Part shown: positions 1 to 64,000 of the stretch, one piece after another
Position numbering within the stretch: position 1 is the stretch's first letter
Layout of the letters: each line of letters opens with the position of its first letter
From: an uncultured virus (IMG/VR IMGVR_UViG_3300047510_001499)
Taxonomy: Duplodnaviria > Heunggongvirae > Uroviricota > Caudoviricetes
DNA: 64,000 nt
Reading direction: 5' to 3' (one strand)
Virus record (IMG/VR): IMGVR_UViG_3300047510_001499
The notes under the pieces: model-generated
Seen by the model: only the letters and a program-made list of their open reading frames with translations
What the model was told of the DNA's origin: nothing
The model's database searches: none
Made by a program: the position numbers and the translations under genes

Positions 1-165
1 AAAGAGAATGGGTTTAAATATCACGGATTGGTGATGGATAAACCAAGAATCAAAGATGGACAAGAATATGTTTGGATTGATAATAGAAAAGTCAGAGCAA
101 TTACATACCTTGGAACTTGGTCGGAATTAAAAGAAGTGGACGCAAAAATACAAACATTTGAATAG
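1..165 (+). CDS. C-terminal fragment of a probable HAD-like phosphatase (truncated by window edge)
   Basis: Frame 1 reads KENGFKYHGLVMDKPRIKDGQEYVWIDNRK...FE*, resembling the HAD C-terminal motifs; its TAG overlaps the thyA GTG. Confidence 0.5.
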   Translation, partial: KENGFKYHGLVMDKPRIKDGQEYVWIDNRKVRAITYLGTWSELKEVDAKIQTFE

Positions 166-1199
166 TGAATCAGTTAGATGAAGATTACAAAGGATTGCTA
201 GGTAGTTGTTTGTATAATAGTATAGAAAAAACGGACCGAACGGGTACCGGAACTCTTTCAGTATTTGGTAGACAAATCAAACACCGAATGAAAGATGGAT
301 TTCCTTTGTTGACCACCAAAAAAATGGCTATCAAAACAATGATGACTGAATTAAAGTGGTTTTTGAAAGGAGATACTAATATAAAGTATTTGGTTGATAA
401 TGGTTGTCATATTTGGGATGGTGATGCTTATAAGAACTATTGTAAAATTGCCGGCTCTGTTAAAGAACCTGATTATGATATTCATATAGATGACCCAAAT
501 CAGAATTGTACTCGTTTGATGACCCAAGAAGAATTCATCAACAAAATCAAAACAAATGATGAGTTTGCTAATGAGTGGGGAGATTTAGGACCAATCTATG
601 GAACACAATGGAGAGAATGGAATTACACAGATATAGACCAAATTGCAAACTTAATCAACGAACTTAAAACAAATCCAGACTCACGAAGGTTGATGGTATC
701 TGCTTGGAACGTAGGAGAATTAAATCAAATGGTACTCCCGCCCTGTCACTACGGCTTCCAAGTTTATACCAGAGACCTGGGTCTGGATGAACGAATTGAG
801 TTATACAATAGTGATAAATTACCAATGAACCAATCTTTGGATTATTTACACGAACAATTAGACTCTATGGGAGTTCCACGAAAAGGAATCTCACTAATGT
901 GGAATCAAAGGTCAGTAGATACATTTTTAGGTCTACCATTTAACATCGCTTCCTACGCTACCCTACTAATTATCTTGGGTAAGGAGGTCAATATGATGCC
1001 AGATTATTTGATTGGAAGTTTGGGTGATGTTCACCTATATAAAAATCATATTGAACAAGCAAGAGAGCTTATTACACGAACTCCGTATAAATTACCAAAA
1101 CTTGAAATCACAAACTGTGATATTCAAAATGGTGAGTTTGATTGGGAACTCATCAACTATCAATCACATCCATCAATTAAAGCCCCTTTAAGTAATTAA
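165..1199 (+). CDS. thyA: thymidylate synthase
   Basis: DRTGTGT, GFPLLTTKK, ELKWFLKG, DSRR, catalytic LPPCH, QRSVD, GLPFNIASY, GDVHLY. Confidence 0.97.
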   Translation: MNQLDEDYKGLLGSCLYNSIEKTDRTGTGTLSVFGRQIKHRMKDGFPLLTTKKMAIKTMMTELKWFLKGDTNIKYLVDNGCHIWDGDAYKNYCKIAGSVKEPDYDIHIDDPNQNCTRLMTQEEFINKIKTNDEFANEWGDLGPIYGTQWREWNYTDIDQIANLINELKTNPDSRRLMVSAWNVGELNQMVLPPCHYGFQVYTRDLGLDERIELYNSDKLPMNQSLDYLHEQLDSMGVPRKGISLMWNQRSVDTFLGLPFNIASYATLLIILGKEVNMMPDYLIGSLGDVHLYKNHIEQARELITRTPYKLPKLEITNCDIQNGEFDWELINYQSHPSIKAPLSN

Positions 1200-1200
1200 T

Positions 1201-1794
1201 ATGAAAAAAACACTATTTCTTTTACTTGCGTTCGTATCGCTGAACGCATTTGGTCAACTACGAGATTCTTTGTGGTGGACTAATCCATATTTCAAAATCG
1301 CATATTCAGAGGTATTGGAAGAACCACGTTGGGTTCAGTATCGTGTGGCTTGTCCAACGGGTAATGCTTCAAGAGCAGGGATGGATTTCTATGTAGAAAA
1401 AGGAATCAAAACATCAGACCACAAAGACTACGAAGCAAACGAGTGGGACAAAGGTCATATGGCTCCAGCAGCTCACTTTAATTGTACTCGTGAAATGTTA
1501 TTGGAAACCTTTACCTATATGAACTGCGCTCTTCAACACCAATCACTTAATCGTGGCGTTTGGAAACATTTGGAAGCTAAAGAACGTGAACTAGCAGCTC
1601 AATATCCAATTGTGGAAGTAACCATTCGTGTTCAGTTTGATAAGAATCCAAAAAGAGTTCCAACAGGCGCAGCTATTCCAAGTGGATTCTACAAAGAAAT
1701 TAAATACGGAAACAAACGTGAGTGTTATTATTTCCCTAACACCACACCAACTTTAAAAAGTTATAATGAATATAAATGTAATTGTAGGAACTAA
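1201..1794 (+). CDS. secreted DNA/RNA non-specific endonuclease (NucA/EndoG family)
   Basis: Signal peptide MKKTLFLLLAFVSLNAFG; DKGHMAP catalytic motif; TFTYMNC..QHQSLNRGVWKHLE; IPSGFYK. Confidence 0.9.
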   Translation: MKKTLFLLLAFVSLNAFGQLRDSLWWTNPYFKIAYSEVLEEPRWVQYRVACPTGNASRAGMDFYVEKGIKTSDHKDYEANEWDKGHMAPAAHFNCTREMLLETFTYMNCALQHQSLNRGVWKHLEAKERELAAQYPIVEVTIRVQFDKNPKRVPTGAAIPSGFYKEIKYGNKRECYYFPNTTPTLKSYNEYKCNCRN

Positions 1795-1795
1795 A

Positions 1796-2944
1796 ATGAA
1801 AAAAACTCTACTATTTTTACCACTATTAGCTCTCATCGCTTGCGACCCAAAGGTGGAACCACAACCAATTCCAACTCAAAATAAAGTTATTACTTCAAAT
1901 ATTACCGAAAACACCACTTGGTATTCAGATACTGTTTATCAGTTGGGTGGTAGAATCACTGTTGTAGCCGGTGCAACTCTAACCATTGAGCCGGGAACAA
2001 TTATTAAAGGTGAAGCTGGAACTGGTGCAAACGCCACGGCGTTGTTGATTGCAAGAGACGCAAATATTGTGGCTCAAGGAACCCCAACCCTACCAATCAT
2101 CTTTACATCGGTTGCGGATGAAATTATGCCGGAAGATATCCTTGCCGGTAATTTCCAATCTCCAAACTTGGACCCAACCGTAAACGGTCTTTGGGGTGGT
2201 GTAATTGTTTTGGGTAAAGCGAGAATTTCACCAAAACCCGATGCAACAGGTGAAGTATCATCGGTTCAAATTGAAGGTATTCCAACATCAGATGCAAACG
2301 GACTTTATGGTGGAAGTGATGATAGTGATAATAGTGGTATCATTTCATTCGTATCAATCAGACACGGAGGTGCTAACATTGGTTCGGGTAACGAAATCAA
2401 TGGCTTGACTCTTGGCGGAGTAGGTTCACTTACATCAGTCAACAACATTGAAATTGTAGCAAATCAAGATGATGGAATTGAATGGTTTGGTGGTAAGGTA
2501 GATGTTTCATATGCTGTGGTTTGGAATTGTGGTGATGATGGAATTGACACCGACCAGTCGTGGGGTGGTACTTTAAGTAATTTTGTAGTTATTTCACCTG
2601 CAGGACATTGTTTTGAATTGGATGGTCCTGAAGGGTCATACGAAGAGGGTCATTTGATTACCCACGGAGACATTTATGTTGGAACGGCTCAAGACCTTAT
2701 CAATGTAGATGCAAATTCAATTGTAGATTTGTCTCACCTTTATTTTACGGATATTACATTAAATAACAAAATCAATCGTGTAGACGCTGTTGGCGTAACA
2801 TTTGATAATATTATCTTGGATGTAGATTCGGTTGAAAATCACGTTAATGGGCCAGTTCCAGCGCTTGTAGTAGCCGGTCAAATTCCAAAAGCAAATACGA
2901 GTGGTTTGAATTGGACTTGGGCTAAAATCGCAGGTAAATTCTAA
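1796..2944 (+). CDS. Bacteroidota-type lipoprotein, probable right-handed beta-helix
   Basis: Start moved to ATG 1796, giving lipobox MKKTLLFLPLLALIA-C; LTIEPGTIIKG, PIIFTS, GLWGGVIVLG, DNSG, NEINGLTLGGVG, DDGIEWFGG. Confidence 0.8.
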   Translation: MKKTLLFLPLLALIACDPKVEPQPIPTQNKVITSNITENTTWYSDTVYQLGGRITVVAGATLTIEPGTIIKGEAGTGANATALLIARDANIVAQGTPTLPIIFTSVADEIMPEDILAGNFQSPNLDPTVNGLWGGVIVLGKARISPKPDATGEVSSVQIEGIPTSDANGLYGGSDDSDNSGIISFVSIRHGGANIGSGNEINGLTLGGVGSLTSVNNIEIVANQDDGIEWFGGKVDVSYAVVWNCGDDGIDTDQSWGGTLSNFVVISPAGHCFELDGPEGSYEEGHLITHGDIYVGTAQDLINVDANSIVDLSHLYFTDITLNNKINRVDAVGVTFDNIILDVDSVENHVNGPVPALVVAGQIPKANTSGLNWTWAKIAGKF

Positions 2945-2947
2945 AAT

Positions 2948-4528
2948 ATGAAAAGATTCCTCACATTCCTACTAATTCTAACATCATTTGTTAGTTTCGG
3001 TTCTCACCTCGCCGGCGGTGATATTCAGTACAAATATATTGGTGATTCTACCGGTATAGCAAGACACTACAAAGTAATCTTACGAGTATATAGGGATGTG
3101 ACAGGAATCACAATGCCAAATACCGAAACAGTCACTATTTCATCAGGATGTTATTCAAATATAAATGTTCCAATGAATCTGACCGCCGGTAGTGGTATTG
3201 TATCACCAACCCTATTTGATTGTGTAAACCCAGGACCAAATGTAAAAACCCTTGAAGTTTACCGATACATTGGTTATGCAATTCTGCCCGGCAATTGTAA
3301 TGATTTTGTATTTTGGTATTCAAATTGTTGTAGACCACCCGGAGTGACCAATATCTCAAGTTCAAATGGAAATGGTAATGATGGATTTTATTTTGACGCG
3401 GAGTTAGATAATACTTTGGGTCAAAACTCATCCCCAATATTTGTATCAGAACCCGTTCGGGCTTTTTGTGTTAACAATCCATTCAATTGGAAGCAGAGTT
3501 CGGTTGAGTATAATGGTGATTCGGTGGTGTATTCACTTATCAATTGTAGAGAGGGAAACTATCCAAGCCAAACTGATATTCCGTTTGATTTTGGATTTAA
3601 CAAGAATCAACCCGTATCTTCTAATTACTTTAACATTAACCCCAAAACAGGTCAGATTTCATTCTATCCAACAAACCAAGAAATTGATGCTCTTTCAGTT
3701 CTAATTGAAGAATACCGATATGACTCAACTTGGATGGTGTGGACCAAGGTGGGTTCAGCATCAAGGGATATGATGATTTCAATCGCATTCAATTGTAATT
3801 CAGTTGCGATGCAAGGGGTTCAGTACGACCCTACACTATATCCAATTGATTCTATCACAGGACTAAAATACAAAGAAGTAAATTGTGGTGATACTTCGTT
3901 TGGATTGAAATTCCATATCGCGTTGGATGGGTATTCAATAAACGATATTGATTTCCGTATGACAAGAGCACAAACAAGTCAACCTCAAGCAATCAAAAAG
4001 ATTTGGTCAAATGTGGATGTAAACTACGAAACGGATTCAGTTCGTATCGTAATGTTGTATCCATTTAGTTTTGCAGGAGATTATTACCTATATTCCAAGA
4101 AAGGGAACGATGGTAACACTCTTATGAACAAATGTGGGATTGAGATGGATGAGTTTGATACTATCCTTGTTAGAGTCGGTCCGTGTCCTCCACCACCACC
4201 ACCACCGCCAATTGGACCCATTGATGACATCAGAAATGGTGAAGAGCCAAGAGACCCGTTTGAACCCAAGGCTGTGGTGATTCCAAATGTGATGACTCCG
4301 AATGGTGATAATAAAAATGATTTATTCACTATTAAAAATCTAATGGATTGGACTACACGAGAGGTAACCATTATGAATAGATGGGGTCAGATGGTGTATT
4401 ACAATTCAGACTATAAAAATGATTGGGATGGTGGAACTCTATCAGATGGTGTATACTTTGGTGTATTGTATCTATCCTATAATGATACGGTAGAAGAATA
4501 TAGCTTTGATTTGACTATTGTACGATGA
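2948..4528 (+). CDS. T9SS type-B sorting domain (gliding-motility C-terminal/CHU_C) protein
   Basis: Signal peptide, N-terminal SHLAGGDIQYKY..YKVILRVYRD, poly-Pro linker, C-terminal IPNVMTPNGDNKNDLF..MNRWGQMVY..WDG..DGVYF. Confidence 0.88.
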   Translation: MKRFLTFLLILTSFVSFGSHLAGGDIQYKYIGDSTGIARHYKVILRVYRDVTGITMPNTETVTISSGCYSNINVPMNLTAGSGIVSPTLFDCVNPGPNVKTLEVYRYIGYAILPGNCNDFVFWYSNCCRPPGVTNISSSNGNGNDGFYFDAELDNTLGQNSSPIFVSEPVRAFCVNNPFNWKQSSVEYNGDSVVYSLINCREGNYPSQTDIPFDFGFNKNQPVSSNYFNINPKTGQISFYPTNQEIDALSVLIEEYRYDSTWMVWTKVGSASRDMMISIAFNCNSVAMQGVQYDPTLYPIDSITGLKYKEVNCGDTSFGLKFHIALDGYSINDIDFRMTRAQTSQPQAIKKIWSNVDVNYETDSVRIVMLYPFSFAGDYYLYSKKGNDGNTLMNKCGIEMDEFDTILVRVGPCPPPPPPPPIGPIDDIRNGEEPRDPFEPKAVVIPNVMTPNGDNKNDLFTIKNLMDWTTREVTIMNRWGQMVYYNSDYKNDWDGGTLSDGVYFGVLYLSYNDTVEEYSFDLTIVR

Positions 4529-4743
4529 TACTAAAAAAATCCATTGGCGCATCCTATATGTGGAATGAAAACACATTATCAATGATGAGTATGTTGCAGA
4601 TGGTGATTAGAGTTCACGAACGAGCAAAAACAACAAATATTGATTATGAACAACTTGGGATAGAACAAATAGATAATGGTTCAAGCAGTCTGCGGAATAC
4701 TCCGAAACGGAGAAAGATTTCTAATAGGAAAAAGAAAGAGTGA
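4525..4743 (+). CDS. hypothetical protein
   Basis: ATGA overlap with upstream stop. Confidence 0.45.
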   Translation: MILKKSIGASYMWNENTLSMMSMLQMVIRVHERAKTTNIDYEQLGIEQIDNGSSSLRNTPKRRKISNRKKKE

Positions 4744-5080
4744 CAATCCAAACTTTGGTGGTTATTGGGAATTGCCAGGGGGTAAGATAGACCCAACGGA
4801 TGAATCCGCATACGATGCTTTGATTAGAGAATTCAAGGAAGAATTGGATATTCAAATCAAACCCATACACAAAATCAGACCCGTAGAAAAGAATGGTATT
4901 CATATGGAATGTTGGGTTGTAGACTTTGAAAGTGGTAAAGCAAAATTGATGGACCACGATGAAGTGAAATTTATTAAATTTTCAGAAATAAAAAACTATT
5001 TATTCACTCCATTATCACAAAGTTTAATACATATAACAAGAGATTCTTACCAACTATTTTTTAAATCGCCAAAGGAGTGA
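4676..5080 (+). CDS. NUDIX hydrolase (MutT-like)
   Basis: WELPGGKIDPTDESAYDALIREFKEELDI Nudix box. Confidence 0.92.
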   Translation: MVQAVCGILRNGERFLIGKRKSDNPNFGGYWELPGGKIDPTDESAYDALIREFKEELDIQIKPIHKIRPVEKNGIHMECWVVDFESGKAKLMDHDEVKFIKFSEIKNYLFTPLSQSLIHITRDSYQLFFKSPKE

Positions 5081-5081
5081 A

Positions 5082-5234
5082 ATGAAACCCATCTACGGAA
5101 TGTTCAGACGAGCACCAAAGAAAATAAACAATATAAAATCAACCCCAATCGTGTATGACTTTGAAGACGCGGATGGATGGTTTTGTCAACAAGAACGCCC
5201 ATACATTTCTTATAAAGAAAATGAAAACAAATAG
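5082..5234 (+). CDS. small hypothetical protein
   Basis: Read by hand: MKPIYGMFRRAPKK...ENK*, directly after the NUDIX stop. Confidence 0.45.
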   Translation: MKPIYGMFRRAPKKINNIKSTPIVYDFEDADGWFCQQERPYISYKENENK

Positions 5235-5406
5235 CTACGATAATCCCACGATGGTCCACGAAGTCCAATCCGATTTCGTGTGTCCTAAAGAAAATTTTGG
5301 AATAAATTCCAAAATGTTTCGTAGCGATGCTCTCAATGGTGTTGAGATTATTGAATTTTACAAGTGTGAATATGATAAGTGGTCACCAAACGAATCTATG
5401 AGATAA
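5221..5406 (+). CDS. hypothetical protein
   Basis: ORF track 5155..5406; likely start is ATG 5221, overlapping the previous ORF end. Confidence 0.5.
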   Translation: MKTNSYDNPTMVHEVQSDFVCPKENFGINSKMFRSDALNGVEIIEFYKCEYDKWSPNESMR

Positions 5407-5863
5407 AGATGAAGACAAAACTTAAAATTGGAAAATTGAAATTCAAGAACCACGAAGCTTGGTTTGCGATAGTTCTTTTGAATGTTGTTCTATGTTCTCT
5501 ATGGTTGACCATAGCGTACTTTGCGGGTATTATATGATGGAGAGTGATGATGAGCCGGGAATTGATTACAATACTATTTTGTGGGGTTCTTTTGGGGATT
5601 GCAGTTTACTTAATTAAAACCGAGAAAAAGAAATGAATAATTTATTGATGATTTTACCCTTAATCGCAATTGGAAGTTTGGCCTTCTTGTTGGGTAAGTT
5701 TATTGTGGATGTTATCCGAGGTAAATACCGTGGTTAAATACATAGAAGGACTCTTAATAATTTCTGCGCTTTTATGGGCGGGGTATATTCTATTAATTGA
5801 TATATGGAAAGACACACCATCGCCGGTATGTAAATGTGGTAAAAATCCTAAATGTAGATGTAA

Positions 5864-6475
5864 GTGAACTACGAAAACAAAATCCGTTATTGGGGTCCGA
5901 TGAGGACCGGAAGTAGAGTAGTTACCCGATTTTTAAAGTCTATTGGATTCCAAGGAGACCATTCCCATAATTTGGATTGGAATGGTGAAGAGGAATTGTG
6001 GATAAGTGTTCGTAACCCCTATTGGAGGGCAGTATCTTGGTGGATAATCCGACACGGAATTACCCATTGGATTGATGGTGAAGGAGTCCGACACGAACCC
6101 CAAAGAATGTCGTTTAGAGATTGGGTGATGTCGGACAATGAATATTTTAATCAAGGATTGGGTGGGGATGATGGATGGGATACAATTAATAGATTAAAAC
6201 AATTGGGTATAAGTCCAACTCATTTAATACGTTCAGAGAATGTGTATGAGGACTTAATGACCATTCCTTTTGTTAGGGAACGGATGACCGATGGATATAA
6301 GGGTAGATTGATTAAAATTGATGTAGAGCATTGGAAAAATCAATATAGAGATGAATACAAAGAATTAGATTACTCTACCTTATATACTCAAGAGCTAGCA
6401 GAGAGGGTATGGAACAAAAAACAATATGAAACATTTGGATTATATGACAAAGAGTCTTGGAGAAATTTTAGGTAG
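5864..6475 (+). CDS. sulfotransferase-family-like protein
   Basis: PMRTGSR (5'-PSB-like) and SVRNPYWRAVSW (3'-PB-like) motifs; LIRSENVYEDL. Confidence 0.65.
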   Translation: MNYENKIRYWGPMRTGSRVVTRFLKSIGFQGDHSHNLDWNGEEELWISVRNPYWRAVSWWIIRHGITHWIDGEGVRHEPQRMSFRDWVMSDNEYFNQGLGGDDGWDTINRLKQLGISPTHLIRSENVYEDLMTIPFVRERMTDGYKGRLIKIDVEHWKNQYRDEYKELDYSTLYTQELAERVWNKKQYETFGLYDKESWRNFR

Positions 6476-6626
6476 GAAATCCATCACGCAGGAACGAAAG
6501 TGGGTGATAGTAAAGAACGGACAAATCGTTGAACACTATATCTTGTTCCAAGATGCGGTAAAGGATAAAAGAGGTCACCTAATGACTAAAGAATATTATT
6601 TATATCACTATAAGGAAATACTATGA
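6444..6626 (+). CDS. hypothetical protein
   Basis: ORF in co-oriented run. Confidence 0.5.
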   Translation: MTKSLGEILGRKSITQERKWVIVKNGQIVEHYILFQDAVKDKRGHLMTKEYYLYHYKEIL

Positions 6627-6832
6627 CTAATGAAGTAATGTCTATACAATTCAGAGATGAGTATATGGTTATAGAAACCCTATCACGAACCTATTCTATT
6701 AAAAAGACTGAAGTGGGAGATGGGGAATGGGATTCCCTACAAGCCCAACTGTTACAGATAGCGAATAGGAGAGATAAGAAGAAAAAATACTACGATTGGG
6801 ACTCTGACCATTGGGATAGGACTATTCGTTAG
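6623..6832 (+). CDS. hypothetical protein
   Basis: Overlapping start, last ORF before terminator. Confidence 0.6.
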   Translation: MTNEVMSIQFRDEYMVIETLSRTYSIKKTEVGDGEWDSLQAQLLQIANRRDKKKKYYDWDSDHWDRTIR

Positions 6833-6891
6833 AGAAAGGCCCGTATCGCCTGATGGGGTATCACCCTTGATGATTTATCACGAAATTTTAC

Positions 6892-6917
6892 AAGCCTCCA
6901 GCAATGGGGGTTTTTTT
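6892..6917 (+). terminator. intrinsic terminator
   Basis: AAGCCTCCA-GCAA-TGGGGGTTT hairpin followed by a T-run. Confidence 0.75.
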
Positions 6918-6937
6918 ATGCTCTTTTGTACCAAAGT

Positions 6938-7082
6938 CTTTACAAAATGTGAGCATTTCACTTTACAAAATGTGAGCTATAATCCTCCAAAACTGGTCAA
7001 AAAGCACCAGATTTGGAGAGATATAGCCAGTTATAATCCTCCAAAAGTGGGTAAAAGTGGGAGATAGTGGTAGATAATGGTA
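6938..7082. repeat. nested direct repeats
   Basis: CTTTACAAAATGTGAGC at 6938 and 6961; AG(C/T)TATAATCCTCCAAAA at 6975 and 7029; degenerate 10-mer tandem AAAAGTGGGT/AAAAGTGGGA/GATAGTGGTA/GATAATGGTA at 7043-7082. Confidence 0.85.
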
Positions 7083-7375
7083 AACACGCTGTCCGTTGAA
7101 CCATTTTAAAAATTAGTTTACCAATAATGGAAAATCGTGAGCTTTAGGGCTCAATCGTTACAATGAATCCAAATGTATTAAAAAATCCTCAATTTTAATA
7201 GACACTTTTTACGGGAAGGGGTACGGGGGGAGATGACCCAGAAATTAGACTCACCAGAAGGGCGTTTTGTGTGAGGTGATAGTTTTTTTCTATGGCGATT
7301 CCGCTGGGTGTGTTTACAAATGTTAACAGCGTGATAGGTTTTCTCTATAATGGGGGAGCCCTAATGGCTAAAAAT

Positions 7376-7430
7376 TTAACAATTTAATAACATTAGGATT
7401 TGGTGGTGTTGTAGATATGTCGTATATTTG
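7376..7430 (+). promoter_or_regulatory. TTAACA direct-repeat box plus Bacteroidota-type promoter
   Basis: TTAACAATTTAATAACATT; TTTG 7399; TATATTTG 7423. Confidence 0.75.
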
Positions 7431-7480
7431 TTATGTTGGGAGTGCTGGTATATAAAAAAAATAAACTTTGGATGAAAGAT

Positions 7481-7535
7481 TTAACAATTTCTTAACATTA
7501 AAAGTTTGGCAGCTTAATTATTTGTCGTATCTTTA
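7481..7535 (+). promoter_or_regulatory. TTAACA box plus promoter
   Basis: TTAACAATTTCTTAACATT; TTTG 7505; TATCTTTA 7528. Confidence 0.8.
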
Positions 7536-7558
7536 CAGTGTAATAAGAGATAAGAGTT

Positions 7559-8116
7559 ATGAAAAACACCAAAATCAAAATCCAACTTCAAAACGAGATT
7601 TACGAACTGACTGAAAAGGCCATCCGCAATTGGGGTGGTAAGACTCAAATTTATGTCAGTCATGCTGAGGCGAGTTCATTGGTTCGCCAGTTCGCTAAAA
7701 AGTTCTTCCCCCAATATGTGGTGAAAACTTCTTCACAATCCTTCGCTGGTGGTAATTCACTTGATGTGTATGTGTCTACTAAATTGGGTGGGCCGGTTCC
7801 TCACCAAGATTTTGAACAAATCAACGAGTTTGCTAACCTATGGGAATACGGAAAGTTCAACGGAATGTACGATATCTACGAGGATTACGAAGAGTCAGGC
7901 GCCCAAACCGATAAAGGAATGGAAGTAAAAGCTGGAGTTAAATATGTCCACGTTAACAACCGAAGTCGTTTCGGTACTGTGGAAGCTATCCTTAACGAAG
8001 TTCTTAACGAGGGTCGTGGGTTTGGTGAGGTGGTTAAATACTACACCGATTCAACGGGCCGAGTGGCCAAAGCGAAAGCTGAAGTGATGTTGAAAGGTCT
8101 TGGATATCAGATTTAA
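7559..8116 (+). CDS. LPD29-like domain protein
   Basis: VRQFAKKFFPQYVVKTSSQSFAGGNSLDVY...KFNGMYDIYE...KYVHVN resembles large polyvalent protein domain 29. Confidence 0.6.
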   Translation: MKNTKIKIQLQNEIYELTEKAIRNWGGKTQIYVSHAEASSLVRQFAKKFFPQYVVKTSSQSFAGGNSLDVYVSTKLGGPVPHQDFEQINEFANLWEYGKFNGMYDIYEDYEESGAQTDKGMEVKAGVKYVHVNNRSRFGTVEAILNEVLNEGRGFGEVVKYYTDSTGRVAKAKAEVMLKGLGYQI

Positions 8117-8167
8117 CATAAACTTAACATTCAAAGTTTGGCAATCCAAATAAAATGATTATCTTTG
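8113..8167 (+). promoter_or_regulatory. TTAACA box plus promoter
   Basis: TTAACATAAACTTAACATT; TTTG 8137; TATCTTTG 8160. Confidence 0.8.
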
Positions 8168-8186
8168 TATAGTAAGAATGAGAGAT

Positions 8187-8348
8187 ATGAAAGAGAAGAT
8201 GTTGTTAAGTGAGTTCATCAAAGGGTTGGGAATGAGTAACCACCCTAATGTAGTTCAGCTACTCCCCCTACTAAAGGAGAATTTGGAGAAGAATGGTGAT
8301 GTTACCATTGAGCTGGGGATGATGAAGAAGTTAATGGAATTAAAATAA
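8187..8348 (+). CDS. small hypothetical protein (53 aa)
   Basis: Read by hand: MKEKMLLSEFIKGLG...MELK*, directly after a promoter. Confidence 0.6.
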   Translation: MKEKMLLSEFIKGLGMSNHPNVVQLLPLLKENLEKNGDVTIELGMMKKLMELK

Positions 8349-8388
8349 GTGATAATAAACAATAATAAAAATAGCTAATAACCAGTAT

Positions 8389-8628
8389 ATGAACAAGATA
8401 CAAGAATTTGAAATGTGGTTGGGTGAAATGGACAACCGCTTGCAAGAAGCCAATAAGAAAGGCGTTCCCCTTATAGTAGAGGATATGAAGAAGGAGAAGT
8501 ACCCACAGGGTTATCTCCCCAAGATTGAATACTGGCTTGACAAGGTAGAGAATGGGCGAACCAAGGAAGGGCGGGCCCACGCCAAGGCCAAAGTCCTGTA
8601 TTTCCTAAAACGGCAGATGGAGTTGTAA
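8389..8628 (+). CDS. hypothetical protein
   Basis: ORF track; plausible composition. Confidence 0.65.
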   Translation: MNKIQEFEMWLGEMDNRLQEANKKGVPLIVEDMKKEKYPQGYLPKIEYWLDKVENGRTKEGRAHAKAKVLYFLKRQMEL

Positions 8629-8681
8629 TCCCAGCCCTAAACCCCCGTAAGCCGCTAAAGGTGATGAAAGATACTCGTGCA

Positions 8682-8866
8682 GGGGGGGGGGGGCAATTAC
8701 TTGTAAATGGCTGAAGATGAATGAGTTAGAAACGCGTGTAGTCCGTTTTCATGCGGAGCCCGGTTTTTTCGCTGGGGAAATAAGTCCCCTCCTAACCCGT
8801 GAGTCCACGGGCGATGTTACTTGTTCGGGCGGTGCTGGTTATCTGAGCGGTGCTGGTTATCTGAGC
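8682..8866. repeat. G12 homopolymer and 18-bp tandem repeat in a GC-rich non-coding patch
   Basis: G x12 at 8682-8693; GCGGTGCTGGTTATCTGA x2 at 8829-8864. Confidence 0.9.
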
Positions 8867-8984
8867 TATCTTAATAATTGTTTGGGTGACCTTTTTGAAG
8901 TTCCAAATTGGTACTTCAAGTCCATCCATTGGTTATATAAGGATACACTCTAATAATGAATGATTATAAGTTTTAAACCTAATT

Positions 8985-9016
8985 TTTGGCAGTCTCACAT
9001 TTATTTTGTATATTTG
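8985..9016 (+). promoter_or_regulatory. Bacteroidota-type promoter
   Basis: TTTG 8985; TATATTTG 9009. Confidence 0.75.
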
Positions 9017-9020
9017 TCCT

Positions 9021-9233
9021 ATGAAAGATATCATCTACTATGTTCAAGCTCATCGTGTAATCAAAGACAATCCGCTATTGGAGAACCATTCCTATGTGGT
9101 TGGGATTTTTACGGATTCCCTTCACGCTCAAAGGGTTGCTGAAGCGGAGGAGATAGAGAGGGGTGGTAAATACCAATGTGTTGTATATGAGGGAGTTATG
9201 AATGTTAATCTACACGAAGTATATGACCTCTGA
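9021..9233 (+). CDS. hypothetical protein
   Basis: ATG 4 nt after the -7 element. Confidence 0.65.
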   Translation: MKDIIYYVQAHRVIKDNPLLENHSYVVGIFTDSLHAQRVAEAEEIERGGKYQCVVYEGVMNVNLHEVYDL

Positions 9234-9504
9234 ACAAATCTCTGCTCTAAACACTATGGTGTTGTCTACTAAAAGTGGTTGTTTTGAAGTTATGTATGCT
9301 GGAGGTTTAGTAGTCCTTTCAGTATTAAAGTCATATGACCCTATTACTAATAGAGGACATTGGTCCCTTTCGTATGGTTCTTATATATCTGACTTATATA
9401 GTCATAGAGAGATTTCTCCTTATGATAAGGGTGTACTTCGTTATATGTATAATGAATATATGACATATTATAATAAGTTACTATCTAATAATAGAGCTAT
9501 TTAA
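9223..9504 (+). CDS. hypothetical protein
   Basis: ORF track, start adjusted. Confidence 0.55.
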   Translation: MTSEQISALNTMVLSTKSGCFEVMYAGGLVVLSVLKSYDPITNRGHWSLSYGSYISDLYSHREISPYDKGVLRYMYNEYMTYYNKLLSNNRAI

Positions 9505-9522
9505 TTTTTATATCAAATTTTT

Positions 9523-9684
9523 ATGAACGCACTGAAACGTAGATTACTAACCAAATGGTTTGTAGAATGGTTGGATTCCGAAAAAGACACGGAGTTATTG
9601 GATATGACCAAGTTGATGATTGAACGTAGAACCTTACAGGTCCGTGGTCCCATCAAGGTTATCGGATTTCGTAAAGACCTTTAA
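9523..9684 (+). CDS. small hypothetical protein
   Basis: Read by hand: MNALKRRLLTKWF...RKDL*. Confidence 0.55.
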   Translation: MNALKRRLLTKWFVEWLDSEKDTELLDMTKLMIERRTLQVRGPIKVIGFRKDL

Positions 9685-9696
9685 CACCAAAGAGAA

Positions 9697-9978
9697 ATGA
9701 TTAATCTTACAGACAATAAAAAGATTACGGTTAATGCTAAACCACAAGTGGTTATTCAATCTACCGTGCGAATTCACGGACTTGGAACTTTGCCCGTAGA
9801 AATTATTGGTGACTTTACCAATATACCGGAACAGTACCACGAACTCTTTATACAGGGGATGCTGGTAGCATACAATCAAGAACCTAAAACACCTATTGAA
9901 AAAGATGATAGGTCGTTTTTAAGATGGCTTTTTGACAGTATAACCTTTAACACCAAATTATGGAAACTAAAGAAATAG
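9697..9978 (+). CDS. hypothetical protein
   Basis: Starts in the junction repeat ATG. Confidence 0.65.
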   Translation: MINLTDNKKITVNAKPQVVIQSTVRIHGLGTLPVEIIGDFTNIPEQYHELFIQGMLVAYNQEPKTPIEKDDRSFLRWLFDSITFNTKLWKLKK

Positions 9979-10169
9979 TAGAATTGATGTTGAAATCATC
10001 AGACCATAACCCATACACAGGGATGTTATCAAAAAAAGACAATTTAATCGCAGCGATTGAGTTAGCAAAACTATGTAAGGATTTTGCAGATAAAGGACAT
10101 ACAGATGAAGCTATGGGCATTCCATCAGAACAATGGGATGAGGTTATTGACGAGCTAAGCAACCTTTAA
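9960..10169 (+). CDS. hypothetical protein
   Basis: Starts at the end of a junction repeat. Confidence 0.65.
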   Translation: METKEIVELMLKSSDHNPYTGMLSKKDNLIAAIELAKLCKDFADKGHTDEAMGIPSEQWDEVIDELSNL

Positions 10170-10181
10170 CACCATAGAGAA

Positions 10182-10451
10182 ATGAGAACAATCTTAATTG
10201 ATGAATTGGTAAAAGACAAATCAGTATCAGAACAGGTATTAGTAGTGACTGAAGGTGAAATGTTTGAGGGGTGGCAAATTGCTAAACCACTTAATTACGA
10301 TAAGAAGTACACCACGCTTAAAGACCGATTTGTAATGGCAAAAAAAGTATTATTTGGAAAAGCAATAGCAGTCCAATTTTTTACAGACCTGACCGAAGAT
10401 GAGAAAATTTCTTATGTAAAAACAAAATTAACTAACGCCAAAGAGAAATGA
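10182..10451 (+). CDS. hypothetical protein
   Basis: Flanked by junction repeats. Confidence 0.7.
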   Translation: MRTILIDELVKDKSVSEQVLVVTEGEMFEGWQIAKPLNYDKKYTTLKDRFVMAKKVLFGKAIAVQFFTDLTEDEKISYVKTKLTNAKEK

Positions 10452-10675
10452 AACAGAGCAGTATTGAATGGATTTACAACAACCTTAAATCTCATTTTGA
10501 ACACGATGGTGATTTACTTGAGGCTGTTAAAATGAGCTTTGAACAAGCCAAAGCAATGCACAAGGATGAGATTGAGAATGCAGTTAAACAAGGTTGGGAT
10601 TACAATGAAGAAGGTCTTGTGCAATGGATGGGCGAAAAGTATTACAACGAAACCTTTAACGATAACGAGAAATGA
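10448..10675 (+). CDS. hypothetical phage protein (MKQ..IEW...FEQAKAMHK...YYNETF type)
   Basis: Flanked by junction repeats. Confidence 0.7.
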   Translation: MKQSSIEWIYNNLKSHFEHDGDLLEAVKMSFEQAKAMHKDEIENAVKQGWDYNEEGLVQWMGEKYYNETFNDNEK

Positions 10676-10775
10676 AAGAACAAAATGTGCCGCTACTTAT
10701 CTTTCTCAAAAAGAAACTCCAATCTATTTTTGGAACAAGCTCTTGGTGGTGGTTTAACTGGTAAATAAAAAAGAA

Positions 10776-10961
10776 ATGAAAAGACTAATCACCGCTCTGA
10801 CACTTATTGTAAGTACATCCGCTTGTACCCAATACAATGAAACATCTGAACCAATTGGGGTTGATACCAATACCGTAGAATTTTTAGATTCAAGTACATT
10901 GGAAGGTAACTTTGATGATGACTCGTTTGGTGAAGATACCACCTTATTTAAAAGCAAATAA
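10776..10961 (+). CDS. small acidic lipoprotein
   Basis: MKRLITALTLIVSTSA-C lipobox-like. Confidence 0.55.
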   Translation: MKRLITALTLIVSTSACTQYNETSEPIGVDTNTVEFLDSSTLEGNFDDDSFGEDTTLFKSK

Positions 10962-10962
10962 A

Positions 10963-11265
10963 ATGAACAAATTTGATATTAAAAAACTAAACGCTCTGAT
11001 TGAGGTTGCGAAGTCGGATGGGATGTCCTACCGAATGTTTAAACTTAATGGTGTTTTCTATACTGTATCATATGTAGTAGACCAAACTCAACCTCAAGGT
11101 AAAGAGCGGGCTATCTTTATAAAGACTCGTAAGGGTACATCGGAAGGACTAAATAAGTTTTATCTAAATCATACCTATGATTCTTCTTGGGATTCTATCT
11201 TTAAGGAGATGTATGATATCTACTTTAAAGAATATCAATCACGGCGTAATAACGATTTTCAATGA
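10963..11265 (+). CDS. hypothetical protein
   Basis: ORF track, start adjusted. Confidence 0.6.
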   Translation: MNKFDIKKLNALIEVAKSDGMSYRMFKLNGVFYTVSYVVDQTQPQGKERAIFIKTRKGTSEGLNKFYLNHTYDSSWDSIFKEMYDIYFKEYQSRRNNDFQ

Positions 11266-11338
11266 AAATTTTTTTAATATCACTTATAGTTATCACCATC
11301 GGATTCGTGGTATGGGTAATCAAGAAAATGGATGACCT

Positions 11339-11794
11339 ATGAATTGGACTGAATATTTTAGGGGGATTGCACACCAAGTAAAATTAAAGTCAAAAGACAT
11401 CCGAACTCAAATCGGTGCGGTGGTGGTTGGTAAGGACAACGAAATCCTATCCACGGGCTACAATTCATTTCCACGAGGGATTAACGATGAGTTGGATTGG
11501 AGACAGGAACGACCCGAGAAATATTATTGGTTTGAGCACGCAGAACGCAACGCAATCTACAACGCAGCACGAATTGGTGTATCGCTAAAAGATTCTACTA
11601 TGTATCTTACTTGTGGTATATCGTGTTCGGATTGTACTCGTGGAATCATCAATTCAGGAATCAAAAGGGTTTACCTTGAAAAGGGTGGTGGTGCTCAAGG
11701 AGTGTTGTGGGATGAACACGAAAAGAGGTCAGTTGAAATGTTTAAAGAAGCCGGAGTGGAGATTGTATTTTACGATGAGATTTGTAAAAAGTAA
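11339..11794 (+). CDS. dCMP deaminase
   Basis: KSKD..TQIGAVVV, STGYN, HAERNAI, CSDC zinc motif. Confidence 0.92.
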   Translation: MNWTEYFRGIAHQVKLKSKDIRTQIGAVVVGKDNEILSTGYNSFPRGINDELDWRQERPEKYYWFEHAERNAIYNAARIGVSLKDSTMYLTCGISCSDCTRGIINSGIKRVYLEKGGGAQGVLWDEHEKRSVEMFKEAGVEIVFYDEICKK

Positions 11795-11845
11795 ATACTA
11801 TTTATTAGGGTAGATATTTACAAACAATTTTTAAAAAGGAAACAT

Positions 11846-12445
11846 ATGGCAATTTCAGACCAATTTAAGGGACTTCCAATTGAAGACCTTATCGTGCAAC
11901 CATTAGTTGGAATGGCCAAAGGTCAAGCCCAACTAAATGATGTTACTTGGAGATACATCTCTGAAGTAGCATTTGAAAAAGATGAGAAAACTGGTAAGTC
12001 TTCAACAAGATTTCTTGATGTTCAGTTAAATCGTTATGTAACTAATCCTGATTCAGGAGAACAAGAGTTACAACAAATCAACTCAATGGTTCCGATGTTA
12101 CCATTAGTACCACTACCAGCATTAGCTATCACATCTGCTGATGTTGAGTTCACTATGGAGATTCAACAATCTTCTACTGAAAAAGACACATCAAGTTCAG
12201 AAGCATCTTTTGCTGCATCTGCTCAAGGTGGTTTCTGGGGTATGAAATACAAGGCGTCTATGTCTGGTAAAGTTGCAACCTCAAGAGAAAATACTCGTTC
12301 AACTGACAATTCTGCGAAATACAATGTAAAAGTACACGCTGAACAATTACCTGCTACTGAAGGTATGTTGAAATTGTCTGATATGTTGAATATGATGATG
12401 GAACCAAGCATTGTTGCACAAGCGGACAATAACAACGCTAACTAA
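11846..12445 (+). CDS. DUF2589-family protein A
   Basis: QFKGLPIEDLIVQPL..MAKGQAQL, VPMLPLVPLPALAITSADVEFTMEI, NTRSTDNSAKYNVKVHAEQ..PATEGMLKLSDML. Confidence 0.8.
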   Translation: MAISDQFKGLPIEDLIVQPLVGMAKGQAQLNDVTWRYISEVAFEKDEKTGKSSTRFLDVQLNRYVTNPDSGEQELQQINSMVPMLPLVPLPALAITSADVEFTMEIQQSSTEKDTSSSEASFAASAQGGFWGMKYKASMSGKVATSRENTRSTDNSAKYNVKVHAEQLPATEGMLKLSDMLNMMMEPSIVAQADNNNAN

Positions 12446-12448
12446 TAA

Positions 12449-12480
12449 TTTGGATATATAAAATATTTTTTGTATATTTG
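12449..12480 (+). promoter_or_regulatory. Bacteroidota-type promoter between the DUF2589 genes
   Basis: TTTG 12449; TATATTTG 12473. Confidence 0.7.
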
Positions 12481-12501
12481 TTTATTAAAAAGTTACGCTA
12501 A

Positions 12502-12993
12502 ATGGCAAAAGTCAATTTAGAGGAACTATTGGGTGGTCTCCAAGAGGCCGCCCAAGTAGTTCTCTCAATACAAGAACGACAACACATCAATACGTTGTCA
12601 AAGTATTTTGATGAGGATGGAACTCCCATCACCCAAATTTTTAAAATTGGCGATTCGGAAGTGGCAGTTCCACTTTATATCCTAGCAGACCATTCTTCAG
12701 TAGGATTAGATGAATTAGACATTGAATTTCAAGCAAGATTATTGCCGGGTGGAGAAACTCCATCAGAACTCAAAAAAAACTTATTACCTATTTTTGAAAG
12801 ACAAAAACAAAAAGGTAATGCGCAATATAAACATCAGATTTCAAACATATCCGTTGATGGTGATACTCCCAACAAAGATGGTGTAGCAACTATTAAAATT
12901 AAATTTAAAAAAGATAACAAGCCCGAAGCGGTATCACGCTTGGTAGATATGTTGATTAATCAAATGAATGACCCAAATCACAAATTGAAATGA
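12502..12993 (+). CDS. DUF2589-family protein B
   Basis: LEELLGGLQEAA..Q, KYFDEDGTP, VPLYILADHSSVGLDELDIEF, IKIKFK..KPEAVSRLVD. Confidence 0.7.
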   Translation: MAKVNLEELLGGLQEAAQVVLSIQERQHINTLSKYFDEDGTPITQIFKIGDSEVAVPLYILADHSSVGLDELDIEFQARLLPGGETPSELKKNLLPIFERQKQKGNAQYKHQISNISVDGDTPNKDGVATIKIKFKKDNKPEAVSRLVDMLINQMNDPNHKLK

Positions 12994-13265
12994 TACCTGA
13001 ATTAGAATTACCAAATTCAAAAAAGAAAAAAGAAGAACCACAAAAAATGAAAAACATTTCACCAGACCAACATAGAAAAAGGTTAGGTATTTTCATAACC
13101 TCTATTTTTGCATTCACTTTAGGATTTATTTTCTTTGAGTTACAACAAGAACAAAAGCTTGATGGTGAGTGGAAAGAACTAATTCTTGTTTTAATTGGCG
13201 CCCTTATTGGTAATTTTGGAAAAGTGGTTGATTTTTGGTTTCATCACAAACAAGACCAAGAATAA
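12990..13265 (+). CDS. small two-TM membrane protein
   Basis: Two hydrophobic segments; LIGALIGNFGKVVDFWF. Confidence 0.65.
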   Translation: MIPELELPNSKKKKEEPQKMKNISPDQHRKRLGIFITSIFAFTLGFIFFELQQEQKLDGEWKELILVLIGALIGNFGKVVDFWFHHKQDQE

Positions 13266-13477
13266 TGCCGCTACCTTGTCCAGGATGTAGACAACCCCTT
13301 GGAATGGACCTTGACTTTATTGTAAAAAATCCTATATCAGTATGTCCACATTGTGGGGTGATTATGAATTTTACTGCTGATAATAACGTAGTAGCTGATT
13401 ATAGAAGAGCATTGTCTGATATTGAATCTATCAAAACAAAGTACAAAGACATAGCTAAATTTGGTGCAAAAACTTAA
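13265..13477 (+). CDS. zinc-ribbon protein
   Basis: CPGC...CPHC; ATG overlaps the upstream TAA. Confidence 0.75.
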   Translation: MPLPCPGCRQPLGMDLDFIVKNPISVCPHCGVIMNFTADNNVVADYRRALSDIESIKTKYKDIAKFGAKT

Positions 13478-13529
13478 CAATTTCTTAACATTGAGGGCTT
13501 GACACAAGTCCTCTTTTTTATTATCTTTA
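13474..13529 (+). promoter_or_regulatory. TTAACA box plus promoter overlapping a terminator hairpin
   Basis: TTAACAATTTCTTAACATT; GAGGGCTTG-ACA-CAAGTCCTC-T6; TATCTTTA 13522. Confidence 0.8.
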
Positions 13530-13543
13530 CTATGTAATAAGAA

Positions 13544-13795
13544 ATGAGTGTTATGAGAAAGTTACTAAAAATCCAAAAGTCTAACAAGGTCATCAACGGA
13601 ATGAATTGTTTTGAACTCCTTGAGGCGGGAAAAGTTGTGGGGACTTTTGTCTCTGAAGAAAAAGCCAGAATCGCCTTGGGTAAGCGTAGGTTCTACAACC
13701 ACGGTGAAAAATCCGCAGCAATAGGTGGGTTTGCTCCTGATGTGTTGATGATGCACAAAATTATGGGCGGTTTTTCTGAAATTGATGGAATCTAA
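13544..13795 (+). CDS. hypothetical protein
   Basis: First ORF after promoter. Confidence 0.65.
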   Translation: MSVMRKLLKIQKSNKVINGMNCFELLEAGKVVGTFVSEEKARIALGKRRFYNHGEKSAAIGGFAPDVLMMHKIMGGFSEIDGI

Positions 13796-13809
13796 TAAAT
13801 AAAAAAGTT

Positions 13810-14028
13810 ATGACCGAAAAAGAAATACTAATTGAGTTGCTTAAGTTTAATGAACTACAACTCAAATTGCTAGCAGAGCAAATCAACGATACGGATGTTA
13901 TAATAAGTGAAAACACTGTTGATTTCCTTAATCGGATTTCTTTGTTAGCTTCCAACATTTCAGAAGAATTGATGGAAGTACATAAAGTAAGTAATGATGA
14001 GTTAATTGAAATATTAGAAAAGTTATGA
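13810..14028 (+). CDS. hypothetical protein
   Basis: AAAAGTTATG start context. Confidence 0.65.
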   Translation: MTEKEILIELLKFNELQLKLLAEQINDTDVIISENTVDFLNRISLLASNISEELMEVHKVSNDELIEILEKL

Positions 14029-14330
14029 AAAAAGTTATTAGAGATGGTATGGTAGGTGTATTGGTATCACCTGGTTTTGGTGGTGGGTTCTCAACTTGGG
14101 GTTACCCAACTGAAGCAATCTTTGACCCACACCTAATTTATTTGGTAGAAACCCGAAAGGAAGATGAGATACTTGAATACTGCGAAACCAAGTGGCCAGA
14201 CCAATACTCTGGTGGTGTTGAAGATTTGGTAGTACGATGGATACCTGAAGGTTCGGAGTTTGTTATTGAAGAATACGATGGGGCTGAATCGTTGATGTTG
14301 AAAGAAGAGTATAATTGGATAACCGCATAA
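14025..14330 (+). CDS. conserved-looking phage hypothetical protein (SPGFGGGFSTW...EEYDGAE)
   Basis: ORF with overlapping start. Confidence 0.75.
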   Translation: MKKVIRDGMVGVLVSPGFGGGFSTWGYPTEAIFDPHLIYLVETRKEDEILEYCETKWPDQYSGGVEDLVVRWIPEGSEFVIEEYDGAESLMLKEEYNWITA

Positions 14331-14334
14331 AGTT

Positions 14335-14658
14335 ATGAAAAATTTTATTAATAAGAAAGTATTAGTTACTACACAAGGTTGGTTCTATGGTAAGGATGGA
14401 AGGTCATATAAGGGGGTTCACGGAACCCTAAAGGCCATTCACGAAGCTGGTAAAACACTTGGGTTTATACCTAACCGAGCACACGCTAACTGGTTTATAG
14501 AAATAGGTGAAATGGTAATTATGGGATGTCAAGTAATGTATATTGTTGAATGTGAAACCATACATACTGGTAATGTTACCGATTGGACAACCGAAGGTCA
14601 AAGTGAAACTGGTATAAAGGAATATGAACGCCCAACAGCTATTTATATGGTATCCTAA
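14335..14658 (+). CDS. hypothetical protein
   Basis: ORF track. Confidence 0.7.
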   Translation: MKNFINKKVLVTTQGWFYGKDGRSYKGVHGTLKAIHEAGKTLGFIPNRAHANWFIEIGEMVIMGCQVMYIVECETIHTGNVTDWTTEGQSETGIKEYERPTAIYMVS

Positions 14659-14690
14659 AAATTACAACCAACCAACACAAATAAAAAGTT

Positions 14691-15317
14691 ATGAACAAGA
14701 ATAGTAAATTTTTTACTCCTCCTCCTAAACCAACTCTTAAAGAGAGATTGGAGGATTTGAAGTACACCATCCTATTTTGGAAAGGTCGTAAGATGAAGTA
14801 TATCACCACTCGTAATTTGGAATGGAGTGATATTCGTTATATCTTCTTTCCATCCAAATTGGACAAGTATGGATACCTAAACATCACATTCTATAAGGAT
14901 AATGAATTTACTAAAGCACTTATGCCGCTGGTATTAGCAATGGATTACGAAGCAAAACCTTGGTGGTGTCCTCGTTGGTTCCTACGATTCCTTCACGTTT
15001 TCGGAAACGATAAATCATTGGTTAGGGTTCGTAATCGTAGACTACACAACCTACACCGAAAACTTACCAAAGGTATCTTATTTTGGGATTGGAAAACAAA
15101 GTGGTATGACTATGATTTGAGAATCTCCATTTCAGGTCCCGCACACTTACACAATCTAGCAAGTTGGATTGAGAATGGATTTTACAAAAAAGGATATCAG
15201 AACGAACTGATTCAAAAAATCAAAAAGATTGACCCCAACGCTAGTACAAATATTATTAGTATAGACTATTTAGAGAAACAATTAAAGGAGTTAGAAAATG
15301 GTAAAGCGGAAGAGTAA
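14691..15317 (+). CDS. hypothetical protein
   Basis: ORF track. Confidence 0.7.
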   Translation: MNKNSKFFTPPPKPTLKERLEDLKYTILFWKGRKMKYITTRNLEWSDIRYIFFPSKLDKYGYLNITFYKDNEFTKALMPLVLAMDYEAKPWWCPRWFLRFLHVFGNDKSLVRVRNRRLHNLHRKLTKGILFWDWKTKWYDYDLRISISGPAHLHNLASWIENGFYKKGYQNELIQKIKKIDPNASTNIISIDYLEKQLKELENGKAEE

Positions 15318-15585
15318 ACAAGAAAAGCACGCAGAGTTTATGCAAGATGTAATCAACAAAATGTTTGAGATTGCAGGACACGAAGTAACTTACGATGACA
15401 TCAAAGATAGAAAAGATGATTGGTTCACTCAATGGACTATGACTGAAGCTCAGAATGATGAGTGGCAAGAATGGGGTATTGAAGAAATCCGTAAACGATT
15501 CCGATACAATAAGGAATGGGCTAAAAAAGAAATGGGTATGATTTCCCTAATGTGGGGATTAAAATTTAGTGATTTTAAAATCTAA
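15298..15585 (+). CDS. hypothetical protein
   Basis: ORF track. Confidence 0.7.
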   Translation: MVKRKSKQEKHAEFMQDVINKMFEIAGHEVTYDDIKDRKDDWFTQWTMTEAQNDEWQEWGIEEIRKRFRYNKEWAKKEMGMISLMWGLKFSDFKI

Positions 15586-15665
15586 TAAAATGGTATTTGG
15601 TATTATAGTTGTAGTCTTATTATGGGCTATCCTAAAACAACTACAACGAAACGAAAAACGCTGAT

Positions 15666-16421
15666 ATGAAAACTTTATTATTGGGAGATACCCACGGAAG
15701 AACTTATTGGAAAGACATCATCAAAAAAGAAACACCTGATAGGGTTATTTTTATTGGTGATTACTTTGACTCATTCAATATTCCTGCGGTATCCCAAATC
15801 CAAAACTTTAAGGATATTATTGAATTCAAAGAAAATACTGACATTGAGGTAGTAATGTTGATTGGAAACCACGACCATCACTATTTGAGTGATGAAACTT
15901 ATAGTGGATTTCAACCCGCAGCAAAATGGGATATCAACGACCTACTTACTAAAAATATGAATCACCTTCAAGTTGGATATTCATTTGATGATATCTTATG
16001 TACTCACGCTGGGGTAAGTCCTGTTTGGATGGATGATATGTTTGGCTGGAATGGTTGGAGTTCAGATAATTTAGTCCAACTAATCAACGACCTATACAAA
16101 TACAAACCACGAAGCTTTAACTTTTCTCATATGGGATACGACCCATATGGAAACCATCCATCACAAGGACCTATGTGGATTAGACCGGCTGCGTTGATGA
16201 AATCAAACAAAGGTGACAATGGATTAAAGAAAAAGTTTATTCAAGTGGTTGGTCACACCCAAGTGAATAGTATCTTTGATTCAGTCACCGCATACGAAAA
16301 ATCAATGGGTAGTAGATACTTACTGATTGACGCATTGGACAGTGGTGGATATGTATATCACATTGATGGAAAATTCTATCCAGATGTAATACCCTTGGTA
16401 GAAAAAAATAATAAAATTTGA
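15666..16421 (+). CDS. calcineurin-like metallophosphoesterase
   Basis: GDTHG, GDYFD, GNHD, THAG, GHT motifs. Confidence 0.92.
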   Translation: MKTLLLGDTHGRTYWKDIIKKETPDRVIFIGDYFDSFNIPAVSQIQNFKDIIEFKENTDIEVVMLIGNHDHHYLSDETYSGFQPAAKWDINDLLTKNMNHLQVGYSFDDILCTHAGVSPVWMDDMFGWNGWSSDNLVQLINDLYKYKPRSFNFSHMGYDPYGNHPSQGPMWIRPAALMKSNKGDNGLKKKFIQVVGHTQVNSIFDSVTAYEKSMGSRYLLIDALDSGGYVYHIDGKFYPDVIPLVEKNNKI

Positions 16422-16465
16422 TATGAAGGCTTGTTTTAATGAAAAAAAATTCGTATATTAGAACT

Positions 16466-16624
16466 ATGAAAATTAAACACATCCAATTTGAGCGATTCAA
16501 CCAATGGGGTCAAATGTACCCTCTACCTACAATTCGTGTTACCCACACACTAAAATTGTACGGATGGTACACCATTGAGTTTATTTGGTTTAATAGGGGA
16601 TTATCTATAAATATTTTTGTATAA
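16466..16624 (+). CDS. small hypothetical protein
   Basis: ATG 4 nt after TATATTAG. Confidence 0.55.
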   Translation: MKIKHIQFERFNQWGQMYPLPTIRVTHTLKLYGWYTIEFIWFNRGLSINIFV

Positions 16625-16627
16625 GCT

Positions 16628-16792
16628 ATGGAAGAAATCAAAGAAATGCTAATGAAAATCTCCGACCAATTAGAACGGATGGTTGGAGTATTGGAACGTG
16701 CTGAAGAAAAGACAAACAAACCTACCAAGTGGGTTAAAGTTAAAGATGTTCCAAAAGAATTGTTAACTGACGCAGGAAGAGACCCACGATGA
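16628..16792 (+). CDS. small hypothetical protein
   Basis: Read by hand: MEEIKEMLMKISDQLE...DPR*. Confidence 0.55.
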   Translation: MEEIKEMLMKISDQLERMVGVLERAEEKTNKPTKWVKVKDVPKELLTDAGRDPR

Positions 16793-16977
16793 AAACGCCA
16801 AAATACAAAATCCTAAAATATCAAGAAACCCAAAGTGGTACGATAGTAGGACATTATGTAAATGATTCCGAAGGAATTGCAGTAGAATGGTCTAATAAGG
16901 AAGATGCAGAGAGAGTTGCAGAACTATTCCAAACAAATTCCGTTCACGGATACCTTTATAGGGTTATGGAAATCTGA
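16789..16977 (+). CDS. hypothetical protein
   Basis: ATGA overlap. Confidence 0.65.
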   Translation: MKTPKYKILKYQETQSGTIVGHYVNDSEGIAVEWSNKEDAERVAELFQTNSVHGYLYRVMEI

Positions 16978-17013
16978 ATGGTTAGCACCTGCTGACATTT
17001 AAAAAAATTGATT

Positions 17014-17274
17014 ATGAATAAAATCTCCGAATCCCACCTCCGCTCATTAGGTTTTCAGAAAGAAGTAGTTCCTATTGATGAAAGTGGTTATGAAAAAGAC
17101 TTTTACTACTATTCAGTAGATATAAACCATCTTACTCTGATTACTGAAGCAGATGATGAAATCGTAGACAATCAATGGTCAGTCAGTATTATGGAAAGTG
17201 GATTAGAAAAAATCTACGACTTGGATGATTTGACACGATTGTTACATCTACTAAAAAAATACGAAGTAAAATGA
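17014..17274 (+). CDS. hypothetical protein
   Basis: ORF track. Confidence 0.65.
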   Translation: MNKISESHLRSLGFQKEVVPIDESGYEKDFYYYSVDINHLTLITEADDEIVDNQWSVSIMESGLEKIYDLDDLTRLLHLLKKYEVK

Positions 17275-17519
17275 TATTTGTAGATGGATACGATTCTGCA
17301 ATCCTTGGAATGGATACGGAATACCAAAGAGTTGTATACTCTAAATCAAAAATGGTTGATGTTTTAATTGGGGATGGGTTATCTGAATCCGATGCATTAG
17401 AATGGTTAGAATACAACGTATGGAATACTTATGTAGGAGAACATACGCCAATCTTTTTACACGAGTTGACAAAAGAAGATATCCAAGAATGGGTTGATAG
17501 AGATGAAGAAATTCTTTAA
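17271..17519 (+). CDS. conserved-looking phage hypothetical protein (DGYDSAILG...YVGEHTPIF)
   Basis: ATGA overlap. Confidence 0.75.
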   Translation: MIFVDGYDSAILGMDTEYQRVVYSKSKMVDVLIGDGLSESDALEWLEYNVWNTYVGEHTPIFLHELTKEDIQEWVDRDEEIL

Positions 17520-17691
17520 GTACCTTATGTGGTTGGAAGGAGAACGAATCAAGATTATGATTCATTGTGGTAGACCAACCTCTATCTAACCCCCTCCAAG
17601 CTATCAAGCGATAAAGCAGACAGGCACCACGGGCAAACGGGCGGAATGGCAAATTCCTTTACACACCAAAAAATTTTTAAAGTTATACACG

Positions 17692-18603
17692 ATGATTACA
17701 AACGGAATTTCGGGACCTTCAACGAAAGCAATCACATACAAAGAGAAGAGTGTTTTAGAAAAAGAGTTGGATTTTATCAAAACCCAATATGGGGAGTTTA
17801 TTTATGATATTCCCCTACCTGAAGGTATTTGGACAAATGGGGCGTTAGACATCCCCCATACACGATTGAAGCGAATCTTACAAGTGGTGTCTGATTTATC
17901 TAAAAAACCTCTGAACAAAATTCGTGTTTTGGATTTGGGTTCTTTAGATGGTCAATTCTCTTTAGAGTTTGCGTATCACCAATCCGATGTCGTTGGGGTT
18001 GAAGTCCGACACGCAAATGTAATGAAGTCTGAATTTTGTAAACGAACTTTGGAACTTCGTAATGTAACTTTCTTGGAAGAAGACGCAAGAAGTATTTCTT
18101 TGGAACAACACGGAAGGTTTGATGTTATTATTTGTAGTGGGTTATTGTATCACTTAACCGCAACTGACGCAATTGAGTTGATAAAGAAAATGTATCAGAT
18201 GACCGAAAACCTATTGGTGTTGGATACACATATTAGTCTACAACCCCAATTAGAATTTCCATATGAGGGAAGTTCATACTTTGGTAATCTACACAAAGAA
18301 CACGGAGAAGATGAATCACAAGATATCAAGGAAACGCGAATTCTTGCGTCTTGGGACAACCCACATAGTTTTTGGTTTACACGACCCTCGTTAGTAAACA
18401 TTCTAAACAAAACAGGGTTTACATCCATCTACGAAGCGTTCACGCCCGCACATAAAAATTACGGAAATGATGGGTTTGAACACGAAGACCGATGTACATT
18501 TGTAGCTGTAAAAGGTAATGAACAACACCTATTTACATCACCATCCGCAAATAATACGAATGAATTTTTTGATGAATCACAACTACAATATAAACTTAAA
18601 TGA
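17692..18603 (+). CDS. class I SAM-dependent methyltransferase
   Basis: VLDLGSLDG motif I, VVGVE, FDVIICSGLLYHL. Confidence 0.88.
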   Translation: MITNGISGPSTKAITYKEKSVLEKELDFIKTQYGEFIYDIPLPEGIWTNGALDIPHTRLKRILQVVSDLSKKPLNKIRVLDLGSLDGQFSLEFAYHQSDVVGVEVRHANVMKSEFCKRTLELRNVTFLEEDARSISLEQHGRFDVIICSGLLYHLTATDAIELIKKMYQMTENLLVLDTHISLQPQLEFPYEGSSYFGNLHKEHGEDESQDIKETRILASWDNPHSFWFTRPSLVNILNKTGFTSIYEAFTPAHKNYGNDGFEHEDRCTFVAVKGNEQHLFTSPSANNTNEFFDESQLQYKLK

Positions 18604-18941
18604 AACCTCTATTTGAATTAGGCGATTATGTAGTTCCCATCGGAACAAAAAGTGTAAAAACTATTCACGAAATTGAGTTCTATAAAGAGTTTAAAGACTA
18701 TGTATATTATACAACCGATGGTCTATCATTTGGTGGAAATCAGTTGGAACCAATGGAACTCGTTTATGAAAGGGAATACAAAATGACCTGTGAAGCTCAG
18801 ATTGAAGAAATCTTAATGGAATCACATTCATATGGATTAAGACAAGAAGTTATGGAAACTGCAAAAGAGCTTATGAGTAGTGACCATAAAATTGATAGGT
18901 TAACTGCATACGAACTTGCGTATCGGGAATGGATTAAATAA
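18600..18941 (+). CDS. hypothetical protein
   Basis: ATGA overlap. Confidence 0.65.
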   Translation: MKPLFELGDYVVPIGTKSVKTIHEIEFYKEFKDYVYYTTDGLSFGGNQLEPMELVYEREYKMTCEAQIEEILMESHSYGLRQEVMETAKELMSSDHKIDRLTAYELAYREWIK

Positions 18942-18948
18942 TTTATTT

Positions 18949-19119
18949 ATGTATTGTTTTTATTATATCAAGAACGACCAAAAAAAAGAACCACTTGGAA
19001 AGGTGGTATCTACATCAAGACTCAAAGCAGCACAATCATTTGCTGAAAGAAAACAACTACCACTAAAAGACTTTTTAAAATTATTTTCGGTAGAAAAGAA
19101 AAACCCATTTTTGTTATGA
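18949..19119 (+). CDS. small hypothetical protein
   Basis: ORF track, start adjusted. Confidence 0.6.
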   Translation: MYCFYYIKNDQKKEPLGKVVSTSRLKAAQSFAERKQLPLKDFLKLFSVEKKNPFLL

Positions 19120-19730
19120 AATATAAATTATACCTTCGTGGTTGGGAACTCAATATGTCAGCCCACCAACTTACGCAAGAAGAAGTTGATACTATCCAAG
19201 ATTTAATTGAAGATGGCGAGTATGAAGATGTTACTGACATTGGGTTTGAGTTAGAATATGATATCTTACCCAATTATGCGGTGTTTGATACCAATATGTG
19301 GAAAATCTCCTCAAAAGCAACTAATGAGTCTACCACGACACTTTATCTTGTTGATGAAAACGGAAATGACATATTTGAATGTTCATTAACCGACATTATG
19401 GATTCTTACGAAATGTTAGGTGATGATGATGGTCTTGGTGAGTATGAAGGTTTTAATGAAGGTCATACTATTGTAGGTGAAGACATCCCACACATCCTTG
19501 TATACCTTGAAGAAAACAAAGGGATTATTTGTCACTTTGAATTTGAATCAGATACCCAACCAACTCCAAAAGATTTTTGTATTATAGCTGGTTCAGTTGA
19601 GACTGAAGATGGTGACCTTGATTTTGTAGATAAAGTTTGTTTTGGAAGACAAGTTCTTGAACCTAATTACGATGAAGAATCTCTTAATGGTAAAAATTTA
19701 GAGTTTAATATTTTATCTTACGAAGCGTGA
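19116..19730 (+). CDS. highly acidic hypothetical protein
   Basis: D/E-rich ORF. Confidence 0.7.
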   Translation: MKYKLYLRGWELNMSAHQLTQEEVDTIQDLIEDGEYEDVTDIGFELEYDILPNYAVFDTNMWKISSKATNESTTTLYLVDENGNDIFECSLTDIMDSYEMLGDDDGLGEYEGFNEGHTIVGEDIPHILVYLEENKGIICHFEFESDTQPTPKDFCIIAGSVETEDGDLDFVDKVCFGRQVLEPNYDEESLNGKNLEFNILSYEA

Positions 19731-20404
19731 TTTTTGGAAGAGAACATATTACAAAAGAATCACTTGATATACTAAAACACATTACCCACGAAATTGATGG
19801 TGATATGTCTTACGACTACCCATTGGGTGATATTCAAAATAAAATTCTACACCATCACAATCACATACTCTATGATATCCGTAGTGTATTGGGTAGTGAT
19901 GAAAAAGTATATCTTGAATTAGGAACTTATGCTGGTGGTTCATCCGCTTTAGTAACATCCCACCCATATCCCACCAAGGCATATGGGATTGATATATGTG
20001 AACGATTTTACGAAGATACAGTTTATGATACTGTAAATCGGTTTGTAAAACCACATAACTCTTTTAAATTTTACGAGGGTAATTGTCAAGACAAAAACTT
20101 CATTCAAAAGCTAAAATCAGAAATACCAAAGGTTGATTTATTATACATTGATGCGGGTCATTGGTTCTTTGATGTATTGTATGATTTTACAAACTTTGTT
20201 GACTTCGTAAACCCAGGCGGTTATATTGTATTTGATGATTATGAAGATATTTGGTCATCAACCGAAGTTTGTTATGCTGTTGATTATTTGGTAGCTAACA
20301 AAATGAAGGATGGGTTTGAGATAGTAGGTTCATTACCAAATATACAAAACGCAAGACCGGCGATTATGTTAAACTCAAATTTGTTTGTAGTAAAGAAATT
20401 ATAA
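19727..20404 (+). CDS. class I SAM methyltransferase (Methyltransf_24-like)
   Basis: YLELGTYAGGS, DLLYIDAGH, PGGYIVFDDY. Confidence 0.88.
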   Translation: MIFGREHITKESLDILKHITHEIDGDMSYDYPLGDIQNKILHHHNHILYDIRSVLGSDEKVYLELGTYAGGSSALVTSHPYPTKAYGIDICERFYEDTVYDTVNRFVKPHNSFKFYEGNCQDKNFIQKLKSEIPKVDLLYIDAGHWFFDVLYDFTNFVDFVNPGGYIVFDDYEDIWSSTEVCYAVDYLVANKMKDGFEIVGSLPNIQNARPAIMLNSNLFVVKKL

Positions 20405-20442
20405 TTCTTGTGTAATTCAAACTTATTTTGTATATTTGTAAA

Positions 20443-20643
20443 ATGATTAACGTAATATCACTATATCTGATTGTTGGATTCATCCATATGTTTTTGATTG
20501 GATTTGTCACAACAAGAATAAAAAAACTTGGCGGTGATATTGAATACACCCATTTGGAACGAATTATGGTTATTTTAGTATGGCCTGTATTTGGATTCTT
20601 TTTTTGGTATAACTTTTTTAGAACCTTACTTGGAAATAAGTGA
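20443..20643 (+). CDS. small membrane protein
   Basis: Two hydrophobic segments; ATG 4 nt after TATATTTG. Confidence 0.65.
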   Translation: MINVISLYLIVGFIHMFLIGFVTTRIKKLGGDIEYTHLERIMVILVWPVFGFFFWYNFFRTLLGNK

Positions 20644-21041
20644 TGGATTTATCTACCGAACAACAAATAGAATTATTGGGTCTGATGAAGCATTGGGTAG
20701 TTGCTACTCAAATTGATAAGACCAAAGAGGGAAACTATATGGTAGTTGTAAATGACTCATTTGAACAACACTCATTAGGAAACCCATATGATTTGGTGGA
20801 AATGATAGAGAATCTTCGTGGTGATTTATTTGCTAAAGATTTTATAGAATTTGAACGCAAGTTAAAAGACAAGATAAAAGTTAATGATAGTCGGTTTGTT
20901 AGGACACGATACATTTTGAATATGTTGTTTGAAGATATGGTACGGCAAGTGAATGTTCGTAATCACCGAAAGGATACAAAATACAAGATGTTGTATTTGA
21001 ACTTTGTTGATTTTCTTGAAAAATTACCAAAATCAAAATGA
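20640..21041 (+). CDS. hypothetical protein
   Basis: ORF track. Confidence 0.65.
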   Translation: MMDLSTEQQIELLGLMKHWVVATQIDKTKEGNYMVVVNDSFEQHSLGNPYDLVEMIENLRGDLFAKDFIEFERKLKDKIKVNDSRFVRTRYILNMLFEDMVRQVNVRNHRKDTKYKMLYLNFVDFLEKLPKSK

Positions 21042-21778
21042 AATTAGATAAGGTATATATCATTACATTGGACCAATCGGATGAGAACCAAAAGTCTATT
21101 TTAGAAAGATTGGTTTTTATGGGTGTTCCAAATGAAACGACCTATATAATTTTTGATGGTGTAAATGGTCGTGAATTATTTTCTACCGAGCAAGGTCGTT
21201 TAGACTACGGAATTAAATTCTACGATGGTTGGAAGTTGAATGACTCAAATGATTTTTGGAATCGTGCAGTCACAACTGGCGAAGCTGGTGGTATGTGTTC
21301 CCATATTAAAGTGTGGGAAGACGCCTATACAAATGGATATGAAAATATTTTAATTCTTGAAGATGATTACAATCCCGAGCAACCATTTCCGTGGAGTGTA
21401 TGTGATGAGTTAGAAAACTACGAATACGATATTTTGTTTCTATCAAGAAAATTACAAAGTGGTCATTACGACATTGAAATTGGATTTGATAATTTTGTAG
21501 TTCCTGGTTACTCATATCAAACACATTCTTACATAGTATCCAAATCGGGACTGAAAAAATTAGTAGAAACGCATCTACCAACTCTAAAACAAAACATAGT
21601 AGTATCGGATGAGTTTTTACCTGCAACCTATACAACACACCCACGAGAAGACATTCGTAATATGTATCAACGAAATATCAGCGCTCTGGCTTATAGATAC
21701 AACCTCATAACACAATTACGATTTGAAGCTTTAGGAAATTCACTAACATCTCCTATTCAAGGAATAGATTATTATTAA
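21038..21778 (+). CDS. glycosyltransferase family 25
   Basis: VYIITL, FDGVNG, GEAGGMCSHIKVW, ILILEDD, YQTHSYIVS. Confidence 0.85.
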   Translation: MKLDKVYIITLDQSDENQKSILERLVFMGVPNETTYIIFDGVNGRELFSTEQGRLDYGIKFYDGWKLNDSNDFWNRAVTTGEAGGMCSHIKVWEDAYTNGYENILILEDDYNPEQPFPWSVCDELENYEYDILFLSRKLQSGHYDIEIGFDNFVVPGYSYQTHSYIVSKSGLKKLVETHLPTLKQNIVVSDEFLPATYTTHPREDIRNMYQRNISALAYRYNLITQLRFEALGNSLTSPIQGIDYY

Positions 21779-21780
21779 TT

Positions 21781-22101
21781 ATGACTGAACAAGAATTACA
21801 CAAGCTATTAGAAATCCAATACCTAAAGGGTCGTTTGGATGAACTACACAAAGCGTTTCCAACGGTGATTGATTTACATCGCTCTCGTAAATTAGATGCT
21901 CGTATTCAAAAATATTACGACAAACTCAAGAACACGGATGAAATGGCATATCACTTATATTTGGTGGAACGACACAACCAACAAGTGTCCAAAGAAAAAT
22001 CTCAAAAGCATATGAAAGACTTGTTGGAATCAATCATCCCACAATTGGGTGATATGGAACTGATAAATAAAATTAAAAAACAAATTGAAACTTATATTTA
22101 A
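21781..22101 (+). CDS. hypothetical protein
   Basis: ORF track. Confidence 0.7.
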   Translation: MTEQELHKLLEIQYLKGRLDELHKAFPTVIDLHRSRKLDARIQKYYDKLKNTDEMAYHLYLVERHNQQVSKEKSQKHMKDLLESIIPQLGDMELINKIKKQIETYI

Positions 22102-22107
22102 ATAAAA

Positions 22108-22139
22108 TTTGGCAATATCAAATTAGTTTCGTATATTTG
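22108..22139 (+). promoter_or_regulatory. promoter of the tRNA cluster
   Basis: TTTG 22108; TATATTTG 22132. Confidence 0.75.
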
Positions 22140-22152
22140 TATCAACAAAAAT

Positions 22153-22238
22153 GCCGATGTGGTGAAATAGGTAGACACAAGGGACTTAAAATCCCTCGCT
22201 CAGTAATGAGTGTGCCGGTTCAAGTCCGGCCATCGGTA
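22153..22238 (+). tRNA. tRNA-Leu(TAA)
   Basis: GCCGATG/CATCGGT acceptor; AGGGA-CTTAAAA-TCCCT; long variable arm. Confidence 0.95.
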
Positions 22239-22286
22239 CACGGAAACCCACATAGAGTTCTTTGATTTATTGGTTTTTAAAAAAAC

Positions 22287-22360
22287 GCCCCGATAGCTCA
22301 GCTGAATAGAGCAACGCACTTCTAATGCGTAGGTCGCAGGTTTGAATCCTGCTCGGGGTA
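22287..22360 (+). tRNA. tRNA-Arg(TCT)
   Basis: ACGCA-CTTCTAA-TGCGT; T-loop TTTGAAT. Confidence 0.93.
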
Positions 22361-22415
22361 CTCCCAGGCGTGTACAATCAACACCAAGGTTATGGTTGTC
22401 CTTTAACAACCAGTT

Positions 22416-22488
22416 AGGGAAGTAGCGCAGATGGTAGCGCACCGCATTTGGGATGCGGGGGTCGCAGGTTCAAGTCCTGTCTTCCCTA
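22416..22488 (+). tRNA. tRNA-Pro(TGG)
   Basis: CCGCA-TTTGGGA-TGCGG; AGGGAAG/CTTCCCT. Confidence 0.93.
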
Positions 22489-22580
22489 CAAACAGTACTT
22501 ACTACGCTACCCATAAGAACAGCGTCCCAGGGTAAGTCATTTACGAGGGTAGGTAGTTGCAAATGCCTATCCTCACTTAA

Positions 22581-22663
22581 TGGAAGGTGGGTGAGTGGTT
22601 AAAACCGGCAGACTGTAACTCTGCTCCCTTACGGGTACGGCGGTTCAAATCCGTCCCTTCCAA
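22581..22663 (+). tRNA. tRNA-Tyr(GTA)
   Basis: GCAGA-CTGTAAC-TCTGC; variable arm. Confidence 0.92.
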
Positions 22664-22674
22664 CTAAATAATAT

Positions 22675-22746
22675 GCTCCGTTAGTGAAGAGGTTATCACA
22701 CATCCCTTTCACGGATGAGTCAGGGGTTCAATTCCCCTACGGAGTA
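22675..22746 (+). tRNA. tRNA-Glu(TTC)
   Basis: CATCC-CTTTCAC-GGATG. Confidence 0.92.
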
Positions 22747-22787
22747 CAATGATTAAGTTTCTTTTACATACTTATTCACACAACAAC

Positions 22788-22874
22788 GGAGGTTTGGCAG
22801 AGTGGTTGAATGCGGCAGTCTTGAAAACTGTTTTACGAGAAATTGTAACCGGGGTTCAAATCCCTGAGCCTCCG
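22788..22874 (+). tRNA. tRNA-Ser(TGA)
   Basis: GCAGT-CTTGAAA-ACTGT; long variable arm; G73. Confidence 0.93.
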
Positions 22875-22886
22875 CTAAAAAAAAGA

Positions 22887-22918
22887 TTTGGCAATATGAA
22901 ATTTATTTCGTATATTTG
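22887..22918 (+). promoter_or_regulatory. promoter upstream of the tRNA-Gly-like element
   Basis: TTTG 22887; TATATTTG 22911. Confidence 0.75.
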
Positions 22919-22928
22919 TCAAACAATT

Positions 22929-23000
22929 GCGGAAAAAGACTTAAAAGAAAGTCGCTTATCATCCAGATAAGAGGAGTTGGGGCAGTTCCAACTTTCCGCT
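22929..23000 (+). tRNA. non-canonical tRNA-Gly(TCC)-like RNA
   Basis: Perfect cloverleaf stems GCGGAAA/TTTCCGC+T, GACT/AGTC, CTTAT-CATCCAG-ATAAG, GTTGG-GGCAGTT-CCAAC; lacks U8, D-loop GG, U33 and TTC. Confidence 0.75.
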
Positions 23001-23058
23001 CAAACAAGGATGTGTTCTTTGTCGTTTTATGTTTAACAATTTAATGTAAAGTTTTCGT

Positions 23059-23226
23059 ATGAAGAAAATCATTGCAATGTTCGCTATCGCAGCATCAGTT
23101 GCTGCTTGTAGTGAAGCTACTGAAGAAGTAGTAGTTGAAGAAACCACCGTAGACACTACGGCTGTTGTAGATTCTGCTGCTATTGAAGTAGAAGAAGTAG
23201 AAGGCGTAGAAGCTGCCGCTGAATAA
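23059..23226 (+). CDS. small acidic lipoprotein (55 aa; missed by ORF track)
   Basis: MKKIIAMFAIAASVAA-C-SEATEEVVVEETTVDTTAVVDSAAIEVEEVEGVEAAAE*. Confidence 0.8.
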   Translation: MKKIIAMFAIAASVAACSEATEEVVVEETTVDTTAVVDSAAIEVEEVEGVEAAAE

Positions 23227-23286
23227 TATAAAGAGCTGAGTCTAGCCGATGGGTTTTGATAGTTGAACCCTAATCAACTATCGTAA

Positions 23287-23359
23287 GCCTCCATAGCTCA
23301 GTTGGTAGAGCTACTGATTTGTAATCAGTAGGTCGCTGGTTCAAGTCCGGCTGGAGGCT
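23287..23359 (+). tRNA. tRNA-Thr(TGT)
   Basis: ACTGA-TTTGTAA-TCAGT. Confidence 0.95.
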
Positions 23360-23440
23360 CAAGGTATGAATTGAAGACAGTAATAAAACCGACTGCGGTG
23401 TTCTTTATGAACGAGTGTAACCGGATATTCATATCCCATT

Positions 23441-23514
23441 GGGGGTATAGCTCAGTTGGCTAGAGCATCTGCTTTGCACGCAGAGGGTCGGGGGTTCAAA
23501 TCCCTCTATCTCCA
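23441..23514 (+). tRNA. tRNA-Ala(TGC)
   Basis: TCTGC-TTTGCAC-GCAGA; G3:U70. Confidence 0.95.
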
Positions 23515-23605
23515 CCTTGCATGCCATGCGAAGGTTTCTTTGTTCCTTGGGAAAAACAAAGTGGAGCTACAGTGGCGGGTTGCTGTTGTCCCACAACAAC
23601 AGGGT

Positions 23606-23678
23606 GCGGTAATAGCTCAGTTGGTAGAGCATAACCTTGCCAAGGTTAGGGTCGCAGGTTCAAGTCCTGTTTACCGCT
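23606..23678 (+). tRNA. tRNA-Gly(GCC)
   Basis: TAACC-TTGCCAA-GGTTA; U73. Confidence 0.95.
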
Positions 23679-23798
23679 CAAGTAGACCTTTAAAAGGGCC
23701 CTTCCGTGTTACACGGCTTGTTGGGCCCGGGTCTACGACCTAATTAAATTTTAAAATAATAATTTAATAATTATTAACCGAACGATATCACTAAATTT

Positions 23799-23870
23799 TG
23801 CCCTATCGTCTAATTGGCAGGACATCTGATTTTGGTTCAGCGAATTGAGGTTCAAATCCTTGTGGGGCAA
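23799..23870 (+). tRNA. tRNA-Gln(TTG)
   Basis: CTGA-TTTTGGT-TCAG; TGCCCTA/TGGGGCA. Confidence 0.9.
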
Positions 23871-23889
23871 CAAATATTTACGGAGTTAT

Positions 23890-24390
23890 ATGAAGAACCT
23901 ATTAAATTGGTTTAAATTTTTACTACCTCAAAAGAAATTCAATCCATCTATCATTGAGGATTATAAATTGATTTTTGAGCATACTGAATATAAAAAACAT
24001 AGACTTTCCGGCTATACCGAATGGAAAGTTGAACGCAGCATTTTAAAATCCAATAAAGAATACAAATACGGATATTTTGAAATCCAAACTGATGGTGATG
24101 CTATTTTAGCATCAGATAGGATATTTGGTTTAAATATTTCGTTGAATAGTAATGGTTGGTTTTTCTTTTCAACTTTGGAACCTGAAATGAAGAAGGTTTG
24201 GAAACACCATAATAAAAACAAATCCGTTAAGTATGGATTGTTGTGGACTCCAAGCCGAATCATCGTTTTTATAAACGACACTATGTTATATGATACATCA
24301 GATATTGATATTGTTAAATATTATATTGAACCTATGAAGATAATCACATCCAAAGAATGTGAATATATAAAGGTATACCAAAAAAAATGA
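23890..24390 (+). CDS. degenerate GH16/ConA-fold-like protein
   Basis: KYGYFEI and YGLLWTPSRIIVFIND resemble GH16 strands; no ExDxxE catalytic motif. Confidence 0.5.
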   Translation: MKNLLNWFKFLLPQKKFNPSIIEDYKLIFEHTEYKKHRLSGYTEWKVERSILKSNKEYKYGYFEIQTDGDAILASDRIFGLNISLNSNGWFFFSTLEPEMKKVWKHHNKNKSVKYGLLWTPSRIIVFINDTMLYDTSDIDIVKYYIEPMKIITSKECEYIKVYQKK

Positions 24391-24413
24391 TATTTTGATT
24401 AAAAATAATTAAG

Positions 24414-24451
24414 AGGGGGCTTGTTTAAGTCCCCTTTTTTTATTATCTTTA
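24414..24451 (+). terminator. terminator hairpin overlapping the next promoter
   Basis: AGGGGGCTT-GTTT-AAGTCCCCT plus T-run; TATCTTTA 24444. Confidence 0.7.
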
Positions 24452-24470
24452 CATCGTAATAATTATTGAT

Positions 24471-24623
24471 ATGGCTAAGACATATAAAGACAAGTTGAAA
24501 TTCAATGGTGATTGGACTGTTGGTGAAGCAGCCCATCATATCGGTAAGAAGACTACTACCAAAACACACAAGTCCGAACGAATGTATAATCGGAAAAATA
24601 AATCGTGGAAGCAAGAAATTTAA
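24471..24623 (+). CDS. small basic protein (50 aa; missed by ORF track)
   Basis: MAKTYKDKLKFNGDWTVGEAAHHIGKKTTTKTHKSERMYNRKNKSWKQEI*. Confidence 0.65.
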   Translation: MAKTYKDKLKFNGDWTVGEAAHHIGKKTTTKTHKSERMYNRKNKSWKQEI

Positions 24624-24674
24624 CAATTTGTTAACATTGACCTATTGTGTATTCAAATTATTTTCGTATCTTTG
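24620..24674 (+). promoter_or_regulatory. TTAACA box plus promoter
   Basis: TTAACAATTTGTTAACATT; TATCTTTG 24667. Confidence 0.8.
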
Positions 24675-24692
24675 TATAGTAATCATTGACCT

Positions 24693-26738
24693 ATGACTAA
24701 ATCAAAATCTTCTTACTCTTCGTTCTGGCTTGACAAGTCCCTATTCCTTGATGAGGACACTACCTATGTCACCGATATAGAACGAAAGTCCTCTGACCTT
24801 ATGAAATTGGTATCCTACAAACGTGCGGTATCCAACTTCGTTAATATTGTAACGGGTATGCCAATTAAGGTCACCTTTGATGAACGGGGTTCCGACTCTT
24901 ACACCGATGGTACGGAAGTAGTTATCTCCGCTAAGATGGATGATGCTGAATTTGACCCCACGGTGGGTCTGGCGCTTCACGAGGGTTCTCACATCAAACT
25001 TACTGACTTTGAGACTCTTCGTAAAATGGCTCGTGATAATTACTTTCCATCTACTATTGATGTGAACTATCTTCGTGAAAAGATGGGTCTTGAACTTGAG
25101 TCAAGTGTTTCATCCGCTATTTACGACCAACTGAAAGACCTGCTTAATGTGGTTGAGGACCGTAGGATTGATAACTACATCTTCCAAACCGCTCCGGGCT
25201 ATCGTGGTTACTACGAGTCAATGTACGATAAATACTTCAACGCCAAGATTATTGATAAAGGTCTTCAGTCTTCCGAGTATCGTGATGAGAATTGGGATTC
25301 TTACATTTTCCGAATTGCAAACATCACCAACGCAAATCGTGACCTTGACGCTTTGAAGGGTCTTCGTGAGATTTGGAACATCCTTGACCTTAAAAATATT
25401 GGTCGGTTGAAAACTACTTGGGATGCTCTTGAGGTTGCAGGTGCTGTGTTTATGGTTTACTTTAAAAATTACATTGAGGCTAAAGAACAAGGTCAAGGTG
25501 GTGGTGATAATCAGACCGAACCAAAAGAACACGAAATGAACGGACAAGCCGATATGAGTGGTGATATGGATGACCAATCATCGGAAGGCGGTATGTCTTC
25601 TAATATGGATATGAGTGGTGAACCTACCGATAGTGGTGATGAGACTGAAGTAGAACAACTCAGCCCATCTCAAGTTGAACAACTTAAACGGGCTATTGAA
25701 AAGCAGAAGAAGTTTCAAGAAGGTGAGGTCACTAAAAAGAAAATTGGTAAGAGTGAAAAGCGTAAGGTAGAAGCTCTTGACCGAGCTGATATTGATGTTG
25801 AGGTCACGGGTAAGGATATGACTCGTAAGTGGAATAGTTCCGCTTCGGGTGGAACCCAAACCTATGTGGTTCGTAACTTTAGTAAAGAGTTGATTTCTAC
25901 CAATCAGTTTCCAATTCTTACGGATTCTGTCTGGCGGACTGAACAAAATGTGAAAAACACCCAACGGGGTATTCAGTTGGGTATTCTCTTGGGTAAAAAA
26001 CTCAAGACTCGTAATGAAGAACGCTCTTTGATTACCCCTCGTATGAAGAGTGGTAAATTAAGTGCTCGTATGATTCACGAGATTGGGTTTGGTAACTTTG
26101 ATATCTTTGAACGAACGATGGTCAACAAATCCAAGCCCGCTGTGATTCACATCACTATTGACGCTAGTGGTTCAATGGGTGGTGATAAGTGGAACAACAC
26201 CCAAGTCGCAGCGGTTGCTATCGCTAAGGCGGCTTCAATGACCCAAAACATTGATGTGGTAATTTCTTACCGAAGTACAATGGGTTATGGTAGTGATTAT
26301 GTACCATTCATCTTGGTGGCTTATGATAGTCGTAAGGACAAGTTCTCTAAAATTCAGAACTTATTCCACCACATTACTCCAAACGGAACGACTCCTGAAG
26401 GTTTGTGTTTTGAGGCTGTGATGAAGGATATTATCGGATACGCTAAAGGTAGTGACGCTTACTTTATCAACTTTTCCGATGGATGTCCGACATTCTCAAA
26501 CAACGACATCTACTACGAAGGTCAAGATGCTTACAATCACACTGCCGCTCAAGTTAAGAAAATCCGCCAAGCCGGAATCAATGTCCTTTCTTACTTCATC
26601 ACCGAAGGTTACTACGGAACCGACGCACAGGCCTTCAAAACGATGTATGGTAAAGACGCTCAGTTCATCAATGTGACCGAGGTGGCTCCTCTTGCTAAAA
26701 CACTTAACTCAAAGTTTGAGGCAAATTTAACAATTTGA
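24693..26738 (+). CDS. VWA-domain protein with N-terminal HExxH domain (CobT-like partner of a MoxR-type ATPase)
   Basis: HEGSH...EDRRID; acidic linker; MIDAS DASGSM, TP, SDG. Confidence 0.85.
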   Translation: MTKSKSSYSSFWLDKSLFLDEDTTYVTDIERKSSDLMKLVSYKRAVSNFVNIVTGMPIKVTFDERGSDSYTDGTEVVISAKMDDAEFDPTVGLALHEGSHIKLTDFETLRKMARDNYFPSTIDVNYLREKMGLELESSVSSAIYDQLKDLLNVVEDRRIDNYIFQTAPGYRGYYESMYDKYFNAKIIDKGLQSSEYRDENWDSYIFRIANITNANRDLDALKGLREIWNILDLKNIGRLKTTWDALEVAGAVFMVYFKNYIEAKEQGQGGGDNQTEPKEHEMNGQADMSGDMDDQSSEGGMSSNMDMSGEPTDSGDETEVEQLSPSQVEQLKRAIEKQKKFQEGEVTKKKIGKSEKRKVEALDRADIDVEVTGKDMTRKWNSSASGGTQTYVVRNFSKELISTNQFPILTDSVWRTEQNVKNTQRGIQLGILLGKKLKTRNEERSLITPRMKSGKLSARMIHEIGFGNFDIFERTMVNKSKPAVIHITIDASGSMGGDKWNNTQVAAVAIAKAASMTQNIDVVISYRSTMGYGSDYVPFILVAYDSRKDKFSKIQNLFHHITPNGTTPEGLCFEAVMKDIIGYAKGSDAYFINFSDGCPTFSNNDIYYEGQDAYNHTAAQVKKIRQAGINVLSYFITEGYYGTDAQAFKTMYGKDAQFINVTEVAPLAKTLNSKFEANLTI

Positions 26739-26781
26739 TAACATTAGACGCTTGTATATTCCGAATAATTTCGTATCTTTG
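26727..26781 (+). promoter_or_regulatory. TTAACA box plus promoter
   Basis: TTAACAATTTGATAACATT; TATCTTTG 26774. Confidence 0.8.
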
Positions 26782-26807
26782 TTAAGTAATCAGTTAATCA
26801 CTCTTTT

Positions 26808-28079
26808 ATGAAAAACCAACGCTTTGTTTATGGTTCAGTTGTTGAGAAAAACGGAATCCTCCTTTTCTCTGATGTGGAAGGTAAATTGTATAATTTGCCA
26901 GAGTTAAATGAAAAGGGAAGTCCCCTTTACAAACGAGCCCGAGCGGCTGCTAACGCTCCTGGCAAGTGGGCTTTTAAAGTTCGTGTTGTTGGGACATTAA
27001 AGAGTGGTTCTTTGGGATTCACTCGTGTTGGGGTTGAGATGCTCGCTGGAGCTGAACCCGTGACCAACTTTGATAAACCAAATGGTGGTCTTGAATCTTA
27101 TCTTTACAATTCTAATCCTACTACCGAACCTATGGTAACTAATGTTCCTGAAGATGTCCTTAACTTTATTCACAATGAAGCCGAGGGTCTCAAACCCAAG
27201 ATGTTGTTTATGAACTCACTCAAGTGGAAATACTTGGTTCGTAACATCATCCGTGGTAAGAACATTATGATGACCGGCCCTGCTGGTTGTGGTAAGACTA
27301 TGGCTGCTAAGGCGGCTGCTAACTCCCTTGAGGGTTACAACACCTTCATCATCAACTTGGGTGCTACACAAGACCCACGAACGACCTTGATTGGTAATAC
27401 TCAATTTGATACCACGAAAGGTACGGTGTTTAACTCATCACCATTTGTTAAGGCGATTCAGACTCCCAACATGGTGATTGTGTTGGATGAGATTACTCGT
27501 GCTCACCCAGAGGCTTGGAACATTCTGATGACGGTACTTGACCAAGGTCAACGCTACCTACGATTGGATGAGGCTGCTGACGCTCCTGTGGTTCGTGTCG
27601 CTGATGGTGTATCGTTTATCGCTTCCGCTAACATCGGTAACGAGTACACCGCTACACGAATGCTTGACCGGGCTATCCTTGACCGATTCACTATCATTGA
27701 GATGGATACCTTGACCAAAGAAGAAGAGACCCAACTGCTTCAGATGATGTATCCTTCAGTTGAGGCTGAGTTGATTGCAAGTGTGGCTGAGATTACTTCA
27801 ATGACTCGTAACGAGGTCAAAGGTGATTCTCCCAAACTTACCAACTCACTATCTACACGGGCTGCTGTGGAGATTGGTTCACTTCTCTACGATGGGTTCT
27901 CTCTTGAAGAGGCTGCTGAAATTACCATCTACCCATTCTTTGAAGAAGCCGGTGGTGCTCAATCTGAACGAGTCTACATCAAGCAGTTCGTTCAAAAGTT
28001 TATCAAGACTACATCTACCGAAGATATCTTCAATGTGGATGTTGATGTGGAAACTTACGATTACTCTAATCCTTTCTAA
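26808..28079 (+). CDS. MoxR/CbbQ/CobS-type AAA+ ATPase
   Basis: GPAGCGKT, VLDEITRA, ASAN, LDRAILDRF, STR. Confidence 0.92.
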   Translation: MKNQRFVYGSVVEKNGILLFSDVEGKLYNLPELNEKGSPLYKRARAAANAPGKWAFKVRVVGTLKSGSLGFTRVGVEMLAGAEPVTNFDKPNGGLESYLYNSNPTTEPMVTNVPEDVLNFIHNEAEGLKPKMLFMNSLKWKYLVRNIIRGKNIMMTGPAGCGKTMAAKAAANSLEGYNTFIINLGATQDPRTTLIGNTQFDTTKGTVFNSSPFVKAIQTPNMVIVLDEITRAHPEAWNILMTVLDQGQRYLRLDEAADAPVVRVADGVSFIASANIGNEYTATRMLDRAILDRFTIIEMDTLTKEEETQLLQMMYPSVEAELIASVAEITSMTRNEVKGDSPKLTNSLSTRAAVEIGSLLYDGFSLEEAAEITIYPFFEEAGGAQSERVYIKQFVQKFIKTTSTEDIFNVDVDVETYDYSNPF

Positions 28080-28672
28080 TGGATTTTAAAGAATCAATAG
28101 GAATTTTTCCAAACTCAATATCAGATGAGTTTTGCGACCACCTTGTTAGTATTTTTAACAATGAATGGAATAATCACTATATCGGAATTGTTGGGTCTGG
28201 TGAGGTAGAGTCACAATCTAAAGTATCACGAGATTTTAATTTGATTCAATATGAACAATACACCAATGAGGTGAATGTGTTGACTCAAATTTCAAACACT
28301 AAAATTAATGAATACATTTTAAGATATAAAGATGTTCCAAACTTAAACACAAAAGCTTGTGTATTTCAAAACGGAACTCATTATCCGGTATGGCAAATTC
28401 AATATTATAAAAAAGGTGAAGGTCACTTCAAACAATATCATACTGATGGTGATATAAAATTTGCAAGTCGTAGGTTTGCTGTAATGTTTTATTTAAATGA
28501 TGTTGAAACGGGTGGTGAAACCGAATTCCCATATTGGGATTTAAAAGTAAAACCCACCAAGGGAACATTCATAGTTTGGCCGGTTCCTTGGCCGTGGATA
28601 CATTCGGGTCATATTCCAATTTCAAACGATAAGTTTATTGTTACATCTTGGTTGACGCTAAACGAAAAATAA
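28079..28672 (+). CDS. 2OG-Fe(II) oxygenase
   Basis: HTD, FYLNDVETGGETEF, HSG, K..VTSW. Confidence 0.9.
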   Translation: MDFKESIGIFPNSISDEFCDHLVSIFNNEWNNHYIGIVGSGEVESQSKVSRDFNLIQYEQYTNEVNVLTQISNTKINEYILRYKDVPNLNTKACVFQNGTHYPVWQIQYYKKGEGHFKQYHTDGDIKFASRRFAVMFYLNDVETGGETEFPYWDLKVKPTKGTFIVWPVPWPWIHSGHIPISNDKFIVTSWLTLNEK

Positions 28673-28722
28673 TCAAAAATAATTTGGCAATTTAAATTTT
28701 ATTTCTTATCTTTACAATCGTT

Positions 28723-29148
28723 ATGGGATACAACAAATTTCAATGGTGGATGAATGGTCAAAACAAACGCCGACCTTTGGGTAAAAATTCATCACTATTA
28801 GACAAAATTAAAAATGGAGATTTTGACTATTCACCATTGTTTGATGCTTCTAAAAAATGTCGTGAAGATGCTGACCTTGCTTACGAATTGGCTTATAAAA
28901 ACTACCTTGGTAATGATGAGTCAAATCGTAAACGGGCGGCTGAAGATAGTGCTCGTATGACCCGAGTTCGGGCGTTGAAACTCAAGGAGACTGCAAATGA
29001 ACAAGAAAACAAACGACTGATTGATTTGCGGATTGCTTTAAAAAATGAGTTTGGCGCTGACCTTTGGGACAAAATGATGGAAGAAACTCCTATGTCTTTA
29101 GTTGAATTATATAAATGGTATGAAAAACAAGTTCGTAAAGCTAAGTGA
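28723..29148 (+). CDS. hypothetical protein
   Basis: Follows promoter TTTG 28683 / TATCTTTA 28707. Confidence 0.75.
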   Translation: MGYNKFQWWMNGQNKRRPLGKNSSLLDKIKNGDFDYSPLFDASKKCREDADLAYELAYKNYLGNDESNRKRAAEDSARMTRVRALKLKETANEQENKRLIDLRIALKNEFGADLWDKMMEETPMSLVELYKWYEKQVRKAK

Positions 29149-29395
29149 TAGTGAGGTAGAGAAACTCAACGATGATGAGTTGATGACCTACCTTGATAAT
29201 CTATCAGAACATCTGATGAAAGGAGCAGCCCCTTTGCCCGGCTATTACCTAAAACGATTTGCGTATATGGATGCTAAACAACGAGGTGTAGAAATTACCG
29301 ATGAACAACATCGTGAACTAAATAAACTGGCAATTAAATATCGTAAAGAAGCAAATGAAAAAATTATCCAAAAAATTCAAGAAGATGGGATTTAA
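29120..29395 (+). CDS. hypothetical protein
   Basis: ORF track, start adjusted. Confidence 0.65.
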   Translation: MKNKFVKLSDSEVEKLNDDELMTYLDNLSEHLMKGAAPLPGYYLKRFAYMDAKQRGVEITDEQHRELNKLAIKYRKEANEKIIQKIQEDGI

Positions 29396-29564
29396 TAAAA
29401 TGTTTGTTCCAAGTATTAACATCGTATCCGCTGAGGTTTATGATTATGGTGTTGAGTGGGTTGTTCAAAAATACGGAAAGGCTGATGCTTTGATGGGCGA
29501 CTCCGAATCAGTTGACTACATTAACCGACTAATTCAGATTAAAAATGAAAATGAATTACGATAG
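29385..29564 (+). CDS. hypothetical protein
   Basis: ORF track, start adjusted. Confidence 0.6.
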   Translation: MGFNKMFVPSINIVSAEVYDYGVEWVVQKYGKADALMGDSESVDYINRLIQIKNENELR

Positions 29565-29856
29565 TGATGAGGACTTTAACGAACTCTATGAGAATGTTAA
29601 AGAATATATGTATCAAGAGAATTTTTTTGAAACTGCTCATATTGAATACGAAGGTCGGTTTTTAGACATTGTAAAACACCTTCTTATGGTAGCGAACGAT
29701 GATGACCTATTATCAGAATTGTTAATTAAAGCTATTAAAATATATCGTGAAATTGAAATAGATGAAGCGATTGAATCCCTTTCCGAAACTGGTCTTATTC
29801 GGATGGTTGTAGATGAGAATGGAAATCTTGGATACGAAATAAATTTTAAAGACTAA
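29551..29856 (+). CDS. hypothetical protein
   Basis: ORF track. Confidence 0.65.
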   Translation: MNYDSDEDFNELYENVKEYMYQENFFETAHIEYEGRFLDIVKHLLMVANDDDLLSELLIKAIKIYREIEIDEAIESLSETGLIRMVVDENGNLGYEINFKD

Positions 29857-29888
29857 TTATTAAACAACTAACCCTAATTTTTTTATTT

Positions 29889-30089
29889 ATGAGTTACTAT
29901 GTAGTAAAGGTTAAAGTTAACCAAGAAGATGCAAAAGGTCGTATCAAAAAATTGACCGAACAATATATGGTTCACGCAGTATCCGTTACTGATGCTGAAG
30001 CCAAGGTTGTTGCAGACTTTGAAGGTTCTAATTTGGAGTTTGAAGTGTCAGCAGTAATTGAAACAAAAATCATCAAGGTAATTGAATGA
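29889..30089 (+). CDS. DUF4494-family protein
   Basis: KGRIKKLTEQYMVHAVSVTDAEAKV...FEVSAVIETKI. Confidence 0.75.
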   Translation: MSYYVVKVKVNQEDAKGRIKKLTEQYMVHAVSVTDAEAKVVADFEGSNLEFEVSAVIETKIIKVIE

Positions 30090-30337
30090 ATCTAATGATT
30101 GGTGAAAAAGTAATTGCGGAGGTAAATGGTGTCCACAAAGTGGGCACCATTGTCTCCAAGACAAAGTTGAAACGAGGTAATACCTACGCATTAAAATTGG
30201 AAGATGGAAAGCTCATTGATGTGTGTTCTATCAACAAAGAATTGTCTCCGTATTGCCACATTAAACGAGGTCTTACGAAATCATTAAATAAAATAGAAGA
30301 TGATAACTCCGGACAAGAAGAAGTTTCAAAGTCTTAA
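30086..30337 (+). CDS. hypothetical protein
   Basis: ATGA overlap. Confidence 0.65.
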   Translation: MNLMIGEKVIAEVNGVHKVGTIVSKTKLKRGNTYALKLEDGKLIDVCSINKELSPYCHIKRGLTKSLNKIEDDNSGQEEVSKS

Positions 30338-30599
30338 GCGAAAAGTTCTAAAGGTATTCCCTAACGCCAAAACACATATGACTAAAGATGGTCAGTATTA
30401 TGTATCTAATGGTGAGGGTGGAATAATTGGGTCAGAGCACCTGATACCAGCACAATCAAATGTAATGAATGCTTGGTATTGGGCTGCGGAATCCGTTAAA
30501 ATTGAACGAAACATTGAACGAACTTCACCAAATCGTATGAGTTTGGACTCATTTGAGAAAAAATTTGAAAGAATCTCTAATAGAAACAAAAGATATTAA
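30300..30599 (+). CDS. hypothetical protein
   Basis: ORF track. Confidence 0.65.
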   Translation: MITPDKKKFQSLKRKVLKVFPNAKTHMTKDGQYYVSNGEGGIIGSEHLIPAQSNVMNAWYWAAESVKIERNIERTSPNRMSLDSFEKKFERISNRNKRY

Positions 30600-30643
30600 G
30601 CTCAAGCAAACTATTTATATTCGTTAACTATAAATTTTTTGTT

Positions 30644-30937
30644 ATGAAAAAATATAACCAAAACCAACGAAATGGTTCACTAAACCACTCGTATGGTGTT
30701 TCTGACTCTGAAGAAGCTAGACTAAATAAAGCATTCGGAGAAAAGTTCTCATCCATTGATTTTGAATTTGATTTAGAAGAATCGGATTACCCTATTAAGA
30801 ACTCAACTCAAATTGGAGCTCTTGTAGTTGGTGATTACCGAATCTCACTATCACTTGGTGAAATGGATAGAATTATGCGCACATTAGAAGATACATTAAC
30901 CACTGTGAATATGAAGGGAAGGTTGGGTGTCTTTTAA
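30644..30937 (+). CDS. hypothetical protein
   Basis: Preceded by ACTATTTATAT motif. Confidence 0.7.
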   Translation: MKKYNQNQRNGSLNHSYGVSDSEEARLNKAFGEKFSSIDFEFDLEESDYPIKNSTQIGALVVGDYRISLSLGEMDRIMRTLEDTLTTVNMKGRLGVF

Positions 30938-30961
30938 CTACTTATAATAAAGGGGGTCGGT

Positions 30962-31270
30962 ATGGGTGATGAATCTTGGGATGAGGCAGAATACAACTTT
31001 TTTTCAAGTCTATCAGATGAAGACAAGTTGTATTACATATACGATGTATTTACAGAGGAATTTGTTGAATTTGAAGATACCTATGTATCATCCGTTGAAA
31101 TTACAATTACCGATACCCATCTTATTATATCTTGTGAAGAGCCGGATATATCAAAAAAATTAATATCATCATTTATTATGGATGGTATGATATTACAATT
31201 TCAAGAAGAAAAACATTCATCGCTTTTTTACAAGATAGTAGGTAATACTGAAAATATGTCAGTAAACTGA
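30962..31270 (+). CDS. acidic hypothetical protein
   Basis: Preceded by ACTACTTATAA motif. Confidence 0.65.
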   Translation: MGDESWDEAEYNFFSSLSDEDKLYYIYDVFTEEFVEFEDTYVSSVEITITDTHLIISCEEPDISKKLISSFIMDGMILQFQEEKHSSLFYKIVGNTENMSVN

Positions 31271-31370
31271 CAAAGTGTATTATAATACACAATTGGTATG
31301 TATTTTGTCCCTTTTATGATACATTAACATTCAAAAGGGTAATATAATACACTTTAATTTGAAAAACAAA

Positions 31371-33227
31371 ATGAGCAAAATAATTGGTATTGATTTAGGA
31401 ACTACTAACTCGTGTATTTCCGTAATTGAGGGTGGTGAATCCGTGGTGATTGTAAATGGTGAAGGCGCTAGAACAACACCATCGGTAATTTCTTTTGATA
31501 AGGGTGAAGTAAAGATTGGGGCGGCTGCTAAACGAGTTGCAGTGACCAATCCTAAAAATACCCTATATTCAGTAAAGCGTTTCATTGGTAAGCGTTATTC
31601 TGAATTAAATAAAGACCACCTTAATGTTGGATACGAAGTAAAGAAAGGTCCAAACGACTCTATTCTTATTCAAGCGAACGGAAGAGATTATGTTCCACAG
31701 GAGATTTCGGCAATGGTTCTCCAAAACATTCGTAAGTCTGCGGAAGCATATCTTGGTGAAGATGTTCGTAAAGCGGTAATCACGGTTCCTGCATATTTCA
31801 ATGATTCACAACGACAAGCAACCAAAGAAGCCGGTGAAATTGCCGGGTTAGAGGTAATGCGTATCATTAACGAACCAACAGCCGCAGCACTCGCTTATGG
31901 TTTGAACAAGAAAGATACTGATATGAAAATCGCAGTATTTGACTTGGGTGGTGGAACTTTTGATATATCAATCCTTGAATTGGGTGATGGTGTATTTGAA
32001 GTTCTATCTACAAATGGTGATACACAACTTGGTGGTGACAACTTTGATGAGGCGATTGTAGAACATATTGTCTCTATGATTAAAACCACCAAAGGAGTTG
32101 ACTTAACAAGTGACTCAATGGCTATGCAGAGAATCCGTGAAGCTGCTGAAAAAGCTAAAATTGAATTATCATCTACAACATCTACGGATATTAACCTACC
32201 ATACATTTCAGTAGGTCAAGATGGTCCTATTCATTTTGAAACATCATTGTCTCAATCGGATTTTAATCGTTTAACATTACCACTTGTGGACCGATGTATG
32301 AAACCTTGTCAACAAGCCGTTAAGGATGCTGCTGTTTCATTGAGTGATATTGATGAAGTTATTCTTGTAGGTGGTTCAACTCGTATCCCAGCCGTTCAAG
32401 ACGCCGTTGAAAAGTTCTTTGGTAAAAAACCAAGTAAGGGTGTGAATCCTGATGAGGTTGTTGCTGTTGGAGCTGCTATTCAAGGTGGTGTTCTTGGTGG
32501 TGATGTTAAAGATGTTCTTCTTTTGGATGTGACTCCATTGAGTTTGGGTATTGAAACTCTTGGTGGTGTGTTTACGGCTATCATTGATGCAAACACAACC
32601 ATTCCGGTGAAAAAATCACAAACATTCTCAACCGTATCGGACAATCAACAAGTTTTAGAGGTTCACGTTTTACAAGGTGAACGACCTATGGCGAAAGACA
32701 ATAGAACTTTGGGTAGGTTCCACTTGGAAGGTATTCCAATGGCTCCTCGTGGGGTTCCACAAGTTGAAGTTACATTTGATATTGATGCTAATGGTATTTT
32801 AAATGTGTCCGCAAAAGACTTGGGAACTAAAAAAGAACAAAGAGTACGAATTGAATCTTCAACAGGATTATCCAAGGATGAAATCCAACGTATGAGGGAT
32901 GAGGCTGAAATGAATCGTGAAGAGGATTTGAAACGACAAGAATCGGTGACGCTCATTAATGCTGCTGATGGCTATTTGTTCTCCAGCGAAAAACAAATAC
33001 AAGAATTGAATGATAAAATTCAATCAGATGAGAAAGAGAAATTGGAAAGTCTTATGAGGGACTTAAAATCCGCAGTTGATAGTAGAGATATAGAATTAGT
33101 TAAAGATAGTAAGATAAAATTAGAATCTGCGTGGTCAAAAGTCACAACACGAATGTATCAGAACCCGCCAACTCAAACGGGTGATAGTACACAAGACATA
33201 GAGTTTGAAGAAGTTACGAACTCGTAA
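31371..33227 (+). CDS. dnaK: Hsp70 chaperone DnaK
   Basis: [56 protein letters not shown]. Confidence 0.98.
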
Positions 33228-33231
33228 TGAT

Positions 33232-33287
33232 TTAACAATTTCTTAATATAGGGGGCTTGGAAAAGTCCCCTATTTTTTTTATCTTTA
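33232..33287 (+). promoter_or_regulatory. TTAACA box plus promoter overlapping a terminator hairpin
   Basis: TTAACAATTTCTTAATAT; ATAGGGGGCTT-GGAA-AAGTCCCCTAT plus T-run; TATCTTTA 33280. Confidence 0.75.
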
Positions 33288-33304
33288 TGTATAAAGAAAA
33301 AACT

Positions 33305-34234
33305 ATGACAAATTTAGGTTATTGTTGCATCAATATGACCCTTGGTAAGGACAAGATTACTACCAATCGGTCTATGGTCAAAAAAACATTTCTCAAAGAG
33401 GGTATTAGTCGGTCATCCGACCTTGCTGTACAAAACGCAAAAGACTTGGTGGAGATTATCAAGTGGAATCACAAGAATGGTTTCAAACTATTTCGTATGA
33501 CTTCTGACCTCGTTCCTTGGGCCAGTGAGTTTCATTTGAACGAAATGCCCGACTACGACAAGTTCTCTAATGTCCTCAAGGGTGCAGGTACGCTTGCCAA
33601 GACCTATGGACAGCGTATAACATCACATCCCGGCCCATTTAATGTCTTGGTGTCTCCCAACGAGAAAGTCGTTCAGAACACGATTAAAGACCTTTCTATA
33701 CACGGAGAACACTTTGACCTTATGGGATTGGAACGAACCCCACACAACCTTATTAACATCCATTGTAATGGGGTCTATGGTGATAAACAATCTGCTATGG
33801 ATAGGTTTTGTAAAAACTTTGAATTGCTGCCAGAATCAGTTCAAACACGATTGACTGTTGAGAACGATGACAAGGGAAGTATGTATTCAGTTAAGGACCT
33901 TATGTATATCCACGAGCGTGTTGGTATTCCTATTGTCTTTGACTATCACCACCACACCTTCAATACCGGTGGTCTTACTGAACAAGAAGCCCTTGAACTT
34001 GCTATGTCCACTTGGGGTGATGTTAAACCATTAGTCCACTACTCTGAATCCAAAACATTGGAAGACCCTACTGCTAAACCTCAAGCACACTCTGACTACA
34101 TCTATTCCGAGATTAATACCTATGGTCATAACCTTGATATTGACATTGAAGCCAAGATGAAAGAGCTGACAGTATTAGACTATATTTCCAAATTTGGTCA
34201 ACACTCAACAGGGCATAATATGGGGAAAGCTTAA
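33305..34234 (+). CDS. uvsE: UV-damage endonuclease
   Basis: LGYCCIN, LFRMTSDLVP, SHPGPFNVL, RLTVENDD, VFDYHHH, HYSES, AHSD, IEAKMKE. Confidence 0.93.
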   Translation: MTNLGYCCINMTLGKDKITTNRSMVKKTFLKEGISRSSDLAVQNAKDLVEIIKWNHKNGFKLFRMTSDLVPWASEFHLNEMPDYDKFSNVLKGAGTLAKTYGQRITSHPGPFNVLVSPNEKVVQNTIKDLSIHGEHFDLMGLERTPHNLINIHCNGVYGDKQSAMDRFCKNFELLPESVQTRLTVENDDKGSMYSVKDLMYIHERVGIPIVFDYHHHTFNTGGLTEQEALELAMSTWGDVKPLVHYSESKTLEDPTAKPQAHSDYIYSEINTYGHNLDIDIEAKMKELTVLDYISKFGQHSTGHNMGKA

Positions 34235-34367
34235 TATAATCTGTTATTATTCAAGCACTTTAATATTTATTAACCACAGGGTGCTTAAGCACTTAAGCTT
34301 TAAGCGACTTAATAAGTGATTATAAGTATCGCTCCTGAAGTTAATGAAAATAGGTTTTTAGGAAAAT

Positions 34368-35471
34368 ATGAAAAATTTTTTTAATAGAAAGAACGGATTT
34401 GTTTTACTGATGATTATCAGCACTTTTGCTCTGGCTGGGTCTGCTGCATATTATTCGGTATTTGGATTAAGTTCTCTTTTCGCTGGGGCCAGAACCGAGG
34501 TTATTATAATGGCTGGTGCTTTAGAATTTTCTAAACTAATTCTTGCATCATACCTACATAATCATTGGAGTAAAGCTGGTTGGATGAAATGGTATTTAAC
34601 CTTTGCAGTTGGTATCCTTATGGTAATTACATCAGCTGGTATTTACGGATTCCTAACATCAGCATATCAATCTACTGCTGATAAATTAGGAACTACTGAT
34701 AAGTTGGTGGAAGTGGTTGAATTGAAAAAGGGAAGGTTTCAAGAGCAATTAACTTACTACAATGATGAAAAATTAAAATTGAATGAATCCATCAACGGAC
34801 TTCGTGGTGGTTTAGCTAATAATACTCAATCTCGTGTTGATAGAAATGGTAACGTAATTACATCTACATCATCATCACAGCGAAGGTCTTTAGAATCTCA
34901 ATTAAAAAGCGCAGTAGAACAACGAGAGTCTATCTCAAAAAAGATTGAAGTGTTAACCGATTCTATCACCAAATTAGAATTAAATGTATTGGATTTACAA
35001 ACCAATAACGAAGTAGCGGCAGAAGTGGGACCTCTCCGTTATATGTCTGAAATTACAGGCAAACCTATGAATGTAATCGTAAACTGGTTTACCCTTTTGA
35101 TTGTATTCGTATTTGACCCTTTAGCCATTTCAATGGTAATTGCTTTAAATAAATTAACTAAAAAAGAGAATGAAAATGGAAATGAACTTTATTCTATCAA
35201 CACTAGCAGTAGTGATAACAATAGCAGCGTTGGGATTCCTAACAGCGACACCAATAATGAAGAAGTATTACAATCAGAGTATTCAAGCGGAGAATCAATT
35301 GAAACAAACGCAGACCCAATTAAGTCAGAAGATATTACGATTGAAGAACAAACTAAAAAAGAAAAAGAAGAAGTAGTATTTGTTCCAACCGATGAAGACG
35401 CTATAATTGATGCTCGTACTTTATATAATGAAACTTATCAAAAAAAGCAACAACACACATACCTAAAATAA
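34368..35471 (+). CDS. membrane protein with coiled coil
   Basis: Three N-terminal TMs (SAAYYSVFGL, LEFSKL, ITSAGIYGFL), coiled coil, EVGPLRY, FVFDPLA. Confidence 0.75.
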   Translation: MKNFFNRKNGFVLLMIISTFALAGSAAYYSVFGLSSLFAGARTEVIIMAGALEFSKLILASYLHNHWSKAGWMKWYLTFAVGILMVITSAGIYGFLTSAYQSTADKLGTTDKLVEVVELKKGRFQEQLTYYNDEKLKLNESINGLRGGLANNTQSRVDRNGNVITSTSSSQRRSLESQLKSAVEQRESISKKIEVLTDSITKLELNVLDLQTNNEVAAEVGPLRYMSEITGKPMNVIVNWFTLLIVFVFDPLAISMVIALNKLTKKENENGNELYSINTSSSDNNSSVGIPNSDTNNEEVLQSEYSSGESIETNADPIKSEDITIEEQTKKEKEEVVFVPTDEDAIIDARTLYNETYQKKQQHTYLK

Positions 35472-35526
35472 ATTTGGATAATTCAATTATTTTTCGTATA
35501 TTTGTATCAATATAAATTATAAATCT

Positions 35527-36159
35527 ATGGATGAACTATATACAACTACTTTAGGCAATACCACTAAAATTGCTTATGAAGAAACAAATAACGATGGAAC
35601 TGATATTGATAACCATCGTAAATTTTATCGTGAGTTTGACTATGGTATTGATACCGAAGACAATGTAATCTTTATCCAAGATGAAATCCAAAGCGGACTT
35701 ACCTTTGATATTGTATCTAAAGTCCGATTGTTGAAAAAAATCAATGGTAATATTGACACGGTAAATATTCTACTGAACTCCGGCGGTGGTGATGTAATTG
35801 AAACTCTTGCGTTGATTGATTATATGAAATCACAAAAAGACCAAATGAAGTTTAACATTATTGTTCGTGGTATGGCTATGTCCGCAGCCGCTCTTCTTTT
35901 GGCTAATGGAACCGGAACTCGTGCTGCAAGTAAACACTCCAAGATTATGGTTCACCAATTGTCTACTATCGTAGTTGGTAAGTTGAGTGATGTTAAATCA
36001 AATGCAAAGTTTAGTGAAGAGTTGGAAACTGAATGTAATCAGTTGATGGCTGAAAGCACAAAAATGGATAAGGACTATTGGCAGAACATCCAAAGTTCAG
36101 ATTATTTTATGTCGGCTGAAAAGGCTTTGGAATTAGGAATTATTGATGTAATCATTTAA
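35527..36159 (+). CDS. ClpP-like protease
   Basis: LNSGGGDV, GMAMSAAA, IMVHQ, DYFMSAEKALELGIID. Confidence 0.88.
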   Translation: MDELYTTTLGNTTKIAYEETNNDGTDIDNHRKFYREFDYGIDTEDNVIFIQDEIQSGLTFDIVSKVRLLKKINGNIDTVNILLNSGGGDVIETLALIDYMKSQKDQMKFNIIVRGMAMSAAALLLANGTGTRAASKHSKIMVHQLSTIVVGKLSDVKSNAKFSEELETECNQLMAESTKMDKDYWQNIQSSDYFMSAEKALELGIIDVII

Positions 36160-36162
36160 ACT

Positions 36163-36954
36163 ATGGTAAATTTTTTCACGGCGGAAGAACTTGTAGAAAA
36201 CTATGAGAAATTTCGTAAACTAATCAATCAAACCTTTACCGGTGAACGATTGGATGCTCTCAACAAAATGTACGACCATTTTGAAGAGCGTATGATTTAC
36301 ACCCCAGCATCTTCAACTGAACACTTCCATAATGCTTTTCCAGGTGGGTATGTAGACCACGTTCTTCGTGTCACTCGTAATGCTTTGAAGGTATATGACT
36401 TGTATACCGAATTGGGTATGGGTATGAATGATTACACTCGTGAAAACTTAATCTTTACAGCCCTACACCACGACTTGGGTAAGTTGGGAACTCCATCGGA
36501 AGATTTATACATCAAGAACGATTCGGAATGGCATGTAAAAAACCAAGGTAAAATTTACAAGTACAATCCAAATATTCATTGGATGTCTTTAAATGATAGA
36601 ACTTTTTACAATCTAAACTACTTTGGTATTAAGTGTACGGAAGAGGAGTGGATTAGTATTAAACTTACCGATGGATTGTATGATGATAATAACAAAGAGT
36701 ATTTCATCAAATTTGATAAAGACCAAGCAATCAAAACATCGCTTCCGTTTATAATGCACACTGCTGACTTGTTTGCTGCACGATTTGAGAATGAACGATG
36801 GATTAAAGAAATGCAACCACAAAAATCAACTCGTAGTGTAACGAATGGTAGACCTGCTATTAAAGCATCAAAATTATCTGATACCTTTCAGACGAGTGGT
36901 ACGTTTACAACAACAAATGTGTTTGATGCTTTTAAAGATGTAATTGAGGATTAA
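36163..36954 (+). CDS. HD-domain hydrolase
   Basis: PAS..HFHNAFPGGYVDH, HHDLGK, HTAD. Confidence 0.85.
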   Translation: MVNFFTAEELVENYEKFRKLINQTFTGERLDALNKMYDHFEERMIYTPASSTEHFHNAFPGGYVDHVLRVTRNALKVYDLYTELGMGMNDYTRENLIFTALHHDLGKLGTPSEDLYIKNDSEWHVKNQGKIYKYNPNIHWMSLNDRTFYNLNYFGIKCTEEEWISIKLTDGLYDDNNKEYFIKFDKDQAIKTSLPFIMHTADLFAARFENERWIKEMQPQKSTRSVTNGRPAIKASKLSDTFQTSGTFTTTNVFDAFKDVIED

Positions 36955-36955
36955 T

Positions 36956-37261
36956 ATGATTTGGATTATTTTTATTTTATTATCAGTTTGTGTATCGCTT
37001 GGATATGCTGTTAGAAACTTACTAAAAAAGTATGAAGCTCTTGAAGCGGAGTTTGAAGATTTGACTGAAACTTATGAACAAGCTGAAGTCCAGTTGTCTG
37101 ATATGGCTGGTCATATTGACAACGCTTTGACTCGTATGAAGGATATTGATAAGATTGGTTCGTTTGAAGCTGATGATGAAACTGGCTATGTGTTTAAAGA
37201 AATGTATGAAATCGTACAACAATTAGAAGATTATTACAATGGCCAGAAAAGCGAAGAGTAA
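36956..37261 (+). CDS. membrane-anchored coiled-coil protein
   Basis: N-terminal TM; FEADDETGYVF. Confidence 0.7.
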   Translation: MIWIIFILLSVCVSLGYAVRNLLKKYEALEAEFEDLTETYEQAEVQLSDMAGHIDNALTRMKDIDKIGSFEADDETGYVFKEMYEIVQQLEDYYNGQKSEE

Positions 37262-37955
37262 AAGATACTTCACCCAAATTACGGAAATGGCTATCAACGC
37301 CTATAACCGATGTGATGACCAACGATTAAAAAATAAAATCTATAATAGGTTTATTCACTATCCCTTTGATAAACTTGCAGAGAATGTAATTCACACCTAC
37401 AAGACATATTACTTTGATGTTCCGTATGAAGATGTTAAGATGAATGTGGTTGCGTTTCTAAACGAGAAGATTCATAAGTTCAACGGAGATAATGGTCGGG
37501 CGTTTTCTTACTTTACGGTAATTGCACGAAACTATCTATTCAATGAGAACAATCAGAACTACGCGAGAATGAAGGCTCAGACCGATGTTGATTCTATTGA
37601 TAATGAGCGTGATGTAGTCAACGAAACTTATATTGCACAAAATTTGGAGTTTCAATCTGACTTTATGGATTTCTTTGGAGATTATATGGATTTTCATATG
37701 AAGCGCTTGTTTCCCAAAGAACGAGACCAAAAAATTGCCGACTCTTTGAATGAGTTATTTAAACACCGAGATAATCTCTATTCCTACAACAAAAAGGCAT
37801 TATACATACTTATTAGAGAAAGAACTGGAGTATCAACTCAATACATTACAAAGATTGTTGGTAGATACAAGGTAATTTACGCAGAATTATATTCTGATTA
37901 TAGTAAGGGAACAATAAAAAACTTAAATCATCGTATAGAGGAATTCAATGCATAA
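37239..37955 (+). CDS. phage sigma-factor-like protein (candidate late sigma)
   Basis: KFNGDNGRAFSYFTVIARNYL resembles sigma region 2; lies ahead of the structural module. Confidence 0.6.
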   Translation: MARKAKSKRYFTQITEMAINAYNRCDDQRLKNKIYNRFIHYPFDKLAENVIHTYKTYYFDVPYEDVKMNVVAFLNEKIHKFNGDNGRAFSYFTVIARNYLFNENNQNYARMKAQTDVDSIDNERDVVNETYIAQNLEFQSDFMDFFGDYMDFHMKRLFPKERDQKIADSLNELFKHRDNLYSYNKKALYILIRERTGVSTQYITKIVGRYKVIYAELYSDYSKGTIKNLNHRIEEFNA

Positions 37956-38310
37956 AGATGATGAAATCTTTAAGGGTAAAACTTTTTCGGATTTGATGTC
38001 TGACATCTACAACAATTCAAAAAAGAAAGACCGACAAATTAAATTGCTAATCGCCCAACTTGAACCTATGGTAAAAAGTGTGGGCGATGCTGCTGCGGTA
38101 GTACCCTTAATTAGAGAATATTTGGATGTGTCGGTTAAAAACGATGACGCCCTAATTAAACTTGCAGCAATCGTTCAACGAATGATGAAAAACGAATCTG
38201 ATGCCGAAGGTGGTGGACTACTACTTTCAGAGGATGAAAAGAAACAACTTATGCAAGCTATGGAAGAAGTTGAAAAAGACCTTCCTAAAGATGATGAGGA
38301 TGATTTGTGA
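37948..38310 (+). CDS. hypothetical protein
   Basis: ORF track. Confidence 0.75.
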   Translation: MHKDDEIFKGKTFSDLMSDIYNNSKKKDRQIKLLIAQLEPMVKSVGDAAAVVPLIREYLDVSVKNDDALIKLAAIVQRMMKNESDAEGGGLLLSEDEKKQLMQAMEEVEKDLPKDDEDDL

Positions 38311-39365
38311 TATTTGGTACGGTAGAAAATATAGTATTGGATGATAAAGACTCTGAAAAGTTATATAAAATTTATGTAGCAACTACCACAGGTCTTACAG
38401 GTAATACAATTGAAGCATATCCACTTGATATGACTTCTAAAAAGATTCCTGTTATTGGTGAACAAGTAATGGTGGTGTTGGGTTCCAATGCTGATGCTAA
38501 TTCACAAAAAAGGTCATCAGTTAGAAATTATTATATTTCAACGGTTGGTATTCAATCAAATATAAACCATAACGCATTACCAAAGTTAAATCTAAAAACA
38601 GCATCTTCCCTTGGTAATTTAGATGGCGCTTTTGCTGGTGTTCCTGCTCAAACATCTACTCCTACACCACACGATTTTGGTAATGGGTTTGTTGAATTAA
38701 AAACCCTATCTCAATTACAACCCTACCTTGGTGATGTTATTTTTGAAGGTAGATTTGGTCAGTCAATTCGTTTTGGATATACTCCACGAAATACAAAAAG
38801 AACTAATAGTTTGGTAAGTGGTGCTACGATTGAACCAAGTTGGACATCACCACGACCTGAAGCTCCAATTACAATTATTAGAAATGGTGTTGGATTTTCT
38901 CGTGGATATAATAAATTTGTAGTTGAAGATATAAATCGTGATGACTCATCATTGTATTTAACATCACAGCAAAAACTACAAATTAAAACAAGACCATTTT
39001 CAGTTGGTGTATCTCCAAGTGGAATCTATCAAAACCCACAAGCGGTATTAAACTCTGACCGAGTTTTAATCAACTCAAAAAAAGATGGAGTTCTTATTAG
39101 TGGTGAAACGGGAGTTTATGTTTCTACTCCAAGTTGGAAAGCTGATATGGACAAGATGTTTACTCAAATAGATGAACTTAAAAAACAAGTTCAGGAAATA
39201 AACATTGTTTTAAGCCAGTTAGGGCCCGCTTTACAAAGTGCTGCAAATGGGGGTGGTCCTGTTCCAACATTAGTAGCTGTGGCTCCAACTATTATCACAA
39301 AAGCGGCTCAGATAAGCGGTAAGTTAGTTAAAATAACAACCGAACTACAATTGATGAAAAACTGA
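38307..39365 (+). CDS. probable baseplate hub/spike protein
   Basis: PVIGEQV OB-fold-like start, GDVIFEGRFGQSIRFG, LNSDRVLINSK; upstream of gp25-like gene. Confidence 0.6.
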   Translation: MIFGTVENIVLDDKDSEKLYKIYVATTTGLTGNTIEAYPLDMTSKKIPVIGEQVMVVLGSNADANSQKRSSVRNYYISTVGIQSNINHNALPKLNLKTASSLGNLDGAFAGVPAQTSTPTPHDFGNGFVELKTLSQLQPYLGDVIFEGRFGQSIRFGYTPRNTKRTNSLVSGATIEPSWTSPRPEAPITIIRNGVGFSRGYNKFVVEDINRDDSSLYLTSQQKLQIKTRPFSVGVSPSGIYQNPQAVLNSDRVLINSKKDGVLISGETGVYVSTPSWKADMDKMFTQIDELKKQVQEINIVLSQLGPALQSAANGGGPVPTLVAVAPTIITKAAQISGKLVKITTELQLMKN

Positions 39366-39376
39366 TATTTATTACT

Positions 39377-39862
39377 ATGGATACAAATAAACTATTTAAA
39401 GCAATTCAAATCATTGTCCAAGAGGAAGTGAAGAAGGAAGTGGCCAAGAGAGAAAAAGCCATTCGTGAATCTATTTTGAAAGAAATTAAATCAAAGCCAA
39501 TTCAAAAATCAACTCCAAAGGTTGAGGCTGACCCATTAGAGGTAAGTCACATTTTTGAATCTCAAACACCAAAGAAAAAGTCTGGTCCAAAATTTGAGGG
39601 TAAATTTGCATCTCTACTTAATGAAACTGCTGATGGTGGTGAGTGGAGAAGTATTAATTCTGCTGGTGGTGCTTTCAACTCAAATCAAGCAATGGCTTGG
39701 GGTGCTATGAACCAAACCCCGAATGTTTTACAAACAGCAGAAGGTAGAGCGGTACCTGTTGAGCAACTACAACAAACTGAAGCGGGTCAAGCGGTAGTAA
39801 ACGCATTAACACGAGATTACTCCGGATTGATGAAGGCGATTAACGCCAAGAAAGGTAGATAA
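39377..39862 (+). CDS. hypothetical (virion module) protein
   Basis: Late-type motif upstream. Confidence 0.7.
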   Translation: MDTNKLFKAIQIIVQEEVKKEVAKREKAIRESILKEIKSKPIQKSTPKVEADPLEVSHIFESQTPKKKSGPKFEGKFASLLNETADGGEWRSINSAGGAFNSNQAMAWGAMNQTPNVLQTAEGRAVPVEQLQQTEAGQAVVNALTRDYSGLMKAINAKKGR

Positions 39863-40296
39863 TGGCTGTTCGTAAGGAATGGAAAATAAATCCAATTGAT
39901 TTAAAAAAGAATATTGCCGTTGGTGTTAAATTACCATTTGGCGGTGCTGGTATTTTCCAATTATCTTACACTACTGAAGAACAAGCTATTTCTAATTTAA
40001 AAAATTTGGTATTAACTCGTAAGGGTGAACGACCATTCCAACCTCTTTTTGGAACCGATGTTTATTCTCTTTTGTTTGAACAAATGGGTGGTTTTATTGA
40101 AGATAATTTAAAATCATCTATCAAAGAAGATATAAATTTTTGGTTACCTTATATTTTATTAAGTGATGTTATTGTAGACGCTAATCCTGATTACAATAGA
40201 GTTAATATATCACTTAATTTTACAGTAACCGAAACTGGTGCAAACCAAACTATAACATTACAAGTAGACCAACAGGGTGGTCTAACTATTGCTTAA
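39862..40296 (+). CDS. baseplate wedge subunit, gp25/GPW-like
   Basis: NLKNLVLTRKGERPFQPLFG..LLFE. Confidence 0.9.
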   Translation: MAVRKEWKINPIDLKKNIAVGVKLPFGGAGIFQLSYTTEEQAISNLKNLVLTRKGERPFQPLFGTDVYSLLFEQMGGFIEDNLKSSIKEDINFWLPYILLSDVIVDANPDYNRVNISLNFTVTETGANQTITLQVDQQGGLTIA

Positions 40297-40305
40297 GGAA
40301 TATAA

Positions 40306-42222
40306 ATGGCTGATAAGGTAAATAAAGAAGTAAGTTTAATTGGTAGGGACTTTGGTGATTTCCGTAAGAACCTTATTGACTTTGCTAAAAATTACTTCCC
40401 CGAAACATACAATGATTTCAATGAATCATCTCCGGGTATGATGTTTATGGAAATGGCATCATATGTGGGTGATGTTCTTTCTTATTACACCGATGTTCAG
40501 TTAAGAGAATCTATTCTTGAACAAGCTCAAGAAAAGGGTAATGTATTTCTCATCTCTCAAGCAATGGGATATACACCCAAACTTAATGTTCCAGCTACAA
40601 CGGTTTTAAGTGTTTACCAAATCGTTCCAGCACAAGGTAGTGGTGATAATGTTAGTCCTAATTTTGATTACTCTTTAAAAGTCAAAGAGGGTATGAAGGT
40701 CAACTCTGCTACAAATAATGAGATTCAGTTTTCAACAACTCAAAAAGTAGATTTTGCTTTTTCATCTTCATTTGACCCAACCGAAGTGACGGTTTATCAA
40801 ATTAATGAAACCACATCCGAACCAACATATTACTTACTAAAAAAATATGTTAAAGCTGTTAGTGGTGAGGCTGTAACACAAGACTTTACTTTTACCTCTC
40901 CAAAGATTTACGACAAAATTCGTATTGAGGCTGAAAACTTAATTGATGTTGTAAGTATTATTGATGATAATGGTGATACTTGGTATAAGGTTCCGTATTT
41001 GGCTCAAGACACTATTTTTGAACAAGTTCCTAATACATCTGCATATTCTTTGAATTACAATTTATACGCAGGAGAAACGCCATATCTTTTAAGATTAAAA
41101 AAAGTTCCAAAAAGATATACAACTCGTGTAGAAGAAGATGGTTCAATGACCATTCAGTTTGGTGCTGGTATTTCATCAAATGCTGATGAAGAGATTCTAC
41201 CAAATCCAGACAATGTGGGTTCTGCTCTCTACCCAGCAAGCGGTGACCTTGACCAAGGTATTGACCCATCAAACTTTATGTATTCAAAAACATATGGTGT
41301 AGCTCCATCCAACACAACCCTAACTGTAACATATCGTATTGGTAATGGTGTATTGGATAATGTACCATCAAGGGATTTGACTGATATTGATACGGTCATT
41401 TTTGAAAATCAAAATACTTCGGCTTTAAACGCCGGAACCTTACAAGTAGTTCAAAATTCAGTTGCTGTGACTAATGAGTCTGCCGCTGGTGGCGCTAAAT
41501 ACGAAGAAGACATCAACCAAGTTCGCCAGAACGCAATGGCTTACTTTGCTGCTCAAAATAGAGCGGTGACCAAAGAAGATTATGTTTTAAGAGCATATGC
41601 TTTACCACCACAATTTGGGTCGGTTGCAAAAGCGTTTCTTGCGCCTGATTGGCAAGTTCAAACTTTACTTGATGATGGACCTGACCCAATTGCAAATCCA
41701 CTAGCATTAAATCTTTATGTGTTGGGTTATGACAATGAAAAGAAATTAAAAAACCTAAATACAGCAACCAAGGAAAACTTAAAGAATTACTTGTCTTACT
41801 ATCGTATCTTAACTGATGCTGTAAACATTAAAAACGCATACATAGTAAATGTTGGTATTGAGTTTGAAATTATCGTATTACCAAATTACAACTCAAATGA
41901 AGTTCTTTTAAAATGTATCAACGCATTAAAAGATTACTTTAACATTGATAAGAGACAAATCAACCAACCAATTATGTTATCAGAACTTTATGTTCTTTTA
42001 GATAGAATTGATGGTGTTCAAACTGTTGTAAGACCTGATAGAGATGGTGTGGGTGGTTTACAAATTGTAAATAAATGGAGTGGTGTATATTCTGAAAACA
42101 AATACAGCATTTCTAACGCAACAAAACAAGGAGTTGTATATCCACCAAAAGACCCATCAATTTTTGAAATTAAATACCCTGACCTTGATATTAAAGGTAA
42201 GGTAATCCCAATGACATATTAA
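40306..42222 (+). CDS. baseplate wedge protein, T4 gp6/baseplate J-like
   Basis: RDFGDFRKNL, DFNESSPG, YVGDVLSYY, QFGAG, QNRAVTKEDY. Confidence 0.88.
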   Translation: MADKVNKEVSLIGRDFGDFRKNLIDFAKNYFPETYNDFNESSPGMMFMEMASYVGDVLSYYTDVQLRESILEQAQEKGNVFLISQAMGYTPKLNVPATTVLSVYQIVPAQGSGDNVSPNFDYSLKVKEGMKVNSATNNEIQFSTTQKVDFAFSSSFDPTEVTVYQINETTSEPTYYLLKKYVKAVSGEAVTQDFTFTSPKIYDKIRIEAENLIDVVSIIDDNGDTWYKVPYLAQDTIFEQVPNTSAYSLNYNLYAGETPYLLRLKKVPKRYTTRVEEDGSMTIQFGAGISSNADEEILPNPDNVGSALYPASGDLDQGIDPSNFMYSKTYGVAPSNTTLTVTYRIGNGVLDNVPSRDLTDIDTVIFENQNTSALNAGTLQVVQNSVAVTNESAAGGAKYEEDINQVRQNAMAYFAAQNRAVTKEDYVLRAYALPPQFGSVAKAFLAPDWQVQTLLDDGPDPIANPLALNLYVLGYDNEKKLKNLNTATKENLKNYLSYYRILTDAVNIKNAYIVNVGIEFEIIVLPNYNSNEVLLKCINALKDYFNIDKRQINQPIMLSELYVLLDRIDGVQTVVRPDRDGVGGLQIVNKWSGVYSENKYSISNATKQGVVYPPKDPSIFEIKYPDLDIKGKVIPMTY

Positions 42223-42232
42223 GAGGTAGAAA

Positions 42233-44272
42233 ATGATTTATAGAATTTATCCAAAAAAAGACGCCACAATTTACGAGGATACTGCTCGTAAAAATCAAAA
42301 TACTGGCAAGGATGAGATTCTTGAGGTTGGTAAGTTTTACGACCCTACCAACCCATCTACCTTAATTGGTAATAGTAGAGCCTTAATTCAATTTGACCTT
42401 GCTTCTATTTCACAATCAATTCTTGATGGTGATATTAGTGGTAGTATCAAATATTATTTAAATTTGGAATCTACCGAAGAAAAAGAAATTGCTTCAAATT
42501 ATACGTTGTATGTTTATCCTGTAAAAGAACAATGGTTAGAGGGTGTTGGTAAGGAATCTGACACTCCACATAATGAAATTGATGTGTCGTGGGTGTATCG
42601 TATTAGTGGTTCTACTTGGGATGTGAGTAATGAAAATGTTAATAAACCTGTTGCTCCTGAAACAATCGCTGGGTTAATTGATGCTTATATATTCTCATCC
42701 GGAATTAATAATTTTACATTAGACCCATCTCAAAGTATACTTGGTATCAATGGTCAATCTCCAACCGCAACAATCGTAAATGATAGATTACAAATGTCCG
42801 CGTCTTCTTACGGAGGTGGTACAATTTTATTATCAGCATCACTTGAGTCCGGGTCAACATATACTACTTACTTTGAAGTAGACCCAAACACTTTGAGTGG
42901 TATTGATTTTAGAGTAGCTTACAATCAAAGTTACTTAACATCCTTGTCAAATTATACACAATCAATTATAAATGCTTCTACTCAATCAGTATCATTTACC
43001 ACAAATAACACAGGGGTGTATGAATTTTCGCTTACATTCTTTGATAGAGATGGTACTAACGGGTCGGATGGTTCAATTGATAATTTTTACATTTACGCAA
43101 CACCACCGCTTGGTACTTTACTATATGATACTTTTGCTATCAATGGATTTACATCAGTTTATTTTTTAAATAATGCTATAACGGGGTCAGGTGGTGAACT
43201 TCCTACGGTATTTGTCAGTCAGTCAAAATTATTTATGTCATCATCTAATTTTGGCGGTGCTGCTGTAAATAGAAATTATAGATTGATTGAAGGCGTTGGT
43301 TATACTTCAAGTTTTGATTTGGGATTTGGAAGTGGATACTCTTCTTTAAAATATGAAGTTGTTGAACCGGATGGTCGTGTTGAATACTACACAATCCTCA
43401 CATCATCAGTAGCACATACCTCAAGTTTTGTAGCCGACCAGACTGGAGAATATTCATTTAGGTGGTCGTTTTATACAAGCGGTTCTAACCAAGCATCCGC
43501 ATCACTTGATACATTTAAATTAAGTACAAACTATTCATTATATCCAACATCTTCTGATGTGCAAGATTTGGTTTATGAGGCTAGATACAATGTAAATTCT
43601 GGCGGTGGTACTTGGTATACTTCTTCTTGGGGGACTAACACATCATATTCACAATCCTTTGACAAATATGTTCAAAATCTAAATGTTGAAGTTACGGAGT
43701 ATGTAAATGATTGGTTAAGTGGTAATAGAACCAATAATGGTTTTATTATTTTAAAATCAAAACAAGATGAATCATCTGCTCGTAAATTGGGAACGGCTAA
43801 ATTCTTCTCATCGGATACGCATACCATTTATGTTCCAAACCTTGAGGTTCGTTGGAATAATACAACATTCACAACCGGGTCTTTATCACCACAAACCAAT
43901 TCTGATTTGATTGTTTATATGAAAGATTTTCAGTCAGAATACAAGGAAAACTCTAAAACTAAAATTAGAGTATATGGTCGTGAGCGATATCCGAGTAGAA
44001 ACTTTTCTTTAGCATCTCCGATTAAGAGTATAAAGTATCTTCCAACTACCACATATTATTCGGTAGTTGACGCTGAAACAAATAAGACATTTATTCCATT
44101 TGATGATACATATACAAAGTTAAGTTGTGATTCTACATCAAATTACTTTAACTTTTGGTTTAATGGATTACAACCTGAAAGATACTACAAGTTTATATTT
44201 AAGGTTGTGGATTCTACAAATGGAACTACAAAATACTATGATGATAATTTCTACTTCAAAGTGGTAAGATAA
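42233..44272 (+). CDS. virion structural protein
   Basis: KDATIYE, SRALIQFD, NNGFII, FFSSDTHTIYVPNLEVRW; baseplate context. Confidence 0.7.
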   Translation: MIYRIYPKKDATIYEDTARKNQNTGKDEILEVGKFYDPTNPSTLIGNSRALIQFDLASISQSILDGDISGSIKYYLNLESTEEKEIASNYTLYVYPVKEQWLEGVGKESDTPHNEIDVSWVYRISGSTWDVSNENVNKPVAPETIAGLIDAYIFSSGINNFTLDPSQSILGINGQSPTATIVNDRLQMSASSYGGGTILLSASLESGSTYTTYFEVDPNTLSGIDFRVAYNQSYLTSLSNYTQSIINASTQSVSFTTNNTGVYEFSLTFFDRDGTNGSDGSIDNFYIYATPPLGTLLYDTFAINGFTSVYFLNNAITGSGGELPTVFVSQSKLFMSSSNFGGAAVNRNYRLIEGVGYTSSFDLGFGSGYSSLKYEVVEPDGRVEYYTILTSSVAHTSSFVADQTGEYSFRWSFYTSGSNQASASLDTFKLSTNYSLYPTSSDVQDLVYEARYNVNSGGGTWYTSSWGTNTSYSQSFDKYVQNLNVEVTEYVNDWLSGNRTNNGFIILKSKQDESSARKLGTAKFFSSDTHTIYVPNLEVRWNNTTFTTGSLSPQTNSDLIVYMKDFQSEYKENSKTKIRVYGRERYPSRNFSLASPIKSIKYLPTTTYYSVVDAETNKTFIPFDDTYTKLSCDSTSNYFNFWFNGLQPERYYKFIFKVVDSTNGTTKYYDDNFYFKVVR

Positions 44273-44273
44273 T

Positions 44274-44696
44274 ATGGCGGAAAGACAAATAAAAAGAAAT
44301 GGTAGAGGTCAAATTGTATCATATGAAATTGCTGCAATTAATGACCCAACTGTCGCTACGCCAGAATATGGTAAGTTTCTATTGCAAGGAGTTGGTGAAG
44401 AGGGAACTATCATAGAAAAATATAGTGCTGCTTCATTTAACGAAGAAATAAATACGAATGTTACTTTGGAATTGGTTACATCAGATACTTTAATAGACAC
44501 TCAAATAGTATTAAATGAAATTATTACTTCACGGGACGAGAGAGCTACTGGCGATGGTGCTAGTGGTACTGGGTCAATAAATACAGCCCCATTTGGTGTG
44601 GTTGGTAACTCCATTGGTGAGGTTAGAGTATTTACACGACCTGATGGGTCTGATGTAGATTATGAGTGGACTGGAACATTCTGGCAACAAGTATAA
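44274..44696 (+). CDS. virion module hypothetical protein
   Basis: Context. Confidence 0.65.
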   Translation: MAERQIKRNGRGQIVSYEIAAINDPTVATPEYGKFLLQGVGEEGTIIEKYSAASFNEEINTNVTLELVTSDTLIDTQIVLNEIITSRDERATGDGASGTGSINTAPFGVVGNSIGEVRVFTRPDGSDVDYEWTGTFWQQV

Positions 44697-44707
44697 GGAT
44701 AAAGTAA

Positions 44708-47700
44708 ATGTCATTAGATAGATTTGAAAATAAAGATGAAGTTGTAGGAGCAAGTCCTGTTTTCGGTAAAACTATGTTTGCTGATGAGGAGCCCCGTATT
44801 CAGAAATTTAATGACCAAATTACACAAAATGATGTAGATGGTACATACTCTGGTATAACTTTAACCAATGCGTCTGAAATTCACATTTATGCTGAAGATA
44901 ATCTTCTTCAATCTCAATATGGTCAACCAATCCGTTCGGTACTTACAAATGGTAAACCAACAGCATATGTTGTTCCGGAATTAGATTTAAGACAAACGGG
45001 CATTAACGAAGGAAATTATTCGGTATTATATAACTTTCATCACAATATTGTTTCTAATTTAAAAATTGATGCAATTTCAGCAGATAGGACCGAAGTTCGT
45101 TTAGTATCAAAAACAAATATTCCAAACGTATTTCAACCACTAAATGTAATGAGTCAGATAATTGGCTCAAATTCATTTGATGCTTATTTACGAAAAAAAG
45201 ATTTTGTTATCAACTTTAGTCAAAATCAAATATACGATGTAACTAATTTATTATTAGATGGTCCTCGTATTGGTGAGGTTAATGGAACTCTAAATTATCC
45301 AACGGCTGTTTTTAACTCAACTCCAACTGTGTTTGTTCCATTAGATGATGTTATTGCTGGTGGAGTTGGTATTTGGAGAACTTTTATAGAAGTTTATAAT
45401 CCAGCAATCAATCAAACTACACCTCAACTTGGAACACCAACTGGTAGATTTAGAAAATATGAATTACAACAAAACCCAAACGGAACTTTAAAATGGAATG
45501 CTGGTCAGAACACATTTATATTTCCTGATATTCCAAGTGAAGTTCCATCTGAAATCGTTGACTTTCTTTCAGACACTAATTTACAAGATAAGAGATATCA
45601 AGTTGATGTTACTAAATTAAATTTAAATTATAAGTGGTATAATAATTTACCATCACAATTTGATGAGTGTATTATTAAGTTATTAAAACCCCTTGAAGCG
45701 TCAGTTGAAGTGGGTGACGCTTTAACTGTTGATGCTAGAATCTTACCAACGTGGGTGGATAAAGTAATAGCATTTCCAGCAATCAAATCACAAGACAAAG
45801 ATGACTTTTCAACTCCAAACTTTGCGGTTGAAATGGAATCTTACGGAAAATCAGATGGAACTGATTGGAAAACTTGGAATGATTTGTTAGACGCAAATTT
45901 GTCTACATCTCAACAAATTATTGATTACTATTTTAGCGGTTCCCTTGGAAAGATAAAGTTAAATATTCAATATAACGATTTCCAAAATTACATTCACTTT
46001 TCATCAGCAACCGAACGAGTTGATAATTTTGTATACAAACTTCAACAAATTGAAGCATACAATTCTCGTATTGATTTATTACAAAATGTTAGTGGGTCAA
46101 CCGCATTAACTAATATTTCACAATCAATCACTCGTAGAGATAAAATTATAGGTGCGTTTGATGGATTTGAACATTGGATGTACTATCAAGATACATCTTC
46201 CATTTACACACATTGGTCATCTTCGGATTATACAATTACACCATATCCAAAAGTGTCCACCTTCCCTTATGTTTTGTATCACACAACATCATCACAAGGT
46301 GAAACTTGGTATAATGGTGTCTACGCATCTGCGTCTTTGTATGATTCTCAAAACCAAGCAAGACTTCGTAATATGATTCCAACTCATCTGCAAGAAGATG
46401 ATAAAAATTCAGATTATGTTACATTCATTGATATGATTGGCCAACACTTTGATATTTCGTGGACATATGTAAAAGCCCTAACCGATATCAATAGAAGAGA
46501 AGAACATCCTTGGGATGGTATGTCTGATGAGTTATTGTTCAATGTTGCAAAGTCAATGGGTTGGTCTTTGTCTAATGGGTATGGTGATTCTGAACTTTGG
46601 AGTTATGTTCTTGGAACTGACCAAACGGGTTCACTATCACAAACAGGTCAATTAAAAACCAAGTCGCGAGAGAAAATTGTAAAAGAAACTTGGAGAAGAA
46701 TTGTAAATAACCTACCATACATTTACAAGACAAAAGGAACTCCAAGGTCAATCAAAGCACTTCTTGCTACATATGGTATTCCACAAGCATTTCTACAAAT
46801 TCGTGAATATGGTGGTCCTGTAATTGTGGATTCTCCAAACCAATACGAACACGAAAGATTTGTATACAAAGTAAACATTGACGCTCAAGCTGGGAAGTAT
46901 ATTGTAAATCCTTGGGGTGAAATTCAACCAGAAGGATATGCTGCGCTATTCCCAAGAGCAATTGAAGTTATTGCAAAATTACCTGCAAGTATAAGTTCAG
47001 ATGATGGTGGTTCAACTGGCGAATACACTATTTTTGATATGGTTGTTCCTGGTCAAAGAATTTCAGTTAAATTTAATGGTGTTAATTCTACTACCGCTAA
47101 CTTTACATTAGTTTCTGGCTCAACATCGTTATTAACCACAAATAACTTTACTTGGAATGGTGGTAGAGATGTTGTAATAGTTTTAAATAATGATTCAACA
47201 ACTACATCTTTAAGAGCAGCTATGCCTGATAACTTTGGTAGTGTTCTTGCAAGTGTTAGTGCTTCGGCAGCCACCCCTAATGCTGTTGAAGATATCTGGT
47301 TAGATAGCGGCTCTTTAAATGTTGGTTCTCCAACCGATAATGACTACACCTCATTTAATTTACAAGAATTAAGATACTATTATAACATTGTCAGTCAAGA
47401 GATTGTTGAAGACCACGCAAAAAATCGTGATGCTTACTTTATTGATGATAACACAACTGACCTTGATACTACGGGTTCATTAGTTTCGTTGGTTTACCGT
47501 CAATTTTTTGATAGTAAATATGGTGGGTCTAATTGGAATAGTGCTTCACTACATCCAAATCAAGAAGTAACTACTTTAGTTGATGGTAGAATTTTAAGTT
47601 GTTCGTTTGGTCCAAGTGTAACTTCAACTGACCTTGAAGGTGAGTTAGATACATACTACTCAAAGATTCCATCAGCAGGCGCATTAAATGTAAACAATAA

Positions 47701-49285
47701 TAAAATTCGTATTGAATCATCAAGTTTGGCCGGGGTATTATCACCTGATAAATCACAAGAAAGAAGTCAGTATGATTATGCTCCGCTTGATTCAAACTTG
47801 GTTGGTGTTTACTTTTCAACTACCGACACTGTAAACTACGACATCTATAACTCCGAAGGTTATTTTGAGATTGATGATTGGGTTGGTGATACTGATGAAA
47901 GATACAATGAATCATATCCATTGTTAAAGTATCGTTCACAAAACTACTTTGCAAAATACACAACAAAGACCGCACTAAATCTTATCCTGAGTTTGTTGGC
48001 TAGATATGACTCATCTATTTTTAGTCAAATCAAACAAGTTCTTCCCGCTCGTGTAAATTATATGAGTGGTATCTTGATTGAACCACATATTCTTGAAAGA
48101 AACAAATACAAAAGAAATCGTGGTATCACACGAGACTATCATCAATATGTTGGAACTATTCCAATGTATAGTGAAGCAAACATAATCGGAAGTAGAAATG
48201 ACTATGGGTTTAGTAGTGGTTCTCGTATTGTAAATGATGGTGCTATTGATTTATACAATTATGAACCATCTACATATCAGTATCAAATTGCAACTTTATC
48301 ATCAAGTATTTCGTGTAGTATTGTTTCAACAAATGTAACTGCTAGTGTTTTAAGTGAAGGTTTGGTTGGTGGTAACAATGAATTTAATTTTACATCAGTT
48401 ACTACAAACGCTTCTCTATTATCACATATAACATCAAGCGTTCTTTGGGTTATTGACAAAAATCAACAACAGGTATTTGTGAGCGGTGGTTTTTCAATTA
48501 GCGCAAGTGTTAGTTTAATAACTACAAATGATAGCGAAGGAACTATTCAACTTTCAAGTGGATATACTATTGACGGTGCATACACAGGTCAGACCCGTGT
48601 ATTCATATTAGCATCAGCAAACGATATCAGTAGCGAAGGTTACGACCAGTTTAACTCATCAAGTTTATTTTGTGACTCTATAACCACCTATGTTAATAGA
48701 ACAAATGGGTATTGGGAATATTCACCAACCGGAAGTCAAGCGGTAAATGCTAGAACAACAAGTCAGGCGTTCATCGTTAATAGATTCTTTTCAACGGCTG
48801 GTTCCGCAAGTAGAAATGAAGCGTTTTCATCATCACTTTCGCCAGCGGATATTCAAGAGTATCGTGGATTGTCAATTGAAAATCTATACTTTAACGGATG
48901 TAGAATTTCTTCAGACTCTTTGACCACGGATTCAGCGGATACGCCGGATGGTGGTCCTGTAATTGAAGTAAATGTGGTTGATTCAAATACATTAGTTCTA
49001 TCAACTAAAACGGCATTAGATGGTGATTTACAAATTGGGTCTGCTGAACCAATTCAAACTATGGTTCCAACCGAACTTGTATCATTACAAAATTATGAAT
49101 CATTAACAACCGAAACATCAACGCAAAAACGAAATGATGTTGATGCTGAACAATATGTCTTAAATGGTCCGTTAATCTATGTTGCTCCATCAAAACCTTT
49201 GTATAGAGATGCTGTTTCTACGGAAGAGCAATTAGATTCAAATGTGACAATTCAAACAAACTTTATACAACCACAAAATGGTTGA
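44708..49285 (+). CDS. large baseplate/tail structural protein
   Basis: FIDMIGQHFD, YKTKGTPRSIKALLATYG (gp7/tail protein I-like segment), IKQVLPAR. Confidence 0.75.
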   Translation: MSLDRFENKDEVVGASPVFGKTMFADEEPRIQKFNDQITQNDVDGTYSGITLTNASEIHIYAEDNLLQSQYGQPIRSVLTNGKPTAYVVPELDLRQTGINEGNYSVLYNFHHNIVSNLKIDAISADRTEVRLVSKTNIPNVFQPLNVMSQIIGSNSFDAYLRKKDFVINFSQNQIYDVTNLLLDGPRIGEVNGTLNYPTAVFNSTPTVFVPLDDVIAGGVGIWRTFIEVYNPAINQTTPQLGTPTGRFRKYELQQNPNGTLKWNAGQNTFIFPDIPSEVPSEIVDFLSDTNLQDKRYQVDVTKLNLNYKWYNNLPSQFDECIIKLLKPLEASVEVGDALTVDARILPTWVDKVIAFPAIKSQDKDDFSTPNFAVEMESYGKSDGTDWKTWNDLLDANLSTSQQIIDYYFSGSLGKIKLNIQYNDFQNYIHFSSATERVDNFVYKLQQIEAYNSRIDLLQNVSGSTALTNISQSITRRDKIIGAFDGFEHWMYYQDTSSIYTHWSSSDYTITPYPKVSTFPYVLYHTTSSQGETWYNGVYASASLYDSQNQARLRNMIPTHLQEDDKNSDYVTFIDMIGQHFDISWTYVKALTDINRREEHPWDGMSDELLFNVAKSMGWSLSNGYGDSELWSYVLGTDQTGSLSQTGQLKTKSREKIVKETWRRIVNNLPYIYKTKGTPRSIKALLATYGIPQAFLQIREYGGPVIVDSPNQYEHERFVYKVNIDAQAGKYIVNPWGEIQPEGYAALFPRAIEVIAKLPASISSDDGGSTGEYTIFDMVVPGQRISVKFNGVNSTTANFTLVSGSTSLLTTNNFTWNGGRDVVIVLNNDSTTTSLRAAMPDNFGSVLASVSASAATPNAVEDIWLDSGSLNVGSPTDNDYTSFNLQELRYYYNIVSQEIVEDHAKNRDAYFIDDNTTDLDTTGSLVSLVYRQFFDSKYGGSNWNSASLHPNQEVTTLVDGRILSCSFGPSVTSTDLEGELDTYYSKIPSAGALNVNNNKIRIESSSLAGVLSPDKSQERSQYDYAPLDSNLVGVYFSTTDTVNYDIYNSEGYFEIDDWVGDTDERYNESYPLLKYRSQNYFAKYTTKTALNLILSLLARYDSSIFSQIKQVLPARVNYMSGILIEPHILERNKYKRNRGITRDYHQYVGTIPMYSEANIIGSRNDYGFSSGSRIVNDGAIDLYNYEPSTYQYQIATLSSSISCSIVSTNVTASVLSEGLVGGNNEFNFTSVTTNASLLSHITSSVLWVIDKNQQQVFVSGGFSISASVSLITTNDSEGTIQLSSGYTIDGAYTGQTRVFILASANDISSEGYDQFNSSSLFCDSITTYVNRTNGYWEYSPTGSQAVNARTTSQAFIVNRFFSTAGSASRNEAFSSSLSPADIQEYRGLSIENLYFNGCRISSDSLTTDSADTPDGGPVIEVNVVDSNTLVLSTKTALDGDLQIGSAEPIQTMVPTELVSLQNYESLTTETSTQKRNDVDAEQYVLNGPLIYVAPSKPLYRDAVSTEEQLDSNVTIQTNFIQPQNG

Positions 49286-49337
49286 ATTTAATTTCATAAA
49301 AAAGTGATATTTATATACATAAAATAAGGAAAACACT

Positions 49338-50003
49338 ATGGGATATTTAGATAATTCATCGGTAACTGTTGATGCGATTTTGACCAAGAAGGGTAGAGAA
49401 CTTCTTGCACAAGGTCGTGATAAGTTTCAAATCACTCAATTTGCACTTGCAGATGATGAGGTAGATTACAACCTTTGGAACCCCGCTCACTCATTGGGGT
49501 CAGACTACTATGGTACAATCATTGAGAATATGCCCGTATTAGAAGCCCTAACTGATGAGAACTACACTATGAAGTATAAATTGTTGACTCTTCCAAAATC
49601 AACTGTAAAACTTCCAATCATCACTCCTTCGGTGACTTCACTTTCTTTAGAAGAAGATGGTATCTCTTCAACCATCAACATTACAACCAAAAATGGTGGA
49701 AATACTTTGTTGGGCTACACCGCCGTGTTGTTAAATTCAGACGCTGCTACTATCGTAGGTAATCAAGGTGTTCCAGGTGGAACTTCTCCAAGTGTTAACA
49801 CAACATCATACATTTCTAATAAGAGTGTTACGGTGGTTGGTAAAGACGCATTTACAATTACAACCAAAGTTCTTCCATCTGCTACCGCAATTACAACTCG
49901 CATTATCTTTATTGGTAACGAAACGGGTGGTAGAACCGAAGTGACTTTAACTGTAAACCCATACACAGGTAGAGTGTTAAACACAAGAACGATTGCAGGA
50001 TAA
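49338..50003 (+). CDS. virion structural protein
   Basis: MGYLDNSSVTVDAILTKKGRELLA..ITQFALADDEVDY. Confidence 0.75.
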   Translation: MGYLDNSSVTVDAILTKKGRELLAQGRDKFQITQFALADDEVDYNLWNPAHSLGSDYYGTIIENMPVLEALTDENYTMKYKLLTLPKSTVKLPIITPSVTSLSLEEDGISSTINITTKNGGNTLLGYTAVLLNSDAATIVGNQGVPGGTSPSVNTTSYISNKSVTVVGKDAFTITTKVLPSATAITTRIIFIGNETGGRTEVTLTVNPYTGRVLNTRTIAG

Positions 50004-50023
50004 TAAACTAAAAGGACACTAAA

Positions 50024-51223
50024 ATGCCAATAAATCCAATAGACCCATCAGGCGGCGGATTCTCAAATACGGGAAATATCGGTGGAAACACCGGTGGAAC
50101 TTCAACACCATCCCCATCAGGTAATACACCACCACCAAGCACTTTGACCGCTCAACAACTTTTAGCGTTTGATATTAGTGAAAATAGAACGCCTATCGTT
50201 CCTGCCGGCGCATATAATGCTGGTAATGGTAAGGTATACACCGCATTCAGTACGGATGATGTGGTTGAAGGTGGAATCCAAAGAATTACTCGTGGATTGT
50301 GGAGTGGTAATGTTGGTGAATTAACTTCATTCTGGACATCTTCATTTCAGTCTGCTACTCAAAAATCATACTACTACGAGATTTACAACGGTAACCCAAC
50401 CACATCTACTTCAGAAGCACAATTCTCCATTGCATATGGACATAGATTAGGTAGTGGTTCATTTAGTACAGGTCCTGATTATGATGCTCCATCTAAAGCC
50501 ATTTATGGTCAGTATCAACAAGCTCTTTTACCATCAACTCAAACCCAATTTATATTTGGAACTACAAACTCCGATGATATCTACGCTATTACAATCAATA
50601 GAGCAAGATTAAAGGATAAGTTAGATAGAGGAAACTGGGAATTGTGTTTGTCGGGTTCTTTAACAGGAAAGTTTGTTAGATTAATTGATGATAGTGGTGA
50701 TGTAAATCAAAACTCATCAAATGACGCAGAGTCATACAATGTTGTATCCGGTTCTCTTGCTAATGGTGTATTTTCTGCAACACAAATCTTTGGTACTGTA
50801 TACCCACATAGAGGTGTAATCATCCTAAATCCAGCGGCTCTTGACGCTTCTGCCTCATTAGGAACTGTTAGAACAATTAGTGATGCTCAGAACCACAACA
50901 AATTATTCCTTGCAATTAGCGGTGCTGCTGCTGCAAATTCAAGTAATGGTTTCCAAGCAAGAAACGAAGAAGAGGTAAAATCTACATTCTACTTTGTGAG
51001 AGCTAAAAACGCAGAATATAATTTCTCAAACAACCCATCGTATGTTTCTGGTTCAAATGGTGAACTAAATCAACAAACATTTATTGGTGACTCAAAAACT
51101 TACATTACAACGGTTGGATTATACAATAATGATAATGAGTTATTAGCAATTGCTAAATTATCTAAACCAATCTTAAAGTCATTCTCAAACGAGGTCCTTG
51201 TTAAGGTTAAACTTGATTTCTAA
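50024..51223 (+). CDS. virion structural protein
   Basis: C-terminal YITTVGLYNNDNELLAIAKLSKP..VKLDF. Confidence 0.75.
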   Translation: MPINPIDPSGGGFSNTGNIGGNTGGTSTPSPSGNTPPPSTLTAQQLLAFDISENRTPIVPAGAYNAGNGKVYTAFSTDDVVEGGIQRITRGLWSGNVGELTSFWTSSFQSATQKSYYYEIYNGNPTTSTSEAQFSIAYGHRLGSGSFSTGPDYDAPSKAIYGQYQQALLPSTQTQFIFGTTNSDDIYAITINRARLKDKLDRGNWELCLSGSLTGKFVRLIDDSGDVNQNSSNDAESYNVVSGSLANGVFSATQIFGTVYPHRGVIILNPAALDASASLGTVRTISDAQNHNKLFLAISGAAAANSSNGFQARNEEEVKSTFYFVRAKNAEYNFSNNPSYVSGSNGELNQQTFIGDSKTYITTVGLYNNDNELLAIAKLSKPILKSFSNEVLVKVKLDF

Positions 51224-51238
51224 AGATGTTTGTGTTAA

Positions 51239-51814
51239 ATGAGTATTGTATTCAAAAAAATATTCCAAGAGGGTCTACAAAGAAGACCCTTTAAGGCTCA
51301 CAAAAGATATGAAGTAACTAATTTAAATTACTCATCATCTTTTGGAATACAAGTATTACGAGCAATTAACCCAAACGATACGAAGGTAGAAATTTCATCT
51401 TCGGTTAATGGTAGTATTGCAGTAGACCCAAATACTCACTTTAATACAAACGCTTGGGGTTCAATGACTCAAGTGTCCCAAGAGGTTCTTTGGAGTTCTC
51501 TTAATCAAGTATTTTTCCAAGAGTCGGATAAAGCTCTATATGATACTGCTTCGGTGATGTCTATACCTGTAAATAAGTTTGGTGATGGCATCAAACCTGG
51601 TTCAGTTTTTATTACGGATAATTCACACTACCCATCGGCTTCAATAAAATTATACGACCAATCAATGGATGACTCATATGGTTTATTGATTGCAAGTGAA
51701 TTAACATCTTCGGTAAAAATAAATCAATCTGATGTTGTATTAAAATTATCATTTGACAATACTACACGAGTTGTTGATTCTTCAAATTTTAAAAACGAAA
51801 TTATAGTGAGTTGA
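51239..51814 (+). CDS. virion structural protein
   Basis: SIPVNKFGDGIKPGS; context. Confidence 0.7.
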   Translation: MSIVFKKIFQEGLQRRPFKAHKRYEVTNLNYSSSFGIQVLRAINPNDTKVEISSSVNGSIAVDPNTHFNTNAWGSMTQVSQEVLWSSLNQVFFQESDKALYDTASVMSIPVNKFGDGIKPGSVFITDNSHYPSASIKLYDQSMDDSYGLLIASELTSSVKINQSDVVLKLSFDNTTRVVDSSNFKNEIIVS

Positions 51815-51815
51815 T

Positions 51816-53288
51816 ATGCCGACTTATACACTTACAACCAACTATACAAACAATGTAACTGGCTCTACGCTCCGTAGTTCCGCTGACCCGTTATCATCAA
51901 TAGTTACAACTCGTACAGTCAATGGAACTCAAACAGGAGGTTATCTATTTAATGTTGCATATCTTCATCCCGATAGTGGTTATGAGTTTACTTCTGTTGG
52001 TAATATTTCATTTGTACTTGATGGTAACCCATATACACCTGGGTCTGGTGTAATTGGTGCTTCTCTAAACCCAAGCGGATATATAACTATCCAAACCACA
52101 CAACAAAATCCAAGTAATACATACAATTTAGTATTAAATGGAACCTCTACAGTAGAAGCTCCACCCGTTGAAGATACCGGTTCCGGTGGCGGCGGAGGTG
52201 GTGGAGGTGGTGGAGGCGACGCCGGCGTTTCAACTACAAGTGGTGTGGGTGGAACTGGATATGCATATTCATTTGCAGCAACAACTCAAAGTATTCTTGT
52301 AAGACATAACTCTAATTTTGATGTCTTTAATAAAAATGATGATTGGGCCGTTTCATTTTGGGGCAGTCTACCAATATCTCAATCCGCTGTGGGTGATTTT
52401 TCTACCGAAAAGTTAATCGTATCAAAACACATCGCGGAACGATACATAAACGAAGATGGAACTATCACCACTCAAAATAGTGAAGTTGGTTCTTACCCAT
52501 TTAAAATTGGAGTTTATACAAAATATTCCGATGCGGGTAATGATGGTAAAGTATTCTTTGAGACATCTGATGGTACTTCTACTAACCGCGTAACTTCATC
52601 AGCACAATATAACGACACCGCATATAGACACTTTACCTTTAATAAAACGGGGTCTTTATATGAAATTTGGGTGAATGGCGCAAGAGTAGTAAGTCAATCA
52701 GTTTCATATTCATTTAATATCAATAACCAAAAAGATATTTTAATTGGTAATGATTCATATGGTAATGAATTTGGATTTAGTGGTTCAATAGATGAATTTC
52801 AAATTCATAGAGTAGGTCTTACATCAGCAGAAATTGGTTCACTTGCAGATAATAATTTAGTAAGTGGTTCATATCTTCAAAAAAATGATGTTGGGTATGT
52901 ATTCTACAAACAAGGTATGATTGTGGTAACTGACCCAAGACCACGATACCAAAATGTTCTTTTGGGTGATGGTAATGGTTCTTATACAAATAAAAACTAT
53001 CAAGTTGATTATCGTTCAACAAAAGTCGTAGAGGAAGTAGTTGCTCTTTGTGAAATTGGTAAAGAAGAATTTCTTGTTACATCAAACCCATCCGCAAGAT
53101 ACGCTCCAAGTGAAAATGAATTCCAACTGGCAGGATTTACAACATCATCTTCATTCTATCCATATGTAACTACAATTGGATTGTATAATGATGCCGGTGA
53201 TTTATTAGCAACGGCAAAATTGGGGTCTCCTCTAAAGCGTAGGTCTGATGTTGATGTAACAGTTCAAATTAAATTTGATATAGATTAA
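51816..53288 (+). CDS. LamG/ConA-domain structural protein
   Basis: Poly-Gly linker, WAVSFW, FSGSIDEFQI, C-terminal YVTTIGLYNDAGDLLATAKL paralogous to 50024. Confidence 0.78.
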   Translation: MPTYTLTTNYTNNVTGSTLRSSADPLSSIVTTRTVNGTQTGGYLFNVAYLHPDSGYEFTSVGNISFVLDGNPYTPGSGVIGASLNPSGYITIQTTQQNPSNTYNLVLNGTSTVEAPPVEDTGSGGGGGGGGGGGDAGVSTTSGVGGTGYAYSFAATTQSILVRHNSNFDVFNKNDDWAVSFWGSLPISQSAVGDFSTEKLIVSKHIAERYINEDGTITTQNSEVGSYPFKIGVYTKYSDAGNDGKVFFETSDGTSTNRVTSSAQYNDTAYRHFTFNKTGSLYEIWVNGARVVSQSVSYSFNINNQKDILIGNDSYGNEFGFSGSIDEFQIHRVGLTSAEIGSLADNNLVSGSYLQKNDVGYVFYKQGMIVVTDPRPRYQNVLLGDGNGSYTNKNYQVDYRSTKVVEEVVALCEIGKEEFLVTSNPSARYAPSENEFQLAGFTTSSSFYPYVTTIGLYNDAGDLLATAKLGSPLKRRSDVDVTVQIKFDID

Positions 53289-53290
53289 GT

Positions 53291-53998
53291 ATGGCTATCA
53301 CATTTACAAATGGATTTACAACAATAACAAACAATGGTGGTTCTTTTGTGAATCCAACTTTGACTTTTGGGTCGGCTGTAACAACAGCAGTTCAAAGTCC
53401 ATTTTCCGGCGGTGGTAATTCCTATCAGTTTAGTTCATCGGTAAACAGCTTTATTAGTTTGGTAGCAAGTAGTGATTGGGCTCCAGGTACGGCAGACTTT
53501 ACAATAGAATGGTTTAGCTATCAGACATCAACAGGAAGTTTTCCAAGACCATTTTCAGTTGGAAATTACTCAACCGCTCCCATCGCAGTTAGTATTGAGG
53601 GTGGTACTTTTTACTACTGGGCAAACGGAGGATTTAGGTATTCAAATTCAGCTGGAACAATTTTAAATTCGTGGGTACATTGGGCTGTGGTAAGAGGTAG
53701 TGGAGTTACAAAAGTTTATAAAAATGGAACCCAATTGGGTAGTCAAATAACCGATACAAATAATATAACCAATACGAGCACCGAACTTACTGTGGGAAAT
53801 GAAACCACAAAATCAACCGGCGCTGCTTTAATTGGATATTTAACAAACTTCCGCTGGGTCAAAGGATTAGCAGTTTATACTGGAGATTTCACAGTCCCAA
53901 CATCAGCTTTAACAGCAACGGCAAATGCAAATCCATATGGTGGGTCTAACACACAAGCTATTGGTGATGGATATACTAAATTACTATTAGTTCCTTAA
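53291..53998 (+). CDS. LamG/ConA-like lectin domain protein
   Basis: DFTIEWF, WVHWAVVR, GYLTNFRWVKGLAVYT, TKLLL. Confidence 0.8.
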   Translation: MAITFTNGFTTITNNGGSFVNPTLTFGSAVTTAVQSPFSGGGNSYQFSSSVNSFISLVASSDWAPGTADFTIEWFSYQTSTGSFPRPFSVGNYSTAPIAVSIEGGTFYYWANGGFRYSNSAGTILNSWVHWAVVRGSGVTKVYKNGTQLGSQITDTNNITNTSTELTVGNETTKSTGAALIGYLTNFRWVKGLAVYTGDFTVPTSALTATANANPYGGSNTQAIGDGYTKLLLVP

Positions 53999-53999
53999 A

Positions 54000-54233
54000 A
54001 TGAAAAATTGGACACAATACTATAATGAAAATAAAGACAAAATGTCTTTAAATGAAATGGTGCGTCAATACAATATGGTTTTGTTGCAAAATCAACAAGA
54101 ATTTATATTAAGACAACAATCTCATAGAAGAAGTGGTAGTCCGTTTGAATCATCCACTCAAGATTCCGGGTTTTTATTACAAGAAAATAATGACTATTTA
54201 TTACAAGAAAACAACGATAGGATACTTTTGTAA
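54000..54233 (+). CDS. small tail-associated protein
   Basis: LLQENNDYLLQENNDRILL repeat. Confidence 0.6.
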   Translation: MKNWTQYYNENKDKMSLNEMVRQYNMVLLQNQQEFILRQQSHRRSGSPFESSTQDSGFLLQENNDYLLQENNDRILL

Positions 54234-55264
54234 TGGCTGATAAGAAAATAACGGATTTAACAAGATTAACCGACCCGGTTCTTGCTGATGCTCTACCTAT
54301 TGTAAATGGTGGTGAAACTAAAAAAACACTCGTTGGTGATATTGCAACTCCAATTAGAAATTATAATGCTCCACTTACTGCAAGTGGTATTGTTATATCG
54401 GGTCCCATAGTTCCATCAACTCCAAGTGGTTCAAGTTTAGGAACTGCAGAATTTCCATTTGGTGATTTATTCGTATCTTCTGGTTCTATTAACATTGCAA
54501 GTGATGTGCCGGGAGACCCAAACACATCTCTATCAAATGAAGGTGGTAATATTTTAGTATCCGCTGGTGGTATGAGATTGGTTGAACCCGGTAACTCGTT
54601 TATCGCTGAAACGGGGTCATTCCAATATATTTCGGGAAGTTTAACTCAAGTAGGTAGTTATAATAGGATTGGAAACACTATAACAACAGGTTCAGTTGAC
54701 TTTTCAGGTTCATTTACCGCTTCTTTACAATCAGGTTATATGTGGATAGGTAATTCTAATAATAGAACAACAACAATTCCTACATCTTCTTTATACACAA
54801 AAACTAATTTTGGATTCTATGGTTCATTTTATTCCACAGCATCACAATATAATCCCGTAGGTAATGTGTCACGTTCTATGATGTTGGAAACTTTAGTTAC
54901 ATCTAATGGTGTAAGTGTAGTAAGTGGTAGTAGAATGAAAGTATCTGGTGCCGGTGTTTATAACTTACAATTTTCCGCTCAATTAGAAAAAAGTGATAAT
55001 GGTGTAGATACGGTTTATATATGGTTTAAGAAAAACGGACTTAACATACCAGACTCTGCTACCTCACTTGATATATTAAAAGACGCGGGTGGTTCTGGTA
55101 GATTTGTTGCGGCTTGGAACTTTGTAGATACATTTAATGCTAATGATTATATAGAAATAGTCTGGCAATCCGATGACATTAACGTAAGTATACCTTATGT
55201 GGCTCCTTCGGGTAATATTCCATCAATACCATCGGTAATAGCAACGCTAACTCAAGTATCATAA
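54233..55264 (+). CDS. tail fibre/appendage protein
   Basis: MADKKITDLT N-terminus; C-terminal GVYNLQFSAQL...PSIPSVI domain. Confidence 0.7.
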   Translation: MADKKITDLTRLTDPVLADALPIVNGGETKKTLVGDIATPIRNYNAPLTASGIVISGPIVPSTPSGSSLGTAEFPFGDLFVSSGSINIASDVPGDPNTSLSNEGGNILVSAGGMRLVEPGNSFIAETGSFQYISGSLTQVGSYNRIGNTITTGSVDFSGSFTASLQSGYMWIGNSNNRTTTIPTSSLYTKTNFGFYGSFYSTASQYNPVGNVSRSMMLETLVTSNGVSVVSGSRMKVSGAGVYNLQFSAQLEKSDNGVDTVYIWFKKNGLNIPDSATSLDILKDAGGSGRFVAAWNFVDTFNANDYIEIVWQSDDINVSIPYVAPSGNIPSIPSVIATLTQVS

Positions 55265-55281
55265 TAAAAATAAAAAAAGTT

Positions 55282-55710
55282 ATGGCAAAAGGAAATTGGA
55301 GCCATATCCAAAAGACCAAAGGACATAAGTCAGGTCTTGAAGATAGGATAAACGAGCAGTTACGAATTCAAGGAATTGATGGTGAGTATGAGAAACACGA
55401 AATCCCATATACCATCCCAGCATCACACCACACCTACAAACCTGATTTTAAATTACCAAATGGAATTTATATTGAATCAAAGGGGTGGTTCTTGCCGGAA
55501 GATAGAAAAAAACATTTGTTAGTAAAAGAACAACATCCTGAAATGGATTTGAGATTTATCCTTCAATCTCCAAATGGTAAAATTTATAAGGGTTCAAAAA
55601 CTACTTATGCTCAATGGTGTGAAAAACACGGATTCAAGTGGGCAAAGAAAGAAGTTCCGCGAGAATGGATAGATGAGAATCCAAAACAAAATTTCTTTGA
55701 TTTCTCATAA
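55282..55710 (+). CDS. T7 endonuclease I-like resolvase
   Basis: KSGLE, YKPDF.LPNGIYIESKG, DRKKHLL, TTYAQWCEKHGF. Confidence 0.9.
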   Translation: MAKGNWSHIQKTKGHKSGLEDRINEQLRIQGIDGEYEKHEIPYTIPASHHTYKPDFKLPNGIYIESKGWFLPEDRKKHLLVKEQHPEMDLRFILQSPNGKIYKGSKTTYAQWCEKHGFKWAKKEVPREWIDENPKQNFFDFS

Positions 55711-55730
55711 ATATTTCGTATATTAGTGGT

Positions 55731-56666
55731 ATGGAGGAAAGACTATTATCACTTTTAGAATCAATTCTTGGTAAGTCCAAGAAAACTTCGGGCGACAATT
55801 ACTCGTTCTATTCTCCATTTGTAGACCACTACAAGAGAAAATTAGAAATCAATATACGATTAAATTCCAAAGGAGAAAATCCTTGGCATTGTTGGATTTC
55901 TGATGAGAAGGGTAGAACTATTAAATCCCTTTTCAAAAAACTTCGTGTATCCAAACAAACTTGGGATGAATACAATTCAATCTTCAGCAAGGTCAACCGA
56001 TATGCAAGTGAGTATGAAACTACTGAAATTGTAGAACAAGTAGAACTCCCAAAAGAATTCAAACCACTTTACCAAAAGTCAGATTCCATCAAATGGAAAC
56101 ACGCTATGAATTACTTGTTAAATCGTGGGGTTCGTGCTGAAGATATTGTTAAATACAATATTGGATATTGTGAGGGTGGTGAATACGACAATAAAATTAT
56201 CATCCCATCCTATGATGAGCGTGGTAAGTTAAACTACTTTGTTGGTAGGTCATTTTATGATACAAAGTTTAAACACAAAAATCCAAAGGTTTCCAAAGAT
56301 ATAGTTGGGTTTGATTTGTTAGTGAATTGGGATACTCCTATTATCCTATGTGAGGGTGCGTTTGACGCTATTTCAATTAGAAGAAATGCTATACCGCTTT
56401 TCGGTAAATCAATACAACCAAACCTTGAAAAGAAAATACTTGGAAAATTGGTAAAAAAGTTGTATATTTGTTTAGATTCGGATGCTATAAAAAATTCCAT
56501 AGGATTGGCTGAAAAGTTTGTATCGTATGGAATTGAAACGTATTTAGTGGAGTTAAAAGATAAAGACCCATCTGAAATGGGATATGAAAATATAAATAAA
56601 CTTATTTACAATACACCACCCTTAACACTCCGAAGGTTGGTTGAGTTGAAGATGAACGGCTTATGA
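55731..56666 (+). CDS. DNA primase (TOPRIM)
   Basis: WHCW, YLLNRG, IIIP, FVGR, LCEGAFDA, LDSDA, KDP. Confidence 0.88.
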   Translation: MEERLLSLLESILGKSKKTSGDNYSFYSPFVDHYKRKLEINIRLNSKGENPWHCWISDEKGRTIKSLFKKLRVSKQTWDEYNSIFSKVNRYASEYETTEIVEQVELPKEFKPLYQKSDSIKWKHAMNYLLNRGVRAEDIVKYNIGYCEGGEYDNKIIIPSYDERGKLNYFVGRSFYDTKFKHKNPKVSKDIVGFDLLVNWDTPIILCEGAFDAISIRRNAIPLFGKSIQPNLEKKILGKLVKKLYICLDSDAIKNSIGLAEKFVSYGIETYLVELKDKDPSEMGYENINKLIYNTPPLTLRRLVELKMNGL

Positions 56667-59600
56667 GTAAAGTTAAAACTCTTAATATTGGTATAGAAAA
56701 GATTGGTAAGATTTACCATATCGCAGATGTCCACATTAGAAACCTAAAAAGACACTCCGAGTATCGTGATGTGTTTTCCCAACTTTATGGGTATATTTTG
56801 TCCACAATGTCGGAAAACGACATCATCGTAGTTGCTGGTGATATTGTCCACGCTAAAACCGATATGTCACCCGAAGTAGTAGATTTAACGCAAGAGTTCT
56901 TTACTCGTTTATCAGACCTACTTCCAACTATTGTAATTCCTGGCAACCACGATGCTAATCTAAACAACCCATCTCGTATGGACGCTTTACAACCTATTGT
57001 AAATGCGTTGAAACTTGATAATCTATACTATCTTCGTGATACGGGTGTTTGGAAGATTGGTAATTGTTCGTTCTATCATCAGTCGGTATTTGATGAATCA
57101 CCGGGGTTCCCAACACCGGTTGATGTTGAGGGGTGTGACCATAAGATTGCATTATTTCACGGAGCGGTTGATAAAATTGTTACCGAGTTTGGGTTTGTAA
57201 TTGAAAACAAAAAAGTTCTTGTAGATAATTTCAAGGGATATGATATTGTTCTTCTTGGCGATATTCACAAACCAAACAATGGTGTATTAGGTAATGAGTG
57301 GATTAAGTATCCTGGCTCTTTGATTATGCAGAATCACGCCGAATCGGTATTTCCAGAACACGGAATCTTGGTATGGGATGTTGATACAAAAACAAACGAA
57401 TTCGTTCAGATTAAAAATCCATATGGGTATGTGACTGTTGATGTTGAGAATGGTAAGATTGTATCTAACTCACCGATTCCACAAAAACCACGAATGAGAA
57501 TTCGTGTTAAAAACACCAAAGCTGCTGACCTAAACAAACTGATTGCAGAATTAAAGAAGGGTAGACAAGTACAAGAACTTACGGTTCAAAAAGTTATTAC
57601 TCGTAAGGATTCTAACGAAAGTGAAAAGATTGTTCTTCAAAATGTTCGTGATGTTGCATATCAGAATAAATTGATTGAAGAGTACCTTTCCGATACCGAA
57701 CATTTGACTGAAGACCAAATGAGTGTTGTAAAGGGAATCAACACCGACCTCAATGCTAAGTTGGGTAGTCACACTATCAAACTGAATTCTACTTGGGTTC
57801 CAAAAACATTTGAGTTCTCAAATATGTTTTCATATGGAGCAAACAATATTATTGACTTCAGCAATATGAAAGGTGCTTATGGAATCTTTGCACCAAACGC
57901 AAGTGGTAAGTCAACTCTTTGGGATGCTCTTTCGTTTTGTATCTTTGATAAGTGTTCACGAACCTCAAAGGCTGAGGATGTGATGAACTACTCTAAAAAT
58001 TCGTTTGATTGTAAATTTACTTTTGACCTGAATGGGGTTGACTATGTGATTGAACGAAGTGCAAAGAAATCTCCAAAGAGGGGGACTGTAAAGGTAGATA
58101 CAAACTTTTACAAAATAGAAAATGGTGTGATGGAATCTCTTAATGGAGAACAACGAAGAGACACCAACTTTATTATCCGTGAGTATGTGGGAACATATGA
58201 TGACTTCATCCTTACAGCAATGTCCACTCAATCAAACAATACAGGGTTTATTGACAAGTCACAAAAGGAAAGAAAAGAACTACTTGCTCAATTCTTGGAT
58301 ATGGATGTATTTGAATCTCTTTACCAAATTGCAAGTGAAGAAATCAAAGAATTATCTGCTCTTCTAAAGGATTATAAGAATCAAGACCTACCGACCCAAT
58401 TAGCTGACGCTGAGGAGACTTTAACATCCATTACAGGTTCTTTAACCGAATTAGAAGATAAGCGTCTTAAATTGGATTCTCAGCGAGATTCAATCAACAC
58501 AAAGATTGAGTTTGAAGTTGGTAGTTTAAAGCCCGTTGATGATGTTGGTGATGTGGAACAATTAGAAACACATTTAGAGTCACTTAACAAGCAACGAAAA
58601 AGACAAGATACCGAATGTGGTGTAAATCTTTCGGAGCTTAAAAGTATAGAAACAAAACAACAAGATGTTGAGTCAAAGATGTCCAATTTAAACATTGATG
58701 ACTTAAAAGAAAAAAATGAACAATACAAAACTTACAATAATAAGTTTAATGAAATGGGAGTTCAACTTGATAAGTTGGAATCTCAAATGGTTCACGCTAA
58801 AAAACACTTGGATGGTATTGGGTCTCTTACCTTTGATGATAATTGTGACCATTGTGTAAGTAATAAAAACACACCATTTGCAAAACAAGCCCAAACCCTT
58901 GAAGATGAGTTGAAAAAATTGGGTAATGAATATACTGACTTGGTAACCAAACGTATGGATGTAATGACCCTACGAAATCAAAATGATGTGACCAAAGAGC
59001 TAAAGCTTTGGGATGACCTTTCCGAAACTTCTTCTAAATTGGAAAAGGAATGGTTAAAGGTCAGTCGTTCGTATGAGTCGTGTTTATCGCTTGTTAAGGA
59101 CTATGATACCTCTATTAAAAATTTAGAGATTGATATTCAAAAAGCCAAGAACCAACAACAAGCGGTAGAGCATAACAAATTGGTAAAGGAAAAGATACAA
59201 TCTTTAAAAGGTAAACGAACTGAAATTGAAGAGTCTATCAAAGAAACTACCAATGAGTTAATGAATATCAATTCAGAAATTAAGGTAGCTGAAAAAACCA
59301 TTGAGAATGTTCATCAGTCTTTGGAAAAACTTCGTGGTATGGAAATGAAATACGATGGGTATGAATATTACCTCAAGTGTGTAAAGAGAGATGGTATTCC
59401 TTACAATCTTATTTCAGAGGTTCTTCCAAAATTAGAAATGGAAATTAACAACATCCTTTCACCTATTGTAGATTTCCAAATCCTATTGAATACGGATGGT
59501 AAAAACATCAATTCGTATATTGCATATGGTGATGCTGAATACTGGCCATTAGAACTTACAAGTGGTATGGAAAAATTCATTTCATCTATCGCAATCCGAA

Positions 59601-59833
59601 CTGCTTTGATAAATGTGTCTAATTTACCAAGACCAAACTTTATTGCAATTGATGAGGGATTTGGGTCATTAGACACGGACAACTTCAACTCACTCTATTT
59701 ATTATTTGATTATCTAAAGACGCAGTTTGATTTTATAATCACCATTTCGCACATTGATAAAACGAGGGATATGGTAGATTTCATTATTGACATCAATAAA
59801 ATCAAAGGGTTTTCATCTATAAGATATTTATAA
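56663..59833 (+). CDS. fused SbcD/Mre11 nuclease - SbcC/Rad50 ATPase
   Basis: ADVH, AGD, PGNHD, GDIH, YPGS, then NASGKS Walker A, CDHC hook, SGME signature, IDEG Walker B. Confidence 0.9.
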   Translation: MSKVKTLNIGIEKIGKIYHIADVHIRNLKRHSEYRDVFSQLYGYILSTMSENDIIVVAGDIVHAKTDMSPEVVDLTQEFFTRLSDLLPTIVIPGNHDANLNNPSRMDALQPIVNALKLDNLYYLRDTGVWKIGNCSFYHQSVFDESPGFPTPVDVEGCDHKIALFHGAVDKIVTEFGFVIENKKVLVDNFKGYDIVLLGDIHKPNNGVLGNEWIKYPGSLIMQNHAESVFPEHGILVWDVDTKTNEFVQIKNPYGYVTVDVENGKIVSNSPIPQKPRMRIRVKNTKAADLNKLIAELKKGRQVQELTVQKVITRKDSNESEKIVLQNVRDVAYQNKLIEEYLSDTEHLTEDQMSVVKGINTDLNAKLGSHTIKLNSTWVPKTFEFSNMFSYGANNIIDFSNMKGAYGIFAPNASGKSTLWDALSFCIFDKCSRTSKAEDVMNYSKNSFDCKFTFDLNGVDYVIERSAKKSPKRGTVKVDTNFYKIENGVMESLNGEQRRDTNFIIREYVGTYDDFILTAMSTQSNNTGFIDKSQKERKELLAQFLDMDVFESLYQIASEEIKELSALLKDYKNQDLPTQLADAEETLTSITGSLTELEDKRLKLDSQRDSINTKIEFEVGSLKPVDDVGDVEQLETHLESLNKQRKRQDTECGVNLSELKSIETKQQDVESKMSNLNIDDLKEKNEQYKTYNNKFNEMGVQLDKLESQMVHAKKHLDGIGSLTFDDNCDHCVSNKNTPFAKQAQTLEDELKKLGNEYTDLVTKRMDVMTLRNQNDVTKELKLWDDLSETSSKLEKEWLKVSRSYESCLSLVKDYDTSIKNLEIDIQKAKNQQQAVEHNKLVKEKIQSLKGKRTEIEESIKETTNELMNINSEIKVAEKTIENVHQSLEKLRGMEMKYDGYEYYLKCVKRDGIPYNLISEVLPKLEMEINNILSPIVDFQILLNTDGKNINSYIAYGDAEYWPLELTSGMEKFISSIAIRTALINVSNLPRPNFIAIDEGFGSLDTDNFNSLYLLFDYLKTQFDFIITISHIDKTRDMVDFIIDINKIKGFSSIRYL

Positions 59834-59848
59834 GAAATGGAGTAGTTA

Positions 59849-62233
59849 ATGGGTTTGGAACTCAAAATAAAGTCAAAACAAAATCTATCCAAATATAGAG
59901 TTTTAGTAGAAGACTCATCAGCAACATCTGATGAGTATTTTTCTATTGTAGAGTTTCCAGAATACTTGGGTGAGGGTAAGAACCTACTTCGTATCAAAAC
60001 GAACCCAAATGTATTTGAACCCAACACTCAAATCTTTATTGAGGTATTAGACCCAAATGGAACGCCGGTATATTGGGAGATTCCAAATCATAGAGAAAAA
60101 GATGACTCTCGTTTAATTTCTATTTGGGTTTATGGTGATAGAAACGACAAGTACGATAATGGTAAGGGTATTGGTGAGATAGTCTTGCTTGGAACCTTAT
60201 CAACTACATCGGATGGTAAACAAGTTCCTACTGATTTCAAAAAGGTTCCAAATATAAGGTGGAGACGTAAAGTTTCGTTTGCACCAAACAAACCATCAAA
60301 TGGTAAGATTGTATTTAGGACAGATAGTTTACCAAGACTAACACTATCTTCAAGTGTTGATACATTCACTAATAAAGTAGTATCAAATAATCAATTAGTT
60401 AAGACCATCACCAATTCGGATGTTTATTATAAGAAATCTACATTTGGAAATACTGTATCACTTGAATATGAAAATGGTGATGCGTTTGAGGGTCAAATGG
60501 TTGGTGGTATTGTTTATGGTAATTTGTCCACTACTTTATTTCCAAGATTGGGTGGTGGTCAATCACAACCAACTACATTTACTGCAAGTATTAGTTCAGT
60601 TCCATCCATTTCTATTTTAAGAATAGAAAATCCACTAACTCAAAGTGATAATAGAACAAATGGGTCCATTCACACATATGAGTATTCTGATGGAACTATA
60701 AATGTAAATGTAGAGTATTACTCAACCGCATCTGATACACAAACTCAAAATCAAGTTGCTGTTGCAAATATAACTTTAACTAACCTTGACCCTATTGTAG
60801 GTAGGGTTCATTCAGTTAACACCTTACTAAAATCACAAGGATTAACTTCGGCTGAATATCAATTGATATCAAACAACTTGGTTAGTGCTACAGAATCAGT
60901 ATCATTTAAAGTTCCAATTCCAACCGAACAACTAAACGACCCAAAGACTTTAAAATTACAATTTTTAAATGTTGATGGTGTGAAGTCAGAAACCGAACTT
61001 GTTAAATCAGATGTTGTATTTACGGGCGGTAACGTATACATTGCAGGTGACCAATCCTTAATCACCGGCTCATTCCATATTGGAAACGCAATTGGAACTG
61101 GCATTGAAATGTCCGGCCAATCAAGTGGATATCTAAAATCGGTTGGATACCAAGGATTTACATCAGCATCACTTGGTAAAGGGCCGGGTGGATTTCTTAT
61201 TTGGAGTGGTAGTGGTAATTTACAAATTGGAGTAGACCAATACCCTGGTGTAGGAATGGAAATGGTGTCGGAGGGTGGTAGTTCAAGTTTCTTCTTTACA
61301 ACCGCAGGTGGTGGTAATTTGCAGGTAATCACCGATGATTTCTTTATTGGAACCGAAGCCACTCAATTTGTTAGTGGTTCAAATGGTAACATAGAAATTA
61401 GTTCATCATTTTTCCATCTTAATCCAAAAGATAATGAAGCTGTGATTGGTGGGTTTGTTGTAACCCCAACTGCAATAAGTTCATCACAATTTGATACATC
61501 CGCATCAGTATCCGTTCCAAAACTTGCACTAAAATCAAATGGACAAATTACAGGTTCAAGCGTTCTTATCCAACGACTATTGGATGGTGACTTTTACACT
61601 TTGTTTGATACGAATGTTGGTATTATAGACGCAAGAAATAATGGTAGACAAATTATTTCGGATTATACTGAATATGAGTGGACCGGTTCGGTTGAAACAA
61701 AAGTGGCAGAATATTACTTTCAGTTAATGCCGGGTGAAAATAGACTATTATATGCGTTTAGTCAGTTAACTCATAGGCAAGCGACTGGTTTTACTGGTTC
61801 AGTTGGATATGTTCAAGGAACTTGCAAAATGACACTACAAATTCCAAATACGGGCTCTGTAACTAATGGTCCATATGGGTATTCATCTCCAAGTCAAGGT
61901 ACATATTACTACGATGGTTTTGCAAACGCAACAGAATACACGGTATTTGAACGAACTTTAGGTAATATTGCAACCAATGACTATTATTCAAGTAGAACAA
62001 ATCAGCCAGGAGACCAAGGGTCTTATTATGTTGTTCCAAGTAACTTACAAGGTCGTTTGATTCGTGCAAATCTTTATTTAAAAACTTTAAATGTTGCAAC
62101 CACTGGCCCACGAACGGCCGGAACTTATTCAAGAGTCAAGGGTGTGAGTTTAGTTGCCACGAGACAATTTGGTCAGAGAGCTGGTGATATTACGGAAGTA
62201 TTGCCTGATTTGGGTGAAGGGTTAGGAATATAA
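59849..62233 (+). CDS. probable virion structural protein
   Basis: Late-type motif upstream; S/T/G-rich; GSNGNIEISSSFFHL. Confidence 0.65.
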   Translation: MGLELKIKSKQNLSKYRVLVEDSSATSDEYFSIVEFPEYLGEGKNLLRIKTNPNVFEPNTQIFIEVLDPNGTPVYWEIPNHREKDDSRLISIWVYGDRNDKYDNGKGIGEIVLLGTLSTTSDGKQVPTDFKKVPNIRWRRKVSFAPNKPSNGKIVFRTDSLPRLTLSSSVDTFTNKVVSNNQLVKTITNSDVYYKKSTFGNTVSLEYENGDAFEGQMVGGIVYGNLSTTLFPRLGGGQSQPTTFTASISSVPSISILRIENPLTQSDNRTNGSIHTYEYSDGTINVNVEYYSTASDTQTQNQVAVANITLTNLDPIVGRVHSVNTLLKSQGLTSAEYQLISNNLVSATESVSFKVPIPTEQLNDPKTLKLQFLNVDGVKSETELVKSDVVFTGGNVYIAGDQSLITGSFHIGNAIGTGIEMSGQSSGYLKSVGYQGFTSASLGKGPGGFLIWSGSGNLQIGVDQYPGVGMEMVSEGGSSSFFFTTAGGGNLQVITDDFFIGTEATQFVSGSNGNIEISSSFFHLNPKDNEAVIGGFVVTPTAISSSQFDTSASVSVPKLALKSNGQITGSSVLIQRLLDGDFYTLFDTNVGIIDARNNGRQIISDYTEYEWTGSVETKVAEYYFQLMPGENRLLYAFSQLTHRQATGFTGSVGYVQGTCKMTLQIPNTGSVTNGPYGYSSPSQGTYYYDGFANATEYTVFERTLGNIATNDYYSSRTNQPGDQGSYYVVPSNLQGRLIRANLYLKTLNVATTGPRTAGTYSRVKGVSLVATRQFGQRAGDITEVLPDLGEGLGI

Positions 62234-62251
62234 AATTAGATACTTATTATT

Positions 62252-64000
62252 ATGGGAAATTTAATTAAAGAGTGGGTTAGGGGAATTCTTGTTGAAGAAG
62301 TAAAACAAGAAGTAGTAGTTTATGCTGGAAGGTTTCAACCATTTCACAAAGGACACTACGCTACCTATGAACATTTGGTAAAAAAGTTTGGTAAGCAAAA
62401 TGTCTTTGTTGGGACCTCAAATCAACAAGGTGGTCCAAGACATCCATTTAATTTTAAAGAAAAACGAGAAATTATGATGAAGATGTTTAACATCCCATCA
62501 TCACAAATTGTCCAAGTAAAAAACCCATACCAACCAAGTGAGGTTTTAAATAAATTTGATTCTAAAACCACCGCATTTATCACGGTAGTTGGTGAAAAGG
62601 ATGAGGCTCGTTTGGGTGGTAAATACTTTAAGAAATACGATGGTAAGCCCGAAAGTGGATATCTTGATAACGGATATGTGTATGTATCCCCGGCACAACC
62701 AAACGCAATAAGCGGAACTGATGTTCGTAATTGGTTATCAGCATCAGATGATTCTCAAAGAAAAGCTGGATTCAAGAAAGCATACCCAAAGTTTGACCCA
62801 AAGATTTACAATTTAATTTCAACAAGGTTAATGAAGATTGAATCCGTAATGGAATCGTTCTTTAAATCATTTGATGTTGAATCTCTTTTAGAGGGCTCTC
62901 TTTATGGGGCAGATGCTGGTGAACCCGACACTATGTTTGTATTGCCAGGAAAAACTCGCAAACTTGGAATGAAAAATCCAGGTCAAAAAGATGATGTGTG
63001 GTTTGTAAATGGTGGTTATGTTCAAATGCACTTTCCGGTAGCTGATGTGATTGTTTCACCTGATGCAAAGGGGTCATCTGATTACTACCAATATTCATCC
63101 AAACGAAATATCCGTAATAATACCGATTTGGAAATCCCACCCGTAAGTGATGACTTTACAACGGCTAAACAGGGTAGAAAACAAGTTGATGTTCAAGACC
63201 TCAAAACCGAAGGTTCTACTATGGGACCAATTTCACTTGATATGGTTGATAATGGTCCTGCGTTTTCTTGGGCAAGTAAAGAAAAATACCAATCTGCAAA
63301 TAACGAAATTGCAAAACGATTGGGATTTGAAGTAGTTGATTGGATGTTGGGAACTGACTTGGAAACTCAATTTGTTCAAGACCGACCAACACAAGTTTCT
63401 TACTATCCAAAAAGTAATAGACCTGCAAATAAAGACTACTCTGATTGGAAATCTGATATTGAAAAAACAGCCACCGCTGTTGGTGTTGAGTTTATAAATT
63501 TTCTTGATAAAAAACAAATTGGATTAAACGAAGACCTTTTCGGAACATCGTTAAAAATGAAACCATATGAAACCTTGATGGTTAAATCCGTTATTGAATT
63601 TATGATGGATAAGTATAATTTTAATGCAAAGATTATAGTAAAGAAAAAAGAAAAAGTTGGATTGATAGGTGATATATCCTTAAATTCAAATTCAGTAGAT
63701 GGAAATAAATTTTATTTACACTTTAATCCCAATCAGTCATATCAGAGAATAATTCAAACAATGATACACGAGTTGACTCATATCAAACAAGTTTCCAGAA
63801 AAGAATTATTACCAAATAAAGACTATACCGCAATACTTTGGAAGGGTAAAGAATACATAACTGCAAAAGACTATAATAAGTTAATGAAGTCAAGTCCTTC
63901 GGAGTATATCAAATTACCTTGGGAAGTTGAAGCTATTTCAAATATGAAAAGTTTGTATCCTCAATTTATAAAATCAAAATATTGGTTGGGATTAAAGGGT
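62252..64000 (+). CDS. multidomain protein: cytidylyltransferase-like N-terminus plus HExxH zincin (runs off window; absent from ORF track)
   Basis: Hand translation is open to the window end: YAGRFQPFHKGH, ISGTDVR, and HELTH (63767-63781)...PWEVEA. Confidence 0.85.
   Translation, partial: MGNLIKEWVRGILVEEVKQEVVVYAGRFQPFHKGHYATYEHLVKKFGKQNVFVGTSNQQGGPRHPFNFKEKREIMMKMFNIPSSQIVQVKNPYQPSEVLNKFDSKTTAFITVVGEKDEARLGGKYFKKYDGKPESGYLDNGYVYVSPAQPNAISGTDVRNWLSASDDSQRKAGFKKAYPKFDPKIYNLISTRLMKIESVMESFFKSFDVESLLEGSLYGADAGEPDTMFVLPGKTRKLGMKNPGQKDDVWFVNGGYVQMHFPVADVIVSPDAKGSSDYYQYSSKRNIRNNTDLEIPPVSDDFTTAKQGRKQVDVQDLKTEGSTMGPISLDMVDNGPAFSWASKEKYQSANNEIAKRLGFEVVDWMLGTDLETQFVQDRPTQVSYYPKSNRPANKDYSDWKSDIEKTATAVGVEFINFLDKKQIGLNEDLFGTSLKMKPYETLMVKSVIEFMMDKYNFNAKIIVKKKEKVGLIGDISLNSNSVDGNKFYLHFNPNQSYQRIIQTMIHELTHIKQVSRKELLPNKDYTAILWKGKEYITAKDYNKLMKSSPSEYIKLPWEVEAISNMKSLYPQFIKSKYWLGLKG

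What the first reader, a model, noticed from the sequence alone, without database searches (positions are those of the whole stretch)
22887..23000. Non-canonical tRNA-Gly(UCC)-like gene with its own promoter
Seen: a 72-nt cloverleaf with all four stems perfectly paired. It keeps the bacterial GlyRS identity set (G1-C72, C2-G71, G3-C70, U73, C35 C36) but has lost universal residues: A at 8, no GG in the D-loop, A at 33, T-loop GGCAGTT instead of TTC. Intact stems plus a dedicated promoter argue against random decay. Established: staphylococcal non-proteinogenic tRNA-Gly species also lose the GG/TPsiC features and supply glycine outside translation. Inference: a chargeable but non-ribosomal glycyl donor, or a decoy for host anticodon nucleases or tRNA sensors. 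A canonical Gly(GCC) is in the same cluster.
Basis: partly seen in the sequence, partly recalled or inferred. Interest (0 to 1): 0.78.

Follow-up and report, generated by a model that had tools for sequence, protein, structure and literature searches.

The report
Phage glycine-carrier tRNA mimic for Mom
This phage carries a tRNA-shaped RNA that keeps only what is needed to be loaded with glycine, and its relatives sit beside or travel with Mom enzymes, which use glycyl-tRNA to modify phage DNA, so it is most likely a private glycine carrier for that DNA modification.

Summary
Window 22929-23000 (+) is a perfectly paired 72-nt cloverleaf behind a Bacteroidetes-type promoter. ARAGORN and all Rfam models miss it.

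It belongs to a large, virus-restricted RNA family with strong compensatory covariation: 99.6-99.8% of cells paired, and 13-14 of 23 pairs changed on both sides.

The family keeps the GlyRS identity set (G1-C72, C2-G71, G3-C70, U73, C35, C36). It has given up U33, the 7-nt anticodon loop (32-38 is a Watson-Crick pair), G18G19 and T54-Psi55.

Mu Mom was shown in 2026 to transfer glycine from Gly-tRNAGly onto adenine in DNA.

- Eight of 9 near-complete genomes bearing the element carry 2-3 Mom genes. The ninth is a fragment of one that does.
- None of 4 complete relatives without the element has Mom.
- In small, unrelated phages the RNA abuts a Mom gene.
- In one Mom subfamily it follows the gene in 80 of 80 sampled loci. 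There the invariant bases are the GlyRS determinants, four T-arm positions and one linker A.

Best reading (about 0.7): a phage-encoded, non-translating glycyl carrier for Mom-type DNA hypermodification. Charging and use by Mom are inferred, not shown. I found no paper describing this.

The parts
22887..22918 (+). Promoter: -33 TTTG (22887-22890), 20-nt spacer, -7 TATATTTG (22911-22918). It ends 10 nt before the RNA.
   Evidence: the 32-nt pattern occurs twice in the window and 0 times in 100 shuffles. It matches the Bacteroidetes consensus (PMC2483708). It is conserved at the same distance in homologues. Activity is inferred.
22929..23000 (+). tRNA-Gly(UCC)-derived, non-canonical tRNA-like RNA. 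Acceptor 22929-22935 with 22993-22999; A8 at 22936; D arm 22938-22953; anticodon-like arm 22955-22971 (loop 22960-22966, C35 C36 at 22963-22964); variable region 22972-22975; T arm 22976-22992 (loop GGCAGUU 22981-22987); discriminator U73 at 23000.
   Evidence: Model R1 scores it 94.5 bits and it is the only copy in the window. Model R2 scores it 52 bits. Covariation. Missed by ARAGORN and Rfam.
23004..23034 (+). Terminator-like hairpin (23004-23010 with 23016-23022) followed by a U-rich run (23025-23034).
   Evidence: -6 kcal/mol, z = -1.1, so weak on its own. By my reading of the printed flanks, a similar hairpin plus T-run follows the last copy in 5 of the 6 window-type loci read (window, L018, L023, L029, L049; not L030). 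Inferred.
22108..22139 (+). Twin copy of the same promoter, 14 nt before tRNA-Leu(UAA), the first gene of the tRNA cluster. Context only.
23606..23679 (+). Canonical tRNA-Gly(GCC) in the same cluster. Context only. [quoted passage not shown]
   Evidence: (71.5 bits).

Best explanation
The RNA is a phage-encoded, tRNA-Gly(UCC)-derived glycine carrier that no longer serves translation.

Proposed course, all steps inferred:
1. It is transcribed from its own promoter as a short unit.
2. It is trimmed like a tRNA, and host enzymes add CCA.
3. Host GlyRS loads it with glycine through the retained identity set (G1-C72, C2-G71, G3-C70, U73, C35, C36).
4. The Gly-RNA is the co-substrate of the phage's Mom-family GNAT enzymes. 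These transfer glycine to N6 of adenine in double-stranded phage DNA. The published chemistry for Mu Mom then rearranges this to 6-NcmdA, which protects DNA from restriction.

The remodelled elbow (A8-U14, no G18G19, T loop GGCAGUU), the unconstrained base 33 and the 32-38 pair would keep it off EF-Tu and the ribosome. DNA modification and protein synthesis would then not compete for one Gly-tRNA pool, as with the staphylococcal cell-wall tRNAs.

Shown here: the structure, its conservation pattern and the genomic link to Mom. Inferred: charging, exclusion from translation and use by Mom.
For: 1. It is a real RNA family.
- A 17-nt T-arm search of viral contigs gave 46 loci. Of these, 35 hold a full homologue, 1 a truncated one, and 10 are chance matches.
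- On the 23 distinct sequences found by that anchor alone, 99.6% of 529 cells pair and 13 of 23 pairs change on both sides, with 0 of 500 shuffles as good.
- On 39 sequences the figures are 99.8% and 14 of 23.

2. The conservation matches GlyRS identity, not decoding (n = 39).
- G1, C2, C35, C36, A37 and U73 are kept in 39 of 39; G3 in 37 of 39.
- Base 33 is A 22, U 16, G 1. Base 34 is U 29, A 10.
- The 32-38 pair is always Watson-Crick capable: CG 37, AU 1, UA 1.

3. Mom uses Gly-tRNAGly as glycyl donor for DNA. All three E. coli isoacceptors work and Gly-tRNAAla does not (PMC13219725: abstract, passages, Discussion).

4. Co-occurrence with Mom.
- Of 48 element-bearing records searched, 17 hold Mom. 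Among those at least 90% complete it is 8 of 9, with 2-3 genes each.
- The exception, G033, is 100% identical over 10,030 nt to Mom-bearing G029, so it is a fragment of the same phage.
- The nearest record to the window, G001, has three PF25680 proteins at 117-157 bits against a cut-off of 27.1.
- Of 19 large relatives without a strong element hit, 0 of 4 complete ones have Mom. Two of those complete ones carry a canonical tRNA-Gly(UCC) instead.

5. Adjacency in unrelated phages.
- The element abuts a PF25680 Mom gene in L065/L091, L074/L106, L076, L130 and L132, where each of two Mom genes has its own copy; in L156 a partial copy lies 20 nt before a tblastn-identified Mom match that was not Pfam-scanned.
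- In 760 kb around 80 Mom loci of one subfamily, all 5 hits with E below 0.001 lie within 273 nt of Mom.

6. In the Mom subfamily of L076 the RNA follows Mom on the same strand in 80 of 80 loci.
- For the 37 loci that model R1 found, the start lies -73 to +54 nt from the end of the Mom match.
- Across 59 distinct sequences the invariant bases are G1 C2 G3, C70 G71 C72 U73 and C35 C36, plus G53, C61, A63 and C65 of the T arm and one A in the linker after the acceptor stem.
- 97.4% of cells pair and 16 of 20 pairs change on both sides.

7. The Mom profile matches Mu Mom structure 8BV8 at E = 3e-41. H58, Y59, D149 and Y159 are kept in 9 of 9 sequences; R111 and S124 in 8 of 9.
Against: - There is no expression, processing or charging data.
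- The Mom genes are outside the window, about 110 kb away in G001. Linkage in the large phages is therefore co-occurrence among related genomes, not independent events.
- 11 of 39 sequences have a fully canonical-looking loop (CUUCCAG). G001 has no canonical tRNA-Gly(UCC) among its 10 tRNAs. Some decoding of GGA is therefore not excluded.
- The EF-Tu T-stem rule predicts only +0.6 kcal/mol relative to the phage's own tRNA-Gly(GCC), using the table in PMC3239215. That is not a clear weak binder.
- Most Mom loci of another subfamily (76 of 80) and phage Mu itself have no such RNA nearby. Mom does not need one in general.
- Model R2 was built from hits of R1, and the alignment is fitted to the model.
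- The host's GlyRS type is unknown.
Confidence: 0.7

Rival explanations
1. It is an odd but working elongator tRNA-Gly(UCC) that reads GGA for the phage. Its elbow and anticodon loop changed to escape host tRNA-targeting defences. Mom, if it uses this RNA, does so only as it would any tRNA-Gly.
For: - It lies in a tRNA cluster whose other members mostly read A-ending codons.
- G001 has no canonical tRNA-Gly(UCC).
- 11 of 39 loops are CUUCCAG, with U33.
- Intermediate forms score as tRNA: L035:1250-1321 at 46.7 bits and L006:1570-1641 at 39 bits.
- Mom-less relatives carry a canonical tRNA-Gly(UCC) in its place.
Against: - Base 33 is free: A 22, U 16, G 1, and C in one further homologue (L054).
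- The 32-38 pair is always Watson-Crick capable. A34 occurs in 10 of 39.
- There is no G18G19 and no T54-Psi55.
- In the sister group most members have no D arm, and the bases flanking C35 C36 in the anticodon-like loop vary freely.
- Some phages have both a canonical tRNA-Gly(UCC) and this RNA: L093, L112 and L115.
- This reading does not explain 80 of 80 adjacency to Mom.
Confidence: 0.1
2. It is a decoy or sponge for host defences that act on tRNA-Gly. Examples are toxSAS enzymes that pyrophosphorylate the CCA end after reading the acceptor stem, GNAT toxins that acetylate Gly-tRNAGly, and anticodon nucleases.
For: - The acceptor stem and C35 C36 of tRNA-Gly are kept while decoding features are lost.
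- Defence toxins specific for tRNAGly exist: FaRel2 (PMC11559606, search listing and abstract only), and TacT, cited within PMC13219725.
Against: - No such toxin or antitoxin gene is linked to it in the loci examined.
- A decoy has no reason to be welded to the Mom gene in 80 of 80 loci or to co-occur with Mom in complete genomes.
- The decoy idea predicts nothing about Mom.
Confidence: 0.08
3. It serves Mom in some way other than as glycyl donor. It could be a cis element that stabilises, terminates or regulates mom mRNA, or an RNA scaffold or activator of the enzyme.
For: - In the L076-type subfamily the RNA overlaps or abuts the 3' end of the Mom reading frame.
- In L065-type loci it overlaps the 5' end.
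- Mu mom is known to be under RNA-level control by Com (annotation).
Against: - In the window it is a separate promoter-to-terminator unit about 110 kb from Mom.
- It occurs upstream, downstream or far away in different lineages.
- Apart from four T-arm positions and one linker A, what is invariant is the aminoacylation identity set, not a protein-binding or terminator motif.
Confidence: 0.1

Closest known systems
Staphylococcal non-proteogenic tRNAGly (NP1-NP3), feeding the GNAT-fold Fem transferases FmhB/FemA/FemB
   Same: - Keeps the GlyRS identity determinants and the UCC anticodon.
[quoted passage not shown]
- Supplies glycine to a GNAT-fold aminoacyl-tRNA transferase outside the ribosome.
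- The transferase competes with EF-Tu for the Gly-tRNA pool.
Source: PMC7826273, abstract and passages.
   Different: - It is virus-encoded and not of the staphylococcal lineage.
- The remodelling goes much further: A8-U14 swap, free base 33, paired 32-38, T loop GGCAGUU, and D-arm loss in the sister group.
- The partner is Mom and the acceptor is DNA, not peptidoglycan.
- Poor EF-Tu binding is not shown here.
Phage Mu Mom and host Gly-tRNAGly (6-NcmdA 'momylation')
   Same: The partner enzymes are the same family (PF25680; profile against 8BV8 at E = 3e-41) with most catalytic residues kept. The published donor is glycyl-tRNAGly (PMC13219725).
   Different: Mu borrows host tRNAGly, and no RNA of this family lies within 1.5 kb upstream of its mom gene or in the 139 nt between it and the end of the record. 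[quoted passage not shown] Its main text has 0 occurrences of 'tRNA-like' or 'phage-encoded tRNA'. Two text-held supplementary files have 0 occurrences of 'tRNA-like', 'encoded tRNA' or 'tRNA gene'; a third file could not be read.
Ordinary phage-encoded tRNA genes in tRNA clusters
   Same: It has the same location, the same promoter type as the cluster's first gene, tRNA-like spacing and cloverleaf shape.
   Different: It fails ARAGORN and Rfam RF00005. It lacks U8, G18G19, U33 and T54-Psi55.
Aminoacylatable tRNA-like structures of plant RNA viruses, and bacterial pseudo-tRNAs such as B. cereus tRNA-Other (both recalled, not checked here)
   Same: The concept is the same: a tRNA mimic charged by a host synthetase but not used for decoding.
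   Different: Those are 3' ends of RNA genomes or chromosomal genes of unclear role. None is tied to a DNA-modifying enzyme.

Membership tests
Canonical elongator tRNA (Rfam RF00005 / ARAGORN) | Reaches the tRNA covariance-model gathering score (29 bits) or is called by a tRNA finder | tested here: not met
   No RF00005 match at E<=10 over 22929-23000, while 10 neighbours score 50-72 bits. ARAGORN does not call it nor its relatives.
Canonical elongator tRNA (Rfam RF00005 / ARAGORN) | Universal bases U8, G18G19, U33 and T54-Psi55-C56, and a 7-nt anticodon loop without a Watson-Crick 32-38 pair | tested here: not met
   The window has A8, a D loop UAAAAGAA, A33, T loop GGCAGUU (only C56 kept) and C32-G38. 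Family-wide, base 33 varies and 32-38 always pairs.
Canonical elongator tRNA (Rfam RF00005 / ARAGORN) | Cloverleaf with 7/4/5/5-bp stems | tested here: met
   All four stems are perfect in the window. They are supported by compensatory changes.
GlyRS substrate (tRNA-Gly identity) | G1-C72, C2-G71, G3-C70, U73, C35 and C36. The set is from PMC7826273. G3-C70 is recalled from E. coli work. | tested here: met
   All are present in the window. They are invariant or nearly so in 39 sequences. In 59 sequences of the sister group they are invariant, alongside only four T-arm positions and one linker A.
GlyRS substrate (tRNA-Gly identity) | Is actually glycylated | not testable with these tools
   This needs an aminoacylation assay.
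Non-proteogenic tRNAGly (staphylococcal kind) | A GNAT-fold aminoacyl-tRNA transferase partner is encoded with it | tested here: met
   The partner is Mom (PF25680), not Fem.
Non-proteogenic tRNAGly (staphylococcal kind) | [quoted passage not shown] | tested here: inconclusive
   The T-stem rule gives +0.6 kcal/mol (G49-C65, U/G50-A/C64, U51-A63), against 0.0 for the window's tRNA-Gly(GCC), using the table in PMC3239215. The effect of the changed loops cannot be computed.
Non-proteogenic tRNAGly (staphylococcal kind) | Member of the staphylococcal NP lineage | tested here: not met
   It was found only in viral contigs. The pattern scan of 185,579 species genomes gave 3 chance matches. I therefore file it as working like that kind, not as a member of it.
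Mom-type Gly-tRNA-dependent DNA modification system | A Mom-family enzyme with catalytic residues in the same genome | tested here: met
   This holds for the nearest record G001, not the window itself. It has three PF25680 proteins. H58, Y59, D149 and Y159 are kept in 9 of 9; R111 and S124 in 8 of 9; R151 is not kept. The window has no Mom.
Mom-type Gly-tRNA-dependent DNA modification system | Phage DNA carries 6-NcmdA, made with this RNA as donor | not testable with these tools
   This needs nucleoside LC-MS and a reconstituted assay.

The most novel reading that the evidence does not exclude
Phages have evolved an orthogonal glycine channel. It is a minimal RNA, reduced in some lineages to an acceptor stem, one long hairpin showing C35 C36 and a T arm. 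Host GlyRS still charges it, but EF-Tu and the ribosome ignore it. It is the preferred or obligate co-substrate of their own Mom enzymes. This would be the first virus-encoded non-translational aminoacyl carrier and the first dedicated to modifying DNA. The D-arm-less forms would define the smallest natural substrate shared by GlyRS and Mom.
Probability: 0.5. Interest if true: 0.92.

Novelty: new variant of a known kind. Interest (0 to 1): 0.88.

Why it matters
Mom's donor was unknown for 40 years. It was published as host Gly-tRNAGly only in 2023-2026, and described as scavenging a host resource.

Many phages encoding their own stripped-down glycine carrier would change that picture. DNA hypermodification would then have its own tRNA-like cofactor, insulated from translation.

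It would also be the second natural case, after the staphylococcal cell-wall tRNAs, of a tRNA lineage specialised for a GNAT-fold transferase. It would be the first such case in a virus.

The family is a natural experiment on what GlyRS needs, since little beyond the identity set is conserved. It is invisible to ARAGORN and to the Rfam tRNA model, so it goes unannotated. A cultured phage that carries it (Psychrobacter phage vB_PmaS_Y8A) makes the idea directly testable.

Tried and rejected
- **Chance or decayed pseudogene.** Rejected by the covariation.
- **Known RNA family.** No Rfam 15 match to the window copy, to relatives or to the Mom-adjacent forms.
- **5' leader of the 55-aa lipoprotein ORF downstream.** Rejected. 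A hairpin plus U-run separates them, and the RNA occurs in quite different contexts elsewhere.
- **Minus-strand gene.** Considered from the sequence alone. The mirror cloverleaf has no tRNA architecture, and every model hit with E below 0.3 at a Mom locus is on the Mom strand. One E = 0.34 and one E = 0.11 minus-strand hit were judged noise.
- **Bacterial origin.** The pattern scan of genome contigs gave 3 matches, all chance hits in high-GC DNA with no tRNA-like flanks (my reading of the flanks).
- **Cultured relatives by blastn.** No match to the 80-nt query in 50,697 GenBank phage records. The cultured example came only through the Mom protein and model R2.
- **Neighbour-gene clustering within 5 kb**. 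This gave mostly replication and nucleotide-metabolism genes and no consistent partner. The Mom lead came from one divergent locus.
- **EF-Tu T-stem estimate.** Inconclusive.
- **G033 as a Mom-less exception.** Resolved as a fragment of the same phage as G029.
- **G065.** A weak phrog_1384 hit (E = 2e-4) lies beside a tRNA-Gly-like RNA, but Pfam did not confirm it as Mom. It is not counted.
- **The search for related loci with the 9-sequence Mom alignment.** It failed and was replaced by a 4-sequence alignment.
- **Complex prediction** was not used, because it takes no RNA.

Full report
**1. The observation**

Window 22929-23000 (+) reads as a 72-nt cloverleaf with every stem perfectly paired: 7, 4, 5 and 5 bp. 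It has A8, a D loop without GG, the loop C-A-U-C-C-A-G (A33, anticodon UCC), T loop GGCAGUU, G1-C72/C2-G71/G3-C70 and U73. C32 and G38 can pair, leaving a 5-nt loop. A8 faces U14, the reverse of the usual U8-A14.

ARAGORN lists 10 tRNAs in the window and not this one. A permissive Rfam scan (E<=10) of 21500-24500 gives the 10 tRNAs at 50-72 bits and nothing over the candidate. The fold is -24.9 kcal/mol against -14.2 +/- 3.2 for shuffles (z = -3.4, 0 of 200 as good).

The promoter is a 32-nt motif (TTTG, 20 nt, TATATTTG) that occurs exactly twice in the window. One copy lies before tRNA-Leu at the head of the cluster and one lies 10 nt before this RNA, with 0 expected in 100 shuffles. It fits the Bacteroidetes -33/-7 consensus (PMC2483708, passage). 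A weak hairpin plus U-run follows the RNA. On its own it is not significant, but by my reading of the flanks a similar hairpin follows the last copy in 5 of 6 window-type loci.

The window is viral. The nearest record, G001 (168 kb), is identical here and begins at window position 10643.

**2. It is a conserved family, not decay**

A search of viral contigs for the 17-nt T arm gave 46 loci. Of these, 35 hold a full homologue, 1 a truncated one, and 10 are chance matches. The 23 distinct sequences found by that anchor alone align without gaps. In them, 99.6% of 529 cells pair and 13 of 23 pairs change on both sides. No shuffle of 500 reaches this, and slid controls pair at 35-51%.

I then added second copies found by a structure-filtered scan, so that set is biased towards pairing. 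This gives 39 sequences, 99.8% paired and 14 of 23 pairs compensatory. The 32-38 pair covaries (CG 37, AU 1, UA 1), and so does 8-14 (AU 36, UA 2, other 1).

Covariance model R1 finds 111 copies in 62 sources, and only one in the window (94.5 bits). Many phages have two copies 4-5 nt apart.

The strict pattern found nothing real in 185,579 species genomes: 3 matches, all chance. Blastn found nothing in 50,697 GenBank phages.

Intermediate forms tie the family to tRNA-Gly(UCC). L092:4763-4834 (the same place as L035:1250-1321) has canonical D and T loops (Rfam tRNA 46.7 bits). L006:1570-1641 is halfway (39 bits).

**3. What is conserved**

In the 39 sequences, G1, C2, C35, C36, A37 and U73 are invariant and G3 is kept in 37. 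Base 33 is A 22, U 16, G 1, and C in one further homologue (L054). Base 34 is U 29, A 10. These are the GlyRS determinants listed for S. aureus tRNAGly in PMC7826273; G3-C70 is recalled from E. coli work. What decoding needs is not kept: U33, an open 7-nt loop, and the G18G19 to T-loop elbow.

**4. The partner**

Neighbour clustering within 5 kb gave no consistent partner. In one divergent locus (L091), however, the gene after the RNA is Mom-like (phrog_1384, E = 2e-39).

Mu Mom is a GNAT enzyme that transfers glycine from Gly-tRNAGly to N6 of adenine in dsDNA. An on-base rearrangement then gives 6-NcmdA. All three E. coli isoacceptors work and Gly-tRNAAla does not (PMC13219725: abstract, passages, Discussion and Methods section 38; preprint 10.1101/2023.03.24.534169, passages).

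*Co-occurrence.* I searched 48 element-bearing records; 2 further ones were not held, and 11 near-duplicates and 1 chance locus were dropped beforehand.
- 17 of the 48 hold Mom. Among those at least 90% complete it is 8 of 9, with 2-3 genes each.
- The exception, G033, is 100% identical over 10,030 nt to G029 (271 kb, two Mom genes). It ends short of where they lie.
- G001 has three PF25680 proteins (147.9, 157.3 and 117.3 bits; cut-off 27.1) in its replication module.
- The window itself has none (best tblastn E = 0.93).

*Control.* I took 19 large relatives found through a marker protein (57-62% identity). None has an R1 hit above 59 bits. None of the 4 complete ones has Mom. Two weak hits occur in fragments. 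Two of the complete ones carry a canonical tRNA-Gly(UCC). These genomes are related, so the counts are not independent events.

**5. Independent evidence: adjacency**

In small contigs of unrelated phages the RNA touches a Mom gene confirmed by Pfam at 117-171 bits:
- upstream in L065/L091 and L130;
- downstream in L074/L106 and L076;
- before each of two Mom paralogues in L132.

A partial copy at the start of contig L156 lies 20 nt before a Mom match found by tblastn only.

In 80 loci (760 kb) sampled around Mom genes of the L125 type, R1 gives 5 hits with E below 0.001 in 4 loci. All lie within 273 nt of Mom. ARAGORN finds 5 tRNAs there, none for glycine.

In 80 loci (426 kb) around Mom genes of the L076 type, with GC from 40 to 71%:
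- R1 finds the RNA in 37. Always on the Mom strand, it starts -73 to +54 nt from the end of the Mom match.
- A second model, R2, built from those hits finds it in 80 of 80, and two loci have two copies.
- R2 is specific. On the 760 kb of the other Mom set it returns only the same 4 hits.

Most members of this sister group have no D arm (65-67 nt). Across 59 distinct sequences, 97.4% of cells pair and 16 of 20 pairs are compensatory; this alignment is fitted to the model. The invariant bases are G1 C2 G3, C70 G71 C72 U73 and C35 C36, plus four T-arm positions and one A in the linker after the acceptor stem. The GlyRS set thus makes up 9 of the 14 invariant bases.

**6. Mom membership**

The profile of nine Mom-like proteins hits Mu Mom structure 8BV8 at E = 3e-41. 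I numbered residues from the paper's list. H58, Y59, D149 and Y159 are invariant, R111 and S124 are kept in 8 of 9, and R151 is not kept.

**7. Explanation and rivals**

Best reading (0.7): a phage-encoded glycyl carrier, charged by host GlyRS and used by the phage's Mom enzymes, with translation features discarded. It parallels the staphylococcal NP tRNAGly that feed Fem transferases and avoid EF-Tu (PMC7826273).

Rivals:
- An odd decoding tRNA-Gly(UCC) (0.1). In its favour, 11 of 39 loops look canonical and G001 lacks a canonical Gly(UCC).
- A decoy for tRNAGly-directed toxins (0.08).
- Another Mom-linked role, such as a cis element (0.1).

The EF-Tu T-stem rule gives only +0.6 kcal/mol, so exclusion from EF-Tu is not supported by that measure. 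Most L125-type Mom loci and Mu itself have no such RNA. The carrier is therefore an accessory of some Mom lineages, not a requirement of the enzyme.

**8. Novelty**

No Rfam family matches. Searches of the held literature found no paper that links a phage tRNA-like gene to Mom. The Mom paper's main text has 0 occurrences of 'tRNA-like' or 'phage-encoded tRNA'. Two text-held supplements have 0 occurrences of 'tRNA-like', 'encoded tRNA' or 'tRNA gene'; one supplement file could not be read.

A cultured phage carries the RNA unannotated. Psychrobacter phage vB_PmaS_Y8A has two tandem copies right after its Mom-like gene.

My earlier-findings look-up returned nothing.

Noticed in passing
window 23059-23226 (+): A 55-aa ORF with a lipoprotein-type signal (ending in a Cys) and an acidic tail lies inside the tRNA cluster, right after the RNA's terminator-like hairpin. 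Similar small ORFs follow the RNA in L018, L023, L029, L030 and L049. It has no PHROG hit.
   Followed up: partly
L006 (minus strand, between copies), L008, L023, L035, L049: Where two copies are not adjacent, they are separated by a 65-130-nt element. It has a closing helix and conserved inner words (UAAAG, GAUAA, CCG, ACCGGUUAU). It looks like a structured RNA and has no Rfam match at E<=1.
   Followed up: no
G001 120873-122455 (locus L303 873-2455): A glutamine-synthetase-like gene and a 2OG-Fe(II) oxygenase gene lie directly upstream of the tandem Mom genes. An N-terminally similar ORF, not scanned against Pfam, also precedes the Mom pair in L120 and L123. This may mean further elaboration of the modified base.
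   Followed up: no
G001 131868-133055 (L303 11868-13055); L070 5105-6274: A protein with a Druantia DruA domain (PF14236; 87.6 and 43.3 bits) is encoded in the phage replication module. It lies near the third Mom gene in G001 and next to a degenerate copy of the RNA in L070.
   Followed up: no
window 23517-23605: Close relatives (L029, L018, L008, L040, L030) carry a second copy of the RNA directly upstream of tRNA-Gly(GCC). The window instead has an unrelated 89-nt spacer after tRNA-Ala, and R1 finds no copy there.
   Followed up: partly
window 24693-28079 (+): A 681-aa protein (weak match to a PHROG labelled cobalamin biosynthesis) and an AAA ATPase (PHROG labelled porphyrin biosynthesis) follow the tRNA cluster. 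The 681-aa family is the commonest neighbour of the RNA, present in 39 of 62 loci.
   Followed up: no
L370 4283-4343 (-): A fluoride riboswitch (RF01734, 61.5 bits, above its gathering score) lies in a viral contig about 0.5 kb from the Mom and RNA pair.
   Followed up: no
G029, many places (e.g. 191799-191888, 169729-169825): Short dispersed repeats of 45-110 nt, 73-93% alike, recur across this 271-kb phage. They were seen as secondary matches of the 10-kb query. They may be promoters.
   Followed up: no
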